Below, one piece after another: positions 1 to 64,000 of a stretch of 64,000 nt of DNA. The position numbers and the translations under genes were made by a program. The stretch spans positions 12,145 through 76,144 of the forward strand of contig CAZPOP010000008.1 in NCBI GenBank assembly GCA_964588305.1, written 5' to 3'. The notes beneath the pieces are model-generated. The model had not been told where the DNA came from. It worked only from the letters and a program-made list of their open reading frames with translations, and ran no database searches. Every line of letters starts with the position of its first letter. Position 1 is the first letter of the stretch. The DNA is from an uncultured Ignavibacteria bacterium (lineage in GTDB: Bacteria; Zixibacteria; MSB-5A5; SM1-73).

Positions 1-435
1 GGGTCGTACCAGAAGTCCGATTTTCCAGGAGGAGAGGTTATCGTAATCTTCGTATCTCGATCCAAACCAACTGTAACCGGTGCCCCAATAAAGGCCATCT
101 GACAACTTGACCCCGTGAGCTAAGGTGTATTTCCGATAGGTTTGCGAAGTCACGTTTCCCAGCCATTCAACCGAGAACGCCAATCCTCCTGAGGAAAGAA
201 ACCAAGCATTATCCCCTTCAAAGCTTGAGTCGGAATAAGTATGGAAGAAGCTGGATTGAAAACCTCTTCTCAGTCCCAGCCCGGCAGGATTACACTTTGC
301 CGCAAGTATATCGTCGGAAACGGCCACAGAATTGTAGGGAATCACAAAGCTATCCGTAGGGGATTGGTAGGAAAGAGCGGAAACGGCACACAGACCTAAG
401 AAGACAACCGAAATGATAAGGCTTTTTCCCCTCAT
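1..435 (-). CDS. Secreted protein, partial (runs off the window edge); N-terminus resembles the long-form signal peptide peptidase SppA (S49) of FCB bacteria
   Basis: Manual translation from the ATG at 435 (GGAGG upstream): MRGKSLIISVVFLGLCAVSALS...SVAVSDDILAAKCNPAGLG...WKIGLLVRP, open to position 1. It has a signal peptide and an NPAGL motif followed by beta-strand-like sequence. No peptidase domain lies in the window, so SppA is inference. Confidence 0.5.
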   Translation of the reverse strand, partial: MRGKSLIISVVFLGLCAVSALSYQSPTDSFVIPYNSVAVSDDILAAKCNPAGLGLRRGFQSSFFHTYSDSSFEGDNAWFLSSGGLAFSVEWLGNVTSQTYRKYTLAHGVKLSDGLYWGTGYSWFGSRYEDYDNLSSWKIGLLVRP

Positions 436-975
436 TTTTGGCCTCCATAAATGGTTTGGAAGTTTAAGGGTTCAATGGTTCAAGAGTTCAAAGGTTTATA
501 AGAATACGGTCTGAAATGGACCTTCTCCATTTGATCTGTTTAATCCGTCGACTGTTTTCCCTCAAGTAGATTCTTCCTCTTTCGTCTCTGCTCATTTGGG
601 TCTTGGATTCCCCTTGTCCAGAAAATCCCTCAAAAATCGGGGTCGACTAGGTCAGTAAGATCGCTCGCTTTTGCAGTTGCTCACCTTCTCTTGGGGAGAG
701 ATCGAATTCTGAAGCGGAGCTGTATTCTTGGTTACTTCGGTAAAGCATGGTTGAGTTGGAATTATCGGGATTCTGACTAGACGGACCTGAGGAGAATCCG
801 GTTCCGTACAGAACCGTAATAACGCTGAATAGAAGGAGTGAAATCTTCAGGTTTTTTTTCACCCGCATTCTCAATTCAAAAGGGCTCGAATGGCACCTCC
901 GGTTTATAATACGGTTTCCGGTTTGGAGAGTTTCATGAACAATTCTCCAGCTCCCTCTGGCGCGCCTTTGAATCT

Positions 976-1542
976 TCATTCTTCTGCCGTGATCCTTCTT
1001 TTGTGTAAAAATCTGCGTATCAGCCAGACCGTTACGCCCAAGGCGATAATTACCGCCACTATCAGCATCTCAAGGTGTTTGATTTGCCCAATCAAAGCCT
1101 CCAGGCCTGCCCCGAACATATAACCCAGGTTTGCCATGATTATGGCCCACACCAGACAGGAAACAAAAGCCAGAGGCAAAAAGTTTCTTGGCCTCATTCT
1201 CATCAAGCCGAAGAAGGCAGCCGAAGCCAATCTTAGGCCATAAAGATAGCGGGTGATGAAGATGGCCCATATCCCATATCTGTCAAAAAGCCTTTTTGCC
1301 TTGGGATAATAGATTTTGGCCTGGGGTAGCTTGGTGATGATTCCCTGTCCCTTTTTCCTTCCGAGAAAGTATAGCGTGACATCTGCCAGGTAAGTTCCGG
1401 CCATTGCCAGCATTATGATGAGATACAGATTTAAGTAACCTCTTTTGGCCAGAAAGCCAGCCGTTATCAGAAATGACTCGCCTTCCAGAAGAGAGCCAAA
1501 AAAGAGCGCAGGATAACCGAAATTGGTGATTAGATTCTCCAT
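976..1542 (-). CDS. DedA family membrane protein
   Basis: Motifs LLEGE, AGFLA, G-T-Y-L-A-D-x-x-L-Y-F-L-G-R and RYLYGLR are typical of DedA/SNARE-associated proteins. Confidence 0.92.
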   Translation of the reverse strand: MENLITNFGYPALFFGSLLEGESFLITAGFLAKRGYLNLYLIIMLAMAGTYLADVTLYFLGRKKGQGIITKLPQAKIYYPKAKRLFDRYGIWAIFITRYLYGLRLASAAFFGLMRMRPRNFLPLAFVSCLVWAIIMANLGYMFGAGLEALIGQIKHLEMLIVAVIIALGVTVWLIRRFLHKRRITAEE

Positions 1543-1786
1543 AAGATTCTGTTTTTTCTAAGTCGCACAGATCTTACGATCCGGTTCAACTCCAAGATGT
1601 CTTGAATATAACCGGATATTGATTCTGAAGGCAAGCGATTTTTCGGGGTTGTGATTGCTTTTTGCGACATGATAGAGCCATTCATAGTGTCAGGAACAGA
1701 GGCGAAGCCTTCATAAAAATCGCCTCCGTTTTTCTCAAAGCCTGTGCGAGAGAACCCGCGTCGGTGTGGGGGAAACCCAAACGCCT

Positions 1787-1905
1787 TCCTGCTTGCTTAT
1801 CTTATCAGGGCCGTAGGAAGCCTTCGAAAATAACTCGGTCCAGTCTCTTAAAGAACTGGGGGGGTAAGCCGATAAGAACAATACAAGGTTCGAAAGCAAG
1901 CAGGA
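1787..1905. repeat. 12-bp perfect inverted repeat flanking the sigma-28 promoter
   Basis: TCCTGCTTGCTT (1787-1798) and AAGCAAGCAGGA (1894-1905) are exact reverse complements. Confidence 0.75.
1849..1875 (+). promoter_or_regulatory. Sigma-28 (FliA/SigD-type) promoter of the fimbrial-like operon
   Basis: TAAAGAAC-N11-GCCGATAA versus consensus TAAAGTTT-N11-GCCGATAA. Confidence 0.75.
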
Positions 1906-1963
1906 CATCTGTTGGCCTGAAGACAAGGAGGACGTGCTCGTATTAGTAGTATATAGGTTATAA

Positions 1964-2058
1964 AGGACTGTTTTTGTCAGACCAAAGTTGGGGACGGTCT
2001 GGTCTGCAAGAGATGCAGAGACGAGCCAGATTGCGCCCCAACTTTTTTTTGCAGTCCT
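1964..2058 (+). terminator. Long hairpin with a U-tract in the 5' leader (possible attenuator)
   Basis: Stems AGGACTG/CAGTCCT, AAAGTTGGGG (1984-1993)/CCCCAACTTT (2036-2045), inner TCTGG/CCAGA and TCTGCA/TGCAGA; run of 8 T at 2043-2050. Confidence 0.5.
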
Positions 2059-2134
2059 ACGGCGCCCTGAAACGTGAAACTAAAAAGAAAACAACAATTC
2101 ACATATTAAACCAAAGAGGGGGGTGAGAAATATT

Positions 2135-2620
2135 ATGAAGAAGCTGATAGTTGGTACAGCTGTCCTGGGGGTTGTCCTCGGGCTGACAGGATTGGCCATG
2201 GCGGCTAACACCGCTGACCATACGGTAACTGTGACGGTTGAAGCTATCAATGAGGCTGCCATTACTGGGGGGGACCTTATCCTTACCATCAATAGCGCCA
2301 CTGCCGGATCCGAGCCCGACGACGCAGTGGATAATACCACTTGTGACTTGGCCTGGACCACGAACGAAGCCACTAAAAAGATCACAGTGGAAACGGATCT
2401 GGTGGCTCCGACTTTTGCCCTCAAAGCTCTGGCTCAAAACGTCACCGGTGGGACCGCAGCGATTGAGGTAACTCTTAGCACAACAGCCACCAATTTTGTT
2501 ACTGGCGTGGACAAGACAACTGGCGGCTGCGACTTACAGTACACCGCAAGTGCTACCGCAGCTCAAGGAATAGGAAGTGATATTCATAAAGTTACCTATA
2601 CCCTTACAGATGGACCTTAA
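2135..2620 (+). CDS. Putative major fimbrial subunit (non-canonical chaperone-usher / WxL-like)
   Basis: Sec signal peptide (..LAMA|A). The mature protein is Thr/Ala-rich and beta-type, with an N-terminal alternating strand HTVTVTVEAI, two Cys and a C-terminal strand KVTYTLTD. First gene of the operon; ATG 2135 chosen after GAGGGGGGTGA. Confidence 0.65.
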   Translation: MKKLIVGTAVLGVVLGLTGLAMAANTADHTVTVTVEAINEAAITGGDLILTINSATAGSEPDDAVDNTTCDLAWTTNEATKKITVETDLVAPTFALKALAQNVTGGTAAIEVTLSTTATNFVTGVDKTTGGCDLQYTASATAAQGIGSDIHKVTYTLTDGP

Positions 2621-2634
2621 GTGAGGCTGATAGC

Positions 2635-2658
2635 GGGCGGACCTGCAAAGGTCCGCCC
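2635..2658 (+). terminator. GC-rich hairpin after the major subunit gene (mRNA-stabilising or partial terminator)
   Basis: GGGCGGACCT-GCAA-AGGTCCGCCC: 10-bp stem, GNRA loop, no U-tract. Confidence 0.6.
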
Positions 2659-2694
2659 TGGAAAGATCCACGCTCTTCCCGTCAGATTTACAAA

Positions 2695-3180
2695 ATGCGA
2701 ATAACAACCAAGCTCTTAATTCTGCTCATTATACTTGTGTCAATTACTCTATGGAAAAAGATAGAGGCAATTGACATTGTCGTAACTGGCGACTGGCTCT
2801 TGACCGTCGATGCCTCAGATTTACAGGCTGGTGCCGGAAGCGACCTTATTGATACCTACGAAAGCATAGCTGATGCAATATCCATAAGTATTTCCGGGAC
2901 GACGGGTGCTTCAGATAATTGGCGAGTGGATGTCAAAAAGGTAGATACTGACTGGCATAGTAGTTTCTATCTATATGTTAAAAGAACCTCTGGGGGCACA
3001 GGAGGCAGCGTCTCCGGCGGAACAGCTTATCAAGAAATAACAGATGTGGACCAATCTTTCTTTGACGGTAGCGATGATGTAAGTGGGATAAATATCCAGT
3101 TAAAACTAAGTGGTGTTTCCGTACAAATCCCACCTGATACTTACACCACCACGGTCTATTATACGGTAGTTGACATTTGA
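2695..3180 (+). CDS. Putative minor fimbrial subunit
   Basis: Signal peptide; shares a DLxAGAGSD/TAGSE-like segment with the upstream subunit; C-terminal strand PDTYTTTVYYTVVD typical of Ig-fold pilins. Confidence 0.6.
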   Translation: MRITTKLLILLIILVSITLWKKIEAIDIVVTGDWLLTVDASDLQAGAGSDLIDTYESIADAISISISGTTGASDNWRVDVKKVDTDWHSSFYLYVKRTSGGTGGSVSGGTAYQEITDVDQSFFDGSDDVSGINIQLKLSGVSVQIPPDTYTTTVYYTVVDI

Positions 3181-3197
3181 TTAAAAGGAGAACACCC

Positions 3198-4013
3198 ATG
3201 AGGCAAAGAATCGGAATTATCTGCGCCGCTTTGTTTTCGTGCTTGTTGATGCTGCACGTAGCCGAGGCGGGGGTGGTTATCGTGGGCAGCTTGACCCATG
3301 AAGGGGAAGCGGCAGTGGGTGAATCCTATCAGGGCGTCATCTTTGTCCGAAACCCCTTGGAGGAGCCTGCAGAGGTAAAGATCTATCAGACCGATTACCT
3401 GTTTTTCTCCAACGGCACCAGCCTTTATGGTGAGCCCGGCAAGATCGGGCGCTCCAATGCCAGGTGGATCAGCTTCAGCCCGCATCGGCTGATAGTCCCA
3501 CCCCGAGAAAAATCTGCGGTCGAATATACCGTAAAGGTACCGCAGGATGAGACTCTGACGGGAACCTACTGGAGCATGCTCATGGTAGAGGAGATTCCAA
3601 GAAGCTCACCCGAGGCCAGTGAGCCAGATAAAGGCGAAGTGGAGTTGGGAATAAGACAGGTGATGCGCTACGGCATTCAGATGCTGACTCATATCGGCGA
3701 TACCGGGACGCGCAAGATCAAGTTTTCCGATAAGAAGCTAATCAGCCAGGATGGGAAGACAATTCTTCAAATGGACATCGAAAACGTTGGGGAAAGGTGG
3801 CTCACTCCCAGCGTGTGGGTGGAACTCCATAACCAGGGGGGAGGAGAGGTGAGCCGGCTTGAAGGAGGTCAAAGGCGGATCTACCCAAGCTGTTCGGTGA
3901 GATATCGGATCGATTTGACAGATGTTCCCAAAGGGAGCTATAAGGCCCTGGTGGTGGCCGACAACGGAGACGAATACGTCTTCGGTGCCAAGTACGATTT
4001 AGGAATCCAATGA
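3198..4013 (+). CDS. Putative periplasmic fimbrial chaperone (PapD/EcpB- or DUF916-like)
   Basis: Signal peptide; WISFSPHRLIVPP and GTYWSMLMVEEIP motifs typical of pilus chaperones; second Ig-like domain with ENVGERWL. ATG 3198 follows AGGAG. Confidence 0.7.
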   Translation: MRQRIGIICAALFSCLLMLHVAEAGVVIVGSLTHEGEAAVGESYQGVIFVRNPLEEPAEVKIYQTDYLFFSNGTSLYGEPGKIGRSNARWISFSPHRLIVPPREKSAVEYTVKVPQDETLTGTYWSMLMVEEIPRSSPEASEPDKGEVELGIRQVMRYGIQMLTHIGDTGTRKIKFSDKKLISQDGKTILQMDIENVGERWLTPSVWVELHNQGGGEVSRLEGGQRRIYPSCSVRYRIDLTDVPKGSYKALVVADNGDEYVFGAKYDLGIQ

Positions 4014-7000
4014 TGAAAAAAGCTCTTGGTTCCTTCCTTTGTTTTCTTCCCCTTTTATTTTCTTCGAGTTTTGGTGGAGACAACGGTCAGTGGGTTGAGG
4101 TCAGGTCAAGTTCTTCTCAACTTCTGGAAATAGAATCGGGCCAAATCGTCACCGGAAGTTTCTTGGTCTCCAACCGTACCGAGAGGGAAGAGGAGTTTTT
4201 CGAGAAACTAACCCTCCCAGCCGGCTGGCAGGAAATCGTCTCCGAGGAGTTTCCTCTTAAACTAAGACCAGAGGAGCGACAACTCAGGCTAGTTGCCTTC
4301 TACGTTCCTCTCACCTCGCCCGCAGGTCGCCACCAAATCAGCTATTCGGTTCAAAGCCAGAGGGGCCCAAATATGGCAGATAGCGATACCATAGAAGTGG
4401 TGGTCTTGCCGGTGACAAAGCTGGAGATCTTAGTGGAGGAAAAACCGGAGGTGGTGATTGCCGGGGAGGCCTATCAGGTGAGGTTGCGTCTGGTTAACAA
4501 AGGTAATGGCGGAATCGACGCAAAACTCAAGATAGGATCAACTCCCGATTATCCCATCAGCGTGAAACCATGTGAGATAGCGTTAGAATCCGGAAAGTCT
4601 CAGATCATAAGCGTTGAGATAAAGACGGATGAAGGGTTGAGAAAGAGAATCAAAAACGTTCTCGAGATCGAAGCTGAGACAGAAGAATCAAGGAATGGTG
4701 TGGTTTCTCTCAAGCAGACGGTTCTAGTTGAGATTATTCCCAAAGTGACTGGTGAATCTGATCGTTACCATAGATTGCCCACCCGGGTGGCATTAATTGG
4801 CGCGGGCCAGGATGGAAAAAGCGGTCTTCAGGCAGAGTTTTCGGGTCGGGGCAGCTTGGACGAGGAGGAAACAAGGCAGGTTGACTTTCTGTTTCGAGGC
4901 CCTGACATTCAGGAGAGGAGCAGACGAGGCCAAAGAGACGAGTTCCGGCTCAGTTACCGCCACGGGCCGCTGACTGTTCATTTTGGAGACAGAGGTTTTT
5001 CCCTTTCCCCTTTGACCGAGAGATTCTATTATGGTAGAGGAGCGGAAGTGAGCATCCATCCCGCCAAGTTTGAAATCGGAGCTTTTTATTTAGAAAGCAG
5101 GTGGGAAGATCCAAAGGCAAGGAAGGTGGGAACGTATCTGGCGTATCGCTTCAATGATAAGTTTGAAATAAAGGGGAACTGTTTAGGCAAAAGCAAAGAC
5201 TCAACTTCCTCTTCCAACCGTTACCGGGTCAGAATCTACAGTGTCCAGACAGGAATAAACCTGAGTGAATGGATGCGCCTGGGCTTAGAATCTGGTTTTG
5301 CCCACGGTGAGAGAGAGGGCAAAATGAACGATTTAGCCTTTCGAATGGACTTAAGCGGTCGGATCTCCAATCAGGTTCGGTACTCTTTTGAGAAAACTCA
5401 TGCTGGACCGAAATATCTTGGCTATTACAATGACGCTGATTATACCAGTGGTACCATGACCTTTCCGATTTATGGCAAACTGCGAGGGAATCTCTCTTAT
5501 CGCTCCACCAAAAATAATCTGGATATCGATTCCACCAAGGAGACGGCTAATCGGGAAAAATCCTACCAGTCAAGTATCTTTTATTCTTTTCCTTTCGGCA
5601 CGCAGATTTCTTTACACTATAAAGACTTAATCAGAGAAGATGATGCCCAGCCAGCCAATTATGAGTACAGGGAAAAGACGTTGAGACTAGGAGTAGCACA
5701 GAGCTTTGGCAAATTGAGCCTAAACACTCATCTGGAAAGAGGAAAATTCGAAGATATGCTCCAGGCTGTCAAGGATGACAATTTGGAGAGATATAGCTTT
5801 TACTCTTCTTTTCGTCAGAGTAACGCGCAAACCTATAGCGTTTATGCCAGGATTGGACACGGCAGTTTTACACCCCACCCGGAAAGAACAAAAAGCGTGG
5901 GCATCTCCGGTTCCTGGAAGATTGGGTACAACCTTCTTTTCAAGCTGAACTATCAAAGGGACAATGCCGGCTCCGAGACAAGCGAACAGAGAGACAATGT
6001 TTTCTCCACTTTCACTTATACCTTCAAGAATGGCCACGCTCTGGTTTCGAAAACCCAATGGTCTAAGTATGAACAGAAAAGAGAGGAAGATTTTTCGTTT
6101 CTGGTGACCTATTCCATTCCCTTTAGAATTCCGGTAAGCAAGAAGAAAGGCGTTGGAGTATTGAAAGGTAAGGTTTACGATGACGAGAAAGCGGAAAGAT
6201 CGCCAATTTCAAAAGTCGTCCTAACGGCTGATGGAGCAACCGCCGTAACCAACCAGAAAGGCGAATTTGTCTTTCCGTCGCTTGCCCCAGGAGTCCACTA
6301 TCTGCGGGTGGAGAGAAGCTCGATCGGACTCAATCGGGTCGCGACCGAAAAGATACCCATGATGATAGAGGTGAAGGGCGGCCAGACCGCCGAGATCGAG
6401 ATCGGAGTGGCTACGTCCGGTAGAATCCTAGGCCGGGTGGCAGTGTGCGCCCCCCATTCCGACAAAAACTTTGGTGACCGGGACACTTCGGTTGTTTCTG
6501 GTTCGATGGCGTCTCCCCAGGGCATGGAAAACACCCTTTCTACCGAGCCCGAAGGGCCAGCATCATCGGTGACGCTTCTTAAAACAAAAGAGGCCATCTC
6601 GGTTTGTCCGGACGTCTCATTCGCCATGAGATGCATCACAGAAGGTGAAGAGAGAGTATATTTCTCCGGACAAGAGGTTTCTTTAAAAGCCAGCTTTGAA
6701 GGAATTGTCCTTTCTGTCAGGGAGAAAGAGGTGATCGAGGAGAGAATAGAAAAGATGGTTTTCATCCCCCAAAGCGAAAGGTTCTGTTTTTCCCTGAATG
6801 GGATAGAGCATAGGGGAATCCTGGAGGTGATCTTCGTGGCTGAAGACTCATCTCTTTTGGCCTTGAGCCGGTTGCCGCCGGAGGGCTATGCCAAAGGGAC
6901 GGTCCCTTTTGGAGAGGAAAACCAGGGTGTCTCCGAATCTGAAGCCTTTGCAGCCCGCACGGTGACCGCTTCAAGTGAAAGTCTGTTTTTGATAGGCCCC

Positions 7001-7324
7001 GGTGAAGACGTGGATGGGGAGGAAGATGACGAGACGAAGGGGAGAGGATTGGCTGGCACCTTAGTGGAGATCACCGAAGGACAAGAGGTCTTACGGCAAC
7101 TCACCGATGAGGAAGGAAGGTTTTCTTTTGAAGATATAAGACCCGGCAGATGGGAGCTGAAAATCCGTGACTACCATCTGCCCACTCATCATTACCTGGA
7201 GCAGGACGAGTTTCAGGTCGAGTTGAAACCGGGAGAACAAAAGGAAGTCGAGGTAAGAGTGTTGCCCCGGCTCAGGCCCATTCAGATCATAGACGAAGGC
7301 GAGATCGAGGCGGAGGGCAAATAA
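4010..7324 (+). CDS. Large outer-membrane usher-like protein (N-terminal NEW3/Ig-like domains, beta-barrel, C-terminal carboxypeptidase-regulatory-like domains)
   Basis: Signal peptide; LPAGW and VNKGN Ig-like repeats; long amphipathic Tyr/Ser-rich strand region; TNQKGEFVFPSLAPG and TDEEGRFSFEDIRPG Cna-B-like motifs; overlaps the chaperone stop codon. Confidence 0.65.
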   Translation: MMKKALGSFLCFLPLLFSSSFGGDNGQWVEVRSSSSQLLEIESGQIVTGSFLVSNRTEREEEFFEKLTLPAGWQEIVSEEFPLKLRPEERQLRLVAFYVPLTSPAGRHQISYSVQSQRGPNMADSDTIEVVVLPVTKLEILVEEKPEVVIAGEAYQVRLRLVNKGNGGIDAKLKIGSTPDYPISVKPCEIALESGKSQIISVEIKTDEGLRKRIKNVLEIEAETEESRNGVVSLKQTVLVEIIPKVTGESDRYHRLPTRVALIGAGQDGKSGLQAEFSGRGSLDEEETRQVDFLFRGPDIQERSRRGQRDEFRLSYRHGPLTVHFGDRGFSLSPLTERFYYGRGAEVSIHPAKFEIGAFYLESRWEDPKARKVGTYLAYRFNDKFEIKGNCLGKSKDSTSSSNRYRVRIYSVQTGINLSEWMRLGLESGFAHGEREGKMNDLAFRMDLSGRISNQVRYSFEKTHAGPKYLGYYNDADYTSGTMTFPIYGKLRGNLSYRSTKNNLDIDSTKETANREKSYQSSIFYSFPFGTQISLHYKDLIREDDAQPANYEYREKTLRLGVAQSFGKLSLNTHLERGKFEDMLQAVKDDNLERYSFYSSFRQSNAQTYSVYARIGHGSFTPHPERTKSVGISGSWKIGYNLLFKLNYQRDNAGSETSEQRDNVFSTFTYTFKNGHALVSKTQWSKYEQKREEDFSFLVTYSIPFRIPVSKKKGVGVLKGKVYDDEKAERSPISKVVLTADGATAVTNQKGEFVFPSLAPGVHYLRVERSSIGLNRVATEKIPMMIEVKGGQTAEIEIGVATSGRILGRVAVCAPHSDKNFGDRDTSVVSGSMASPQGMENTLSTEPEGPASSVTLLKTKEAISVCPDVSFAMRCITEGEERVYFSGQEVSLKASFEGIVLSVREKEVIEERIEKMVFIPQSERFCFSLNGIEHRGILEVIFVAEDSSLLALSRLPPEGYAKGTVPFGEENQGVSESEAFAARTVTASSESLFLIGPGEDVDGEEDDETKGRGLAGTLVEITEGQEVLRQLTDEEGRFSFEDIRPGRWELKIRDYHLPTHHYLEQDEFQVELKPGEQKEVEVRVLPRLRPIQIIDEGEIEAEGK

Positions 7325-7823
7325 CTCAATCTATTCCTGCTCTTGCTGCACGACTGATTGTTTCGGGAATTGTCGGTAAACTCCAGATTGTATTCCAATA
7401 TCCAAACGCCTGATCAGGATAGGTTCTTTTGATTTGCTCAGATACATTCTACATGTCTTGAATCGTCGCCTCAGAAGAGATACAACTGTTCGGAACCCTG
7501 GCCAGAGACGGCCGAATCCAGCCCCCCGGGCTATCTTTTTGTTTTTGGAAAAAGACTGGCTGTCCGCTTGCGAAGATAAGTTCGGAAGCCGATAATCATA
7601 AGAAGGGGAGGAATTCCTCTTGAGGTGAGAAAAAGTGAGAAAGAGCGGAGTCGACCATAAGGTCAGGAATTTAACCTTACGGAAAGCCAGACCGGTGCTA
7701 AGGCTTTCTAGCACCGCTTTAAAAAAAGGTCGGTTTACCCTGGTAGTTTTTCGCGCATTGTAAGAAGAATTGTTAAACGTTCGTTGACTTGTCGCAAAGA
7801 ATGAACTGTCCGAGCAGGCTGAT

Positions 7824-8381
7824 ATGGATACGATAAGAAAAATCTTGCTGGTTTTTCTAGGTGACACCCTGGTGATGCTTATCTCCTGGGCCGCTTTGAG
7901 CCTGATAATCCTCGGCATTAGATTCCATGCAGGCTCACAGGCTGATCTGGTGAAGATACTCTCCATTCACTCCTACGTCATCGCTATGTTTTGCTACGCC
8001 TTCTATCTGATCTTCGATCTTTGCGAACATATCTCAACCCAGAGCAGATTGAACAAAGTCAAGGGTCAGAAATCAGGAGCGTCCGGGAAAGAATCTTTGG
8101 AATCTAAGCTGCTCCTCCGCCTTGTTCTTACCAGGACGGTTAAGGTTATGGTGATCTGTTTGACCCTCACTTTGGTCTCTTGGTTTGTATGGTTAGGGAA
8201 GTATACTCTTGGATCTTTCCTTGCTGGCGCGACTTTGGCTTTCTTGGTCTTTTGGGCATTGAGTCTCTTGAGGCATCACCTGGGATACCTGCAGGACAAA
8301 GACGGTTCGGGTACTACAGAAGAGATAGGGAAGCTCACCGGTCCGGAAGAGATTATGCCAAAGGCCACAGTTGACGACTGA
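7824..8381 (+). CDS. Hypothetical membrane protein (about 4 TM helices)
   Basis: 185-aa ATG-started ORF with four hydrophobic segments; no family recognised. Confidence 0.5.
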   Translation: MDTIRKILLVFLGDTLVMLISWAALSLIILGIRFHAGSQADLVKILSIHSYVIAMFCYAFYLIFDLCEHISTQSRLNKVKGQKSGASGKESLESKLLLRLVLTRTVKVMVICLTLTLVSWFVWLGKYTLGSFLAGATLAFLVFWALSLLRHHLGYLQDKDGSGTTEEIGKLTGPEEIMPKATVDD

Positions 8382-8564
8382 GCCTCGATAGACGGTCTCT
8401 AGCGCCTTATCCCTGTTTATTCCGCCAAGTTAGAACCGAAACAGAAAGCACCGCGGACTTAAGTTCTTGCCCCGGAATGGATGCCTTCTGCGGGACTTTG
8501 CAGGCCAGAGCGAAGTACCCAAAGCCAGTTTTCATCAGGAATCGGGCTGGCTAAGGAGAAATCT

Positions 8565-9764
8565 TCACTTTATTTGACCCATAGAATTGTACAGAGGGAA
8601 GAAGGTGGAGAGGAGTATCACTGCGGAGATGCCCCCGAAGACCACCAGGATGATAGGTTCCATCATGGTTAGAACCTTTTTGATGGTTCTTTGCACGTCC
8701 TTTTCAAAGTATCCGTTCACCATGGCCAGCTGTTCCGCCACCTTGCCGGTCTGTTCCCCTAAGGCTATCATGGTAATCATGAAGCCTGGGAAGGGAAGCC
8801 CCTTCATAGAGTCGGCAAAGGATTGGCCCCTTTTTATCCTCTCCTCGATAGTCTCTATCGATTTGACGACGGTCTTATTTCCGATGGTCCCTTTGACCAG
8901 ATCCAGGGAGGGGAGCAGCCCAAAACCGGAGCGAAGCAGAAGCGAGAGATAATGCGAGAAGGTGCACAATATGCTTTTCTGAATGACCTGACCGAAAAGT
9001 GGAACCTTCATCTTCGCATAGCTTAAAGTATATGCCCCACTCTCGGTCTTGCGATAGAAAATAAGGGCAATAAAGCCTATCACCGCAAAAATTATAATAG
9101 GTATCCAAAGGCCCATAATGGAGCCGATGACGAACTGGACGCCTCTGGTGTACCAGGGAATGGGAGCGCCGAGTTCAATCACCAATTTCATCATCTTGGG
9201 CATGAGATAAAAGGCGTAAAAGCCGGTAACCGCAGACATGACCACCATGATCATACAGGGATACATCATGGCTTGCTTCAATTCTGATTGAAGTGCATCC
9301 TGCTTTTCTAAGGACTCAGCCAGCTCCTCTAAGATCTCGGGCAGCGTGCCGCCTTGTTCTCCGGCTCTAACAGCCCCCAGGTAGAATGGGGGGAAGACCT
9401 TGGGGTGGGCGGCGATGGCCTCGGAAAAGCTGCCGGTGGTCTCTATCCTTTTGCAGATGTCACCGATCACCTCCTGGAATTTAGCGTTCTTCTCCTGTTC
9501 CGCAATGTTCTGCAGAGACTGCAGAAGCGGCAGCCCGGCGGTAAACATCAGATGCAGCTGGATGGTGAAAGAGAGAACGTCCTTAGTGGTAACTTTCCCT
9601 GATCCGAAGCCTCCGGATTTTCGTTTTGCCTTTACCTGCACCGAAATGGGGTAGAGGCCCATCTCCCGGACTTGATTCTCCGCGTCCTCCAGATTCCGAG
9701 CAGGAAAGCTGCCTTTTGTCCGTTTGTTTTTGTTGTCGACTGCCTGATAGACGTATACCGCCAC
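8565..9764 (-). CDS. pilC: Type IV pilus / T2SS platform protein (PilC/MshG/GspF family)
   Basis: YxYxAxD N-terminus; AGLPLLQSL, HPKVFP, AGEQGGTL, AMMYP, GEQTG and MEPI motifs. Confidence 0.93.
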   Translation of the reverse strand: MAVYVYQAVDNKNKRTKGSFPARNLEDAENQVREMGLYPISVQVKAKRKSGGFGSGKVTTKDVLSFTIQLHLMFTAGLPLLQSLQNIAEQEKNAKFQEVIGDICKRIETTGSFSEAIAAHPKVFPPFYLGAVRAGEQGGTLPEILEELAESLEKQDALQSELKQAMMYPCMIMVVMSAVTGFYAFYLMPKMMKLVIELGAPIPWYTRGVQFVIGSIMGLWIPIIIFAVIGFIALIFYRKTESGAYTLSYAKMKVPLFGQVIQKSILCTFSHYLSLLLRSGFGLLPSLDLVKGTIGNKTVVKSIETIEERIKRGQSFADSMKGLPFPGFMITMIALGEQTGKVAEQLAMVNGYFEKDVQRTIKKVLTMMEPIILVVFGGISAVILLSTFFPLYNSMGQIK

Positions 9765-11404
9765 TATCCCATCACCCTCCTGACCTCATCTATGGTGGTC
9801 ACCCCTTTGAGCACTTTCTCGATTCCGTCGTCCAGCATGCTCTTCAGCCCCGCGGCCTTTTCTATGTCAGTGGAGAGAGCTTTCTTGAGGATGAGCTCAT
9901 TTACCTCCTGGTTTACCTCAAGCACCTCAAATAGACCGATTCTCCCCTTATAGCCGCTATGCTTGCACTTGTCGCAGCCTTTGCCCCGATAGAAAGTCGG
10001 ATTTTTCAAATTCCTTAGTTGGGGATAAAAGCTAAGTTCTTCCTCCGAGGGAACGTAACTTTCCTTACACTTGGAACATATCCTTCGGCCCAGTCTCTGG
10101 GCTATCACCGCCAAAAGGGAGGTGGATATGACGAAGGGCTCGATCTTCATGTCCAGAAGGCGCGCCACCGCGGCTGAGGCGCTGTTGGCGTGGAGGGTGG
10201 TGAAGACCAAGTGGCCGGTCATGGATGCCCGGAATGCCATCTCCGCCGTCTCCTCGTCTCTCATCTCTCCTAAGAGGATTATGTCCGGATCATGACGCAA
10301 AATGGAGCGCAGTCCTTTGGCGAAGGTATATCCAGCTTTTTCATGTATGGGAGACTGCTTGGCGATGGCAAGTTTGTACTCTACCGGGTCCTCCAGCGTA
10401 ATCAAATTCTTCTCCAGAGCATTCAGGCTGCTGAGCGCAGCGTAGAGGGTGGTGGACTTGCCCGAGCCGGTGGGACCGGTGATCACGAGCATGCCATACG
10501 GTTTCTGTATCAATCTCTTGAAGGTATCCAGATTCTCACCCCAATAACCTAAATCCTGAAGACTTAAAACAAACCTGGGTTTGCGTAGTATCCTCATCAC
10601 CACGCTCTCGCCCCAAAAGATGGGCATGGTGGAGACACGGACGTCGATGTCCTGGGTATTGTAGGTGATGGTCATGGATCCATCCTGTGGAATCCTGGTC
10701 TCAGTTATGTCCAACTCCGACATGATCTTTATCCTGCTCACCACCGCCCGATAGATCTTCTTGGGCAGGATGAAGGCGGTCTCCAGAACGCCATCTATCC
10801 GGTAACGCACCCGCCCCACACTCTCATCCACCTCTATGTGGACGTCCGTGGCCGTCTCCTTTATCCCCTGAGCGATTAAGGAGTCAACCAGCATGATAAG
10901 CGGAGCAGTCTCCTCCTCCACCTCGTCCAGGCTCAAAGCCTGGCTTAAGCTTTCTTCGATCACCTTCTCCGGATCAACGGTGGTTCCATAGAATTCATCC
11001 ACGAACTCTAAAATCGTCTCCTCGTCGGCGATTCTGGGTTCAACGGTTAAGTTGGTGATTTGCCTTAGACGATCTATTGCGTTGATGTCATTGGGATTAG
11101 CCATGGCGACGGTCAGCTTTCCCCCTTCTATGTCCACGGGGATCAGCTTGGACGTCCTAGCCAGTTCTTCCGGAACAAGCTTGATGGCTTCGCCGTCTAT
11201 AGGGCTTTTCGAGAAATCAAGGTAGGGAGTCTCCGTCTGCTGTCCCACAAACTCAAGTACTTCCCCGTGGCTGATGAATCCCAGTCTCTCCAAGATTTCT
11301 CCGAACTTGGCACCTGTGCGGTTCTTCTCTCTATTCGCCAACTCAAATTGGCTCTTGGTTATCTTTCCCGTCTCTAATAGCATATCTCCCAGTGTTTGAC
11401 TCAT
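9764..11404 (-). CDS. pilB: Type IV pilus extension ATPase (PilB/MshE/GspE family)
   Basis: Walker A GPTGSGKST, TLEDPVE, LRHDPDIILLGEMRD, TGHLVFTTLH and the CxxC..CxxC zinc motif; N-terminal MshEN-like domain. Confidence 0.95.
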   Translation of the reverse strand: MSQTLGDMLLETGKITKSQFELANREKNRTGAKFGEILERLGFISHGEVLEFVGQQTETPYLDFSKSPIDGEAIKLVPEELARTSKLIPVDIEGGKLTVAMANPNDINAIDRLRQITNLTVEPRIADEETILEFVDEFYGTTVDPEKVIEESLSQALSLDEVEEETAPLIMLVDSLIAQGIKETATDVHIEVDESVGRVRYRIDGVLETAFILPKKIYRAVVSRIKIMSELDITETRIPQDGSMTITYNTQDIDVRVSTMPIFWGESVVMRILRKPRFVLSLQDLGYWGENLDTFKRLIQKPYGMLVITGPTGSGKSTTLYAALSSLNALEKNLITLEDPVEYKLAIAKQSPIHEKAGYTFAKGLRSILRHDPDIILLGEMRDEETAEMAFRASMTGHLVFTTLHANSASAAVARLLDMKIEPFVISTSLLAVIAQRLGRRICSKCKESYVPSEEELSFYPQLRNLKNPTFYRGKGCDKCKHSGYKGRIGLFEVLEVNQEVNELILKKALSTDIEKAAGLKSMLDDGIEKVLKGVTTIDEVRRVMG

Positions 11405-12708
11405 TTCTCCTCCTTCCGCGAGGTAAGATAGTCCAATCGATCACGTACAGCCGGTTTTAGTCCGTCTTCCTTTTCCGAAGACGAACTCAGAAATAGCCGG
11501 TAATATTGTATCGCCTTCTCCGTCTCGGCCGCCATGTCCCAGGCCCTGCCCAATCGGTAGAGGACGCGTGGATCAAAGGAGTTGATCTCATAGGCCCTCA
11601 TGCAATACTCCACCGCCTTGCCAAATTGTCCTTTCTCCTCATAGACGCTGGCCAGGAGAAGATTAGCGTCCAAGTGAAAAGGGTCCGATTCTAAAAGCTT
11701 TCTGAGCTTGGTCTCAGCGGAGGTGTACTCTCTGATCTGGTATAGGAGCAGCCCAAAATTGAAGAGTATCCGGGAATCTTTGGGTTTCAACGCAGAGACG
11801 TAAACAAGTTCTTGCTCTGCCTCTTTGAGCCTCCCTGCCTGCAAGCAGGCTATGGCCAGATTTGTGTGAGCTTGCACGTGATCAGGATTGTAGGTCAGTG
11901 CTTTTCTGTACGCTTGGATGGCTTGAACGGACTCTCCCTGCTGCTGATAAGAGACTCCTTTATTATAGTATCTTTCTGCTCTGGAATCAGATTTCTCCCT
12001 GACGGTCAAAGGCTCCTGGGCCGGCGCCCCCCGCAAGTCCTCGGCATAAGATGGGGTAACTTCGTGTGAGGGTATCTCTTGCTCCTCGAGGAAGGCTACA
12101 TTATCCGAAGTTGACTCCCGAGAAGCTTCCTCTTCGTCTGGGGACGGCGAGGTCTCTGTTAAGATATCCTTCTCCTGGTCAGGAGTTGAAGAGACTGGGG
12201 GCCCTAACGACGGCACGATCCCGGGTTGAGGGGTCTCCGGTTCCTCCTCTGCCTCGGAAGTCTGACCTTCAGGGGCGACCGCAGGGATTACGGTTCCAAC
12301 ATCTGGTGACTTTTCTTCTTGCTCACCGGTTGTCCCGGTTTCTTCGATCGGTTCTGCTGTAGTGACCGTTTCTTTGGAGCTTGTCTCAGAAACGCTCTCC
12401 TCCTCGCCAGGCTTTGCCTCTGCCTGGAGGGCATCCTTCTTCTGCTCCGACTCCGCGGTTGTAAGTTTAGGTGGTTTCTTTTTGGCGCTGGTTGATCGTC
12501 GAGCGATCGGGACCGGAGCCTCCGAGCCTGGCTTGAGCAAAAACAGGTAGCCGAGACCCAAAGAGACACCGATGAAAAGCAGAGCTGCCGCAAGAATCAA
12601 AAACCTCTTTTTACTTCTTGGCTGAGGCGGCCTCTCCTGCTCGGCAGGCGGGTTTTCCTCTTTCTCGACCTTCTCTATGGTTTTGGTTATCAGTCCCAAT
12701 TCTCTCAC
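11401..12708 (-). CDS. MshN-like membrane-anchored TPR protein
   Basis: One TM segment, a long Glu/Pro-rich linker and about 5 TPRs; sits between the MshM-like and MshE-like genes as in MSHA loci. Confidence 0.75.
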   Translation of the reverse strand: MRELGLITKTIEKVEKEENPPAEQERPPQPRSKKRFLILAAALLFIGVSLGLGYLFLLKPGSEAPVPIARRSTSAKKKPPKLTTAESEQKKDALQAEAKPGEEESVSETSSKETVTTAEPIEETGTTGEQEEKSPDVGTVIPAVAPEGQTSEAEEEPETPQPGIVPSLGPPVSSTPDQEKDILTETSPSPDEEEASRESTSDNVAFLEEQEIPSHEVTPSYAEDLRGAPAQEPLTVREKSDSRAERYYNKGVSYQQQGESVQAIQAYRKALTYNPDHVQAHTNLAIACLQAGRLKEAEQELVYVSALKPKDSRILFNFGLLLYQIREYTSAETKLRKLLESDPFHLDANLLLASVYEEKGQFGKAVEYCMRAYEINSFDPRVLYRLGRAWDMAAETEKAIQYYRLFLSSSSEKEDGLKPAVRDRLDYLTSRKEEK

Positions 12709-12733
12709 CCCAGATGCTTCAATTCAGCTTCTG

Positions 12734-13720
12734 CTAGAACCTCTTTTTCTCCAGTATCTTGATCCCGTTCAAGCTATCCCAACCCTCCAGCACGTTCTGG
12801 GCCGTGATCTTTCTCGTATTTTCAATGAAAGCAGACATCATGGCTCTCTCGCAAAGCACGTTTACCATTCGGGGCAAACCTCCGGAGATCTCATAGATTC
12901 TATTCATCGAATCGGAGGTGAACTCGACGCCGGAGCCAATGTCGGCCACCGTCAGCTGATGCTCGACGTACGGCCCTATCTCCTCCAACTGGAGCGGAAG
13001 CAGATGATACCTGACCAGGATGCGCTGATCAAACTGTCTTAAGTTTCTCTCCTGTAGTTTTTCTTCCAGTTCCGTCTGAGCGAAAAGCACGATTTGAATC
13101 AGCTTCTGATTCTCCGTCTCCAGGTTGGAAAGAAGCCGCAGGCCCTCCAAGGACTCGAAATCCAGCCCTTGGGCCTCGTCCAAAACGATGATCGGTTTCT
13201 TTGATTGGCGGCGAGCCAGAAGGAGCAGATCGTAAAGCCGCTCGGTCAACTTTCCTTCGGTAAGCTCGTCTGGGGAAAACCTCGATGCCCCCAGATTTCC
13301 CAGCACGGTCAGCAGCAGTTCTGTCTGAGAGAAGCGAGGATCGGGGATATGGGTTATGCGCAAATCGTCTCCCGCTTTGCTCAAGAAATATCGTGAAAGC
13401 ATGGTCTTACCGGTGCCCGGCTCTCCGGTTATCATGGTGAACCCCAAACCCTCATAAATGCCGTAGCGCAGATGGTTCAGGGCTTCAGCGTGCGACCGCG
13501 AGAAATAAAAGAATTTGGGATTGGGAGAGACGGAAAAAGGAGTCTCGGCGAATCTGAAGAACTCCTTGTATGAACTCAGAAGATCAACCCTCAGAAGAGT
13601 CTGCTTTCTGGTTCGATCAGGCGGCGGAATCATCCTGCCGCCCTCGAAAGACTCCGGGCTGATTTCCGTTCCCTCTCTGGAGAATTTATACGTCAGTTTC
13701 ATGTTATCCTTCCTTATCAT
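12734..13720 (-). CDS. ExeA/MshM-family AAA ATPase
   Basis: PFSVSPNP, GEPGTGKT, LDEAQ, LRLLSNLET and SGGLPRMVN motifs. Confidence 0.92.
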   Translation of the reverse strand: MIRKDNMKLTYKFSREGTEISPESFEGGRMIPPPDRTRKQTLLRVDLLSSYKEFFRFAETPFSVSPNPKFFYFSRSHAEALNHLRYGIYEGLGFTMITGEPGTGKTMLSRYFLSKAGDDLRITHIPDPRFSQTELLLTVLGNLGASRFSPDELTEGKLTERLYDLLLLARRQSKKPIIVLDEAQGLDFESLEGLRLLSNLETENQKLIQIVLFAQTELEEKLQERNLRQFDQRILVRYHLLPLQLEEIGPYVEHQLTVADIGSGVEFTSDSMNRIYEISGGLPRMVNVLCERAMMSAFIENTRKITAQNVLEGWDSLNGIKILEKKRF

Positions 13721-15176
13721 CAGGACTGGTTATCCTCGGAGTGAGGAAGATGACCAGCTCTGCTCTTTGTTCCGTCTTCTCCTTACGTTTGAACAAATAA
13801 CCCAGCAAAGGAACATCTCCTAATATAGGAACTTTGTTTTCTGAGTCAGTTTTTTTGGAAGTAATCAGACCTCCAATCACAATGGTCTCGCCGTTTTTTA
13901 TCCGCACCATAGTGTTGGTCTCACGGATGTCGATGTTGGGAGCTCTTAGGGTTTGATTCTCGAATTGAAATTCAGACCAGGTGTTGGCGTCGGTTACAAT
14001 TGGTACGACCTGCAGGGTGACGTGGTCATCGGATGAGATGTAAGGGGTCACTCCCATGGTCAGGCCCAGAAGCACGGTCTTCTGCTCGGGAAAGACAACT
14101 GGCTGACCTACTTCCCCTCCTGCAGAGAGACCGGTCAGCTCCCAGTAACTTATCACCTGCCCCACGTTGATCAGTGCTGTTTGTCCGTTCATCACGTTGA
14201 TTCTCGGCTTGGATAGGACATCCACCTTCCCGAATCTCCCCAGAACGTCGAGCACCAGGGAGGCATCGTGCCGGGAAGCCGTGAACTCGACCACCGAACC
14301 CGGCAAGCCTAAACTCTGGCTGGCCGCCAGATCGATGGTTTTATGGTCCAAAAGAAACGAATGCACTGCCGACCAGTCGATTCCCCAGGACTGGCCTCGC
14401 TCCAGGGTAACCTCAACCACCTCAGCTTCGATCAGGACCTGTCTTGCCAGGGTGTTCTTCAGCTTCCGTATGAAACTTTCCACCGTTTTCAGATTCTTCT
14501 TGCGATCGGTTACGCTGATCATGCCGGCAAGTTTATTTATGAAAAAGTTCCCTTCCGGGGAAATTGATTTCGTGATTCCCTCCTCCACCTGTTTCCAAAG
14601 ATCCGTAGCCTCCGCATCCGTGGTTCCCGTAATCTGAAATTGTCCGCTCATCCCCCCGACGTCTGGAATGGATCCCAGCACGTTGCCCCCGACCTGGATT
14701 TGAGAGGTGATCTTATTGGGGATGTGCCCTAGTTCGAAGATGCGCGTATCTGTGAGCTTCACTTCCAGAGTAGGGCTGTTGCGAGAATACAGGTACTCGG
14801 TTGGAGCGAATATGGTTTCCAGGGCCTCCTCCAGAGTCAGGTCCTCGAAGGTGACATTCAGCAGCGTTTTTCGATTCGCATCCTTATCCCATATGATGTT
14901 GAAACCGGCCTGCCTCAATAAAGGATCAAGCACATCCTCTAGGGTTATCCCTCTGGCGGAAAAGGAGAATAGTTTTTCGGTCTCAGGCTCGACCTCCACC
15001 AGGGCCGTGGGATTCAATCGGGGAGGTATGGGCGGTGTAGCTACATTGGTCTCCTTTGTGTGCGACACGGCCTTCTTCACCTCGTCTCGGGAGAAATTAG
15101 GCGCACACGCGTTCAGAACCGCAAGCAGTAAAAACGACACCAAGGTTGTTAGCCTACAGCAACTTTTCTTCATCAT
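13704..15176 (-). CDS. Secretin, MshL-like lipoprotein
   Basis: Lipobox LNAC; QVLIEAEVVEV, GIDWS, LSKPRI..NGQTA, KVPILGDVPLLGYLFK and ELVIFLTP motifs. Confidence 0.92.
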   Translation of the reverse strand: MMKKSCCRLTTLVSFLLLAVLNACAPNFSRDEVKKAVSHTKETNVATPPIPPRLNPTALVEVEPETEKLFSFSARGITLEDVLDPLLRQAGFNIIWDKDANRKTLLNVTFEDLTLEEALETIFAPTEYLYSRNSPTLEVKLTDTRIFELGHIPNKITSQIQVGGNVLGSIPDVGGMSGQFQITGTTDAEATDLWKQVEEGITKSISPEGNFFINKLAGMISVTDRKKNLKTVESFIRKLKNTLARQVLIEAEVVEVTLERGQSWGIDWSAVHSFLLDHKTIDLAASQSLGLPGSVVEFTASRHDASLVLDVLGRFGKVDVLSKPRINVMNGQTALINVGQVISYWELTGLSAGGEVGQPVVFPEQKTVLLGLTMGVTPYISSDDHVTLQVVPIVTDANTWSEFQFENQTLRAPNIDIRETNTMVRIKNGETIVIGGLITSKKTDSENKVPILGDVPLLGYLFKRKEKTEQRAELVIFLTPRITSPDDKEG

Positions 15177-16345
15177 CTCTCCTCTTGGCTCCTGTCCCAG
15201 ACCGCTGACAGTTGCATGGTAACCGGCCTTGGGTTTTCACTGAAAAGAGGTTGGGCAGCTAAGATTGGGTCACTCTTGACATCCCGCGAATTTTCCAAAG
15301 AATCCCCTCTCCAACACCAAAGGGTCATGGGAATCAGGATCAGATAGAACCAGGTGAAAATTCTTATCTCGTCCTGATAAGCAAAGCAAAAAGCGGTCAA
15401 ATAGAAGAGGGGAATCAGCCAAAATGCTTTTCGGAAAAAAGCTGGTTTCTCCTTGAACTTCTTCAGAGACCAGAATATCCATAGTCCGGTCATGGGAACC
15501 ACCAGCCAGATTGGATTGAAGTATGGGGAGAAGACTTCGGTGCCGTGCAGCCAACCGGGGTGTAGGGTTGTCTCAAGTATCCTGTGTAAGTTTACGTTCA
15601 TGGTCAGAATTGGAGCGAAGCGGGGTCTGGGTCCCAGAAGCAATCTTGTTCCGACGAAGGCCAGACCGTACGTCAAAAAGCTCCACTTCCAGCCCCGGGT
15701 CTTTTTCCGGTTGACCAGAAAATTCAGCAGGGGCAGAACAAGAGCGGTCTCCCGGGTCAGGGCTCCCAGGAATGTCCATCCGGTGGCCTGCTTCTGGTTG
15801 TTTCTCCAAATGGCTCTGAACGCCATCGAAAAGATGGCCAATTCTGCCCACTGGTTGGCATAGTCGTAGCGAAAAGCCAGGGGCAGACACGCGCATAGGA
15901 GGATTGTGCCCAAAAGCGCCCAGTCCTCCTGGTAGAATTCCCTCAGGAAGATAAAGAATGCGCAGATGGCCCATAACATAAGTAGCATTTTCAGTGGCTC
16001 ATACAGCCATATGATTGCTTTTTCTCCGTCCAGACGCGGGTAGAACAGGTCCAGCGCCCCGTATAAAACCGGAACCAGAAGTCGATATTGAGTGGGAGCG
16101 GGCGCATCCCCGCTGAGCACGTAATCCATCGATCCGAACCCATTGTATTTCGTGCCATAATTCTCGGAGGACATGTGAAGCTGGGCGTAGTCCAGCACAA
16201 ATACCAAAACAGCAAACAAAATCAGCCACTTTACCTTCAAAGATTTCCAAACATTCATGATGGACGTTCCGTGTTTTCCTGCCGAATCAGACGTTAAGGC
16301 CGATTCGACAGGTACTGAACTGCTGCCCCCGAAAATCATGAGCAA
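15173..16345 (-). CDS. Multi-pass membrane protein, possibly a GT-C-fold glycosyltransferase
   Basis: About 9-10 hydrophobic segments; QYRLLVP loop after TM1; YDY, TRET and DEIR motifs; overlaps the secretin start codon. True start may be ATG 16258. Confidence 0.6.
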   Translation of the reverse strand: MLMIFGGSSSVPVESALTSDSAGKHGTSIMNVWKSLKVKWLILFAVLVFVLDYAQLHMSSENYGTKYNGFGSMDYVLSGDAPAPTQYRLLVPVLYGALDLFYPRLDGEKAIIWLYEPLKMLLMLWAICAFFIFLREFYQEDWALLGTILLCACLPLAFRYDYANQWAELAIFSMAFRAIWRNNQKQATGWTFLGALTRETALVLPLLNFLVNRKKTRGWKWSFLTYGLAFVGTRLLLGPRPRFAPILTMNVNLHRILETTLHPGWLHGTEVFSPYFNPIWLVVPMTGLWIFWSLKKFKEKPAFFRKAFWLIPLFYLTAFCFAYQDEIRIFTWFYLILIPMTLWCWRGDSLENSRDVKSDPILAAQPLFSENPRPVTMQLSAVWDRSQEER

Positions 16346-16435
16346 AAAAGAGTTCGGGAGTTTGAAGAAATTTCAATTGAGCCAACTTTCGCTTTCGAAT
16401 TTACGAGTCCCGGATCGATGCTCTTAAAATCAGGA

Positions 16436-17101
16436 TCACCCTTCGACGGCGACCGACGATGTGCGATCGTAAAAGAATACATATGTTTTCCCTGCCCTCA
16501 GAACAACGATGCTGTCTTTTTTTATCTCCTTTATTTCCCAGCCGTCAAATCTCTCTGCCTCGCGAACCCAGCACTTCTTGCCGCCGGAAACGATGAGGGC
16601 GCTCTTCTCGTCATCGGTAATCAAGATGGCTTTGACCAACAACGTCCTTGGGGAGTTAACCTGCTCATCCTTTCCTGCTTTCGGCTCGGCCCTCACTTCT
16701 GTTCCCGGCACGCTGGTGACGTCAGATTCCTCCAGCGTCCTTTCAATCTGCTTAATCTCCTGTCTCAGCTTCTTTTCCTCCAAGCTGGCCTTCAAGTATT
16801 CCACCTCTTTCCGGGTGACGCTGAGCTTATCCTGCAAGTCTATTAGTTTGGGGTCCTCTGTCCGAAAAGGATCTTTCAACGATTGCAGAGCCTCAAAAAG
16901 AGGGGACTTTGCCGGATCCTCTGGTTTGGGCTTGGTGATTTTTTTCGCGGTTTGGTGGGACGGACGTGATCTCTCTGGAGCAGCGTCGGTCGCTTCCGAG
17001 CTCATGAATTTCAGCAGGAAAAATCCAATCAGGATCACCACCACTGCGCCCGATCCCAACAACAGCATTTTCTTTGATTTGGTTAGTGCACTGAATCCCA
17101 T
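16436..17101 (-). CDS. PilP/MshK-like alignment-complex protein
   Basis: N-terminal TM; LKDPF motif; C-terminal beta domain VKAILI..SALI..WVREAERFDGWEIKEI. Confidence 0.7.
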   Translation of the reverse strand: MGFSALTKSKKMLLLGSGAVVVILIGFFLLKFMSSEATDAAPERSRPSHQTAKKITKPKPEDPAKSPLFEALQSLKDPFRTEDPKLIDLQDKLSVTRKEVEYLKASLEEKKLRQEIKQIERTLEESDVTSVPGTEVRAEPKAGKDEQVNSPRTLLVKAILITDDEKSALIVSGGKKCWVREAERFDGWEIKEIKKDSIVVLRAGKTYVFFYDRTSSVAVEG

Positions 17102-17102
17102 T

Positions 17103-17639
17103 CTAAGAGGCCTCCGGGACTATGTAATACTTGAGCTGTATCCTCAGATTTCCGGGGATAGCCACCTCCGTACCCCCGATGGTGAATATCTCCACCACAA
17201 AGGGGAAATTTCCAAATTCCTTCAGCATGGTCATCACCTGGTCATAGGAGGAATAATTCCTTATGCCGATCATCAGAGGAACCTCATTTACCGTGATTAC
17301 ATCGGGGAAGTCTCTGCTTTTGCGCTCGTTCTCCACCTTGACCTCGGCTTCCAGGCCCAACCGTGACAGAAAAGATTCCATGAATTTTCTCATCAGGACC
17401 TGGCTGGCAATCGGGTCCTTCGCCCTGGGGATCCTGCAAAGCACCTTGCCGGTGATTCTTCTCAATTCCAGAGATTCCTCCAGATCCCTGACGTATTCCA
17501 GTCGCTGATCTGACTTGGCCAACTGTTCCTTTTCCTCTCCGATTTGCGCCTGAATGGAGCGGATCTTTCTTATTCCCAAGAAGAGGGAGAGCAAGGCCAG
17601 GAAACCAAAGGCGAAAAGGATGATCTTCTGTTTGTCCAT
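17103..17639 (-). CDS. PilO/MshJ-like protein
   Basis: N-terminal TM, coiled coil, ferredoxin-like C-terminus (SSYDQVMTMLKEF); located after the PilMN-like gene. Confidence 0.7.
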   Translation of the reverse strand: MDKQKIILFAFGFLALLSLFLGIRKIRSIQAQIGEEKEQLAKSDQRLEYVRDLEESLELRRITGKVLCRIPRAKDPIASQVLMRKFMESFLSRLGLEAEVKVENERKSRDFPDVITVNEVPLMIGIRNYSSYDQVMTMLKEFGNFPFVVEIFTIGGTEVAIPGNLRIQLKYYIVPEAS

Positions 17640-17640
17640 T

Positions 17641-19008
17641 TTACATGTTGAGCTGATAGATTATCTTGAATTGTACGCTCTTGCCCTGCAACTCCTTTTC
17701 AGTCAACTTGACCCCCTGGAAAAGGGGGGATTGAATGAAGTTGTTTTGCACCTGCTCCACCAGCAGAAGCGACTTAATTTCGTCCGAACCATCGGCCACG
17801 CCGGTGACCTCGCCGCGCCAAGCCCCTTTGACCGTCTTTAGGGTGAAGGTTTTGAGCGCCACGCCCTGCGGTACCACCGCTGCCAGCTCCATGAGAATTT
17901 GGGACCAAGGCGGCTGAGAAGTTTCCAGGGATTGAGAGACGAACTCCAGAGCCAAATCTCTCAACCTGTCTTCCTTCATCCTGATCTCTCCGTCGATGCC
18001 TTTGTGGTAGACGTCCAGGTTTTTCAGATTCAAGGAAAACCGGGAAATGGCCAGCAGGCACATCAGAAGAATACCCGCGCAAACAGAAGAAGTAAGGATT
18101 AGCGTCCTTTTGGTTTTCCTCTTTTCCTGAACGGAAAAGGGCACGAAGGTGAAATCAAAGTGAGCCGGGTCCAGCAGAGCCAGCCCCAAGCATCCGGGGT
18201 GAATGTGAACTGCCTCTTCCAAGCCCTGGAAAAGGGTTTCAGGTCCAAAAGGAACAATCTCGGCTCCGGTCTTCTGTTTTAGGTGTTCCACCGTTCCCGG
18301 GACGGTGGAGCTTCCCGCGAACAGCAGTCTGTTCACCCTCTCCTCAGGATAAGCCTCGTTATAGAAGAGCAGGGTTCTATAGATGTCCGTGGCTAAGGCG
18401 GAACGGTCCGGGTCTTTCTCTTGCTCAGTGGCATTTACCTCCCGGGTAACGCGGATATCTTTGCCTTTGAAGATGACAATTCGAGTGGTAGGATAGTCTA
18501 TCTCTATGAATCCCAAAGGCTCCTCGCCAACGACTCCCAGTCCGTCCAGCAGTCTCTCCAGGGCTAAGGGGTAAGTGGTGAACAAGTTCGGTGTGATCCG
18601 CGAGCTGGCAAACATCTTTGAAAGCTCTTCCAAAGCGTTTCTCTTGATTCCTGCGCTCATCATTTTTCGGTTGACCTTGTTTCCGGGACCCGGTATCTGG
18701 CCCAAGTCCCGGTCTCCGAATTGATAATCGTTTCCCAGGGTTTTTATCACCTCGGTCTCGAGGGCTGATTTGACCATGTTGCTCTTCATGTCGGGGATAA
18801 CAAAGGTCTTGTGGAAAGTGTTGTCCAAAGTTCCGGAAACCCTTATTTCCTCTACCTTCGCGGACATGGTTTTAAGATCTTCCACCAAGAACCTGGTCAA
18901 CTCAGAAACTGCAAATTCAAGCGATGCCACCACCTTCAGTCCCTTCTTCCCTCTCTCTACTCCCGCAATCTTCACTTTCTTGTTTGTAAAATCCATGCAC
19001 AATATCAT
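17641..19008 (-). CDS. PilM-PilN fusion (MshI-like)
   Basis: N-terminal actin-like PilM fold (MDFTNKKVK; IEIDYPTTRIVIF; LLFAGS; GLAL), then a TM helix and a PilN-like domain (WSQILMELAAVVPQGVAL..QSPLF). Confidence 0.75.
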   Translation of the reverse strand: MILCMDFTNKKVKIAGVERGKKGLKVVASLEFAVSELTRFLVEDLKTMSAKVEEIRVSGTLDNTFHKTFVIPDMKSNMVKSALETEVIKTLGNDYQFGDRDLGQIPGPGNKVNRKMMSAGIKRNALEELSKMFASSRITPNLFTTYPLALERLLDGLGVVGEEPLGFIEIDYPTTRIVIFKGKDIRVTREVNATEQEKDPDRSALATDIYRTLLFYNEAYPEERVNRLLFAGSSTVPGTVEHLKQKTGAEIVPFGPETLFQGLEEAVHIHPGCLGLALLDPAHFDFTFVPFSVQEKRKTKRTLILTSSVCAGILLMCLLAISRFSLNLKNLDVYHKGIDGEIRMKEDRLRDLALEFVSQSLETSQPPWSQILMELAAVVPQGVALKTFTLKTVKGAWRGEVTGVADGSDEIKSLLLVEQVQNNFIQSPLFQGVKLTEKELQGKSVQFKIIYQLNM

Positions 19009-19021
19009 TTAGCTTGCTCCC

Positions 19022-19873
19022 CTAAGGACAAATATCATCGCCGCCACAACCCTCATCGGTTTTGTTGGGGCCGGCAGAGTGAAACTCATGATTGAATGAA
19101 TCCCAGCAATATTCGACGCCCCAAGGATCCACTATGTGGTCGGCATTCCAGACAAGTCCGGCGTTGACCAAAGAGGCCGTTCCGGACACCAGGCTCCATT
19201 CAGTCAGACCATCCGAGTTGCCCGGGCCATCGGTGGAGTCCTCGTCTACGAATCCATCTTGATCATCGTCGTTTTCAGCCAAAATCAATGCAGCTTGGTC
19301 CAGCACAGATACCTCCTCTTCTATCTCTCGTCGCCAGGCAATTGAGGATGCCAGCTCATTAGCCGAAAGATAGATGAGTATGTCGTCGAAGTCGGCAGTT
19401 GTGCCATCTTGAGTATATTCTCCATTAGTCAAATCACTGTTGTTCTCCTCAAAATGCAGATTTATTCCACTGCATATCAGTATGGCAGCCGTAGAGCCTA
19501 TGGACTGACCATCAACTTTCAAGTCGGAGAACGGAGAACCGTTATTAGTGGCCAGGTAAGCATAGGTTTTCCCTGCATAAATCTCATCCGTTTGTGCCTT
19601 CGGAGGAAGGTCCAGATCGTCTATGGGCACCACGTATCCGGAATCCGGCAAGGGGAGGACCAGGTGTGCCCTATAATAACCGAGGATTGCCTCTCGGATA
19701 CTTTCCATCTCCTTCTTGGTATTTGTTTCCCTTTGTTTTTTTCCAACTGCGGCGTAAAGTCCCACAACCGAAACCGTCAGCATTCCGATTATGGCCATGG
19801 TTATGGACAGCTCCAGAAGGGTAAATCCCTTGAACGAACGCCCACCGGCTATCCGACAAAGAAAGAGTCTCAT
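19022..19873 (-). CDS. Minor pilin / pseudopilin with prepilin N-terminal cleavage motif
   Basis: KG|FTLLEL class III signal; DPWG..Y and SAGPN GspG-like motifs; acidic DDDQDGFVDED loop. Confidence 0.85.
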   Translation of the reverse strand: MRLFLCRIAGGRSFKGFTLLELSITMAIIGMLTVSVVGLYAAVGKKQRETNTKKEMESIREAILGYYRAHLVLPLPDSGYVVPIDDLDLPPKAQTDEIYAGKTYAYLATNNGSPFSDLKVDGQSIGSTAAILICSGINLHFEENNSDLTNGEYTQDGTTADFDDILIYLSANELASSIAWRREIEEEVSVLDQAALILAENDDDQDGFVDEDSTDGPGNSDGLTEWSLVSGTASLVNAGLVWNADHIVDPWGVEYCWDSFNHEFHSAGPNKTDEGCGGDDICP

Positions 19874-20001
19874 CTAATTTTCGAAGATAGACTAATATTA
19901 GAAACCAAACCTAAAAGGCCGGGATGGGGATACCTGGGAAAACCGGCGTTCCCCTTCCTTCCTTATCCGTCAAAGCGTGCGGAGAACCTGCATAGGGAAA
20001 T

Positions 20002-20048
20002 TCGGTGGGGAGGGGAGACTGTCTGTGGCAGTTCCCCCTCCCAACCGA
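20002..20048 (-). terminator. Strong hairpin immediately downstream of the major pilin gene
   Basis: TCGGT-GGGGAGGGGAGACTG...CAGTTCCCCCTCCCA-ACCGA imperfect inverted repeat about 12 nt past the pilin stop. Confidence 0.6.
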
Positions 20049-20059
20049 CGGTAATCCCT

Positions 20060-20575
20060 TTAGTCGACGAAGTAGTAAACATCAATCTTTGCAGTACCAG
20101 TGTAAGTCGCAGGTGACGTAATATAACCGGTGCTGTCTACTCCGTCGTCAATCTGTTGGTCAACACTCGACGCCACGTCCGGAGGAAGACTGACCTTGAT
20201 GAAATTGCCGTTTCTGTGGGACGTGGGTGTGCCAAGCGTGTCGGCCCCGAAGTAATACTTAGCTCCGAACGGACTCCTTTTGGTTTCGTAAGCTAACTCT
20301 TCGGACTCTATAGCGTTCCACACGTTGGAGTCGGCATCGAAGTAACCGTCAGCATCGCCATCGCCGGGCAGCTGCAGGAATCTGTCGAAGTAGACGTAGA
20401 CCGCTCCGTAAAGACCCCGTAAGTCCGATATCTGCCTTTTGATCTTGGCGTTCTTGATCATCTGGGCGCCTCCCAGAATGGCCCCGATCAGAAGACCGAT
20501 GATCACCAATCCTATAGCCAACTCGACCAGAGTGAAACCGGCCTGACTCCGGAAAAGCTTTCTCATGCTCTTCAT
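20060..20575 (-). CDS. Probable major type IV pilin
   Basis: AG|FTLVEL class III signal with E5; first gene of the operon; LPGD and IDDG motifs; AAGGGGGGTGA RBS. Confidence 0.88.
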   Translation of the reverse strand: MKSMRKLFRSQAGFTLVELAIGLVIIGLLIGAILGGAQMIKNAKIKRQISDLRGLYGAVYVYFDRFLQLPGDGDADGYFDADSNVWNAIESEELAYETKRSPFGAKYYFGADTLGTPTSHRNGNFIKVSLPPDVASSVDQQIDDGVDSTGYITSPATYTGTAKIDVYYFVD

Positions 20576-20909
20576 TTCTTTTCACCCCCCTTCATTGTTT
20601 TAGGTTTATTCTTTCGCCTTTCTTCCGGCTAAATGGATTGAGTCCACTTAACGCGCAGACGATAAGAATGATTTGACTTTCTCACCTGGGTTTTTTGAGC
20701 GCTTAAGATCCCCCCTTGTGAGTTTTGAGTGAGAAGTCTTCCCCCTCTTTTTCTCTGGCTTATGCCCTAACTTGTTTGGAAATCTCAAAGCGAAAATGCT
20801 CCTCCGTCACGTTATCTCTATCAGTCCATTAGGAGGTGCTTTCCGCGGGCAAGGAAATTATGATATGGATTTTCCGCGGCCGTCCCCTCAACACTTCCGT
20901 TGTATGACC

Positions 20910-20936
20910 TTATCGGCGATTTAATTCCGAACTTTA
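20910..20936 (-). promoter_or_regulatory. Sigma-28 (FliA/SigD-type) promoter of the type IV pilus operon
   Basis: Minus strand TAAAGTTC-GGAATTAAATC(11 nt)-GCCGATAA; one mismatch to consensus. Confidence 0.82.
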
Positions 20937-21287
20937 GACTAAGACATCCTAAAGCCTAAATATAATATCTCTGGAAATCTAATTCCTCCTTTCTGTCCCC
21001 GATACGATTTTTGCGGTTTAAGAATCAACCATAGCAACCTCCGTGCCCATTTGCCTGCGGGGTGCTTAAGAGAGAATGAAACGTGTTGAGAACCAACAGA
21101 TTGAATCTCTGAGCTAAACTCTCATGCCTTGACAAGAGACTGGTTTTCTTTGGAAAAATGTGGGGTGCATCCAACACGTTATTAGGTACCTCCCACAGGA
21201 AAGTCCCCGTTTCGCTCTGATTGACGTAAGCATCTCGATTCCCAGATATATCGGGGAGAATACTATCAGCTCCTTTCAAAAGAATTC

Positions 21288-21316
21288 TTGACAGGAGCCG
21301 GAGTCCATGGTATAAT
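21288..21316 (+). promoter_or_regulatory. Consensus sigma-70 promoter of the tRNA
   Basis: TTGACA-N17-TATAAT with TG extended -10. Confidence 0.9.
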
Positions 21317-21324
21317 TAACACGA

Positions 21325-21401
21325 GCGCCCATAGCTCAACTGGATAGAGCGCCTGACTACGGATCAGACGGTTGGGGGTTCGAATCCCTCTGGGCGTGCC
21401 A
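21325..21401 (+). tRNA. tRNA-Arg (anticodon ACG)
   Basis: 77-nt cloverleaf: acceptor GCGCCCA/TGGGCGT, D arm TAGCTCAACTGGATAGAGC, anticodon loop CTACGGA, T loop GTTCGAATC, encoded CCA. Confidence 0.97.
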
Positions 21402-21410
21402 GAAATTGAC

Positions 21411-21438
21411 AAAGCCCCGCCTTTGGCGGGGTTTTTTT
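21411..21438 (+). terminator. Rho-independent terminator
   Basis: AAAGCCCCGCC-TTT-GGCGGGG followed by T7. Confidence 0.88.
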
Positions 21439-21562
21439 GTCTGCTAGGAAATTCGGTGTTAGTGGAACGCCGAATTAGGAAAGCTTAATCCATGACGCCC
21501 GAATCCACCTTTGACGTTTCGTCTGCTCGGAGATGCTACAAAGGCTGAGTTCTGGACTTGAA

Positions 21563-22594
21563 TCATCCTGACCTGTGTGGCTCAATGATTACTTTGATGC
21601 ACTCCTTGGCCTGGGCCACAAGCTTGAAGCCTAAGGCCGTCTCCTCAAGACTCAATCGATGGGTAATCATTGTCCTTACAGGCACCCGACCTGCGTGGAT
21701 CAGTTCTATTGCCTGAGTGCAGTCCAATGGGCTGGCACCGTATGAGGGCAGAAGTGTAATTCCGTTACGCCAAAAATCGTTCACCGGAACAGGGAGCTCG
21801 ACGCCCGGATCTGTCGGCGCAAAGAACAGGATGGTACCGGCACGTTCCACGCACTGCAGTGCCTGGGTAAAGGCGGGCAGAGCTCCGGTGCAGACGATCA
21901 CCAGGTCGGCAAGCCGGCCGCCGTTCATCTCACGCAGGCGGCCAGGAATGTCCTCCCGGGCGTGTATCACCGCATCTGCTCCAAACTGTTTTGCCGCATT
22001 AAGACGATATTCATTGACATCCGTTGTAATCACCCGTCCAGCCCCCAGAGCGCGAGCCAGAAGCAGGTGAAGCAGTCCGGAAATGCCGCTGCCCAGGATC
22101 AACACGCTTTGCCCCGGTTTCAGGCGCGCCATTCTTTGTCCGCGGAGAACGCAACCCAATGGCTCGACAAACGATCCCTCCTCAAAGGAGACCTGGTCAG
22201 GCAGAATGAAGACGCCGCGATCCACGTTGAGTCGTGGAACCCTTATGTATTCTGAAAAGCCACCGGGATCATAGTTTGTGGTATGCAAAGTATCACACAC
22301 CGTATGATGGCCGCTCAGGCAAAAGTAGCAGGTATTGCAGGGAATATGATGGGAGACGAAGACCCTGTCGCCGGTTTTGTAATGCGCTACACCTTCTCCG
22401 GTTTCGACGATCTCCCCCCCGATCTCATGCCCCAAGACCAGAGGAGCTTTCTTTATGCGATACCATTCCATCACGTCGCTGCCGCAGATGCCGCTGGCTA
22501 GGACTTTCACCAGCATTTCGCCGGGACCGATCTTCGGCGTCGGTAGTTCCTCTAGCCTGACGTCATTATTATTATAGTACATTGCTACCCGCAT
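21563..22594 (-). CDS. Zn-dependent MDR dehydrogenase (L-iditol/threonine dehydrogenase-like)
   Basis: GICGSD, LGHE, CxxCxxCx7C structural Zn site, EPLGC and GxGxxG. Confidence 0.92.
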   Translation of the reverse strand: MRVAMYYNNNDVRLEELPTPKIGPGEMLVKVLASGICGSDVMEWYRIKKAPLVLGHEIGGEIVETGEGVAHYKTGDRVFVSHHIPCNTCYFCLSGHHTVCDTLHTTNYDPGGFSEYIRVPRLNVDRGVFILPDQVSFEEGSFVEPLGCVLRGQRMARLKPGQSVLILGSGISGLLHLLLARALGAGRVITTDVNEYRLNAAKQFGADAVIHAREDIPGRLREMNGGRLADLVIVCTGALPAFTQALQCVERAGTILFFAPTDPGVELPVPVNDFWRNGITLLPSYGASPLDCTQAIELIHAGRVPVRTMITHRLSLEETALGFKLVAQAKECIKVIIEPHRSG

Positions 22595-22628
22595 TCTTTT
22601 CCCTCCACCATTTCATTCCCGGAAATCA

Positions 22629-23423
22629 TTATCCCTTACTCTTAGTGGCATTGAACAGCTTGTGGGCTTCTTCGGGAGTGGCGTTTTCGTGCACAATAGC
22701 GCGCAGGGCCTTGGCCACAGCCACGGGGTGAGGATTCTGCCAGACGTTTCTTCCCAGATTTATGCCCACAGCGCCTTTTTGCATGCCGTCATAGACGAAA
22801 TCGAACACCTCCCGTTCCGTCTCGCACTTGGGCCCGCCCGCCATCACTACCGGAACCGGACACCCTTCTACAACCTTGTCGAAATCTTTCTCACACCAAT
22901 AGGTTTTTACCACGCGTGCGCCCAGTTCGGCCGCAATACGACAGCTTAAAGCAAGGTAGCGGGCGTCTTTTTGCCCCACCTCTTTACCCACAGCCGTCAC
23001 AGCCATTACCGGAATGCCGTAATCCTCGCACTCGTTCACCAAATCCGCCAAATTCATAAGCGATTGATGTTCATAACTACTCCCCACAAAGATGGAAATG
23101 CCTACCGCTGCTGCATTAAGGCGGAGGATCTCTTCTATGGAGGTGGTGATTTCCTCGTCGGCCAAGTCTTCTCCCACCATGCTGGTGCCCCCGGATACCC
23201 TGAGAATGATCGGTTTGTCGATGGCCGGGTCTACCGATGAGCGCAATACTCCCCTAGTAACAAACAGAGCGTCGCAATAGGGAAGAAGAGGCTTTATGGT
23301 TTCACCCGGTTTTTCCAGACACCTTGTCGGTCCCTGAAAATATCCATGATCGATGGGCAAGAAGAAGCAATGACCATCGGGTCTAATCAGCTGGCTGAGC
23401 CTGTTTTTCATTCCCCAATCCAT
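22629..23423 (-). CDS. lsrF: LsrF-family thiolase / class I aldolase (DhnA family)
   Basis: MDWGMKNRL, DHGYFQGPT, ELGA..VKTY, AGGPK and GRNVWQ motifs typical of LsrF. Confidence 0.88.
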   Translation of the reverse strand: MDWGMKNRLSQLIRPDGHCFFLPIDHGYFQGPTRCLEKPGETIKPLLPYCDALFVTRGVLRSSVDPAIDKPIILRVSGGTSMVGEDLADEEITTSIEEILRLNAAAVGISIFVGSSYEHQSLMNLADLVNECEDYGIPVMAVTAVGKEVGQKDARYLALSCRIAAELGARVVKTYWCEKDFDKVVEGCPVPVVMAGGPKCETEREVFDFVYDGMQKGAVGINLGRNVWQNPHPVAVAKALRAIVHENATPEEAHKLFNATKSKG

Positions 23424-23459
23424 TTCGAATACCTCCCTGACATATCATCGAATGGTTTT

Positions 23460-23681
23460 TTACTGGTCGTCTCTTTCAGGTGTGACGATCAAATACCCTT
23501 TCTCTATCAACCAGTGATGAAACTGGTACGTGGTGTATCTGCAATTCTCTTTACAGATTTGTCTTATCTGTTCATACTCCTGAGAGCCTTCTTCTTGAGC
23601 ATCCAGCTTCAGTTGAACCGGACACTTCACGTCCTTGCAGAATTCTCTCCGTTTATAGTCAACATATCCTTTGATCGACAT
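23460..23681 (-). CDS. Small Cys/His-rich hypothetical protein
   Basis: AAAGGTGAG RBS; C-x4-C...C-x3-C and FHHWL; co-oriented upstream of lsrF. Confidence 0.72.
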   Translation of the reverse strand: MSIKGYVDYKRREFCKDVKCPVQLKLDAQEEGSQEYEQIRQICKENCRYTTYQFHHWLIEKGYLIVTPERDDQ

Positions 23682-24022
23682 AACTCACCTTTCTTGAGCT
23701 TTTCTTGGTTTCACAATTCGAAAGATTCGGTTTGTGTGCGCCCCGTGAATCCATATCGAACCATAACACGCTTTTTCACAAACCCCAAACGACTTCACAG
23801 TACGTCCCATGATAAGCAAAAAGGAAGCGAAAGTCAAGTTCTCCGCCTGACAGTGATGTCAAGAATTTCATGCCGTTTCCGAAATTTTCATTGCCCTTTT
23901 GTAATGTGCAACGTATGTTCTAAACAGGTAAAATCAGGTTGAGCTTTTGCCGAGGCCAATTTGCAGAGATTCCATGCAGGCCGTTTTTGAGCAGAAATTC
24001 ATTTTCAAAAGGAGAAAAGAAT

Positions 24023-26008
24023 ATGTTTCGGAACCGGATATTCATCTTGGGGTTTCTGTCGTTGATCTTTTTGGTCTGGCCAATGCTTGCTGACGCTGGC
24101 TCTGATGTGGAGGGACTCCTGGCTGAGATAGACACCTGGATTACTGCGGATACCGCTCGCATCCTGAGCTTTGTCGATAGCTGTAACGCCCGCAGCCGAT
24201 CCGTTCTGGAAGGATCGCCTCATTGGGACGGAGCCTATCGGGATCTCAGTTTCCTGCTGGGGATCGACTACGTGGAGAGCCCACAGATCGACAACACCGG
24301 ACGAATGTATTTTCTGATGAGGATCACAGGTGAGAGCGACGCGCTTTTCTACGTCGATCAGGCCATGGGCTGGCCCCACCAGATGACGCCGAACAACTGG
24401 TTCTCCGAAGGCTTGTCCATCGGTTACTATGACGTGCATCCATCCGGCAAGTACGTTCTGGTGGGGGTGGAGAAACACGGCAACGAAAACCATGACGTGT
24501 ACCTGTTCGAGAGAGAGGGTGGATTTCGCCCTTTGATTCAGAATGAAAACGTCCAGTATCGAACCATCGTTTTCAAAAATGAAGATGAGTTTTTCTTAGT
24601 CAGCGATGACAACAAGAACCTCTTTCTTTTGAAATACACGATTTCCTCCGGCAAGCTGGATACTCTGTATACCGAAGATGAGTCTTTCGATCCGGAGGAT
24701 TACTTCGACGGAAAACTCCTCTGCTCCCGGTGGTTCAGCTTCTCCGAAAGCCAGCTTTTCATCTATGACCCGGAGAATAACAAGGCCACGGACATCACCG
24801 GGCGGGGACTTTTCTGGGGTGGCTGTTTTGCTCTGGACGGTCGAATAGTCACCCTGACCTCCGAGCTATCTTCCGAAGATGAATTCCTGAAATTTGCAAG
24901 CGTCGATCCGGACAAACCCGAGAAACTGACTTTCCTCTGCGATCCAAAACTCGAAGTGGACAATTATCTTCTGGTGAGAAATACCGGAACCATCGCTGCA
25001 ACTCTTAACAAGGACGGTTACTCCCAGCTTCTGGGATTTGACTTGGAGGGAAATCTACTTGACCTCCCTCAACCGGAGATCGGAGTGGTTGGTGGGTCAT
25101 CCGCGAATGAGTTCGGAGAAGTGATATTTGGCTTCTCTTCTCCACGAACGGCGCCTGTTTTGTATAAGTTTCGATTAGGAACGAATTCGCTGAAGCAGAT
25201 TGCCTCAACTTCGAGTTTTGGCTTCGACTTTTCAAACATCAAGGTTGAAGTGATCCATTACCCTTCCTCAGATGGGATGCAAATCCCTGCTCTGCTTTAC
25301 TACGCTTCCGGTGCTAAGAAAGACGGCAAGAATCCAGCCATAGTGGTATATCATGGAGGCCCGCCCTCACAAAGCCAGCCATATTTTCAGCGAAACGTCT
25401 CTTTTGCCTTGAGCCGGGGGATCGTCGTCTTATTTCCCAACGTGAGAGGATCAACCGGATATGGTCCGGCCTTCGAGGAAGCAGACAATCTGGAAGGCAG
25501 GGAGCAGTCACTTGTGGATTGTGAGTTGGCCTTGGATTATCTGGTGGAGCAAGGGTGGAGCACCCACGACAGAATTGCCATCTGGGGTGGCTCCTATGGT
25601 GGTTACGTGGTGAATTACTTGAGCGTCAAGGCTCCGGACAAGTTTGCCTGTGGCGTCTCGGAAGTAGGAATGTCTGACATAGACCACAACGACACGCTTG
25701 TGGATCTCACCTTCCGCAAAGGTTGGGAAAGGGAGTTGGGGCCGGTGGGAAGTGAGCTGACACATAGACTCTCCCCGATCTTCTATGTCGAGAACATCAA
25801 GCGACCTCTATTCCTTACCGGTGGATACAATGATCCCCGGGTCCCGGCAAGCGACGCCCGCAGGTTCAGCCTGGTGCTTTCTGATTTGGGCAAGGAGGTT
25901 CTCTACTATGAGGAAGTGGAAGCGGGCCACGGCGGCGTTACCAAAAGTCAAGTCATAGAAGAATATGCCAGGTCCTACGTTTTTATGCTGGATTACATCA
26001 TGCGGTGA
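24023..26008 (+). CDS. Secreted S9-family (acylaminoacyl/dipeptidyl) peptidase
   Basis: Signal peptide; beta-propeller region; HGGP, NVRGSTGYG, GGSYGG nucleophile, NDPRVP and GHG triad. ATG 24023 follows AGGAG. Confidence 0.9.
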   Translation: MFRNRIFILGFLSLIFLVWPMLADAGSDVEGLLAEIDTWITADTARILSFVDSCNARSRSVLEGSPHWDGAYRDLSFLLGIDYVESPQIDNTGRMYFLMRITGESDALFYVDQAMGWPHQMTPNNWFSEGLSIGYYDVHPSGKYVLVGVEKHGNENHDVYLFEREGGFRPLIQNENVQYRTIVFKNEDEFFLVSDDNKNLFLLKYTISSGKLDTLYTEDESFDPEDYFDGKLLCSRWFSFSESQLFIYDPENNKATDITGRGLFWGGCFALDGRIVTLTSELSSEDEFLKFASVDPDKPEKLTFLCDPKLEVDNYLLVRNTGTIAATLNKDGYSQLLGFDLEGNLLDLPQPEIGVVGGSSANEFGEVIFGFSSPRTAPVLYKFRLGTNSLKQIASTSSFGFDFSNIKVEVIHYPSSDGMQIPALLYYASGAKKDGKNPAIVVYHGGPPSQSQPYFQRNVSFALSRGIVVLFPNVRGSTGYGPAFEEADNLEGREQSLVDCELALDYLVEQGWSTHDRIAIWGGSYGGYVVNYLSVKAPDKFACGVSEVGMSDIDHNDTLVDLTFRKGWERELGPVGSELTHRLSPIFYVENIKRPLFLTGGYNDPRVPASDARRFSLVLSDLGKEVLYYEEVEAGHGGVTKSQVIEEYARSYVFMLDYIMR

Positions 26009-26115
26009 TCTAGCGCTGGCCAAAAGCGAATCCTTAGTAACCTGCAGGCAGGAAACGCTAAGAAGATTCAATTGTCAAACTGACGTGAAATCGTCAAGAA
26101 AGAGGAGGGATTTTT

Positions 26116-28275
26116 ATGACTCAAACAAAAGCGCTACGGACGCTTTTTTCTTCCATTCTTCTGACTGTGGTCTTAGCGGGAGCCTTTTTGGCAATCGATT
26201 CCTGCACCACCCCATCCAACGAGCAGGAGGGAGAGATGTCGAAGCCACCTGAAGCTCGCACAGAAAATGTTGTGGACGTGATACACGGGCAAAAGGTTGA
26301 AGATCCCTATCGCTGGTTGGAGAATGGGGAAAGCCAAGAGGCGCGCGAGTGGGTGAATGAGCAAAACGAGTTCACGCGCTCCCGACTGAATCAGGTTCCC
26401 GGACGGATGCGGATCGGAGAGCGGTTGGAGAGTTTGTTGTCCATAGGTTTTATTACCTCCCCGCGGGTGCGCAAGGGCCGATACTTTTACGAAAAACGCG
26501 AGGGCAAACAGGATCAGCCCATTCTTTACATGCGCCAGGGACTGGAAGGAACAGGACAAATAGTGATAGATCCAAATGCTTTAGACGAAGCAGGCTTGGT
26601 GGTTCTGGATTGGTGGTTCCCCTCAGATGATGGAAAGCTTCTGGCATACGGCCTTTCCAGTGAGGGCAACGAGGAGAGCACACTTCGTGTCATGAACGTG
26701 GAGACCGGTGAAAATCTGGCCGATCAGATTCCAGAAACCAGAGGCTGCAGCGTAGCCTGGATGAAAGATAAGAGCGGTTTCTACTACACCAGATACCCCA
26801 AACCCGGAGAAGTCCCCGACGGAGAGGAAACCTATCATCGGCACGTTTTCTATCATGCCCTGGGAGCCAAAGCTGATGAAGACCCAAAGATATTTGGCGA
26901 AGGCAGGGCTCTGGACGACTGGCCGGAGGTCCGTCTTTCTTCTGACGGCCGGTTCCTGCTGGTGACGGTCTCTCAGGGCTGGTCCAAGTCGGAGATGTAT
27001 TTTCGGGATATTGAAAACTCGAATGAGTTTGTCCCGATCGTGGAAGGTGTGGAAGCGACGTTCGAGGGGGAGATCGTAGGTGAATATCTCTACCTTCACA
27101 CCAATTATGAGGCACCTAATTACAGGGCGATGAGAGTTGACCTGAAGAAGCCGTCTATGGAAAACTGGATAGAGCTTATTCCTGAGAGCGAGTCGGTTCT
27201 GGAAGCGGTGCAGGTGATAGGCAATAAGATCGTAGCCAGATACATGCAAAATGCTTCTTCCCGACTTAAGGTATTCTCCCTAACCGGTGAATTGTCAAAA
27301 GAGATAGAACTGCCGGCTCTCGGTACTGTGCCTGAAGTCAATGGAGAGTGGGACGGTTCTGAGGTTTTGTTTAGTTACGGATCATTCTTTATTCCACCTA
27401 CGATTTTCCATTATGATCTCAAAACGGATGAGCTTTCTCTTTACGACCGGGTTAAAGCCGACGTGGATACCTCTCTGTATCAGGTTCAGCAGGCTTGGTA
27501 TCAATCCAAGGACGGCACGAAGATTTCGATGTTCTTGGTTCACCAGAAGGACTTGAAGCTTGATGGCAATAACCCGACTTTGCTGACCGGATACGGGGGT
27601 TTTAACTCCAGCGTGACTCCCTCATTTCAACGCAACAGGTTCCTTTGGCTTGAAAGCGGAGGGGTAGTTGCTATTCCCAATCTGCGCGGTGGGGGAGAGT
27701 ATGGAGAGGAGTGGCACAAAGCAGGGATGCTGGAGAATAAGCAAAACGTGTTCGATGATTTCATCGCAGCCGCCGAATGGCTGATCTCAAACAACTACAC
27801 AAATCCTTCAAAATTAGCCATATCCGGAGGAAGCAACGGTGGACTTCTGGTAGGCGCTGTGATGACTCAAAGGCCTGACCTGTTCAAAGCGGTAGTCTGT
27901 GGAAATCCGCTTCTGGACATGATCAGGTATCAGAATTTCCTCATAGCCAAACTGTGGGTTCCCGAATACGGCACAGCCGAAGATCCCGAACAGTTCAAAT
28001 ACTTGTACCGATACTCTCCTTATCATCGGGTTCAGGACAAAACGCCCTATCCGGCCACACTCATGATGACCTCCGAGTCGGACACCCGGGTGGATCCCAT
28101 GCACGCGTTCAAGATGGCCGCCCGATTGCAGGCGACAACGTCTGCAGATGATCCCATCCTCCTGCGTTTTGAAAGCAAAGCCGGTCACGGTGCGGGAACG
28201 CCATTATCAAAAATCATCGAGGAGTATACTGACATCTGGAGCTTTGTCTACTGGCAGTTGGATGTGAAATACTAA
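26116..28275 (+). CDS. Prolyl oligopeptidase (S9A), probable lipoprotein
   Basis: DPYRWLE, GYGGF, RGGGEYG, GGSNGG, DTRVDP and AGHG; N-terminal hydrophobic stretch ending in IDSC. Confidence 0.95.
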   Translation: MTQTKALRTLFSSILLTVVLAGAFLAIDSCTTPSNEQEGEMSKPPEARTENVVDVIHGQKVEDPYRWLENGESQEAREWVNEQNEFTRSRLNQVPGRMRIGERLESLLSIGFITSPRVRKGRYFYEKREGKQDQPILYMRQGLEGTGQIVIDPNALDEAGLVVLDWWFPSDDGKLLAYGLSSEGNEESTLRVMNVETGENLADQIPETRGCSVAWMKDKSGFYYTRYPKPGEVPDGEETYHRHVFYHALGAKADEDPKIFGEGRALDDWPEVRLSSDGRFLLVTVSQGWSKSEMYFRDIENSNEFVPIVEGVEATFEGEIVGEYLYLHTNYEAPNYRAMRVDLKKPSMENWIELIPESESVLEAVQVIGNKIVARYMQNASSRLKVFSLTGELSKEIELPALGTVPEVNGEWDGSEVLFSYGSFFIPPTIFHYDLKTDELSLYDRVKADVDTSLYQVQQAWYQSKDGTKISMFLVHQKDLKLDGNNPTLLTGYGGFNSSVTPSFQRNRFLWLESGGVVAIPNLRGGGEYGEEWHKAGMLENKQNVFDDFIAAAEWLISNNYTNPSKLAISGGSNGGLLVGAVMTQRPDLFKAVVCGNPLLDMIRYQNFLIAKLWVPEYGTAEDPEQFKYLYRYSPYHRVQDKTPYPATLMMTSESDTRVDPMHAFKMAARLQATTSADDPILLRFESKAGHGAGTPLSKIIEEYTDIWSFVYWQLDVKY

Positions 28276-28328
28276 GAGTGAATGCTTTAGCCTGTAATTC
28301 TCGTTATCTAAACTCAGGAGAGAGAATC

Positions 28329-28673
28329 ATGGAGAAGATGATTGCCTTTTGTGGACTGGGATGCAGCGAATGTCCGGCATACATCGCTACCCAGAAAGAC
28401 GATGATGAGGAAAGAAGAAAAGTAGCCGAGATGTGGTCGAATGAGTTTAAAGCACAACTGAAACCCGAGGACATCAACTGCGATGGGTGTCTGGCGGACA
28501 GCGACAGGCTCTTCAGCCACGTTAAAGTCTGTGAAATAAGAAAGTGTGGTTTAGATAAGAAAGTGAAGAACTGCGCCTATTGCGATGACTACGCCTGCGA
28601 AAAGCTAACCGAGTTTTTCAAAATGGCGCCAGAGGCCAAGACCACTCTTGACGAAGTAAGAAAGAATCTGTAA
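28329..28673 (+). CDS. DUF3795-family Cys-rich protein
   Basis: CGLxCxxC, CDGC and CEIRKC..NCAYCDDYAC pattern; ATG 28329 follows AGGAG. Confidence 0.85.
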   Translation: MEKMIAFCGLGCSECPAYIATQKDDDEERRKVAEMWSNEFKAQLKPEDINCDGCLADSDRLFSHVKVCEIRKCGLDKKVKNCAYCDDYACEKLTEFFKMAPEAKTTLDEVRKNL

Positions 28674-28702
28674 TCCTTTGAATTGCAGGACACCCTTTGG
28701 TT

Positions 28703-28905
28703 CGGACAGGGGTTGGACCCCTGTCCGGTTGGAAGGGCGGGGGTACAACCCCCGCCCTAACGGGATTGTATCCCGTCAAAAAAACGGGCGCCATGAATGG
28801 CGCCCCTACATCTGTAGGGGTCTGATTCATGGTTCGACAGGCTCACCATCCTGTCTTGGACCCTGAGGCTCAGACCGAAGGGAGCGAAGCCGAAGGATCA
28901 GACCC
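28703..28905. repeat. Cluster of REP-like palindromes (GTAG family), partly nested
   Basis: CGGACAGGGG/CCCCTGTCCG; AGGGCGGGGG/CCCCCGCCCT; minus-strand GTAGGGGCGCCATTCATGGCGCCC; plus-strand GTAGGGGTCTGAT...ATCAGACCC. Confidence 0.75.
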
Positions 28906-28992
28906 GATCCAGACTACATTTCCAATAATCTCTTGCAAAACCCTCACTTCTTTTCTATAGTAGACCCAAAACCTGTAATGAAGAGCTGACTT

Positions 28993-29934
28993 TTGACTCA
29001 ACAAAGAATGCGCGATTCATCACAAAATCAGGGTAACGCAAACATATCCTTAGGTTATCTCTTCTCCGGCATGTCTGCCGTCTTCGCCTCGGTGGCAATT
29101 GTAGCCGGCAAGTGGACGCTTCAGGGCATTTCTCCACTCGCATTGAACGCCCTGGTTTTTCCTATAGGAGCGATTGTCTTAGGGCTGTGCGTGATTCCGC
29201 AAAAACGGTGGAAACGGATTTTCGCCTTGAATGGAAAAGCATGGGTATGGACTCTGACCTTTACCGTCCTGGCTTTCGCTGCGATTTGGACTTACTGGAT
29301 CGGAATAAAGATGATGGACCCCACCCTGGCTTCGCTTCTCAACCGTACGGAGACTCTGGTTACAATTCTTCTGGGTATCGTAATTCTGGGAGAGCGTTTT
29401 TCACGAGGGGAGGCATTGGGGGCGATCCTGGCATTGGCTGGAATCGTGCTGATGAAGTTTACGCTCAGGGTGGAATATTCGACCGGGTTCTGGGTGGTGG
29501 TGTTCAGTGCGGTCTGCTTTGGCACGGCGGAGTTTATTGCCAAAATTGCAGTGCGCTACGTCGATCCCTTGACCTTAAGTTTTGTGCGCAACCTGGTTAG
29601 TGCAGTTATGTTCTGGGTTGCTGTAGCTTTTGTGGGGACTTCCTTTACCGGGGTGGGCTCGGTATTCTGGGGGGTAATAATAATTGCCATCATGGGTCCG
29701 ATCTTAACCCGTCCCATTTACCTTGTCGCTTTGAAACATATCGAAGTATCCAAGGTTGCCCTGATTAACCAGAGCCAGCCTGTTTTCGTGGCGATAATGG
29801 CCATTCTTGCTCTCAAGCAGACGCCTGCATTGCGGGAGATCATAGGGGGAGTGTTCGTTATCGGTGGCTGTCTGCTGATCATCCTGAGCCGCAAAAGAAC
29901 CCCAGACAAGAGTGATTTGGGCCATAAGGAATAG
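28993..29934 (+). CDS. DMT/EamA family transporter
   Basis: Ten TM segments in two EamA repeats (LGERF; QPVF..LKQTP). Start codon uncertain. Confidence 0.9.
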   Translation: MTQQRMRDSSQNQGNANISLGYLFSGMSAVFASVAIVAGKWTLQGISPLALNALVFPIGAIVLGLCVIPQKRWKRIFALNGKAWVWTLTFTVLAFAAIWTYWIGIKMMDPTLASLLNRTETLVTILLGIVILGERFSRGEALGAILALAGIVLMKFTLRVEYSTGFWVVVFSAVCFGTAEFIAKIAVRYVDPLTLSFVRNLVSAVMFWVAVAFVGTSFTGVGSVFWGVIIIAIMGPILTRPIYLVALKHIEVSKVALINQSQPVFVAIMAILALKQTPALREIIGGVFVIGGCLLIILSRKRTPDKSDLGHKE

Positions 29935-29936
29935 AC

Positions 29937-30136
29937 CATAGGGCGCGCACCGCTGCCCACCCGGCTTCCGGCGGGGCTGGGAGCCCCGTCTACGTCAGGC
30001 AATATCCTTCGGCGCATTATAGAGTTTCTCGTAAACACTCGCTTCCAGTTGGTGTTCTTCACCAACAGGAAAGGAACGGCGGGTGAAGAACGCCCGCCTG
30101 AACCAAGGGACCCGTAGGGCGAGCACCCTTGCTGGC
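29937..30136. repeat. GTAG-type REP-like palindromes
   Basis: Minus-strand GTAGACGGGGCTCCCAGCCCCGCC near 29970-29993 and plus-strand GTAGGGCGAGCACCCTTGCTGGCCC near 30115. Confidence 0.5.
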
Positions 30137-30211
30137 CCGGCTTCGCGGAAACCATTACTCGACGATTCTCTATTGTATCGACTGATGATGGGGGAGAGCG
30201 GACGAAGTGCG

Positions 30212-30796
30212 TTAATCGCAGAAGTTGTTTATGGGCCAGAGGAAGTAATACTCTCTGTCTTTCGTGCCATTAACCTCGGTCTCTTGCACTTTGAAACCGT
30301 TGGAAGGATCGAACTGGCTTCGGCACTTGAACATCACTTCTCCTTGAGAATCATAATGGTATTCCTTGATCTCGATTCTCAGTATCTTCTGGTCCTCATT
30401 TCGGATTATCCGCGAGATACGAGCTTCTGCCAGCAGGTTCTCGTCGAAATCGGTGGTGCGAATGCCTTCAGCCTTGGTGGCCGCTCCGAAGCGGGGGCCC
30501 CAAAAAATAAACTCATTGCGAAATCCATCGAAGTCGCAATAGACACGGAGATTACAAGCGCTGACTTCTTTGGTGTAGGCGATGTATTCTAACGGCAGCG
30601 AGTCCTCGTAGAAGGGTGGGCGGTGGCCATTAAGAGTGACTTGAGTTCTGTAAAAGGGGAAAGAATACTTGTCTAAATCTTCTCGATGCCAAATAGGCGT
30701 ATTTCCATCGGTTGGTTGGTCCTGCTGGCCCCAGATGGCTGACCCTGTGGGAATCACCAGTAACGCGGCAAACACAACTCTGAACAGAACCTTCAT
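30212..30796 (-). CDS. Hypothetical exported protein
   Basis: GAGGAGGGTG RBS, ATG start and a signal peptide; preferred over the antisense ORF 30083-30592. Confidence 0.7.
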   Translation of the reverse strand: MKVLFRVVFAALLVIPTGSAIWGQQDQPTDGNTPIWHREDLDKYSFPFYRTQVTLNGHRPPFYEDSLPLEYIAYTKEVSACNLRVYCDFDGFRNEFIFWGPRFGAATKAEGIRTTDFDENLLAEARISRIIRNEDQKILRIEIKEYHYDSQGEVMFKCRSQFDPSNGFKVQETEVNGTKDREYYFLWPINNFCD

Positions 30797-31042
30797 ATCA
30801 CCCTCCTCACCTGATATTCCCCCCCTTGTGAATATCGGTCAGTCACAAATCAAACTGGAGTTTTTGGCCCGGAGGTGTATTTTTTTTCGACAGGTCAGTC
30901 CGCCCTGGTCAATTCGCAAAATACGCAAACACCAAAAAGCTTGCATCCTATGTGACCCAACCTCGGCGGTATTGTACTACGGCTTGTGAATCTTGTCAAG
31001 AACTAATTTTTTGCTCCCATTTTTGCCTCCCGCTGGTGGGCC

Positions 31043-31846
31043 TCACCTACGAGAACTGGATTTCCGACGTTTTCCTTTTGCTATTTCGTACAAAAGAATT
31101 CCGCTGGCCACTGAGGCGTTCAACGATTCCGCCTTGCCACAGGTGGGAATTTTAATTATTGCATCCGAAAGGCGAGATAGTGTTCTGCTCAAACCTTTTG
31201 CTTCGCTCCCGATAAGAAGACAGACTCTTGTGGAGTAATCTAATTGGTCGAAATTTTGACCCTCCTTTGAATCAGTTCCGTAAATTCTAAAATGCCGTTT
31301 CTTAAGCTCGAGAATAGTCTCTTCTAAATCGACCTCGTCAAAAATCGGCAGATGGAAGATCGAACCCATGGTCGAGCGAACAACCTTAGGATTGTATAAT
31401 TCCACGGTCTCAGTTGACAAGATCACGCCATCGATTCCGAATGCATCCGCGGTTCTTATCAAAGTCCCCACGTTTCCCGGATCCCTGATTTCATCCAAGG
31501 CTAATAGGGTACTGGAAGATTTTGACCAAACCTGCTCCCAAGAGAACTTTTTGATCTTGACCACACAAATGATTCCCTGAGGAGTGACCGTATCTGAGAG
31601 TTTCTTCAATACTTCACTTTTTACGGGAATGCTCCTGACGTTTCTCCTTTGAAATTCTCTCAGAAGCTCCTTCCCGGCAGTTGAGTCTTGAAACGAACGT
31701 GCGAAAAGAACGAACTCTATCTCCCAATCTGAGTTTGCCGCCTCCTCACAAAGACGCAGTCCTTCGACTAACAATCTCTTCTGGGTCTTTCGTCCCTTTT
31801 TGGTTTTGAGCTTTTTGAGCTCTTTTAGTTTTTCTTTAGAGAGCAT
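31043..31846 (-). CDS. TrmH/SpoU-family RNA methyltransferase
   Basis: VEGLRL, TPQGI, DPGNVGTLIRTA, IGSEAKG and ESLNAS SPOUT motifs; ATG 31846 preferred. Confidence 0.93.
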   Translation of the reverse strand: MLSKEKLKELKKLKTKKGRKTQKRLLVEGLRLCEEAANSDWEIEFVLFARSFQDSTAGKELLREFQRRNVRSIPVKSEVLKKLSDTVTPQGIICVVKIKKFSWEQVWSKSSSTLLALDEIRDPGNVGTLIRTADAFGIDGVILSTETVELYNPKVVRSTMGSIFHLPIFDEVDLEETILELKKRHFRIYGTDSKEGQNFDQLDYSTRVCLLIGSEAKGLSRTLSRLSDAIIKIPTCGKAESLNASVASGILLYEIAKGKRRKSSSRR

Positions 31847-31926
31847 AGCAAGGTGGGCCGGGGTGTCCATCTGGACTGCCCGACTGAAAAGGTGTCGGGA
31901 ATCTCGCCTTTGGCGAGGAACCCGAG

Positions 31927-32904
31927 CTACTTCATCAAGTCCCTGATTTTTCTGCCTATTCCCTCAATTGGATGCTCGGAATGAGTCCTCTTCATCTTGA
32001 CATAATTCTTCATGCCGTTTTCGTACTCTTTGATCCACTCTCTGGCAAATGATCCATCCTCGATCTCTTTTAGGATTTTCTTCATCTCTTTTTTTGTCCG
32101 GTCGCCGATCACTCTGCCCCGCACAAGATATGAACCATACTCTGCAGTTTTGCTTATTCGGTCGAACATTCCGGCTATTCCATGGGATTTGATGGTGTCG
32201 ACGATATAATCCAGTTGATGCACACACTCCAAATAGGCATTCTCCGGGGAAAGCCCCGATTCCACCAAAACCTCAAAACCCGCCTTCAAGAGCTGGGTCA
32301 ACCCTCCGCACAAAACTGCCTGTTCCCCGAAAAGGTCGCCGATGGCTTCGTCTTTAAAAGTTGTCTCGACAGCGCCTGCTTTGGTGCATCCGATAGCTTT
32401 GGCATAAGCCAAAGCTCTTTTTTTGGCCTTCCCACTGTAGTCTTGTTCAACTGCAATGAAGCAGGGCACCCCCTTTTTCTCCAGGAAAAACCTCCTCATC
32501 ACCTCCCCCGGAGCATGAGGAGCAACCATTGTCACGTCCACGTCTTTCGGAGGGAGTATGAGCTTGAAGTGTATCGAGAACCCGCAGGCAAAAAGCAGAG
32601 TCTTGCCTGCGGACAGGTTTCTTTTCAAATCGTCACGATAAATCTTTTTGTGTAAGTGATCCGCGGCCAACACGGAAATGATTTGCCCCAACTTCGCCGC
32701 ACGGTTGGTGGGGTAAACTTCAAAACCGTCCTTTCGGGCAGTTTTTGTGCTCTGACTATTTTTGGGCAAGCCAACTATTACCTGAAGTCCGCTATCCTTC
32801 AGATTCAAGGCCTGTGCTCTTCCCTGACTCCCATATCCGATGACGGCAATGGGCATTTCCTTCAGGTATTTCAGGTCCGCATCTTGATCCTTGTATATTC
32901 TCAC
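31927..32904 (-). CDS. ilvC: Ketol-acid reductoisomerase
   Basis: IGYGSQG.AQALNL.DSG, DLFGEQAVLCGG and IS.TAEYG motifs. Confidence 0.96.
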   Translation of the reverse strand: MRIYKDQDADLKYLKEMPIAVIGYGSQGRAQALNLKDSGLQVIVGLPKNSQSTKTARKDGFEVYPTNRAAKLGQIISVLAADHLHKKIYRDDLKRNLSAGKTLLFACGFSIHFKLILPPKDVDVTMVAPHAPGEVMRRFFLEKKGVPCFIAVEQDYSGKAKKRALAYAKAIGCTKAGAVETTFKDEAIGDLFGEQAVLCGGLTQLLKAGFEVLVESGLSPENAYLECVHQLDYIVDTIKSHGIAGMFDRISKTAEYGSYLVRGRVIGDRTKKEMKKILKEIEDGSFAREWIKEYENGMKNYVKMKRTHSEHPIEGIGRKIRDLMK

Positions 32905-32982
32905 AATCGTATTATTCCTCGCTTACTTGCCAGTTTCTGTTATCTGGTGTGTTTACACACACAGTAATCTGTTTGCCAGCTT

Positions 32983-34074
32983 CTATTTCTTTGATTTGAT
33001 CAAAAGCACGATTCCTAAGACGGCGAAAAGAATGTTGGCGCTCCACGCTGCCAAGGTGGGGGATAATGTTCCGCTGTATCCGAGAATCAGGGCTCCCTTT
33101 ATGATCACGTAGGAACAGAAAGCTATGAGCAAAGTCAGGGCCACGCCAACCGCCATTCCGCTGCGGCGAGGATTCGCAGCGATTGGCGCACCGAAAAGTA
33201 CAATAATGAAATTGATGAGAGGATAGGATATCTTCGAATTCAGATCCGTAAGTTCTTTCAAGACCTCGGCGCCAGCTCTTTTTCTGATTTTCACATATTT
33301 GGCCAGCTCAAAATAGCCCATTTCCTCTGGGTTTTTTTGACGCTCGGCAAAAGCCTCCGGTTTTACTCTCATGTCGGCACGAAAAAGCCTGTCAAAGGTT
33401 CTGTATTCTTCCCCTACGGTTTGGCTCAGAGAGTCGGGAAAGATTCGTTCCCTGCCGTTCTCGAACAACCAGCCATTGTTCTGCCAACCCATCTTTTCGG
33501 CTTCTATCTGTTCTGTCAGTCTATTCTTTACGATTTTCTGTACCAAGACGTCATTCCCCTCTTTTGTTCGGATATTGTAGTTTTCCAAATGGAATATCCT
33601 GCCATCCTCGCTCTGGACGAATATATTGCGTCTGAGGATGTCTGTGTCTTGGGATTTTCTACCGATTTCGAAGCTTCTGATTTCTTCCTTCTTTTTGTTG
33701 GCTACCGGGATAACGATCTCTCCGAAAATCATGGTCAAGAAGCTGATTGCAACTGACAAAATCAAAAGTGGCAATAGAATCCGGTAAAGACTGATACCGG
33801 CTGACTTGATGGCAAGGAGTTCGTTGTGTCTGGCCAACTGACCCACCGAAAAGATGCAGGCGAGCAAAACAGCTACGGGGATAGTCAACGCGAGCATGTA
33901 GGGGGACCAAAAAGCGTAGTATTTGGCCACCAAAAACAAAGAAGCATGCTTATCTATAAAGGTGTCGATATGTTCAACCAGATCGACGATCAGGGCGGTC
34001 AACCATACACCAAACAGACTGAAGATCAGGGAGAAGATGAATAATCGAATGAGGTACTTATCCAGTATGCGCAT
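32983..34074 (-). CDS. lptG: LPS export ABC transporter permease LptG
   Basis: MRILDKYL and NELLAIKSAGISL; periplasmic beta-jellyroll region; downstream paralogue of lptF. Confidence 0.88.
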   Translation of the reverse strand: MRILDKYLIRLFIFSLIFSLFGVWLTALIVDLVEHIDTFIDKHASLFLVAKYYAFWSPYMLALTIPVAVLLACIFSVGQLARHNELLAIKSAGISLYRILLPLLILSVAISFLTMIFGEIVIPVANKKKEEIRSFEIGRKSQDTDILRRNIFVQSEDGRIFHLENYNIRTKEGNDVLVQKIVKNRLTEQIEAEKMGWQNNGWLFENGRERIFPDSLSQTVGEEYRTFDRLFRADMRVKPEAFAERQKNPEEMGYFELAKYVKIRKRAGAEVLKELTDLNSKISYPLINFIIVLFGAPIAANPRRSGMAVGVALTLLIAFCSYVIIKGALILGYSGTLSPTLAAWSANILFAVLGIVLLIKSKK

Positions 34075-34113
34075 TTGAACCTTTACTTCTCTGTACCTTG
34101 AGAAAGGCCACCT

Positions 34114-35481
34114 TTAAGCTTTTCTGAATCTTTTGGGCAAGAGTCTTTCGGTCCATCTCCAGGAGATGAAGGTGGTCTCCCTGGCAGATTTTATTAGTAC
34201 GTAGATTCCCGCTCCCCCGATTAAGATGTTGGCGGACCACATGGCCCAAAAGGCAGAGATGAGTTGCCGGTCGGCCAATTCTTCTCCTCCGATCAGGAAG
34301 GCCCAGTAGAGAACGAAGAATCCCAGACTCAATCCCAGGCCGACCGCCATGCCTCCTTTTCTGGCCATGATTCCCAAAGGCGCTCCCACCAGGACGAACA
34401 CCACGCACGCGACAGGCAGAGCATACTTCTTGTGAACCTCCACCGATAGACTACTTATCTGTCTTTTTTGACTGTGGATATTTTGTCCTTCGCTGGAAAG
34501 CTGGCTGAAGAGATTCCGGTTTCTTTTTATCAGATACTCTATGGCTTCGTTTTCCTCCAAGGGGGGGAGGTCTCTTGAGAAGATCGGTGTTTTCTCTTGG
34601 AAGACACGGGATACAGCTAAATTCACCGGCTTTATGATTTGACTCTGTGACATTCTCACTTTTGTCTTCAGTTCTTTGATGTCCTCAAGCATCGCCTGAG
34701 CGCTTTTTTCCCGATCGGTGCGGAATTCAGAGGTGGTGCGCACCAATCTGTCTCCCACGTCACGAATGTAGATGACCTGTTTATTGAAGCTTACCCGCCG
34801 ATATTTGGTGGGATCCTTTTCGTCAGGGTCATGAATCTCTCCGTTGAATAGACGAAAGATGAGGGTATTGCCATCCGGAGTGAACTCCACCTTGCCCTTT
34901 TCAGCGATGATGGTACGAGGGAGACGCCGGTCCTTCTGATCGTATATGGTGATGTTTTCCACGTCAGAGGATCGCTGATCCACCTTCCCTATCAGGATAT
35001 GATACCCGGGAATCTCGTCCATGAAAACATTTTCTTTCAAATTCACGGTGGGCCGCTTTTGCTGTATATCTGCCGTCAGAAGCCGAGCCTTGTGGTTGGC
35101 TTCGGGTAAAACTTGGTTGTTGAACGCCACCATCCCCAGACCAACGAATACGGAGGCCACAACAGCCGGCATGATTACCCGGTAAAGGCTCACTCCGCTT
35201 GCCTTGAGGGCGGTGATCTCGTTGTCCTGCGAGAGCCTTCCGAATGCCATCAGGGTGGACACCAAGACCGCCATGGGAACCGCCAGAGCCGCCATCCAGG
35301 CTAGGTTCAGAAGGAATACCTGAAGGATGATAAAGGCGTTCAAACCTTTGCCAATGACCATCTGCAATATTTCTATGATGAAATCCATGATGAGAATGAA
35401 GAAGATGACAAAAAGCGCAAAGAAAAAAGGTCCCACGTGTTCTCTGAAAATGTAACGGTATAGTATTTTCATGTTTATCAT
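34114..35481 (-). CDS. lptF: LPS export ABC transporter permease LptF
   Basis: FGRLSQDNEITALKASG, HKKYALP and GAPLG motifs. Confidence 0.88.
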   Translation of the reverse strand: MINMKILYRYIFREHVGPFFFALFVIFFILIMDFIIEILQMVIGKGLNAFIILQVFLLNLAWMAALAVPMAVLVSTLMAFGRLSQDNEITALKASGVSLYRVIMPAVVASVFVGLGMVAFNNQVLPEANHKARLLTADIQQKRPTVNLKENVFMDEIPGYHILIGKVDQRSSDVENITIYDQKDRRLPRTIIAEKGKVEFTPDGNTLIFRLFNGEIHDPDEKDPTKYRRVSFNKQVIYIRDVGDRLVRTTSEFRTDREKSAQAMLEDIKELKTKVRMSQSQIIKPVNLAVSRVFQEKTPIFSRDLPPLEENEAIEYLIKRNRNLFSQLSSEGQNIHSQKRQISSLSVEVHKKYALPVACVVFVLVGAPLGIMARKGGMAVGLGLSLGFFVLYWAFLIGGEELADRQLISAFWAMWSANILIGGAGIYVLIKSARETTFISWRWTERLLPKRFRKA

Positions 35482-35611
35482 CCTTAAATGACAATATAAA
35501 TTGAGCCTGCATTTTTCACAAGGATTTTTGTACTTGACTTTGGAAGGCCTTTCACGGTATATTATTTAGCCGCAGATTTGGGTGAGGTTGTCGAGCCAAA
35601 GGAGCTGGAGG

Positions 35612-36577
35612 ATGAAGACTTCGTTTGTCAAAGATCTGAAGCCGGGCCTGGAGGTGGCCGAGTTCTTTGTGCTACGGAAAAAGGAGCTCAAGGAATATGA
35701 GGGGAAAAGATTCCTGAAACTGGAGATGGGAGACAGGTCCGGAAGGATCGATGCCGTGGTGTGGGAGAATTCAGACCAGCTGTATGAGAGGGCCGAAGTA
35801 GGGGAGGTCGTGAAGGTGAAAGCTTGGGTGACCACCTATAAGGAGGTACCTCAGCTTAAGGTAGATAGGATGAGAAAAGCAAAAGACGACGAGATTGATT
35901 TGGCTGATTTCCTGCCCACCTCAGAAAGAGATCTTAAGCTGCTCTATGATGATTTCAGACGCACCGTTCAGACTATTGAGAATCGTTACTTAAGAAAACT
36001 GCTGGATATATTAATGGAAGATTCTTCCTTGATGGAGAAATTCATGCGTGCCCCGGGCGGCAAGTTGTGGCATCACGCCCGTCTGGGCGGCCTTTTGGAG
36101 CATACCTTAGCGGTCGTTTCCATATGCCAAAAGGCGGCGGAGATGTATGATCTGGTGGACAGAGATCTTCTGATTACCGGAGCCTTGGTACATGACATTG
36201 GAAAGGTTGATTCTTACTCCGTCAGTGGATTCTTCGATTACACTGATGAGGGACGGCTTCTGGGTCACGTCGTCTCCGGAGATGAGTTGATCGACAGGAA
36301 AATTCGGAAGATAGCGGACTTTCCCCAACACCTGGCGCTTAAGCTTAAGCATCTGATTTTGTCCCATCAGGGACAACTGGAGATGGCCTCGCCCGTGGTA
36401 CCGCAAACCATCGAGGCGGTAATTTTGCATTACGCGGACGAGTTGGATGCCAAGGCGGATGCCTTTTCTCACATAATTAAAACACAGAAAATCAAGGGAA
36501 AAAAATGGAGCGACTGGGTGCGCCTGATTGACAGATTCATCTATTTTGGAGAGGACGAAGAAGAAGGCAAAACCTAG
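35612..36577 (+). CDS. YhaM/Cbf1-like OB-fold + HD-domain 3'-5' exoribonuclease
   Basis: N-terminal OB fold; HHA..GGLLEH, HDIGK, GH, ILSH and HYADELDA motifs. Confidence 0.9.
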   Translation: MKTSFVKDLKPGLEVAEFFVLRKKELKEYEGKRFLKLEMGDRSGRIDAVVWENSDQLYERAEVGEVVKVKAWVTTYKEVPQLKVDRMRKAKDDEIDLADFLPTSERDLKLLYDDFRRTVQTIENRYLRKLLDILMEDSSLMEKFMRAPGGKLWHHARLGGLLEHTLAVVSICQKAAEMYDLVDRDLLITGALVHDIGKVDSYSVSGFFDYTDEGRLLGHVVSGDELIDRKIRKIADFPQHLALKLKHLILSHQGQLEMASPVVPQTIEAVILHYADELDAKADAFSHIIKTQKIKGKKWSDWVRLIDRFIYFGEDEEEGKT

Positions 36578-36668
36578 AACCAACACTTGAAATACAAAAT
36601 CCGAAAATGGGGATTGAAGTGATTACAATCTCTACCTTTACATTTTGCGTTTTGATTTTGGAGGCATG

Positions 36669-37697
36669 ATGGGTTTTCTTGACTTGATCTCCAGCGACAT
36701 TGGAATAGACTTAGGAACTGCCAATACCTTGGTCTTTGTCAGGGGGCAGGGGATCGTGCTAAACGAACCCTCGGTAGTAACCATCGAGGTGGCTTCGAAA
36801 AAGGTCTTGGCCGTTGGGGCCGAAGCCAAGGAGATGCTGGGGAGAACCCCAGGGGAGATAATGTCGGTAAGACCTCTGAAGGACGGGGTTATAGCCGACT
36901 TTGAGATTACCGAAAGGCTCCTGTCGAATTTCATCCGTAGGGTGATCAGGCACCGATACCTGATGAAGCCCCGCATCGTGGTTTCCGTTCCTTCGGGGAT
37001 AACCGAGGTGGAAAAGAGGGCGGTGAGAGATTCTGCTGAAAATGCCGGGGCACGGGAGGTCTTTTTGATTCAGGAACCCATGGCCGCAGCCATTGGCGTG
37101 GGATTGCCGGTTCACCTTCCTTCTGGCACCATGGTCATCGACATAGGTGGAGGAACCTCGGAGATAGCGGTGATAGCTTTGAACGGCATCGTCAACAACA
37201 TCTCCATTCGCATCGGTGGGGATGAGATGGATGAGGCGGTGATGCTTTATCTGAAGAAGAACTACAACCTTCTGATCGGGGAGAGGACGGCAGAAGAGAT
37301 CAAAATGAAAATCGGCTCCGCCTATCCCATGGATGAGGAGGAAAGCATGGAGATAAAAGGGAGGGATCTGGTGGCGGGAATTCCTAAGACCATGAAGATA
37401 AGTTCGGTACAAGTCAGGGAGGCTCTAAGCGAACCGGTGGATTCCATCATCGAGGCGGCAAGGCAGGCCTTGGAGGAAACACCGCCCGAGCTGGCAGCGG
37501 ATATTCTGGACAAGGGAATAGTCGTCACCGGGGGTGGAGCGCTTCTGAAAGGAATGGATAAAAGGCTAAGAGAGGAAACCAACTTAGCCATAAACATTGC
37601 AGAAGATCCTCTAACCTGCGTGGTCAGAGGAACGGGAAAGGTTCTGGAAGAGATGACCCGTTTCTCGAAGGTCCTGACAAGAAGCAGAAGAGATTGA
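36669..37697 (+). CDS. mreB: Rod shape-determining protein MreB
   Basis: [27 protein letters not shown] and TGGGALL motifs. Confidence 0.97.
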
Positions 37698-37852
37698 ATT
37701 CCCGAATGCTTCACGCCTTTCGGGGAGTAAAAACAGATAAGCAAAAAGATCCTGCAGAGAGGGAGTATATTTGTTCTGAACCGAGTTTCTTTTTCTCTAT
37801 TTTCTGACGGCAAGAAAGAGTAGACGAAACAGTAAGACTTTTTGCTGAGAGT

Positions 37853-37891
37853 AAAACGCCAGTCTCCTTTACTGAAGAAGACTGGCGTTTT
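37853..37891. terminator. Bidirectional terminator between convergent mreB and the PorV-family gene
   Basis: AAAACGCCAGTCT...AGACTGGCGTTTT, 13-bp inverted repeat with A/T tails. Confidence 0.8.
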
Positions 37892-37918
37892 GTTTGCACG
37901 TATTTTTGACCGCTGACC

Positions 37919-38926
37919 TTAGAAGTTCATCACCAGGCTGAACCTATGGGCGTTTTCCAGCCTGCCCAGGTCTGCCCAGGCATAGTGGATTCCGACGGTT
38001 CCGAACTCGGGGATGTCGAAATCATAGCCGCCGCCTACTGCGATGCCTTCTTCATCGGTTCTTATCTTATATCCCGCTCTGACGGCCAGGCGATCCTGCC
38101 AGCTGTACTCAAGCCCCACGCTCCCCTGTTGGCCCCGATCCCGGGTGTTGTATCCGTCCAATACAGCCAGAAGCTTGCTGTCCTCGTTAAATTCAAAATC
38201 GTAAGCTGCCCCTAACCGGAAGGTTAAAGGCAGGGAATGGGATTGGGTGTTCAACCTTATCTCTACCGGAGAGGTCGTGGGATCATCATCCTGATCATAG
38301 GTGGTTTCCAGCTCGGTTCCCCCGTATTTCGAATCCGTGCCAAAGTTTCGGGTGGACATGGCTATTCTGAGCGTTCTGAAACCGGTGTAATAGATGGTGC
38401 CAACATCCACAGCGAAGGCTCCCGAGGAAAGCTCGGAGATCTTCTCTCTTATGTATTTGGCAGTCACCCCGAAGGAAAAGCGGTTGGTCAGCTGGTGAGC
38501 GTTGCTCACTCCCACCACCCAGCTGTTGGCGCCAAACATCTCTCCCGTTCCGTCAGGTTCTTCCAGAGTTGTCCTTTCCATGTCACCCATGGTCAAGACG
38601 GCCACATGAACTCCCGCGTTTCCAAAGCCCGGTAACGGTCTGGCGTATGCAAAGTAATTGTATTTGATGTCCGCAATCCAGTCGGTATAGCTGAAAGCGA
38701 CGCTGTTCTCATCCATGTCAGCTATGCCTGCGGGATTGTAATAGAGCGCCATGGCTCCCCGGGTTATGGCGGCATTGGCGCCGCCCAAAGCCACTACTCG
38801 AGCGTCCACGTCCAACTTGAGAAACTGCGCGCCAGACGTCCCCAGATTGTCGAACTCCGCAGCCGGGACCGAACCCGCAAAAGTCAGGATCGCTATCATC
38901 ACCGAAAGCACAAGGAATCTTTTCAT
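37919..38926 (-). CDS. PorV/PorQ (UPF0164)-family outer-membrane beta-barrel
   Basis: Signal peptide; GTSGAQFL...ARVVALG..A..YYNPAG N-terminal motif; amphipathic strands; C-terminal HRFSLVMNF. Confidence 0.88.
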   Translation of the reverse strand: MKRFLVLSVMIAILTFAGSVPAAEFDNLGTSGAQFLKLDVDARVVALGGANAAITRGAMALYYNPAGIADMDENSVAFSYTDWIADIKYNYFAYARPLPGFGNAGVHVAVLTMGDMERTTLEEPDGTGEMFGANSWVVGVSNAHQLTNRFSFGVTAKYIREKISELSSGAFAVDVGTIYYTGFRTLRIAMSTRNFGTDSKYGGTELETTYDQDDDPTTSPVEIRLNTQSHSLPLTFRLGAAYDFEFNEDSKLLAVLDGYNTRDRGQQGSVGLEYSWQDRLAVRAGYKIRTDEEGIAVGGGYDFDIPEFGTVGIHYAWADLGRLENAHRFSLVMNF

Positions 38927-38956
38927 TTCGATTTACCTCCTCTACTTTTTTGTCGA

Positions 38957-41900
38957 TTATCGCACCACCGCGAACTTCCCGATCTTCTCTCCGTATTCCG
39001 AGTCTACATGGTAGATATAGACCCCGGCTGCGATCTTCTGGCTGTTCTTGGTCAAAAGATCCCAATTCTCGTTTCCGTCAAATGTCGCGCTCTCATGCTC
39101 CAGAGTCTGGAGATGATCGCCGGAGAGAGTGTATATCCTTATGGTGCACTTGTCGGGAAGATGGGTGAAAGCGATGCGGGAATAATCGCGACTGGGCTCC
39201 CACATGTTTCGCACGATATAGGGATTGGGAACCACCTTGATATCATCAAGATCCACCAGATCGCTCGAAATCGTCGTCGCCTTGGTCGAGAAGGTGAAGA
39301 TGTCCGCTGAAGTATTGATTTTGTTGGTGAGAGCCCTCACTATTGTTCCAGCATCCGGTCGAGCCAACTCGCCCGAGTAGTCGTAGAACCAGAATCGCCC
39401 GTAATGCGTGCCGTCAGCGACATAGTCACCCGAGGTTATATCGGGAGTGGTCCAGGCCACGTCGTCATACGGGATGTCCAGGATGTAAAGACCGTCTCCC
39501 CAGGAGAAAGTGTTGCTGCCGTCGTCATCAATGATCATGAAGGTTATCCTCACGTCGTCTGACGGGTCATCCACTGTGCCAATTCCTATGTCCCAGAACT
39601 CAATCGGCACCTGGAATGGAGCGACGAATGAGTAGTCTCCTGCACCATACCAATCCCAACAGTACCCGGTGGCGTCCTGCACGAACCTGATCTCGTAATC
39701 GTGGGTGTTAGCACCGTGCCAGGAATATCTGCTGAAGGACGCGTCGCCGCCTGGGTCCATGTACCAATCCCTGGTTGAGTTCAGCGAGTAATTCAGGTTA
39801 TCAGGTGGATCCACGGGTCCAGCAGCGTTTTGCACTTCGGCCACTGACTTAACGCCCAAAGCAGGTCCTGCCACCCTGACCAGAAGCCCATCCACCACCG
39901 GGTAGTCGTCGTCTCCAGTTTGGTTGATCTGATCTTTCAACACAGTATCCTCCTCGGTCACGTCGATCAGATGCCAGATGGTGTAACCGTACGTGCTGTC
40001 GTCGAATATCACCTTATAATCGTGTCCGGTGACCTCCAGCGGGTTGACCACCTCTGCGGTTACGGACCCGTCACCCCCTCCTCCAGTGTGTTGTAGCTCG
40101 AGAACAGTGGCCGAGGAGAGGCCCGTAGCATTGGAACGCGGTGTCACCGTTATCCCTCTGATACCGTTTGCCAGGCTGCGAGGAGAGGCGAAGGGCTGAA
40201 AATCATAGGCGATGACATCGTAGTAATAGGTGACTCCGTTAATCAATCCAGTATCCAGATAAGCGTGTCCCAACCCTGGATTATCCCCTTCGGGTTCTTC
40301 TAAATGTCCGGTGATCTTGAATATCATGTCTTGCGTCGGAACATAGGAGGCATCATCTCCGGTGAAATTGATCACCATCCCGCCAACCAAGAGATTACAG
40401 CCGTCGAAATACTTGTCGTGGGTGCCATTGGCCACACCAGCCGAGTCACTCCGACTCCAGAAGTCCGCATCGAAGAGCTCAAATTCATAAGGCGGCTCTC
40501 CGGTAGAGTACCAGTGATCCTCTTCCTCAGTAACCGGAATGTTCACTCCTAGGGTCAGGTCGGTGACGGCGAATGAACTGTCAGATTTGATCTGCACCAG
40601 GTACTGATGACCTGCGAAGAGTGCCGTTCCGCCATAAGCCAGGATATACCCTTCGGTATTCAGCTGATCGTAGCTGACGGTGCCTTCAAACGGGAGGCCG
40701 GAGAGCTGCTCGACGTCCACATGGCGTGGCGTGACGCTGGATTTGTCCCAGGAGGCCAGAAGATCGAAGGTACCGGGGAGTCCCGATCTGCTTCGGTAGA
40801 GCTTATATCCCTCGAAATCCATCTCCAAATAATTGGGATCGTACAGTGGGTGCTCGGTGGAATCGGTGAACTTGAAATACGGATCCTGGGAAAGCTCCGC
40901 CACCTCGTCCCAGGTGATGTAGACCTTTTTGTCATCCGGAACGATCGTGACATTGGGATGATCCGGCGGCCGGGGTAGAACGAAGCCGATGTCGTAAATG
41001 GATTGAGCTATGTCTGCAATCACGGGAAGTTGTTCCGCATCCGGAGCCATCATAACCGCTACAACCACTCTTACCGTGTCCCCGGCGATCGTGTCCTCGC
41101 TGGCTATTTTCAGACTGTCGCCAGCTGGGTCCCAGGCCCAGACTGTGTCGATTAGAGTATCGCCAACGGGGGCCAGGAAGAATGGTCCGGTGCTTTGGAA
41201 GAATCTCTGGTCTTGCGGGGTGTCTCCGGTTCCCAGATCAAAGGGACCGTAAGCCTGGTCTCCCACGTCCGGATACTCGTGTCCTGCCATGATGATGTAC
41301 TTCTCGGGTTCGGTGTCGGGGTCGCCGGACTGCAGATTCGAGGTTTTAAACGAGGTCAGGCCCAGAGGTGATCCCTTCCTGACGTCCTTTACCCACACGT
41401 CATTCCACTCCACGGAATCGTCGTCGATCATATCATTCCCGTTAAAGTCCACATCATAGTTAGCCACCGGGCTTTCCAGAAACTTGTAGGCCAAATAACC
41501 CGGGATTCTGGCGAATCCCTGCTCGGCGAAGTCGGAGTCGTAAGCATAGCCCAGATTCCGGCTGGCATCGAATCCCACCTTATCGTCGTTGGCGGTTGGT
41601 CCCACGTCAGCGTCGCACATGATAGAAACATAGCAGTTTCTTATGGGTGCCCTATCCTCTCTTATGTTCACTATCTGGTAGACGAAGAAGTGGATGGTCT
41701 TATTGTTCTCATAGTTCCAGGAATGCGTGCGCTGGATGACCTTAACTCCCAAGCCATATTTGGCGATGTCGACTCCGTCTCCTGCATTGGAGTTCACACC
41801 GGTGTCCCATCTTTGAATGTCTTGATCATCGAATTCGCAATAGCTGTCCTCAATACCAAGTATGACCGAGTTTCCCTCATCGTCGCGCAGGGGCCAGAAA

Positions 41901-42424
41901 TCAGGATCGTCGTAATCCTCGGGATGGTCGCTGATGAATATATCGGTCAGTCCGGAGAACTCCTCCGCCCCTCCGCTGGGGTTGTACCCGATCACCACAC
42001 GGGGATCAGTTATGGTTCCGTAAAGAATGGTGTCCCTTTTGGTGCCCGCGTTTTTGAAATTGAAGGTCTGCATGGTGCGGTCGTTGACGGTTCCGCCTAC
42101 CCATATGCCGGCGCCGTAAATGTAGAACTCGTTAGAGCCCTTGGGCCATTCACCTCCGGCAGATCCCAGATCGATGAACTGCCCGAAGGGGGCATAGTTG
42201 GTTAAGGGTACTCTGAAATCGTTGACGTCCAGGCCATGCCTTATGTACTTGGTGGAGTGCTCGGTTTGCGCCGCCTTAGCTAAGGGTGGGGGAACTCCTT
42301 GACTGGCTCTTCGGGCCTCACTCTGTAAAGGTATCAGAATGAAGAGAAGGAGGCACAGGAGGGCAAACCCAGCCAACAGTGAACCTTTCTTTTTGAACTT
42401 CTCCATGTCAAATCTCCTTTTCAA
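38957..42424 (-). CDS. Large secreted protein with T9SS type-A-like C-terminal sorting domain
   Basis: Signal peptide; EWPKGS..YIYGAGIWVG, DADVG, FEGYKLYRS and NGVTYYY motifs; C-terminus IKVVPNPY...FTHLP..CTIRIYT..WDL...AGVYIY..K.GKFAVVR. Start may be the downstream ATG (MEKFKK). Confidence 0.85.
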   Translation of the reverse strand: MKRRFDMEKFKKKGSLLAGFALLCLLLFILIPLQSEARRASQGVPPPLAKAAQTEHSTKYIRHGLDVNDFRVPLTNYAPFGQFIDLGSAGGEWPKGSNEFYIYGAGIWVGGTVNDRTMQTFNFKNAGTKRDTILYGTITDPRVVIGYNPSGGAEEFSGLTDIFISDHPEDYDDPDFWPLRDDEGNSVILGIEDSYCEFDDQDIQRWDTGVNSNAGDGVDIAKYGLGVKVIQRTHSWNYENNKTIHFFVYQIVNIREDRAPIRNCYVSIMCDADVGPTANDDKVGFDASRNLGYAYDSDFAEQGFARIPGYLAYKFLESPVANYDVDFNGNDMIDDDSVEWNDVWVKDVRKGSPLGLTSFKTSNLQSGDPDTEPEKYIIMAGHEYPDVGDQAYGPFDLGTGDTPQDQRFFQSTGPFFLAPVGDTLIDTVWAWDPAGDSLKIASEDTIAGDTVRVVVAVMMAPDAEQLPVIADIAQSIYDIGFVLPRPPDHPNVTIVPDDKKVYITWDEVAELSQDPYFKFTDSTEHPLYDPNYLEMDFEGYKLYRSRSGLPGTFDLLASWDKSSVTPRHVDVEQLSGLPFEGTVSYDQLNTEGYILAYGGTALFAGHQYLVQIKSDSSFAVTDLTLGVNIPVTEEEDHWYSTGEPPYEFELFDADFWSRSDSAGVANGTHDKYFDGCNLLVGGMVINFTGDDASYVPTQDMIFKITGHLEEPEGDNPGLGHAYLDTGLINGVTYYYDVIAYDFQPFASPRSLANGIRGITVTPRSNATGLSSATVLELQHTGGGGDGSVTAEVVNPLEVTGHDYKVIFDDSTYGYTIWHLIDVTEEDTVLKDQINQTGDDDYPVVDGLLVRVAGPALGVKSVAEVQNAAGPVDPPDNLNYSLNSTRDWYMDPGGDASFSRYSWHGANTHDYEIRFVQDATGYCWDWYGAGDYSFVAPFQVPIEFWDIGIGTVDDPSDDVRITFMIIDDDGSNTFSWGDGLYILDIPYDDVAWTTPDITSGDYVADGTHYGRFWFYDYSGELARPDAGTIVRALTNKINTSADIFTFSTKATTISSDLVDLDDIKVVPNPYIVRNMWEPSRDYSRIAFTHLPDKCTIRIYTLSGDHLQTLEHESATFDGNENWDLLTKNSQKIAAGVYIYHVDSEYGEKIGKFAVVR

Positions 42425-42469
42425 GATTCATGCTTTGAATGAATTCTTGCCTCATAACTGAACCGAGCC

Positions 42470-45391
42470 TTAGAAAGCGAAGTAGACGCCCACGCTGATC
42501 TGTCGGGGAGGCCCATAGTTCATGGGATCCTTGGCGTAGAGCTTATAGGCATTGGCATACGCTGTGGCCTGCTCCTCCGCGCTGATCTCTCCGTCTCCGT
42601 CCGTATCCTTCTCCTTTATCCAATCCCAGTATTCGTGATCTTCGTCTTCTCCCGGGGCCTGTATGGTCGCTGGATCCAGGCTAAATCCATCATCGTCGGG
42701 CCGGCCCGTGGCAGGATAAACGTCGAAGACGTTAATCTTGTCAAACAGGTTGAACACCTGCACGAAGACGTTAATCTCCTTTCCCCAGATGTCAAAACTC
42801 TTGTCTACCGTCAGGTCCGTATTGTAGGTCCAAGGCTTACGGTACTCGTTGGGGGACCCTATTCGGTTGCCCCGATAGTCTCTCTTGGTGTAGGGGAGAC
42901 CACTGTTGGCCTCGGAGATGACGTTTACACCAAAGCCCCTCAAGGCCAACCACTTGAAGTCTCCTGGGAATCTGAAGTCCGCCTGTAACACGATGCTGTG
43001 CCTTCGGTCAAAGTCCAAGGCGTTGACGCTCTGCGGGAAAACCCGGGGCAAGCCGGTCACCGGGTCTGTGGCGTCACGAGAATGATACTCATATTGGTCA
43101 CGCGAATCGGAGTTGGTGCCCTGAGCGAATTGAAGAACGTAACTTAGGTCGAATGCCAAATACCTCCTGGGCCGCTTGGATAACGTCGCCTCCATGCCCT
43201 TGACGTTCGCGTAATCTAAGTTCTTATAGACATCATAAGGCTGGGGCACGATGAAGATCCTCTCGAACTGGGTCATGTTGTAGACGTCCTTATAGTACGC
43301 GGTAACGTTGAACTTCATATCGCGGGTTATCGCGCGAGTCAGGCCCAGCTCATACTGAATGTTCCTGCTGGCTTTCAACTCGGGATTCCCCACCTGCTGA
43401 TTGGCTCTTTGCAGGTTCGGAGCCAGGGACAGGTACAAGTCTCTGAAACGAGGCTCCTGAACAAAATGGCCGTAGTTGAAGAAGATGGTCATCTTGTCGG
43501 AAACAGGATGAGAGATTCCCAATCTGGGACTGAAGTCGATGTTAACGTCCGACTCGGCGGTTCGTCCGCTGTCAGGTTCTAAGTCGGGTCTGGTTGGAAC
43601 GTCCCTCTCGTTTTCCCAACCCTTTGCTTCCTTGCTCAGATAATCGACTCTTCCTCCGACATTGACTATGAGCCCCTGAAATTCGAGTTTGTCCTGGACA
43701 TAGAAGGCACCGCCTTTGGGCTTGAACTCATAGATGTCTATGAAAGGTTGAGCATCCCAGGGAAGGCTGTTGTAATGCCTGGTGATCTTGTAAGAGTTGA
43801 ATTCAGCTCCGGATTTGATCTGGTTGTTGAAGTCCACCTGGCTGACGATATCGAACTTAGCCGTGATGACGTTACTTTCTCTGGTCTCATAGGATCGGGT
43901 ATCGTAGTGCGACCAAAACAGATTGTCCACGGCCAAAGGATAGTTCTGTTCCTGCCTCCGCTCCCGGTATCTCCGCCACTCACTCGTATCAGGCGTAGGT
44001 TCACAGAATTCGTAGTCCGTCCACCAATCGCCGTCCCAGATATCGCCCTCGTGTTCAGCAATGAAGGCTTCCGCCGCTTCCGGGTCGTCCGGGTACAGGT
44101 CATTAGCGGTGCGCTCCAAGAAGTTTCTGTCCAGGCGTCTGCCTATGGTGTAGTCGTTGCTGAAGTATCCGAGCTTGGCCTCGTAAAACGTGCTTTTGGA
44201 GACTGAGTGGGTTAACCACAGATAGACCTGTTTGGCCTTTTCCAGGGTGGCGTTGTAGCTTTCCAGGTTGTACAGCCAGGTGTGGTTATACCTTTCATAT
44301 TGTCTTCGGTTAACGAAGCCACCGCTGCGCAAGGTGATGGCCGGGGTGAGTTTGAAAGTTAGCTTGCCCTGAGTTCGGTAGGTCTGCTGCTGGTGGTGAG
44401 GAAGTTTGTGGACTCGGGGGCCCCAATCGTCAGTCAGATACAGATTGCCGCTGAAATAATAGCCGAGCTTGCCGCTGGTGCCGGGCACAGGACCATTCAA
44501 GCTTAAGAAATGCTCGTTGGTCCCGAGATCATAATCGTCCCCCAGAATGGCATCGGTGGAATACTGGTATTTTCCGGAGAGCTTTGGCCCACCTTCCTGG
44601 GTGACGTAATTGATGATGCCGGACATGGCGTTGCCGTATTCCGCATTGAACCCGCTGGTGATCAGCTGAACCTCGGAGATGGTAAAATGATTCAGATTGG
44701 TGGCTTGACCCGCCAGGATGGGATCGGTGATGGACAACCCGTCGACCATGTATACCACCTCCTGCGGACGCCCACCTCTCAAGGTTATCCCCGGATTGGC
44801 TGTGTCGGTCACCCGGTCCCCTTCATTACCCAGCACGGTTCCCTGGGTTCCCTGATTGATGGGGCCACCGATGGGGTCGAACACCACTCCGGGAGTGCGG
44901 TAGACGATCCCGTCCGTATTTATCACCGGACGGTGGACTAAGTCTGCAGAGGTGATTATGTGTGCCGTGGAAGTCAAATCCGGTTCGAAGATAGGTCTCT
45001 CCGCAGTTACGGTGATGCCTCCCACCTCCAGCGGCTGGGGTGTCAGCTCGAAATCGATGGTGGTGGTCAAATCCAGCGACACCGAAACCTGGTCAATGTC
45101 CACCGAAGTGTAACCGATAAGAGAGACCTTCAGCGTGTAGACTCCTGGAACCACATTCAGGATAAAATACTCGCCCTTTTCATTTGCAGCCGCTCCCATG
45201 GTGGTTCCCACGATTGTCACTGCCACCCCGGGGAGCCGCTCGCCGGTATCTTTGTCTTTTATTATTCCTGCTATCTTCCCCGTGGTTCCAGCCCAAACTT
45301 CGTCTCTGTCCTGTACCAAGAGAAGAGTCGACAGAAGGAAGAAAGACAAAACCAACACCGGTATCGATATGCGAATCACTTTCTTGTTCAC
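42470..45391 (-). CDS. TonB-dependent receptor with N-terminal carboxypeptidase-regulatory-like domain
   Basis: GTTGKIAG..D.TGE.LPG, plug motifs LRGGR..E..YMVDG and GFNAEYGNAMSGIIN, FSPRLG, and C-terminal PRQISVGVYFAF. Confidence 0.93.
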   Translation of the reverse strand: MNKKVIRISIPVLVLSFFLLSTLLLVQDRDEVWAGTTGKIAGIIKDKDTGERLPGVAVTIVGTTMGAAANEKGEYFILNVVPGVYTLKVSLIGYTSVDIDQVSVSLDLTTTIDFELTPQPLEVGGITVTAERPIFEPDLTSTAHIITSADLVHRPVINTDGIVYRTPGVVFDPIGGPINQGTQGTVLGNEGDRVTDTANPGITLRGGRPQEVVYMVDGLSITDPILAGQATNLNHFTISEVQLITSGFNAEYGNAMSGIINYVTQEGGPKLSGKYQYSTDAILGDDYDLGTNEHFLSLNGPVPGTSGKLGYYFSGNLYLTDDWGPRVHKLPHHQQQTYRTQGKLTFKLTPAITLRSGGFVNRRQYERYNHTWLYNLESYNATLEKAKQVYLWLTHSVSKSTFYEAKLGYFSNDYTIGRRLDRNFLERTANDLYPDDPEAAEAFIAEHEGDIWDGDWWTDYEFCEPTPDTSEWRRYRERRQEQNYPLAVDNLFWSHYDTRSYETRESNVITAKFDIVSQVDFNNQIKSGAEFNSYKITRHYNSLPWDAQPFIDIYEFKPKGGAFYVQDKLEFQGLIVNVGGRVDYLSKEAKGWENERDVPTRPDLEPDSGRTAESDVNIDFSPRLGISHPVSDKMTIFFNYGHFVQEPRFRDLYLSLAPNLQRANQQVGNPELKASRNIQYELGLTRAITRDMKFNVTAYYKDVYNMTQFERIFIVPQPYDVYKNLDYANVKGMEATLSKRPRRYLAFDLSYVLQFAQGTNSDSRDQYEYHSRDATDPVTGLPRVFPQSVNALDFDRRHSIVLQADFRFPGDFKWLALRGFGVNVISEANSGLPYTKRDYRGNRIGSPNEYRKPWTYNTDLTVDKSFDIWGKEINVFVQVFNLFDKINVFDVYPATGRPDDDGFSLDPATIQAPGEDEDHEYWDWIKEKDTDGDGEISAEEQATAYANAYKLYAKDPMNYGPPRQISVGVYFAF

Positions 45392-45828
45392 CGCTATTTC
45401 CTCCTTAGAAATAGAAGTTTCACTTTCCTTAGTTCACAAAAAGAACTTATCAAAATGATTTGTAATACATCACCTCCTTTGGAACGATAAGCATGTTTGT
45501 CAGCAACTTGGTATGGTTGAGAACAGACCTCTTAATTTGTGCTCATCCTGAGTCTTGATGCAAGTGGGTATCAGAATCTGCCCGAATATGAGGTGCCCAT
45601 ATCGGAATCGCTGGGAAGATCATCCAGTCAAAGCAGAATTTCCCGTTTTTTCGTTTGTCGATCACATCGAGAACCTCCGTCTTTATCGTAACACAGAGAT
45701 TCCCTTAATAATGTATCGTCAAAGTTTGCAGTTCCGACAGCGGATTTTTTAGCTTAGAATGAAAACAAGCAGGGTGAAAATCCCATTTCCTGATGACATC
45801 GACTGCACTCTTTTTGCTGTCAGGCTGA

Positions 45829-45857
45829 AATTTAAACGCCCCGATTTTCAGTGTCAA
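45829..45857 (-). promoter_or_regulatory. Sigma-70-like promoter of the TonB receptor operon
   Basis: Minus strand TTGACA-N17-TAAATT, about 430 nt upstream of the start codon. Confidence 0.6.
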
Positions 45858-45927
45858 GCAAAAAGTGAAGTTTTTTGTTCCTTTTTTACCTTTGCCGGAT
45901 CTTGCCTCGCCTGACCGTTGGAACGAA

Positions 45928-47946
45928 TTATGGCTGCGTGCCCTTTGTTCTCTTGGTCATTTCCACGCTGAGCTGCAGGAAGGAACGTTCCCTGGCTTGA
46001 AACTCTTTCACCAATTTTGGGAATTTCGCGGAGAGATCATCTTTTTGTAGTGGGTCCTGGCTAGTATCGAAAAGAGAAGGATCGGCACCTATGCGATCGA
46101 CGAAAAAATATGAACCCTCTGCCCAACCGACAAGCTTTCCATCTATCATCATGGCGAAGCCCCCATCTTCGGCAGGAAGAGAGAGAAGATCGCGACCCCA
46201 GGATTGATGAAGGACCGATTTGCCCAGAAGACCAAGGATGGTCGGGAGGAGATCGGTTTGGCTGCCTATTCTGGTTACCCTTTGGGGCGAGGATTTGATT
46301 GGTATGTGCGGGGCGTAAATCAAGCAGGCAATGTGAAACCGCTCCCAGGACAGGTCGCTTTTGTTTTCCAGAAGCCGGCCATGGTCGGCCACCAACACAA
46401 ATATGGTGTTGTCAAAATAAGGCTCCTTTTCTGCTTGGCGGAAGAACTTGCCTAAAGCCCAATCGGAATAGTAAAACGTATTCAGGTAGTCGGAGTGAGG
46501 CTCATCTTCGGGGAAGATCCGAAATTCCGGGTTGGGCAAGAGGAAAGGCTCATGGTTGCTCAAAGTGAGAATCACCCCTAGAAAAGGACGACCGCCGAAT
46601 TTGCGGAATTCCCGGTTTGCCCGTTCGAAAACGACATGGTCCGGAACGCCCCATTTCCCGAGACTTGCTTCCGAGGGGAAATCCTCCTGTCCTAGAAAAG
46701 CATTGAATCCCTGGTTGCGCAGAAAACCTTCCATGTTGTCAAACTGCAGGTCTCCACCATAGATGACCGTGGACCGGTATCCCCTCTCTCTCAGTATCTT
46801 GGCAAGTGAGGTGAACGGACGGTTGGCGGAGAGTTTTTTCATTATGGAGCGCACCGGCGATGAAGGAAAAGAACACAGCACCGACGGTATTCCACGATTG
46901 GTGCGGGTTCCAGTGGCAAAGAAATTCTCGAATAGTATCCCTTTCTGCGCCAGGCTGTCGAAATTCGGAGTGACTCCGTCTTTTCCTCCCAGGGCACCCA
47001 CAAAACGCGCCAGCCAGCTTTCCAGCAGTACGATCACCACATTGTAGTCTTTGTTTGCCTCGTCGGGCGAATCGGTATAATACCAGCGAGCCAACGAATG
47101 AAGAGAATCGGTGAGCTTCTCCTGTTTGGTGACTAACATGTTTTGCACGCTGGAAAGAGCTTGCCCTGTGGGAAAGAAGCGATACCGTTCTGCCAATTCG
47201 CCGTGGATATCCTTTTGCTCTTCCAGATAGGATTTCCCCAGAGTGTAAACCCCATTCAGAGCCAGCTGATTGGCCAGGCTATAAGGACTGAAATAAGCCA
47301 ACCCCCAATCGATGGGAGCCAGCTGCCACCGTCCACGTGCCCCCAAAAACAAAAGCGCAAGGACTAGCACCAGATAAAGGAGGCGGCTTAAGACCTTCTC
47401 CTTATGTTTTCTGATGAATAGTCTCTTACTGATTTTTATGCCGGTCCAGACAAAGGCAAAAGTTAGAAGGCCCCACAGCATAAGATAAAGAATAACCGGA
47501 TATCCTGACCAGATGGTATACCACATCATCCCCGGCTGATCCAGATATTCCAATGCCCAGAAGCTAAGGCGAGTTCCGAAGTCCCCAAAGTATTCGACGT
47601 CGATCAGGCTCAAAAGAAAAACGAGACCAAAATACAGGAAGAGTATGGTTTGGATTACAACTCGACCCACCCTAAAGCGGTGAATGCCAACGAAGGGAAG
47701 ATAGCTTAGGATAAAAAGCGGGATGAATACGTAGGTCATCACCACCATGTCAAACCGTGCGCCTATAAAAAAGGAGTGGAGAATGGTCAGGGTCGGTATG
47801 CCAGAGGCGGCCTCTCTGTGCCTGAACAGGAAGCCAAGTCGCAGTAGTCCAAGAAAGATCAACCCCAGAAGGAAAATGGCTGCGAAGAACGAGACCGTGC
47901 CTGGTGGCTTCAGGAAAGCCAATACCGAATCGAACCTTTTTTTCAT
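45928..47946 (-). CDS. LTA synthase / phosphoglycerol transferase (sulfatase superfamily) membrane protein
   Basis: Five N-terminal TMs (GARFD, RG); LLES, catalytic Thr in GTRTNRG, WGVPD, SNHEPF and VADHG. Confidence 0.9.
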   Translation of the reverse strand: MKKRFDSVLAFLKPPGTVSFFAAIFLLGLIFLGLLRLGFLFRHREAASGIPTLTILHSFFIGARFDMVVMTYVFIPLFILSYLPFVGIHRFRVGRVVIQTILFLYFGLVFLLSLIDVEYFGDFGTRLSFWALEYLDQPGMMWYTIWSGYPVILYLMLWGLLTFAFVWTGIKISKRLFIRKHKEKVLSRLLYLVLVLALLFLGARGRWQLAPIDWGLAYFSPYSLANQLALNGVYTLGKSYLEEQKDIHGELAERYRFFPTGQALSSVQNMLVTKQEKLTDSLHSLARWYYTDSPDEANKDYNVVIVLLESWLARFVGALGGKDGVTPNFDSLAQKGILFENFFATGTRTNRGIPSVLCSFPSSPVRSIMKKLSANRPFTSLAKILRERGYRSTVIYGGDLQFDNMEGFLRNQGFNAFLGQEDFPSEASLGKWGVPDHVVFERANREFRKFGGRPFLGVILTLSNHEPFLLPNPEFRIFPEDEPHSDYLNTFYYSDWALGKFFRQAEKEPYFDNTIFVLVADHGRLLENKSDLSWERFHIACLIYAPHIPIKSSPQRVTRIGSQTDLLPTILGLLGKSVLHQSWGRDLLSLPAEDGGFAMMIDGKLVGWAEGSYFFVDRIGADPSLFDTSQDPLQKDDLSAKFPKLVKEFQARERSFLQLSVEMTKRTKGTQP

Positions 47947-48015
47947 ACTCTTGGCAAATCCAGAAAAGGGACGAGGATCAAATAGGGAAGAATTCCGTCC
48001 ACCCTTTGAAGTACA

Positions 48016-48070
48016 TCAAAAATAGGGATTTCTGTTCCGGCAAGCCGGATAACAAAAATCCCTATTTGAG
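48016..48070. terminator. Hairpin between lepB and the LTA-synthase-family gene
   Basis: AAATAGGGATTT..GTTCCGGC-AA-GCCGGATAAC..AAATCCCTATTT inverted repeat. Confidence 0.55.
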
Positions 48071-48111
48071 GACAATTCAACCTTGAGAATCCTGTCTCTT
48101 CCTTTTTGTTT

Positions 48112-48831
48112 CTAGCGAATGATATCTCCGATTCTATTCCACCTCACCCTGTTAGGGAAATGAGTGACGTTGTAGAAAACGTTTTTGGGGAGGGAGGTAA
48201 GGTCCTTTGAGGTTACTACGGGAGCGTTGGGGTCGGCGGCCCAGGACCAGTGAATGATCATGGCTTTTCCCAAAACCAATTCCCGGGGGAGCGGTCCCCA
48301 GTAGCGAGAATCAGCACTGTTGTCTCTATTGTCTCCCATCATGAACAAATATCCCTCGGGGACCTCGTAAGGACCGAAATTGTCTCTCGGATCCCTTCCC
48401 TTGGGACGAAAATGAGAATCAGTGTATTTCCCCCTGGGAGGGTCCGGGACTCTTTTCCCATCAACGTACAAGACCTTTTCCCTAATCTCCACCGTCTGTC
48501 CTTCCACCGCCACGCACCTTTTTATGTAGTTCACCTTGGGATTGCGAGGATACTTGAAGATTACGATGTCGCCAGGTTTTGGCTCTCTTAGGGCAGGCAG
48601 GTGAACGGGCAGCAAGGGAATCTTCGATCCATAAATGAATTTGTTAGCCAGAAGGAAATCTCCGATCAGAAGGGTATCCTCCATTGAGCCGGAGGGGATC
48701 TTGTAAGCCTCCACCACCGAACACTTGATGATCAAGGCCAAAATCAAAGCTACCGCAAAGGATTCAGCATATTCCCGCAGTACCGACTTTTTTCTCTTGT
48801 GCGAATCCTGCTTATCGAGACTGGCGCGCAT
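48112..48831 (-). CDS. lepB: Signal peptidase I
   Basis: IPSGSME.TL.IGD, YIKRC and GDNRDNS.DSRYWG; ATG 48831 follows GGAGGA. Confidence 0.95.
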   Translation of the reverse strand: MRASLDKQDSHKRKKSVLREYAESFAVALILALIIKCSVVEAYKIPSGSMEDTLLIGDFLLANKFIYGSKIPLLPVHLPALREPKPGDIVIFKYPRNPKVNYIKRCVAVEGQTVEIREKVLYVDGKRVPDPPRGKYTDSHFRPKGRDPRDNFGPYEVPEGYLFMMGDNRDNSADSRYWGPLPRELVLGKAMIIHWSWAADPNAPVVTSKDLTSLPKNVFYNVTHFPNRVRWNRIGDIIR

Positions 48832-49117
48832 TGGTCCTCCTCCAGGTTTTTGATTCAAAAGAACCCTTCGTATTTATACGAGTCGATGCCGTACTTGTTT
48901 TAGAATTATTCAAAAACATCCTCTGGAGGTTTCTTCCTGAGCCAAATCAGACCGATTCTGCCTGCCGCATTATTTGATCGGAATCCGATTTCTTGGAGCG
49001 GCAATTGACAAATATCGGCTCATTCGCCACGTCCGAAGAAGAAAACAGAGAAACTCCCAATTCTTTGGTGATGGTCAACCGCAGGCATCTTTGCCTTCTG
49101 AACCCGGGCAGATGCTG

Positions 49118-51061
49118 CTATTGGCTCTTTTCTTCCTGGCCTTCTTCCTCAGCGATTTCACCCCGGGCGATCATCCTCTCATAATCCAGGGGGTGCCTTT
49201 CCAGGTAAGCCTCTTCCGTCATTTTTCCGGTCAGCACGGTGAAGTTTATGGGATAGCTTTCCGGATGAATAAACATGAAGAAGAAATGCCACACCAGGAT
49301 AGCCAGGGTAGCCAGCCAAGCTTCGTAGTAATGGACCGCCTTTGCCACGTCCAAGAGCCACTTGGGCATGAATCCCAAGAAGAAGGTCTCGAACCACAGG
49401 GGAATCCCGGTTACGATCATCACGAATCCACCCCACATCAACGCCCAATACTCTGCTTTTTCGGTGTAGTCGTATCGGCCAAACTGAGGAGGCTTAGACG
49501 ACAAGCCGAAGCTGTAAAGAAGATTCTGTGTCACGCTGCTAACGTCCGACAGGTCCGGGAATTTGGCCTTTATCTGCTGCCAACCACGCTTGCTGAGAAC
49601 GGAACGGAAGATGGAGAAAAAGAAAAGGCCGATCAAAATCACCCCTGCTACCCGATGAGCCACCCCCCGGGCCGCAAAGGCGGTGGGAGAATGGGTCAAC
49701 CAGGATGACCACCAGTGGTCCGGAAATCTAAAAGCGAAGCCGGTTATGATCAATGTGACGAAGGATATGAAAAGAAGAAAGTGCCACAGGACCTCAGTCG
49801 ACGTCCACCTTATCACCCGCCCGGTTTTCGCTTCCCGGTACCGTTCTATGGCAAATCTTATCATGACCACGCCGTTGTGAGCCAGCATTCCGCCGATTGT
49901 CACGATTATAAGACTAAGGTAGAGAATCCTTACCCAGTAGACTCCTACGTCCTTCTTGCTGGTAGGAATGATGTGTATTGAGCCCTTGGCATAGTTGGCC
50001 CCGGCACCTTCGTGGCATTTCCCACATGTTTCAGGCAGATTAGCCTTGTTGATGCTGGAGTGGGGATCGTCCTCTCCTCTGATGTTGTGACTGGTGTGGC
50101 AGCTTACACAACTGGCGGTGTTAAGATCACCGGCTCTGCTCCCAACTCCATGATAGGTATCCAGATACGTTGTCACCCTTTCGGAAACCAATCCATACTT
50201 TTCAATGATCCTTTCTGAGGAATGACACCGATTGCAGGTTACCCTGGAGATGTTCGCAGGAAAAGTAGGCGAGGTTTTGTCACTGGACGATTTGATGCCA
50301 TGATCATTATGACAGTCGGTGCAGACCGGCGCTTCAGTTACTCCTCTCTTAACTCCTCTTCCATGAGTGTCTTCGCTATATTCTTCCTCCTCTCCGGGGT
50401 GGCACTGACCGCAGGTCGAGGGAATATTGGTTCGATAGACATATGAAGTGGGATCAGAAGCAGGCCGTAAGTCGTGACTTCTATGGCAGTCGCTGCAAAC
50501 AGCTACCCCTATGTCTCCTTCCTCGAGTGCCTGGCCGTGGACACTCTGAGCATATGCCTTATAGGGAGCGGGCACCGGTATCTGATACTTGCTCACCAAT
50601 CTCACATCCGCATGGCACTTGGCGCACATCTCAGGCTGGTTGGCACGGTAGGTATCGGCCTCGGGATCGTCTACCGAGCGGATGTTGTGATAATCGTGGC
50701 AGTCCTGGCAGGTGGGAGCATCTGTCACTCCCTCCAGGTATTTCTGTCCATGAAATCCCCTCTCATACAGGTCTAATGCGTCTGCGTGGCACATTCCACA
50801 GTTCACCATCTCCAGCGGAGCCTCATGAAACTCGGCCTCGGCGTCTGCATGACAGGCCACGCAGGACAAATCATGGTGAATGGACTGTTGAAAAACTGCT
50901 ACGTCTACGTACAGTGAAATCTCTTTGCCCAGAGAGTCTTCTTTGGTTAGAGTCTCGTCACCATGACACATCATGCAATCCTCGTTTGACTGGGCAAAAA
51001 CGAATTGAGCAAAGGCCAATAGAATTGCAGCCGTTCCGAGAATTTTCAGATGTTTCTGCAA
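49118..51061 (-). CDS. Multiheme cytochrome c (11 CXXCH) fused to an FdnI-type cytochrome b (CbcL-like)
   Basis: Signal peptide; CMMCH, CVACH, CGMCH, CQDCH, CAKCH, CSDCH, CGQCH, CTDCH, CNRCH, CVSCH and CGKCH; C-terminal TM domain with HRVAG, EKAEYWA..WG and HYYEAWLA..VWHF. Confidence 0.92.
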   Translation of the reverse strand: MQKHLKILGTAAILLAFAQFVFAQSNEDCMMCHGDETLTKEDSLGKEISLYVDVAVFQQSIHHDLSCVACHADAEAEFHEAPLEMVNCGMCHADALDLYERGFHGQKYLEGVTDAPTCQDCHDYHNIRSVDDPEADTYRANQPEMCAKCHADVRLVSKYQIPVPAPYKAYAQSVHGQALEEGDIGVAVCSDCHRSHDLRPASDPTSYVYRTNIPSTCGQCHPGEEEEYSEDTHGRGVKRGVTEAPVCTDCHNDHGIKSSSDKTSPTFPANISRVTCNRCHSSERIIEKYGLVSERVTTYLDTYHGVGSRAGDLNTASCVSCHTSHNIRGEDDPHSSINKANLPETCGKCHEGAGANYAKGSIHIIPTSKKDVGVYWVRILYLSLIIVTIGGMLAHNGVVMIRFAIERYREAKTGRVIRWTSTEVLWHFLLFISFVTLIITGFAFRFPDHWWSSWLTHSPTAFAARGVAHRVAGVILIGLFFFSIFRSVLSKRGWQQIKAKFPDLSDVSSVTQNLLYSFGLSSKPPQFGRYDYTEKAEYWALMWGGFVMIVTGIPLWFETFFLGFMPKWLLDVAKAVHYYEAWLATLAILVWHFFFMFIHPESYPINFTVLTGKMTEEAYLERHPLDYERMIARGEIAEEEGQEEKSQ

Positions 51062-51085
51062 TTTCGACGCCTACCTTTCTGATTA

Positions 51086-51101
51086 TGTGAAGTACCTCAC
51101 T
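51086..51101. promoter_or_regulatory. CRP/FNR- or Rex-like palindromic operator
   Basis: TGTGA-AGTACC-TCACT between the putative promoter and the cytochrome start codon. Confidence 0.45.
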
Positions 51102-51114
51102 ATTTTGAGCACAG

Positions 51115-51143
51115 AACATAACAATCGGTCACCTTGTTGTCAA
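51115..51143 (-). promoter_or_regulatory. Sigma-70-like promoter of the cytochrome gene
   Basis: Minus strand TTGACA-N17-TATGTT, with TG upstream of the -10. Confidence 0.6.
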
Positions 51144-51212
51144 GATTTTTTTGGAAAAATCGAGTGCTCCGGCGCGCCCGGTTGACCATCACTTTTCACT
51201 GAAAGAGAGCAG

Positions 51213-51538
51213 ATTGCGAGTTTAGGAGCAAGGTTCGGCTTTTCATGCGCTCAACCCCACGTGAGGCGTCTTCTGGGTGCGGCGGAAGAGGAAACAAAAG
51301 AACTGCGAGGGGAGGTTAAAAGAGGCCGTAAAGCCAATCTGCCCGGAACAGTTAGAATCAGCTTCGGATTTTACAGCCCAAAGAGGAAATTAATCATTTA
51401 ATTGATGCATCAAAAGGAATTTCCCGAAAGGAATTAGGAAGGAACTTCAGAATGGATGAAAAATCTGTAGGTCAACCATGTCCGAAGGACTGGTTGACAG
51501 TTGCTTTTGACTTGTCAAGCAGGTTACGCCATGCTTGA
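51213..51538 (+). pseudogene. Frameshifted C-terminal remnant of a class V aminotransferase / cysteine desulfurase-like gene
   Basis: Manual translation LGARFGFSCAQPHVRRLLG...NLPGTVRISFGFYSP/frameshift/KEEINHLIDASKGI matches the R.G.xCA.P and G.VR.SFG.YN..EE motifs; no N-terminus or start codon. Confidence 0.75.
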
Positions 51539-51552
51539 CCTACGCCTTGTGA

Positions 51553-52614
51553 CTATTTTATCAAACGAAGAAAGTCGTTATAAGTAATAAAGATGATCAG
51601 GAGGATCAAAAAGGCGAATCCGATCTGTTGCATGGCCGCACGCTGTTTTAAGGAGAGCGGCCGGCCCCTCATTTTCTCGATGCCCAAAAACAAGAGATGG
51701 CCGCCATCCAGGACGGGAATGGGGAGCACGTTTATCAGAGATAAATTGATCGACAAAAGCGCGGTGAAGGAAAGGAGGCTGACAAATCCAGCTCTAGCGG
51801 TCTGTCCCGCAACCTGAGCGATAAAGACGGGCCCACCCACCAGCTTAATGGATGCAGCTCCCGTAATGAGTCCAATGATGAATTTGATTGTTTCCACCAG
51901 GATGAAGACGGCGGTGCTGATACCCTCTAAAAGCGATCTAAAGAAACCAACCTTAACTGTGGTATAGCTGGGGCCAATGCCGATTTTCCCTACGTATTTA
52001 ACCTCTCCGGTTTCGTCTAAGATTCTATCCTTGAAAGTGGTTATTGTGGCAGTGTGTTGTTCGCCATCTCTTATCCACTTGACCTCCACCGGTTTTTCTA
52101 CCTGTTGGTAAATAATTTCCGCCATTTCTTTGAAGGTAGCGACCTCGATTCCGTTGATGGAGATGATCCGGTCGTCCGGTTTAATTCCCGCCTCATCCGC
52201 CGGACCTCCAGCTGCCACCAGGCCAATCTGATTGGTGTCCTCATGAATTTCCTGTTTTCCGGCAAAGAATATTATGCCCCAGAAGATCAAGATAGCCAGG
52301 AGGAAATTCATAGCCGGACCCGCAAAAACCACTAAAGCCCGCGTGCCAACCGGCTTGGACATGAACTCCCATGGTTCACCCTTTATTTCCTTTTGATCCG
52401 GGTCCTCTCCTGCCATCTTCACATATCCTCCCAAGGGGACCCAGGATATGCAATATTCGGTATCCCCGATCTTCTTCCCGATGAGTTTGGGAGGAAACCC
52501 CAGTGAGAATCTTTCGACTCTGATTCCGGATTTCTTGGCGACCAAGAAATGTCCCAGCTCGTGAAAGAAAATCAGAATTCCCAAAACGAATACGGTGGCT
52601 AATAATGTTGTCAT
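51553..52614 (-). CDS. rseP: RIP metalloprotease RseP
   Basis: HELGH, PLGGYVKM, AGP.MN, a PDZ domain and NVLPIPVLDGGH; downstream of dxr. Confidence 0.95.
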   Translation of the reverse strand: MTTLLATVFVLGILIFFHELGHFLVAKKSGIRVERFSLGFPPKLIGKKIGDTEYCISWVPLGGYVKMAGEDPDQKEIKGEPWEFMSKPVGTRALVVFAGPAMNFLLAILIFWGIIFFAGKQEIHEDTNQIGLVAAGGPADEAGIKPDDRIISINGIEVATFKEMAEIIYQQVEKPVEVKWIRDGEQHTATITTFKDRILDETGEVKYVGKIGIGPSYTTVKVGFFRSLLEGISTAVFILVETIKFIIGLITGAASIKLVGGPVFIAQVAGQTARAGFVSLLSFTALLSINLSLINVLPIPVLDGGHLLFLGIEKMRGRPLSLKQRAAMQQIGFAFLILLIIFITYNDFLRLIK

Positions 52615-52693
52615 AATCCTGCTCTTTATCTCCTTCGTCCCATAAAGCTAAGCCCCACGATGAACAGACATGTTTTGATACGGATTTGAAATG

Positions 52694-53854
52694 CTAAATG
52701 GTAACCTTTGACCTTAAACCGATAATTCTGTTTGCCTGCTCTCTTGACCATTCATCCGCACTCAGAATATCGTCCAGACCTGGTTTTCCCATCACCTTGT
52801 GATGATCTAATACCCGTTTCACCACTTCGTGGATTTCTATAAATGGCAGTTTCCGCTCCAAAAAAGCTTTCACTGCCCTTTCGTTAGCCGCATTCAGCAC
52901 TGCAGGAGCTGTTCCTCCCATTTGCAGAGCTTGATAACAAATCCCCAAACAGGGGAATTTTTCCCGGTCAGGTTCCTCAAAGGTAAGGCCTCTTGTTTCG
53001 ACTAAATCCAGAGGTTTGCTGTTGGTAAGTAGCCTTTCCGGATAGAACAAAGCATATTGGATGGGAATTTTCATGTCCGGGATGCTCATCTGGGCGATTA
53101 AAGATCCATCCACAAACTCGACCATGGAATGAACTACGGATTGAGGATGTATCAAGACCTTTATCTGGTCGATCGGCATGTCGAAGAGCCAACGGGCTTC
53201 GATTACCTCCAGTCCTTTGTTCATCAAAGTGGCTGAATCCACGGTGATTTTCCTTCCCATCTCCCAGTTGGGATGGGAGAGTGCCTCTTCTACCGTCACA
53301 TTCCTCAAATCTTCCCTTTTCTTCCTGAGAAAGGGTCCGCCGGATGCAGTGAGAATCAAGCTTTTTACCTCGTTTTTCTTCCCGGTCAGAAGACATTGCA
53401 GGATAGCGGAATGTTCGCTGTCGATGGGTAGGATTTCTACGTTTTTCTCTTTGGCTTTTTGGATTAAGAGGTCCCCTGCCATGACCAGTGTTTCTTTGTT
53501 GGCAATAGCCAAGTCCTTCCCCGACTCGATAGCCTCAAAACTGGGCAGAAGACCGACAGATCCGACCAGAGCATTTATGACCAAATCGACCTCGGGGGCA
53601 GAACACAGTCTTTTCAAGCCATCCACGCCAGAGAGAATCTCGATCTTGTCTTCTTTGGCGAACCTGTGAAAGCTCTCTTCGTCACTAATGGCTGCCTTCT
53701 TCGGCTTGAACCTCTTGATCTGTTCCCCCAACAGGCTCACATTGGTATTGGCAGAGAGTCCGAAAACGGAGAATCTATCGGCAAACTCGGATAATACGCT
53801 CAATGTATTCCTGCCAATCGATCCGGTCGATCCCAACACAACCACGTTTTTCAT
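52694..53854 (-). CDS. dxr: 1-deoxy-D-xylulose 5-phosphate reductoisomerase
   Basis: LGSTGSIG, ANKETLV, PIDSEHSA, HPNW.MG.KITVDSATLMNKGLE and NAANE motifs. Confidence 0.97.
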   Translation of the reverse strand: MKNVVVLGSTGSIGRNTLSVLSEFADRFSVFGLSANTNVSLLGEQIKRFKPKKAAISDEESFHRFAKEDKIEILSGVDGLKRLCSAPEVDLVINALVGSVGLLPSFEAIESGKDLAIANKETLVMAGDLLIQKAKEKNVEILPIDSEHSAILQCLLTGKKNEVKSLILTASGGPFLRKKREDLRNVTVEEALSHPNWEMGRKITVDSATLMNKGLEVIEARWLFDMPIDQIKVLIHPQSVVHSMVEFVDGSLIAQMSIPDMKIPIQYALFYPERLLTNSKPLDLVETRGLTFEEPDREKFPCLGICYQALQMGGTAPAVLNAANERAVKAFLERKLPFIEIHEVVKRVLDHHKVMGKPGLDDILSADEWSREQANRIIGLRSKVTI

Positions 53855-54016
53855 AGAAATATCATCCTTTCGATTTTAATATAAAATTGACTTGCATTTA
53901 ATGCAAGCCTTTTGTTACTTTAAAAATGCTTGATTGAATTACCGTTCCGAAGTATCTTGAGTTTGTTAAAACCGTGAAAGTATATTTGTCTTGACGAAAA
54001 AATACGGGAGCTGTGG

Positions 54017-55087
54017 ATGAAAAGGAAAAGGATAGGCATCCTGACGGGAGGAGGCGATTGTCCCGGGCTCAATGCGGCCATCCGGGCGGTCACCAAAACC
54101 GCCATCCACTGTTACAAGATGGAGGTGATCGGGATTGAGGATGGGTATGAGGGTTTGATCGAAAACAGGACCAGAAAATTGGAGAGCCAGGATGTCTCCG
54201 GAATATTGGCTCAAGGCGGCACCATACTGGGAACTTCTAATCGCGCCAATCCCTTTGCCTACGGAAAGGAGAAAAAAGACGTCTCCCAAAAGGTCTTGAG
54301 GAATTTTCGCAATCTGAACTTGGAGGCTTTGGTCTGCATCGGAGGAGATGGTACTTTGCACATCGCCCACGAATTGATTCAGCTGGGAATGCCCATCGTG
54401 GGGATACCCAAGACCATTGACAACGACGTGGAGGCCACCGACTTCACCATCGGGTTTGACTCTGCCGTGGCCGTAGCAACCGAGGCCATCGATAATATCC
54501 ATAGCACCGCCGAATCTCATCATCGGGTGATGATCATGGAGTTGATGGGAAGATATACCGGATGGGTGGCTTTGCATGCAGGTGTGGCTGGAGGGGGAGA
54601 CATAATCCTGATTCCGGAGATTCCCTACAGAATCGAAAGAATCTGTCGGGAGGTTAAAAGGAGAAGCCAAGTTGGAAAACGTTTCAGCATCATAGTGGTG
54701 GCAGAAGGGGTGAAGTTTGAAGATGAAGGGTTGGTGGTCAAAAGGAGGGTCAAAACCAGTACCGACCCGATTAGACTGGGGGGGATAAGCTACAGAATTG
54801 CCCGACAGATAGAGGAACTGACGGGTCTCGAGACCAGGGTCATCATACTGGGACATCTCCAGCGCGGGGGCAAGCCAACCGATTTTGACAGGATATTAGC
54901 CACTCAACTCGGCAAAAAGGCTGTGGATATGATCCTGACTGAAGAATTCGGATACATGTCCAGTTTGCAATGCGGCCAGACGACTGCGGTGCCTATTGAA
55001 TCCGCCATCAGGAGCCTCAAAAAGGTGGATTTATCTTCCCCTCTTGTCGAGGCAGCCAGAGCAGTGGGAACGTGTTTCGGTGATTGA
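54017..55087 (+). CDS. pfkA: 6-phosphofructokinase (group III / mixed-substrate type)
   Basis: TGGGDCPGLN, GGTILG, GGDGT, PKTIDND, MGR and LGHLQRGG. GGDG points to ATP use. Confidence 0.93.
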   Translation: MKRKRIGILTGGGDCPGLNAAIRAVTKTAIHCYKMEVIGIEDGYEGLIENRTRKLESQDVSGILAQGGTILGTSNRANPFAYGKEKKDVSQKVLRNFRNLNLEALVCIGGDGTLHIAHELIQLGMPIVGIPKTIDNDVEATDFTIGFDSAVAVATEAIDNIHSTAESHHRVMIMELMGRYTGWVALHAGVAGGGDIILIPEIPYRIERICREVKRRSQVGKRFSIIVVAEGVKFEDEGLVVKRRVKTSTDPIRLGGISYRIARQIEELTGLETRVIILGHLQRGGKPTDFDRILATQLGKKAVDMILTEEFGYMSSLQCGQTTAVPIESAIRSLKKVDLSSPLVEAARAVGTCFGD

Positions 55088-55198
55088 GATGGATGAATCA
55101 GTTTAGGCGAAGAAGTTGGTACTTCGTCGAGTTTGGATGAATATCCGTATCTTTTCAGGATCTGCATTAATGTTTTGGTTTGGAGAAAAAGGAGAGTG

Positions 55199-57658
55199 AT
55201 GAAGATGTCTAAGAAAACGGATTTCGAAGAGGTTCCCATAGAGAAACTGCGATGGAGATGTGATCCGGAGAGTCTGAAGCTTGCTTCGACTGATGACGTG
55301 GAGCCCTGCGACTGGATCATTGGGCAGGATCGGGCGGTGAAGGCCATCAAACTGGGCCTGGACATAGAAAGCGTTGGGTATAACATCTTCGTGGCCGGCT
55401 TTGTGGGCACCGGAAGATTGACCACCATCAAGCTGTTTTTGGAAAAACTGGCGAAAAAGAAAAAGCGTCCGGACGACAAGTGCTACGTTAACAACTTCAA
55501 AAACCCCGACATGCCCAGGATCGTAAGTTTGTCTGCGGGTCAGGGCAGGGCGTTCAAACGGGAGATGGAGAATCTGATCCTCTCGCTCAAGAAAAACATC
55601 CCCGCGGTGTTCGAAAGTGAGCAGTATCAGGAGAGGAGGAGCGAGCTGGTAAAAGAGTCCGAAGATGGTCAAAAAGCCATTCTGCAGGAATTCGACGACC
55701 AGGTGAAAAAAGAGGGTTTCGCTGTGGTTCAGCTCAAGATGGGTCCTTTCGTCAAGCCGGATATCCAGCCTTTGGTCGACGGCAAGCCCACCAGCCTTAC
55801 CAGACTGGAGAAACAAGTGAAGGAGGGCAAGTTCCCCGAGGAGCAATTCAAAGCCCTCGGGGCGAAGTACTTGGCCTTAGGGAAGCTGATGGATGATGTG
55901 TTCAAGGAAGGGAAGGAAATAGTGAAAGAGTTTGAAAAGGCGCTTCAGACTTTGGATCAGGAGATTATCTTCCCTCTGATACGGGAGTCGGTCAAGGAAA
56001 TAAAAGTCAAATATGAAAATGAAAAGATTCAAAACTATTTGCAGGAGGTGGAAGAAAGTCTGATCGACAACCTGGACAGATTCAGGCGGCAAAAGGAGGA
56101 GCCTCCCCCGGTGCCCATCCTTGGACCGCCTCCGGGCAAAGGTGAAGATGATTTCTTGGAGTACCAGGTCAACGTGCTTGTGGACAACTCGGAAACCAAG
56201 AGGGCTCCGGTAGTAATAGAGACCACTCCCTCCTATAGAAACCTCTTTGGTACAATTGAAAGAACTTCGGATAGGCTGGGGATGTGGAAGACCGATTTCA
56301 CGAAGATCAAAGCTGGTTCACTTCTGCGGGCCAATGGAGGTTACCTGGTGGTCAATGCGCTGGATGCCCTGGTAGAACCTGGGGTCTGGCCAGCTCTCAA
56401 ACGTACCCTTCGGCACGGGGTAATTGAGATTCAAGCCTTTGATCCTTTCTATTTCATGGGTACCTCTGCTTTGAAGCCAGAGCCGGTCGATCTAGAAGTG
56501 AAAGTGGTCATGATCGGAGACAGTTTCTTATACCATTTGCTCTATTACCGGGACGCGGATTTCAAAAAGATATTCAAGGTGAAAGCCGACTTCGACTCGG
56601 TCATGCCCAAGGACGAGACCAACGTTCATCAATATGCTTGTTTCATGAAGAAGATATGCGACGATGACAAGCTCTTGCCCTTCGACAAAGGTGGAGTGGG
56701 CGCGGTGGTGGAGTATGGGGTCAGGGTCGCCGGCAAACAGAAAAAGTTGTCGACCAGATTCACCATAATAGCGGATCTGGTCCGGGAGGCAAGTTATTGG
56801 GCAAGCAATGCCAAGAGCAAACAGGTGACGCGGGAGCACGTGGAAAAGGCCATTGATGAGTGGATAGAAAGGGTCAGCCTGCCCGAGGATAAGATTCAGG
56901 AGATGATCGAAGAGGGCATCATTATGATAGATTCGCAAGGAGAGGTTGTGGGACAGATAAATGGGCTCTCGGTGTACGATTTGGGGGAATACGCTTTTGG
57001 GAAGCCCACCCGAATCACTGCCCGTACCTCCATGGGAAGAGCCGGGGTGATAAATATCGAAAGGGAAGCTGATCTGAGTGGACGAACCCACAACAAGGGA
57101 GTTTTGATTTTAGCAGGGTACCTGAGAGGTAAATACGCGCAGCAGAAGCCTCTGACTATGAGCGCCAGCTTGTGCTTTGAGCAGTCTTATTCGGGCGTGG
57201 AAGGAGACAGTGCCTCATCTACCGAAGTATACGCCATTCTCTCCAGCTTGTCAGGACTTCCCTTGAGGCAGGATGTTGCCGTTACCGGTTCCATAAATCA
57301 AAAGGGAGAAATCCAGCCGATTGGCGGGGTGAATGAAAAGATCGAGGGTTTCTATGAGGTGTGTAAAGCCAAGGGTTTGACCGGAACTCAGGGAGTGATA
57401 ATTCCCCATCAGAATGTGGATGGTCTGATGCTAAAAAGAGAGTTGGTGGAGGCAGTAAAGGAGGGTAAATTCCGCATCTTCCCGGTTAAAACGGTCGATC
57501 AAGGTATAGAGATTCTTGGCGGAGTAAAAGCGGGTGAAAGAAAAGAGGATGGAGCTTTCGAAGAAGAAAGCGTGAACTTTCTGGTGGACAGACAACTCAG
57601 GGCATACGCCGAAGGATGGAAGGAGTTTGCACGGGGAGAGATGCCCCCCGAGAAATGA
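55199..57658 (+). CDS. Lon-like protease (LonC / AAA_32-type, S16)
   Basis: IIGQDRA, GSLLRANGGYL, GQINGLSV and the Ser-Lys dyad in GDSAS...GGVNEK; degenerate Walker A GTGRLT. Confidence 0.92.
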   Translation: MKMSKKTDFEEVPIEKLRWRCDPESLKLASTDDVEPCDWIIGQDRAVKAIKLGLDIESVGYNIFVAGFVGTGRLTTIKLFLEKLAKKKKRPDDKCYVNNFKNPDMPRIVSLSAGQGRAFKREMENLILSLKKNIPAVFESEQYQERRSELVKESEDGQKAILQEFDDQVKKEGFAVVQLKMGPFVKPDIQPLVDGKPTSLTRLEKQVKEGKFPEEQFKALGAKYLALGKLMDDVFKEGKEIVKEFEKALQTLDQEIIFPLIRESVKEIKVKYENEKIQNYLQEVEESLIDNLDRFRRQKEEPPPVPILGPPPGKGEDDFLEYQVNVLVDNSETKRAPVVIETTPSYRNLFGTIERTSDRLGMWKTDFTKIKAGSLLRANGGYLVVNALDALVEPGVWPALKRTLRHGVIEIQAFDPFYFMGTSALKPEPVDLEVKVVMIGDSFLYHLLYYRDADFKKIFKVKADFDSVMPKDETNVHQYACFMKKICDDDKLLPFDKGGVGAVVEYGVRVAGKQKKLSTRFTIIADLVREASYWASNAKSKQVTREHVEKAIDEWIERVSLPEDKIQEMIEEGIIMIDSQGEVVGQINGLSVYDLGEYAFGKPTRITARTSMGRAGVINIEREADLSGRTHNKGVLILAGYLRGKYAQQKPLTMSASLCFEQSYSGVEGDSASSTEVYAILSSLSGLPLRQDVAVTGSINQKGEIQPIGGVNEKIEGFYEVCKAKGLTGTQGVIIPHQNVDGLMLKRELVEAVKEGKFRIFPVKTVDQGIEILGGVKAGERKEDGAFEEESVNFLVDRQLRAYAEGWKEFARGEMPPEK

Positions 57659-57733
57659 AACGATCCGCTTCGTGCGTTATAAACGCAAGACGAAATGGTT
57701 TAGCTCACCCCCTGTTTCCCCCTCTCCACAAAC

Positions 57734-57859
57734 AGGGTGTCTCATAATCATGTTTTGACTTTGTAGCCGCCCATATGGGCGTAAGCTGTCGGAATTCAAC
57801 AAATGGTTTTCGCAGACTAAAGTCTGCGCCTACAAAAAACCGAATTATGACACCGTCTC
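57734..57859. mobile_element. MITE-like element (about 125 bp) with imperfect terminal inverted repeats and internal GTAG-REP hairpins
   Basis: Left end AGGGTGTCTCATAAT, right end ATTATGACACCGTCTC; internal GTAGCCGCCCATATGGGCG and CGCAGACTAAAGTCTGCG-CCTAC; flanked by CCCCTCTC...AGAGAGGGG half-palindromes. Confidence 0.55.
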
Positions 57860-57895
57860 AAAGTAGAGAGGGGCACAGCAGGGAGGGGTTCTTTA

Positions 57896-58438
57896 TCAAC
57901 ACCCTGGCGGCGACGTGCCAAGAAACAGATAGTTGATGATTAATAGGACATCTGCAACGTCGACTATCCCATCGCAGGTGGCATCTCCGGCTTCCATGGG
58001 GCAGGGCGCAGATGTACCGAGGAAGAGATAGTTTATCAGATATAGAACGTCGGCCACGTCGATCAGTCCATCCCCGGTGGCATCTCCATGCATAACATAG
58101 GATGCATGAGCATAGCCTGCCTGCACCACGTAGTTGTCGCTTTGTGAGATTCCGCCGGCTGACGGTTGACCTCCGGAGTTGACCGGAATCCTGTAATTAT
58201 CCGATTCTGATTCTCCTCCAAAGCCGTCGAGAACATCTGTCACCAGCAGGTATCCTTGCTTGGAGCCAGTTCGCGCCGATGTCCGCGGAATGTTTGCCGG
58301 GGTTGGCCTGATTTCAGTCGCCGCCTTCGGCTTGATTTTCGCCGGCTGGACTTGCTTATCTGATTCCGCTTGCACCACCACTCCCGCAAATAGCGCCACA
58401 GCCACAATAAATATCATTCCCAATTTGATTTTATTCAT
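57896..58438 (-). CDS. Small secreted protein with a Gly/Ser-rich beta module and C-terminal dockerin type I-like repeats
   Basis: Signal peptide; GGESESDNY..GQP..G.SQSDNY...GY; duplicated GDATxDGxxDVADVLxxINYLFLG. ATG 58438 follows AAGGAG. Confidence 0.85.
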   Translation of the reverse strand: MNKIKLGMIFIVAVALFAGVVVQAESDKQVQPAKIKPKAATEIRPTPANIPRTSARTGSKQGYLLVTDVLDGFGGESESDNYRIPVNSGGQPSAGGISQSDNYVVQAGYAHASYVMHGDATGDGLIDVADVLYLINYLFLGTSAPCPMEAGDATCDGIVDVADVLLIINYLFLGTSPPGC

Positions 58439-58467
58439 TTCAGCTTTCTCCTTTTGCAGGTGGCAGT

Positions 58468-59616
58468 TCATTTTGTAACCCAGGCACCGTTTTCATAGAA
58501 GTTGAACTGGTTCGTAGTTGTATTATAAATAATCATACCATTCACCGCGGTTAGGGTGTCTCTTTGGGCAGTGGTCATCCTCGGCACGATGAATGCCCCT
58601 GTACTTGAGCTAACGTCCAATGCTCCTTGGGGACTCGTCGTCCCGATGCCGACATTGCCATCTTCTGTGATAATTACCCTATTCTCCGGTGTTGATGAAC
58701 CGGATGGCGTAGTCATGAACCGCAGGTCGGCGCCGGCACTGCCTGGAGCCCACTCTTCTACTGCTGACGCTTTTATCTGTGCACCCACCTGATTGTCCCC
58801 GTCTGCTCCATAGAACTTAATCTCACCCAAAGCGTCGCCAGACTCAATAGTCATATCAGGATTGGTAATTGCCAACTTGCCGCCGCCTGGGTAGGCTGCG
58901 ATATCTAGGTTTTCCCTCGGCGATGTCCCGATGCCGACCTTTCCACCCCCTGGGAGAAGATAAATCTCGCCGTCGACTGTGAAGGCTGCACGAGTCACAG
59001 ATCCATACGGGTTCCTTTGAAGAATCTGCAAATTCTGGTTATCAACGCGATTTGACCCCACGAACCAGGTAGTATCCCTGCCGTGATCAAAGCATACATA
59101 GACACTTTGATCCCCCTTGAGATGCAATTTTGCAGCCGGATCCGACGTTCCAATACCGACATAATCCGTACTGGTCTCCAGTCTAACAACTGTACCGTCA
59201 TCAACCCAGCCCGATCCCGGACCGCCATCTACGGCCCCCGCCCGGTAAGCATAAGCCACACTCACCATCGGCTTCAAAGGTCTCATCTCATCATCAGATT
59301 CTACCTGAACGCCCAGGTATTTGATGTTTCCATCAAAGACCGTATCAGGTATAGGATTTACACTGCCCAAAAGAACATTGAAGATTCCCTCCTTTACTAT
59401 CACACTATCTTGGTCCTCAGTCCAATCTTGAACCGTACCCTGATCGTCAGAATAGATGGTAAAGGTCATAGAGACCGTGTCATTAAGACAACCACCTTGT
59501 GCGGTGGTCAGCTTCCCCTGATAATTGATCATGTGGGGGACGTCAGCAGATGAAATACAACAAAGGAAAAACACTACTGTCCCCATCACCAGAAAAACAA
59601 AACTTGTGCGTGCCAT
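58468..59616 (-). CDS. Secreted fibre-like protein (INYQGKL N-terminal domain, VGIGT repeats)
   Basis: Signal peptide; PHMINYQGKL..GIFNVLLG..YLGVQV..SVAYAY; three VGIGT repeats; C-terminal PRMTTAQRD..GMIIYNTT. ATG 59616 follows AAAGGAG. Confidence 0.8.
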   Translation of the reverse strand: MARTSFVFLVMGTVVFFLCCISSADVPHMINYQGKLTTAQGGCLNDTVSMTFTIYSDDQGTVQDWTEDQDSVIVKEGIFNVLLGSVNPIPDTVFDGNIKYLGVQVESDDEMRPLKPMVSVAYAYRAGAVDGGPGSGWVDDGTVVRLETSTDYVGIGTSDPAAKLHLKGDQSVYVCFDHGRDTTWFVGSNRVDNQNLQILQRNPYGSVTRAAFTVDGEIYLLPGGGKVGIGTSPRENLDIAAYPGGGKLAITNPDMTIESGDALGEIKFYGADGDNQVGAQIKASAVEEWAPGSAGADLRFMTTPSGSSTPENRVIITEDGNVGIGTTSPQGALDVSSSTGAFIVPRMTTAQRDTLTAVNGMIIYNTTTNQFNFYENGAWVTK

Positions 59617-60415
59617 CACGCAACTCCTTTCATTTGAAGGTTCAATTGCTCTAGGAGTGCGAAAGCTTGTCCCAAGATCCCGCTTTGCGGGGCTTTCGCG
59701 ATTTCCTTTTGAGTCTCTCCCAGAGAACCGCACCAGCAAGCTGGTGCACTCCTGTTCGAACAGAACATTCCCCTCTCTAGAATCTTATGACCGATTTTGG
59801 TGTCTTTTGCACCTCCTTGGAAAGAGGATTAAATGCCTGTACCGATTTGTGGAAAGCAAGCTTGGCTGCACGGTGAGTAGAGAGACAAAAAAGCCTGTAC
59901 GTTATTTTGAGATTTTCAAGTAAAACAGTTGACGTTGAATTCAGAACTCCCGCAATGCTCCCTCAGTCCACCTAGCCCCTCAGAGCACATCTATGACGAA
60001 ACTTCAGGCAAGTAACAAGATAGCCCGAAGAGCACTTAAGTCGTGGCGCGGTTCGAAAGTCAGAGTCACTCTGCAAATACATGGCTGTGTGTAACATAGA
60101 AAAAGATCGAAATAAGTCAAGGAAAAAGCGCAGTTATTGTGGATCTTTCACCCATACCAAAGCGCTGAAAATCCCAGAAACCTGCGATCCTCGCGGCAGG
60201 GGAGAGGCTCTTCAGAAAACTGTGGTTTTATTATTGCATTCGAAGTGGGAATCTGGTATTATGGAAACAGACGAATGATGAGAAAACATACAGACCTTCA
60301 TATTGAGTGGTTCCCACCTTGGGAGTTGTTCGCGACAGAAAAGACGTGGTATTGATTGATGCGACCGATTAATCGCACGCTGACAGTCAAATTCCTCAAA
60401 CAAAGGAGTGAAGTC

Positions 60416-61810
60416 ATGAGACGGTTTCAGAAATTTGCGTTTTTGGTGTTGATTCTTCTTATGGGCAGTTCGGTTATGACCGCGGGTAAATCCGAAAGGG
60501 AGGGCGGCCTGACTCCCGACATTATCGGGGAGGTTCGCCAATCTTTCAAGATGGATACTTCAACCCGCGCGCTGATGAATGCCCTAACAAATAATGAGAT
60601 CAAGAAGCTCGCGTTAAACCGCGAGATGTACGTGTCCCACGACAAACTGTTCAACCACAAGATCAAAACCAAGGGGATGACCAACCAGAAGAAGAGCGGC
60701 CGCTGCTGGCTGTTTGCCGGGCTGAATACCATGCGGCCTAAGGTGATCGAAAAGTACAACTTGAAGGAATTTGAGTTCTCCCAGCCCTATCTTTTCTTCT
60801 GGGACAAGTTCGAGAAGGCTAACACCTTCCTGGAGCTCATCATTGAGACGCGTGACCGCGATCATCTGGATAGAGAACTCCAGATGATACTGGAGAATCC
60901 GTTTCCCGATGGGGGCTATTGGATCTATGTGGTGGAGCTGATAGAGAAGTATGGGGCTGTGCCCAAAAGCGTGATGCCGGAGAGTGAGCAGACCAGCAGC
61001 ACCGGAATGATGGATCGGCTGATCAGCCGCAAACTTCGTCAGGATGCGGCGATCTTAAGAGAGATGAGCCAGAATGGGGCAGCACTTTCCGAATTGAGAG
61101 GTCGCAAAGTGGAGATGCTAAAGGATATCTACCGAATGCTGATACTTCACTTTGGAGTGCCGCCCACGGAATTTCAGTGGCGGTATGAAAGCAAGGATTC
61201 AGTTATCAGCGAAGTCAAGACATACACCCCGAGAAGTTTCTTCGAGGAGGTTGTGGACGTTGATCTCAGAGAGTATGTGCCCATCTACAATCACACCTTG
61301 CGCCCTTACAACAAACTTTATCGAATGTATCTGAGCCGAAACATTTATGACCGTCCGGATAACATTATCGTTAACCTCGACATCCAACAGATGAGGGAGG
61401 TTGCCTTAAAGCAGCTCTTGGACAACCAGCCGGTCTATTTTGCCTGCGACGTGAGTAAAGAGGACAACTACGAGCACGGCATCATGTCTCCCAAAATCTA
61501 CGATTACGAAGCCCTTTACGGGTTGGACTTCTCGATGACCAAAGCAGATAAATTCCGCTACCGGGAAAGCTATTCCACACACGCCATGGTATTCGTGGGG
61601 GTGGACACCGTGAAAGGAAAGCCGACCAAGTGGCTGGTGGAAAACAGCTGGGGTGATGAGAGGGGTGATGAGGGATACTGGACCATGTATGATGGATGGT
61701 TCGATGAATATGTCTACAAGGTGATCATCAATAAAAAGTATTTGCCCAAATGGGTGTTGGATATTCTGAAAACAGAGCCGACCGTGCTCCCGCCGTGGGA
61801 CCCGATGTGA
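60416..61810 (+). CDS. Aminopeptidase C / bleomycin hydrolase family (C1B), exported
   Basis: NQKKSGRCWLFA (catalytic Cys), FWDKFEKAN, THAM, VENSWG and C-terminal LPPWDPM; signal peptide. Confidence 0.93.
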   Translation: MRRFQKFAFLVLILLMGSSVMTAGKSEREGGLTPDIIGEVRQSFKMDTSTRALMNALTNNEIKKLALNREMYVSHDKLFNHKIKTKGMTNQKKSGRCWLFAGLNTMRPKVIEKYNLKEFEFSQPYLFFWDKFEKANTFLELIIETRDRDHLDRELQMILENPFPDGGYWIYVVELIEKYGAVPKSVMPESEQTSSTGMMDRLISRKLRQDAAILREMSQNGAALSELRGRKVEMLKDIYRMLILHFGVPPTEFQWRYESKDSVISEVKTYTPRSFFEEVVDVDLREYVPIYNHTLRPYNKLYRMYLSRNIYDRPDNIIVNLDIQQMREVALKQLLDNQPVYFACDVSKEDNYEHGIMSPKIYDYEALYGLDFSMTKADKFRYRESYSTHAMVFVGVDTVKGKPTKWLVENSWGDERGDEGYWTMYDGWFDEYVYKVIINKKYLPKWVLDILKTEPTVLPPWDPM

Positions 61811-61925
61811 TCGGATTCTCTGTGTCTCAGGAAATCATTAGGATTCGAATTTTCGGACACGATTGGACGACGGAAGAAAATTCCGAGGGAATTCGATTTA
61901 TTGCCTGACTGCAAAGTCAAGAAGA

Positions 61926-62032
61926 AACGGATCTATCCAGGATAACGATTGAGGAGAATATACAGATCCGTCCATTCCCTTTTTTTTATTTTTGGGGACG
62001 GTTTGTTTTTTTGGGGACGACGGATCTGTTTT
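61926..62032. repeat. Short repeat/palindrome cluster
   Basis: ACGGATCT..AGATCCGT inverted pair, a further ACGGATCTGT copy, and tandem TTTTTGGGGACG units. Confidence 0.5.
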
Positions 62033-62485
62033 TTTAATTCGCTAAATGGGCAATCGTGGTAATTTGCTGTTCAAATTGGAAGCTGCGTTCATTGTTTGTG
62101 TCGGCAGACCGCCAAAAATCTTAACCGGATTTGGGAACTTTTTCAAGGAACTCTGCGGATTTCCAGTTTGAAAAAGAAGTGCTTTTGTCAGGAAAGTAAG
62201 CCCATGATGACGAAATCAAGGTTTAAGATTCCGCATTGTACAATCCAGGAACGCGGATTCCGGTTAGACATTGAAGATCAACCCTGCGAACATTTCTGGT
62301 GATACTCTTCGGACTTGTCCGAAGCATATTAGTGTTTCTGGTTTTAATTCCGTGGGCGCTGGTTGCTTCGACACAAATCATTGTAAGAAAGGAAAGAAAA
62401 CCTGATTTCCCACGATTTTCCCCTTGTGTGAGATTTCCCGCCGTATATATTTATAAGACGAGGAACAGCTTTTCGATGGTCCGAC

Positions 62486-63040
62486 ATGCAAAAGAGACTA
62501 CATCTGCGAAATAAAATAGTCGTGGTGCCCTTGGGGGAAGTAGACTATCTGCTGATAAACCGTCTAGCCTCTCGGTTGGTCTCCCATTTCAGCATCGGAG
62601 TGGATATTCTTCAAGGGTCAAGGCTTCCTCAAGAAGCATTGAGCGAACAACGGGGGCAGTATTATTCCACTGTAATATTGAGCAAATTGGAGATTCTGAA
62701 ATCTTCGCCCGGGGAGAAGATGTTGGGTGTGGCGGATGAAGACTTGTACATCCCCACCCAGAATTTCGTCTTTGGGGAGGCAGATCCGGTGGGGAATGTG
62801 GCGGTGATTTCGCTTTTTCGGCTCAAGCGTGAGAACTTCGAGTTGCTGGATGAAGAAAAGGTACTATTCTCTCGGGCCTTAAAGGAGTCCGTCCACCAAC
62901 TGGGGCATCTTTGGGGATTTGCGGACTGCCGAAACCCCAAGTGTGTGATGTACGTTCCGGACAGCGTGACGGACGTGGATAGAAAGGGAACCAAGTTCTG
63001 CGATAACTGCTTGAGAAGGGTCAAGGTTTGGAAGAAGTAA
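62486..63040 (+). CDS. Archaemetzincin (M54)-family protein with altered active site
   Basis: RGQY, DLY..NFVFGEA, AVIS..RL and KE.VHQLGH.WG..C....CVM...CDNC; the HExxH Glu is replaced by Gln. Confidence 0.88.
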   Translation: MQKRLHLRNKIVVVPLGEVDYLLINRLASRLVSHFSIGVDILQGSRLPQEALSEQRGQYYSTVILSKLEILKSSPGEKMLGVADEDLYIPTQNFVFGEADPVGNVAVISLFRLKRENFELLDEEKVLFSRALKESVHQLGHLWGFADCRNPKCVMYVPDSVTDVDRKGTKFCDNCLRRVKVWKK

Positions 63041-63089
63041 GTGGTTTTGCCCTCTGAGGCAACGCCATCCGCCCTGGCGGTGAGGGGTA

Positions 63090-63518
63090 CATAAGCTGAT
63101 TTACTCTATCGGATCATCCACCCGGCAGATCGAGGATTTCGTTTGTCTCTTGAGAAAATTCAGGATTGAAGTGCTGGCCGACGTAAGAAGATTTCCCCAA
63201 TTAAGATTCGATCATTTCACTCAAAAGAATCTTTCCTTACTGCTTGAAAACCGCGGAATAAGATATTTCTACTTAGGCGATACTCTGGGCGGATGTAGAA
63301 AGAAGGGATATGACGACCATACCCAAACCTTAGATTTCCCCGCGGGAATAGAGAGATTAAAAAAGATCGCGATTCAATTTGCTACGGCGGTCATGTGTGC
63401 AGAGAGATTCCCCTGGAGATGTCATCGAAGGTTGATTGCGCAGGATTTAGAGAGACAAGGATAGAGGGTGATCGAAATTTCAGATGAGGAGAGAACTTGG
63501 GAACCGAAAAAGAGGTAA
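63090..63518 (+). pseudogene. DUF488-family pseudogene
   Basis: Frame reads KLIYSIGSSTR...DVRRFP...LGG...MCAE..PWRCHR..G*RVIEI. The start codon appears lost (ACATAAG after GAGGGG), and an in-frame TAG lies at 63462-63464. Confidence 0.75.
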
Positions 63519-64000
63519 GGACCTTCAAGCCCGGCTATCTGCGAATCCATCGCAGCGGTGAGCTGGCCAAGAGGATTCAGGTTTTATGGGAAAGGTTGGA
63601 AAGTTGTGATATCTGTCCCCACAAGTGTTCTGTCAACAGGCTCGAGGGCGAAAAGGGAATTTGCAAGACCGGATCGAGAGCCGAGGTTTCCAGCTTTGGG
63701 CCGCACTTCGGAGAAGAGAGTCCTCTGGTGGGCAGGAACGGTTCCGGTACCATATTCTTCACCCACTGTAATCTGTACTGCATTTTCTGCCAGAATTATG
63801 ACATCAGCCACTTGGGACAAGGGCATCAGGTGGATGATGAGAGGATAGCTGACATGATGCTTTCCCTGCAGACCTTGGGATATCATAACATCAACTTCGT
63901 TACCCCCACTCACGTGATTCCACAGATTGTGAAGGCTTTACCAGGTGCGATAGAGAAGGGGCTCAATGTTCCTTTGGTTTACAACTCCGGGGGATATGAT
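63497..64000 (+). CDS. PflX-like radical SAM protein, partial
   Basis: Manual translation from TTG 63497 (GAGGAG RBS): CDICPHKCSVNR...PHFGEE...GSGTIFF.HCNLYCIFCQNYDIS...HNINFVTPTH...VYNSGGYD. Confidence 0.9.
   Translation, partial: MGTEKEVRTFKPGYLRIHRSGELAKRIQVLWERLESCDICPHKCSVNRLEGEKGICKTGSRAEVSSFGPHFGEESPLVGRNGSGTIFFTHCNLYCIFCQNYDISHLGQGHQVDDERIADMMLSLQTLGYHNINFVTPTHVIPQIVKALPGAIEKGLNVPLVYNSGGYD

What the first reader, a model, noticed from the sequence alone, without database searches (positions are those of the whole stretch)
37919..45391. TonB receptor + T9SS-CTD cargo + dedicated PorV-family barrel: candidate SusD-independent uptake system
Seen: a tight three-gene operon with its own promoter and terminator and no SusD-like lipoprotein. 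Established: Bacteroidota SusC transporters use a SusD lipoprotein lid, and PorV binds T9SS C-terminal domains at the cell surface. Inference: the 1155-aa CTD protein is displayed on its own PorV paralogue and serves as substrate-capture partner or lid for the receptor, giving a tripartite outer-membrane import complex. I recall this gene triad recurring in non-Bacteroidia FCB lineages but know of no functional characterisation.
Basis: partly seen in the sequence, partly recalled or inferred. Interest (0 to 1): 0.8.

Follow-up and report, generated by a model that had tools for sequence, protein, structure and literature searches.

The report
TonB transporter with T9SS-anchored partner
A three-gene outer-membrane unit of an uncultured Zixibacteria bacterium pairs a TonB-powered import channel with a large secreted surface protein and that protein's own small anchoring barrel; the arrangement is widespread and I found no description of it, and it may do the job that SusD does in Bacteroides.

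Summary
The three genes are real and sit tightly on the minus strand. They encode a TonB-dependent transporter (973 aa), an all-beta secreted protein (probably 1149 aa, not 1155) and a PorV/PorQ-family barrel (335 aa). A strong hairpin follows them. No SusD was found in the genome.

The genome is a Zixibacteria MAG with a type IX secretion system (T9SS). It holds three paralogous copies of the triad.

Among 59 related loci with both flanks readable, 46 keep the same order and strand, under many FCB candidate-phylum labels.

The big protein's tail is a diverged type-A T9SS sorting domain of a special subclass. It scores best against the PorZ and PorU tails. The triad barrels form their own clade within the PorV family.

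The N-terminal domain is a beta super-sandwich like the N-domains of GH15, GH94 and GH116 enzymes. No known family covers the protein.

Best reading, about 50% confidence: the T9SS exports the protein, its own barrel holds it as PorQ holds PorZ, and it serves the transporter as a capture arm.

The substrate is unknown; I saw no glycoside-hydrolase neighbours.

This scan has noted the same cassette before on other DNA (64 notes). I found no paper describing it.

The parts
45829..45857 (-). sigma-70-like promoter match (TTGACA-17-TAAATT); a candidate only
   Evidence: The region holds 2 such matches against 7.2 expected in shuffles, so this is not evidence of function. It lies in the 536-nt gap upstream of the transporter gene.
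45469..45479 (-). conserved SD-like box AAAGGAGGTGA in the leader, about 85 nt before the transporter start; in the window a 6-codon mini-ORF follows it
   Evidence: Columns are invariant in the alignment of the window and 10 Zixibacteria relatives; sequence. Function unknown. No Rfam match.
42470..45391 (-). TonB-dependent transporter, 973 aa: signal peptide, CarboxypepD_reg N-terminal domain, TonB-box-like ITVTAERP (res 126-133), plug, barrel, EF-hand-like loop (res 929-940), C-terminal Phe
   Evidence: Plug 28.5 bits; profile hits PhuR 4e-24, Cir 1e-20, RagA 1e-13.
38957..42406 (-). secreted all-beta protein, probably 1149 aa (longest ORF runs to 42424): signal peptide, beta super-sandwich (res ~57-490/553), FN3-like and further beta domains, special type-A T9SS CTD (res ~1058-1155)
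   Evidence: No Pfam or NCBIfam family covers the body.
37919..38926 (-). PorV/PorQ-family outer-membrane barrel, 335 aa, member of a triad-specific clade
   Evidence: NF033709 210 bits against cut-off 90; PorQ 118 and PorV 87, both under their cut-offs; profile hits F. johnsoniae PorV 6h3i_F at 1.5e-28; clade with SH-aLRT 98.
37853..37891 (-). terminator-like hairpin (17-bp stem, 5-nt loop) followed by a short U-run
   Evidence: -25.5 kcal/mol, z -6.5, 0 of 200 shuffles fold as well.

Best explanation
The three genes encode one outer-membrane module. All three products carry Sec signal peptides. The transporter and the small barrel are inserted into the outer membrane. The big all-beta protein is exported by the genome's type IX secretion system through its C-terminal sorting domain. 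Ordinary cargo is handed to the housekeeping PorV and PorU for cleavage. I propose instead that this protein's specialised, PorZ-like tail stays on and is held by the co-encoded PorV/PorQ-family barrel, as PorQ holds PorZ. That would plant the protein next to the transporter. Its distal super-sandwich domain would capture, or possibly cut, an external substrate. The TonB-dependent transporter would then import that substrate. Shown here: the gene order and its conservation, the family of each part, the presence of a T9SS and of TonB, the homology and distinct subclass of the tail, and the distinct clade of the barrel. Inferred: retention of the tail on the barrel, physical contact with the transporter, and import as the function. 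The substrate is unknown.
For: Unit: gaps are 63 and 30 nt with good ribosome-binding sites. A strong hairpin follows gene 3.

Conservation: the genome holds three paralogous triads in the same order. Of 59 related loci with both flanks readable, 46 keep TBDR-mid-barrel on one strand. In those 46 the median gaps are 29.5 and 15.5 nt. The record titles name Zixibacteria, Latescibacteria, WOR-3, Cloacimonadota, Calditrichota, Edwardsbacteria, Stahlbacteria and others.

Co-inheritance: the tree distances of the three proteins correlate, r 0.83-0.93, with 0 of 999 permutations reaching the observed value.

T9SS: SprA_N scores 95 bits, PorU 714 bits, and there are 67 Por_Secre_tail matches in the genome. 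SprA_N is also present in 5 of 5 triad genomes under other phylum labels.

Tail: an HMM of 40 of the genome's own generic CTDs hits 40 of 40 triad tails, the window's at 30.7 bits and E 5.5e-10. hhalign gives 98.2% probability, with a 9-residue insert after the PNPY motif. A triad-tail HMM scores 168, 143, 112 and 108 bits on four proteins of the genome, and the next best scores 49. The best curated hits to the tail are the C-termini of PorZ and PorU, the two T9SS proteins known to keep their CTD.

Barrel: 40 triad barrels form one side of a branch (SH-aLRT 98) against 14 other PorV-family barrels.

Precedent: the PorZ CTD is retained and bound by PorQ. The review proposes that cognate PorV-like barrels protect CTDs from cleavage (PMC10202324, section 16, passages read).

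Transporter: a TonB-box-like motif and a terminal aromatic residue are conserved. TonB_C is found in the genome. A TonB gene lies in the operon neighbourhood in 2 WOR-3 loci.

SusD_RagB was not found in this genome or in 5 other triad genomes.
Against: Adjacency is therefore the only link between the big protein and the transporter.

The window's tail does not reach the curated Por_Secre_tail cut-off (16.8 against 23 bits).

A search for longer proteins found no fusion of the barrel with either partner (weak evidence).

A fourth protein of the genome has the special tail but no barrel gene beside it. It is cut by the contig end, and its downstream neighbour lies on the other strand.

The correlation of trees is what vertical co-inheritance alone would give. 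The 'other' barrels in the tree all come from one phylum.

Neighbours give no consistent substrate. The window's flanks are housekeeping genes. Among 186 flank ORFs of 46 triad loci no glycoside-hydrolase family appeared.

The super-sandwich fold says nothing firm about function. The chain-of-domains shape does not resemble a SusD lid.
Confidence: 0.5

Rival explanations
1. This is the same module, but the big protein is a surface enzyme (a depolymerase) rather than a binding arm. It would cut a polymer, and the transporter would take up the pieces.
For: The N-terminal domain has many invariant acidic residues and tryptophans across 45 homologues: E155, W177, D200, D271, D273, D281, D405. Its fold matches domains of glycoside hydrolases and phosphorylases: Z 17-20 over about 250-270 residues. 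The same N-domain occurs on non-triad secreted proteins, some with dockerin.
Against: The matched domains are, from my recall, the non-catalytic N-domains of those enzymes. The model shows no (alpha/alpha)6 catalytic domain. No Pfam or NCBIfam enzyme family hits the protein. The fold of residues ~560-1050 was not searched separately.
Confidence: 0.2
2. The barrel is only a private export shuttle. It helps the big protein through the T9SS, after which the tail is cleaved and the protein is released or linked to LPS. The transporter is merely co-regulated, and there is no stable three-part complex.
For: PorV is described as a shuttle from the SprA translocon to the attachment complex (PMC10202324, passages read). 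The genome has PorU. Other large CTD proteins of the genome also have a barrel gene right behind them without any transporter: C18 and C3:149398.
Against: The tail resembles the retained PorZ and PorU tails more than the generic signal. It forms a sharply separate subclass, which ordinary processing would not require. The transporter gene is kept next to the pair in 46 of 59 loci.
Confidence: 0.17
3. The small barrel is itself a FadL-like channel for a hydrophobic substrate, or the transporter acts in export as Oar of Myxococcus does. On either view the module is not a SusCD-like importer.
For: The barrel gives a weak Toluene_X/FadL hit (E 1.4e-6, under the cut-off), and its profile touches TodX. 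The transporter's best Pfam hit is CarboxypepD_reg PF13620. From my recall, Oar-type receptors also carry that domain.
Against: The barrel scores far higher on PorV_fam (210 bits) and on solved PorV (1.5e-28). The Oar-type barrel family PF25183 gave no match on the window's transporter. The big protein has a T9SS tail, so it needs no other exporter.
Confidence: 0.06

Closest known systems
SusC/SusD (RagA/RagB) pairs of Bacteroidota polysaccharide utilisation loci
   Same: A large TonB-dependent transporter with a carboxypeptidase-regulatory-like N-terminal domain is followed at once by the gene of a surface partner. Weak SusC/RagA similarity covers the N-terminal domain and plug.
   Different: The transporter scores 42 bits against the 368-bit cut-off of TIGR04056. 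The partner is all-beta, with no SusD fold and no lipobox. It is a T9SS cargo, not a lipoprotein. A third gene, the barrel, belongs to the unit. No SusD_RagB was found in the genome.
PorZ-PorQ and PorU-PorV of the T9SS attachment complex (Porphyromonas gingivalis)
   Same: A T9SS protein keeps its CTD and is held at the surface by a PorV/PorQ-family barrel (PMC10202324, passages read). The tail's best curated hits are the PorZ and PorU C-termini. The barrel scores higher on PorQ than on PorV. PorZ (5m11) is the top Foldseek hit of the whole model, though with a low TM-score.
   Different: It does not meet the PorZ, PorQ, PorV or PorU equivalog cut-offs. The genome has separate PorU, PorV-type and near-PorQ genes elsewhere. 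Here the pair is coupled to a transporter gene and occurs in several copies.
Type B CTD cargo with PorP/SprF-like barrels (e.g. SprB-SprF)
   Same: A cargo gene is followed by the gene of its own outer-membrane barrel, which anchors it (PMC9143113; title and start of abstract seen in the listing).
   Different: The barrel family differs (PorV/PorQ rather than PorP/SprF), as does the tail type (type A-like). No transporter is part of those pairs.
BtuB-BtuG and SusE/F-type surface glycan-binding proteins of Bacteroides (recalled, no call)
   Same: These are TonB-dependent transporters served by non-SusD surface proteins. The SusE/F-type proteins are chains of beta-sandwich domains.
   Different: Those partners are lipoproteins. 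This one has an ordinary signal peptide and a T9SS tail, plus a barrel of its own.

Membership tests
TonB-dependent transporters | N-terminal plug domain | tested here: met
   Plug PF07715 scores 28.5 bits in the genome search, over the cut-off. hmmscan of the protein gave 23.5 against 23.9, just under. The family profile aligns to the plugs of Cir and FepA-type receptors.
TonB-dependent transporters | 22-strand barrel ending in an aromatic residue | tested here: inconclusive
   The barrel part of the profile hits PhuR at 4e-24. The terminal residue is F, W or Y in 31 of 32 family members. No Pfam barrel family hit.
TonB-dependent transporters | TonB box before the plug, and TonB in the genome | tested here: met
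   ITVTAERP at residues 126-133, with the pattern kept across 32 members. The motif itself is recognised from recall. TonB_C gives 4 matches in the genome.
SusC/RagA subfamily (TIGR04056) | score over the curated cut-off, and a SusD partner gene | tested here: not met
   42.1 bits against 368.25. The next gene is not SusD-like. No PF07980 match in the genome.
Oar-type TonB-dependent receptors (PF25183) | Oar-like barrel domain | tested here: not met
   No match on the window's gene. There is only a 22.6-bit sub-threshold match on the C3 paralogue.
T9SS type A sorting domain (TIGR04183 / PF18962) | score over the curated cut-off | tested here: not met
   16.8 against 23 bits. The window's protein is absent from the genome's 67 matches, while the C19 paralogue passes at 25 bits. 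8 of 45 family members pass PF18962 at E<=0.01.
T9SS type A sorting domain (TIGR04183 / PF18962) | homology of the last ~95 residues to bona fide CTDs of the same genome | tested here: met
   The generic-CTD HMM scores 30.7 bits, E 5.5e-10, and hits 40 of 40 triad tails. hhalign gives 98.2% probability, E 5.4e-14.
T9SS type A sorting domain (TIGR04183 / PF18962) | a T9SS in the genome (SprA translocon, PorU) | tested here: met
   GldK, GldL, GldM and GldN were not searched.
PorV/PorQ family (NF033709) | score over the curated cut-off | tested here: met
   210.1 against 90 bits. The family profile hits solved PorV 6h3i_F at 1.5e-28.
PorV proper (NF033710) or PorQ proper (NF033711) | equivalog cut-off | tested here: not met
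   PorV 87.3 against 250; PorQ 117.8 against 220. The genome's PorV-type gene lies beside PorU on C24, and a near-PorQ (209.6 against 220) lies on C2.
PorZ-PorQ-type anchoring pair | CTD retained after export and bound by the barrel | not testable with these tools
This needs proteomics or a pull-down.
SusD-like lid proteins | lipoprotein with an alpha-helical TPR-rich fold | tested here: not met
   The model is almost all beta. The signal peptide has no lipobox; the Cys lies inside the hydrophobic core (sequence, read by eye).

The most novel reading that the evidence does not exclude
Much of the FCB superphylum outside Bacteroidia feeds through a SusD-free architecture. In it, a TonB-dependent transporter is served by a type-IX-secreted capture protein that is tethered non-covalently by a cognate PorQ-like barrel through an uncleaved, specialised sorting domain. 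This would make the T9SS a builder of nutrient-uptake machines. The conserved EF-hand loop on the transporter's last outer loop may be a calcium-dependent docking or gating site.
Probability: 0.35. Interest if true: 0.85.

Novelty: new variant of a known kind. Interest (0 to 1): 0.65.

Why it matters
TonB-dependent uptake with a surface partner is understood mainly from SusCD of Bacteroidota. T9SS anchoring is understood mainly from Porphyromonas and Flavobacterium.

This module would join the two systems. It would be a transporter whose outside partner is delivered and held by T9SS parts.

It is common. The big protein's family has 488 clusters at E<=1e-30 among 1.84 billion representatives. 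It is found in 127 of 151 sampled genomes of the phylum and in 27 of 41 genomes of a second phylum. Yet it has no Pfam or NCBIfam model, and I found no paper on it.

The carriers are abundant sediment degraders. Knowing what the module takes up would therefore inform carbon-turnover models.

It would also show that cognate PorV-family barrels are a general way of keeping T9SS cargo on the cell.

Tried and rejected
- As a result, the fold of residues ~560-1050 and the transporter barrel were not examined.

**RNA**
- Rfam found no match in the operon and its leader, nor in 7 related loci.
- The leader blocks conserved in relatives give no covariation support: RNAalifold term +0.52.

**Expression**
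- No RNA holder was listed for the stretch.
- One run labelled metatranscriptomic, which the tool itself rates as probably DNA, has short contigs on the transporter and middle genes. This says nothing about expression.

**Fusions and look-alikes**
- A search for longer proteins holding the barrel gave one unrelated 625-aa OmpA-type protein.
- The ESM Atlas returned only 'hypothetical protein' clusters.

**Substrate from neighbours**
- The window and its two paralogues give no clue.
- In relatives, Peptidase_C11 lies next to the triad in 4 loci, and alanine racemase + MR_MLE + Amidase_3 in 3 loci. No glycoside-hydrolase family was seen among 186 flank ORFs. This is too thin to name a substrate.

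**Other checks**
- The C38 'TBDR-like' hit is a CarboxypepD_reg repeat protein, not a transporter.
- My regex count of the tail insert failed. The insert rests on the hhalign alignment.

**Literature**
- Five searches and passages of a 2026 transporter review with no mention of T9SS or PorV turned up no description of the triad.
- Subscription journals are not covered.


Full report
**What is there**

One search lists three co-directional ORFs on the minus strand: 42470..45391 (973 aa), 38957..42424 (1155 aa) and 37919..38926 (335 aa).

The middle gene most likely starts at ATG 42406. That codon has AGGAG 7 nt upstream, and the database copy of the protein is 1149 aa. The gaps are then 63 and 30 nt. 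The third gene has AGGAGG 9 nt upstream.

A 17-bp hairpin sits 28 nt after the last stop. It folds at -25.5 kcal/mol with z -6.5, and 0 of 200 shuffles fold as well.

The 536-nt gap upstream holds one sigma-70-like match. Such matches are fewer than chance in this region, so a promoter is not shown.

The flanking genes are housekeeping: MreB, LptF/G, a sulfatase-family protein and signal peptidase I.

**The parts**

*Gene 1* has CarboxypepD_reg and Plug domains.
- A profile of 32 family members hits solved TonB-dependent transporters: PhuR 4e-24, Cir 1e-20, RagA 1e-13.
- A TonB-box-like ITVTAERP motif is conserved, and 31 of 32 members end in an aromatic residue.
- It is not SusC proper (42 against 368 bits). 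It is not Oar-type either.

*Gene 3* is a PorV/PorQ-family barrel.
- It scores 210 against 90 bits on the family model, but falls under the PorV and PorQ equivalog cut-offs.
- Its family profile hits solved PorV at 1.5e-28.

*Gene 2* has no family in Pfam or NCBIfam apart from weak hits on its tail.
- An AlphaFold model built from 45 homologues has pLDDT 80 and pTM 0.62, and is almost all beta.
- Residues ~57-490/553 match the beta super-sandwich N-domains of GH15, GH116, GH94 and GH65 enzymes, with Z 17-20 over about 250-270 residues.
- There is no (alpha/alpha)6 catalytic domain.
- The rest is a chain of beta domains ending in the tail.

**Is the tail a T9SS signal?**

The curated model says no: 16.8 against 23 bits. 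Other evidence says it is a diverged member.
- An HMM built from 40 ordinary CTDs of this genome hits the window's tail at E 5.5e-10. It hits 40 of 40 triad tails.
- hhalign gives 98.2% probability.
- The triad tails carry a 9-residue insert after the PNPY motif.

Conversely, a triad-tail HMM scores 168, 143, 112 and 108 bits on four proteins of the genome. The next best protein scores 49. The tail is therefore a sharply separate subclass.

Its best curated hits are the C-termini of PorZ and PorU.

The genome has SprA_N, PorU and 67 Por_Secre_tail matches, as well as TonB.

**Conservation**

The genome is a Zixibacteria MAG, going by the names given. It holds the triad three times, on C8, C19 and C3. 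All three big proteins share the N-domain, FN3-like domain, C-terminal part and tail.

A scan of one genome per species gave 195 related stretches, of which the best 80 were kept. I searched these with HMMs built from the three paralogues.
- 59 loci have both flanks readable.
- 46 of them hold TBDR, big protein and barrel on one strand.
- 1 holds only the barrel; its middle gene is frameshifted.
- 12 hold neither partner. These match only the N-domain and are a different architecture.
- Median gaps in the 46 are 29.5 and 15.5 nt.

At E<=1e-30 the family is found in 127 of 151 sampled genomes of the phylum. Full-length matches occur only in the window's own order. It is also found in 27 of 41 genomes of the phylum of a WOR-3-labelled genome.

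SprA_N is in 150 of 151 genomes of the phylum sample, so its presence does not discriminate there. It is in 5 of 5 triad genomes under other labels. SusD_RagB is in 0 of those 5 and is not found in the window's genome.

The 40 triad barrels form one side of a branch (SH-aLRT 98) against 14 other PorV-family barrels. Those 14 all come from Zixibacteria.

Tree distances of the three proteins correlate (r 0.83-0.93, 0 of 999 permutations reaching the observed value). Co-inheritance alone would give this result.

**How it most likely works**

The best-supported reading follows the PorZ-PorQ precedent. PorZ keeps its CTD and is bound by PorQ, and a review proposes that cognate PorV-like barrels protect CTDs from cleavage (PMC10202324, passages read).

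On this reading the T9SS exports the big protein. Its special tail is held by the co-encoded barrel. The protein then serves the adjacent TonB-dependent transporter.

Its shape suggests a capture arm or a surface enzyme rather than a SusD-like lid.

This genome also places barrels directly behind other large CTD proteins that have no transporter: C18 and C3:149398. A private barrel for a cargo is therefore a general habit here, and the triad is the case in which a transporter joins the pair.

**What is not shown**

No interface was modelled. The substrate is unknown.

Earlier notes of this scan place the cassette in sugar-degradation loci of other lineages. In my sample of 186 flank ORFs from 46 triad loci I saw no glycoside-hydrolase family. 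What I did see:
- extra CTD proteins upstream in 19 loci;
- TonB in 2 loci;
- Peptidase_C11 in 4 loci;
- alanine racemase + MR_MLE + Amidase_3 in 3 loci.

From the 192 flank ORFs selected I dropped 6 before these calls, because they were members of second, tandem triads.

**Novelty**

Five literature searches and a 2026 review of glycoside transporters gave no description of the triad.

The scan itself holds 64 earlier notes on the same cassette, in at least 59 genomes.

I rate it a new variant of known kinds: a TonB transporter with a surface partner, and a T9SS cargo with a cognate barrel. Interest is 0.65.

Noticed in passing
window 42605-42640 (residues 929-940 of the transporter): A canonical EF-hand loop (DTDGDGEISAEE, flanked by helix-like stretches) sits in the last outer loop of the transporter. 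A full DxDxDGxIxxxE-like loop is kept in 29 of 32 family members across phylum labels. Pfam EF-hand_1 scores only E 0.0035, under the cut-off. It may be a calcium-dependent docking or gating site.
   Followed up: partly
window 45469-45479; loci L015-L026 upstream of the transporter gene: All 11 aligned leaders share AAAGGAGGTGA about 85 nt before the start. In the window a 6-codon mini-ORF follows it. Relatives share about 250 nt of conserved leader blocks. There is no Rfam match and no covariation support.
   Followed up: partly
G000 C18:705-11460 and C3:146356-151944 (loci L093, L094): Two further 'large CTD protein followed by PorV-family barrel' sets have no transporter: a 3246-aa protein with a barrel, and an 848-aa FlgD_ig protein with two barrels. 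The latter set lies about 4 kb downstream of the triad in several Zixibacteria relatives.
   Followed up: partly
G000 C24:19726-30026 (locus L092): This is the core T9SS attachment locus. It holds PorU (714 bits), a PorV-type barrel fused behind about 590 extra N-terminal residues (856 aa), and an M6-like inactivated metalloprotease with a CTD (439 bits, under its 600-bit cut-off).
   Followed up: no
G000 C43:12590-14590 (locus L101): A fourth protein carries the triad-type tail (108 bits). It is cut by the contig end, and the gene downstream lies on the other strand, so it has no barrel beside it.
   Followed up: partly
loci L033, L040, L056, L080; L043, L045, L057: In relatives the triad lies next to clostripain-family peptidases (4 loci), or is followed by alanine racemase, an MR_MLE epimerase-type enzyme and an N-acetylmuramoyl-L-alanine amidase (3 loci). 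This hints at protein or peptidoglycan-fragment uptake in some subclades.
   Followed up: no
G000 C19:18782-20482 (locus L095): The C19 paralogous triad is preceded on the same strand by a sensor histidine kinase with a receiver-like N-terminus. It is a possible dedicated regulator.
   Followed up: no
window 49118-51061, minus strand: A 647-aa protein joins multihaem cytochrome c domains (Cytochrome_C7, c3) to a cytochrome b561-type membrane domain.
   Followed up: no
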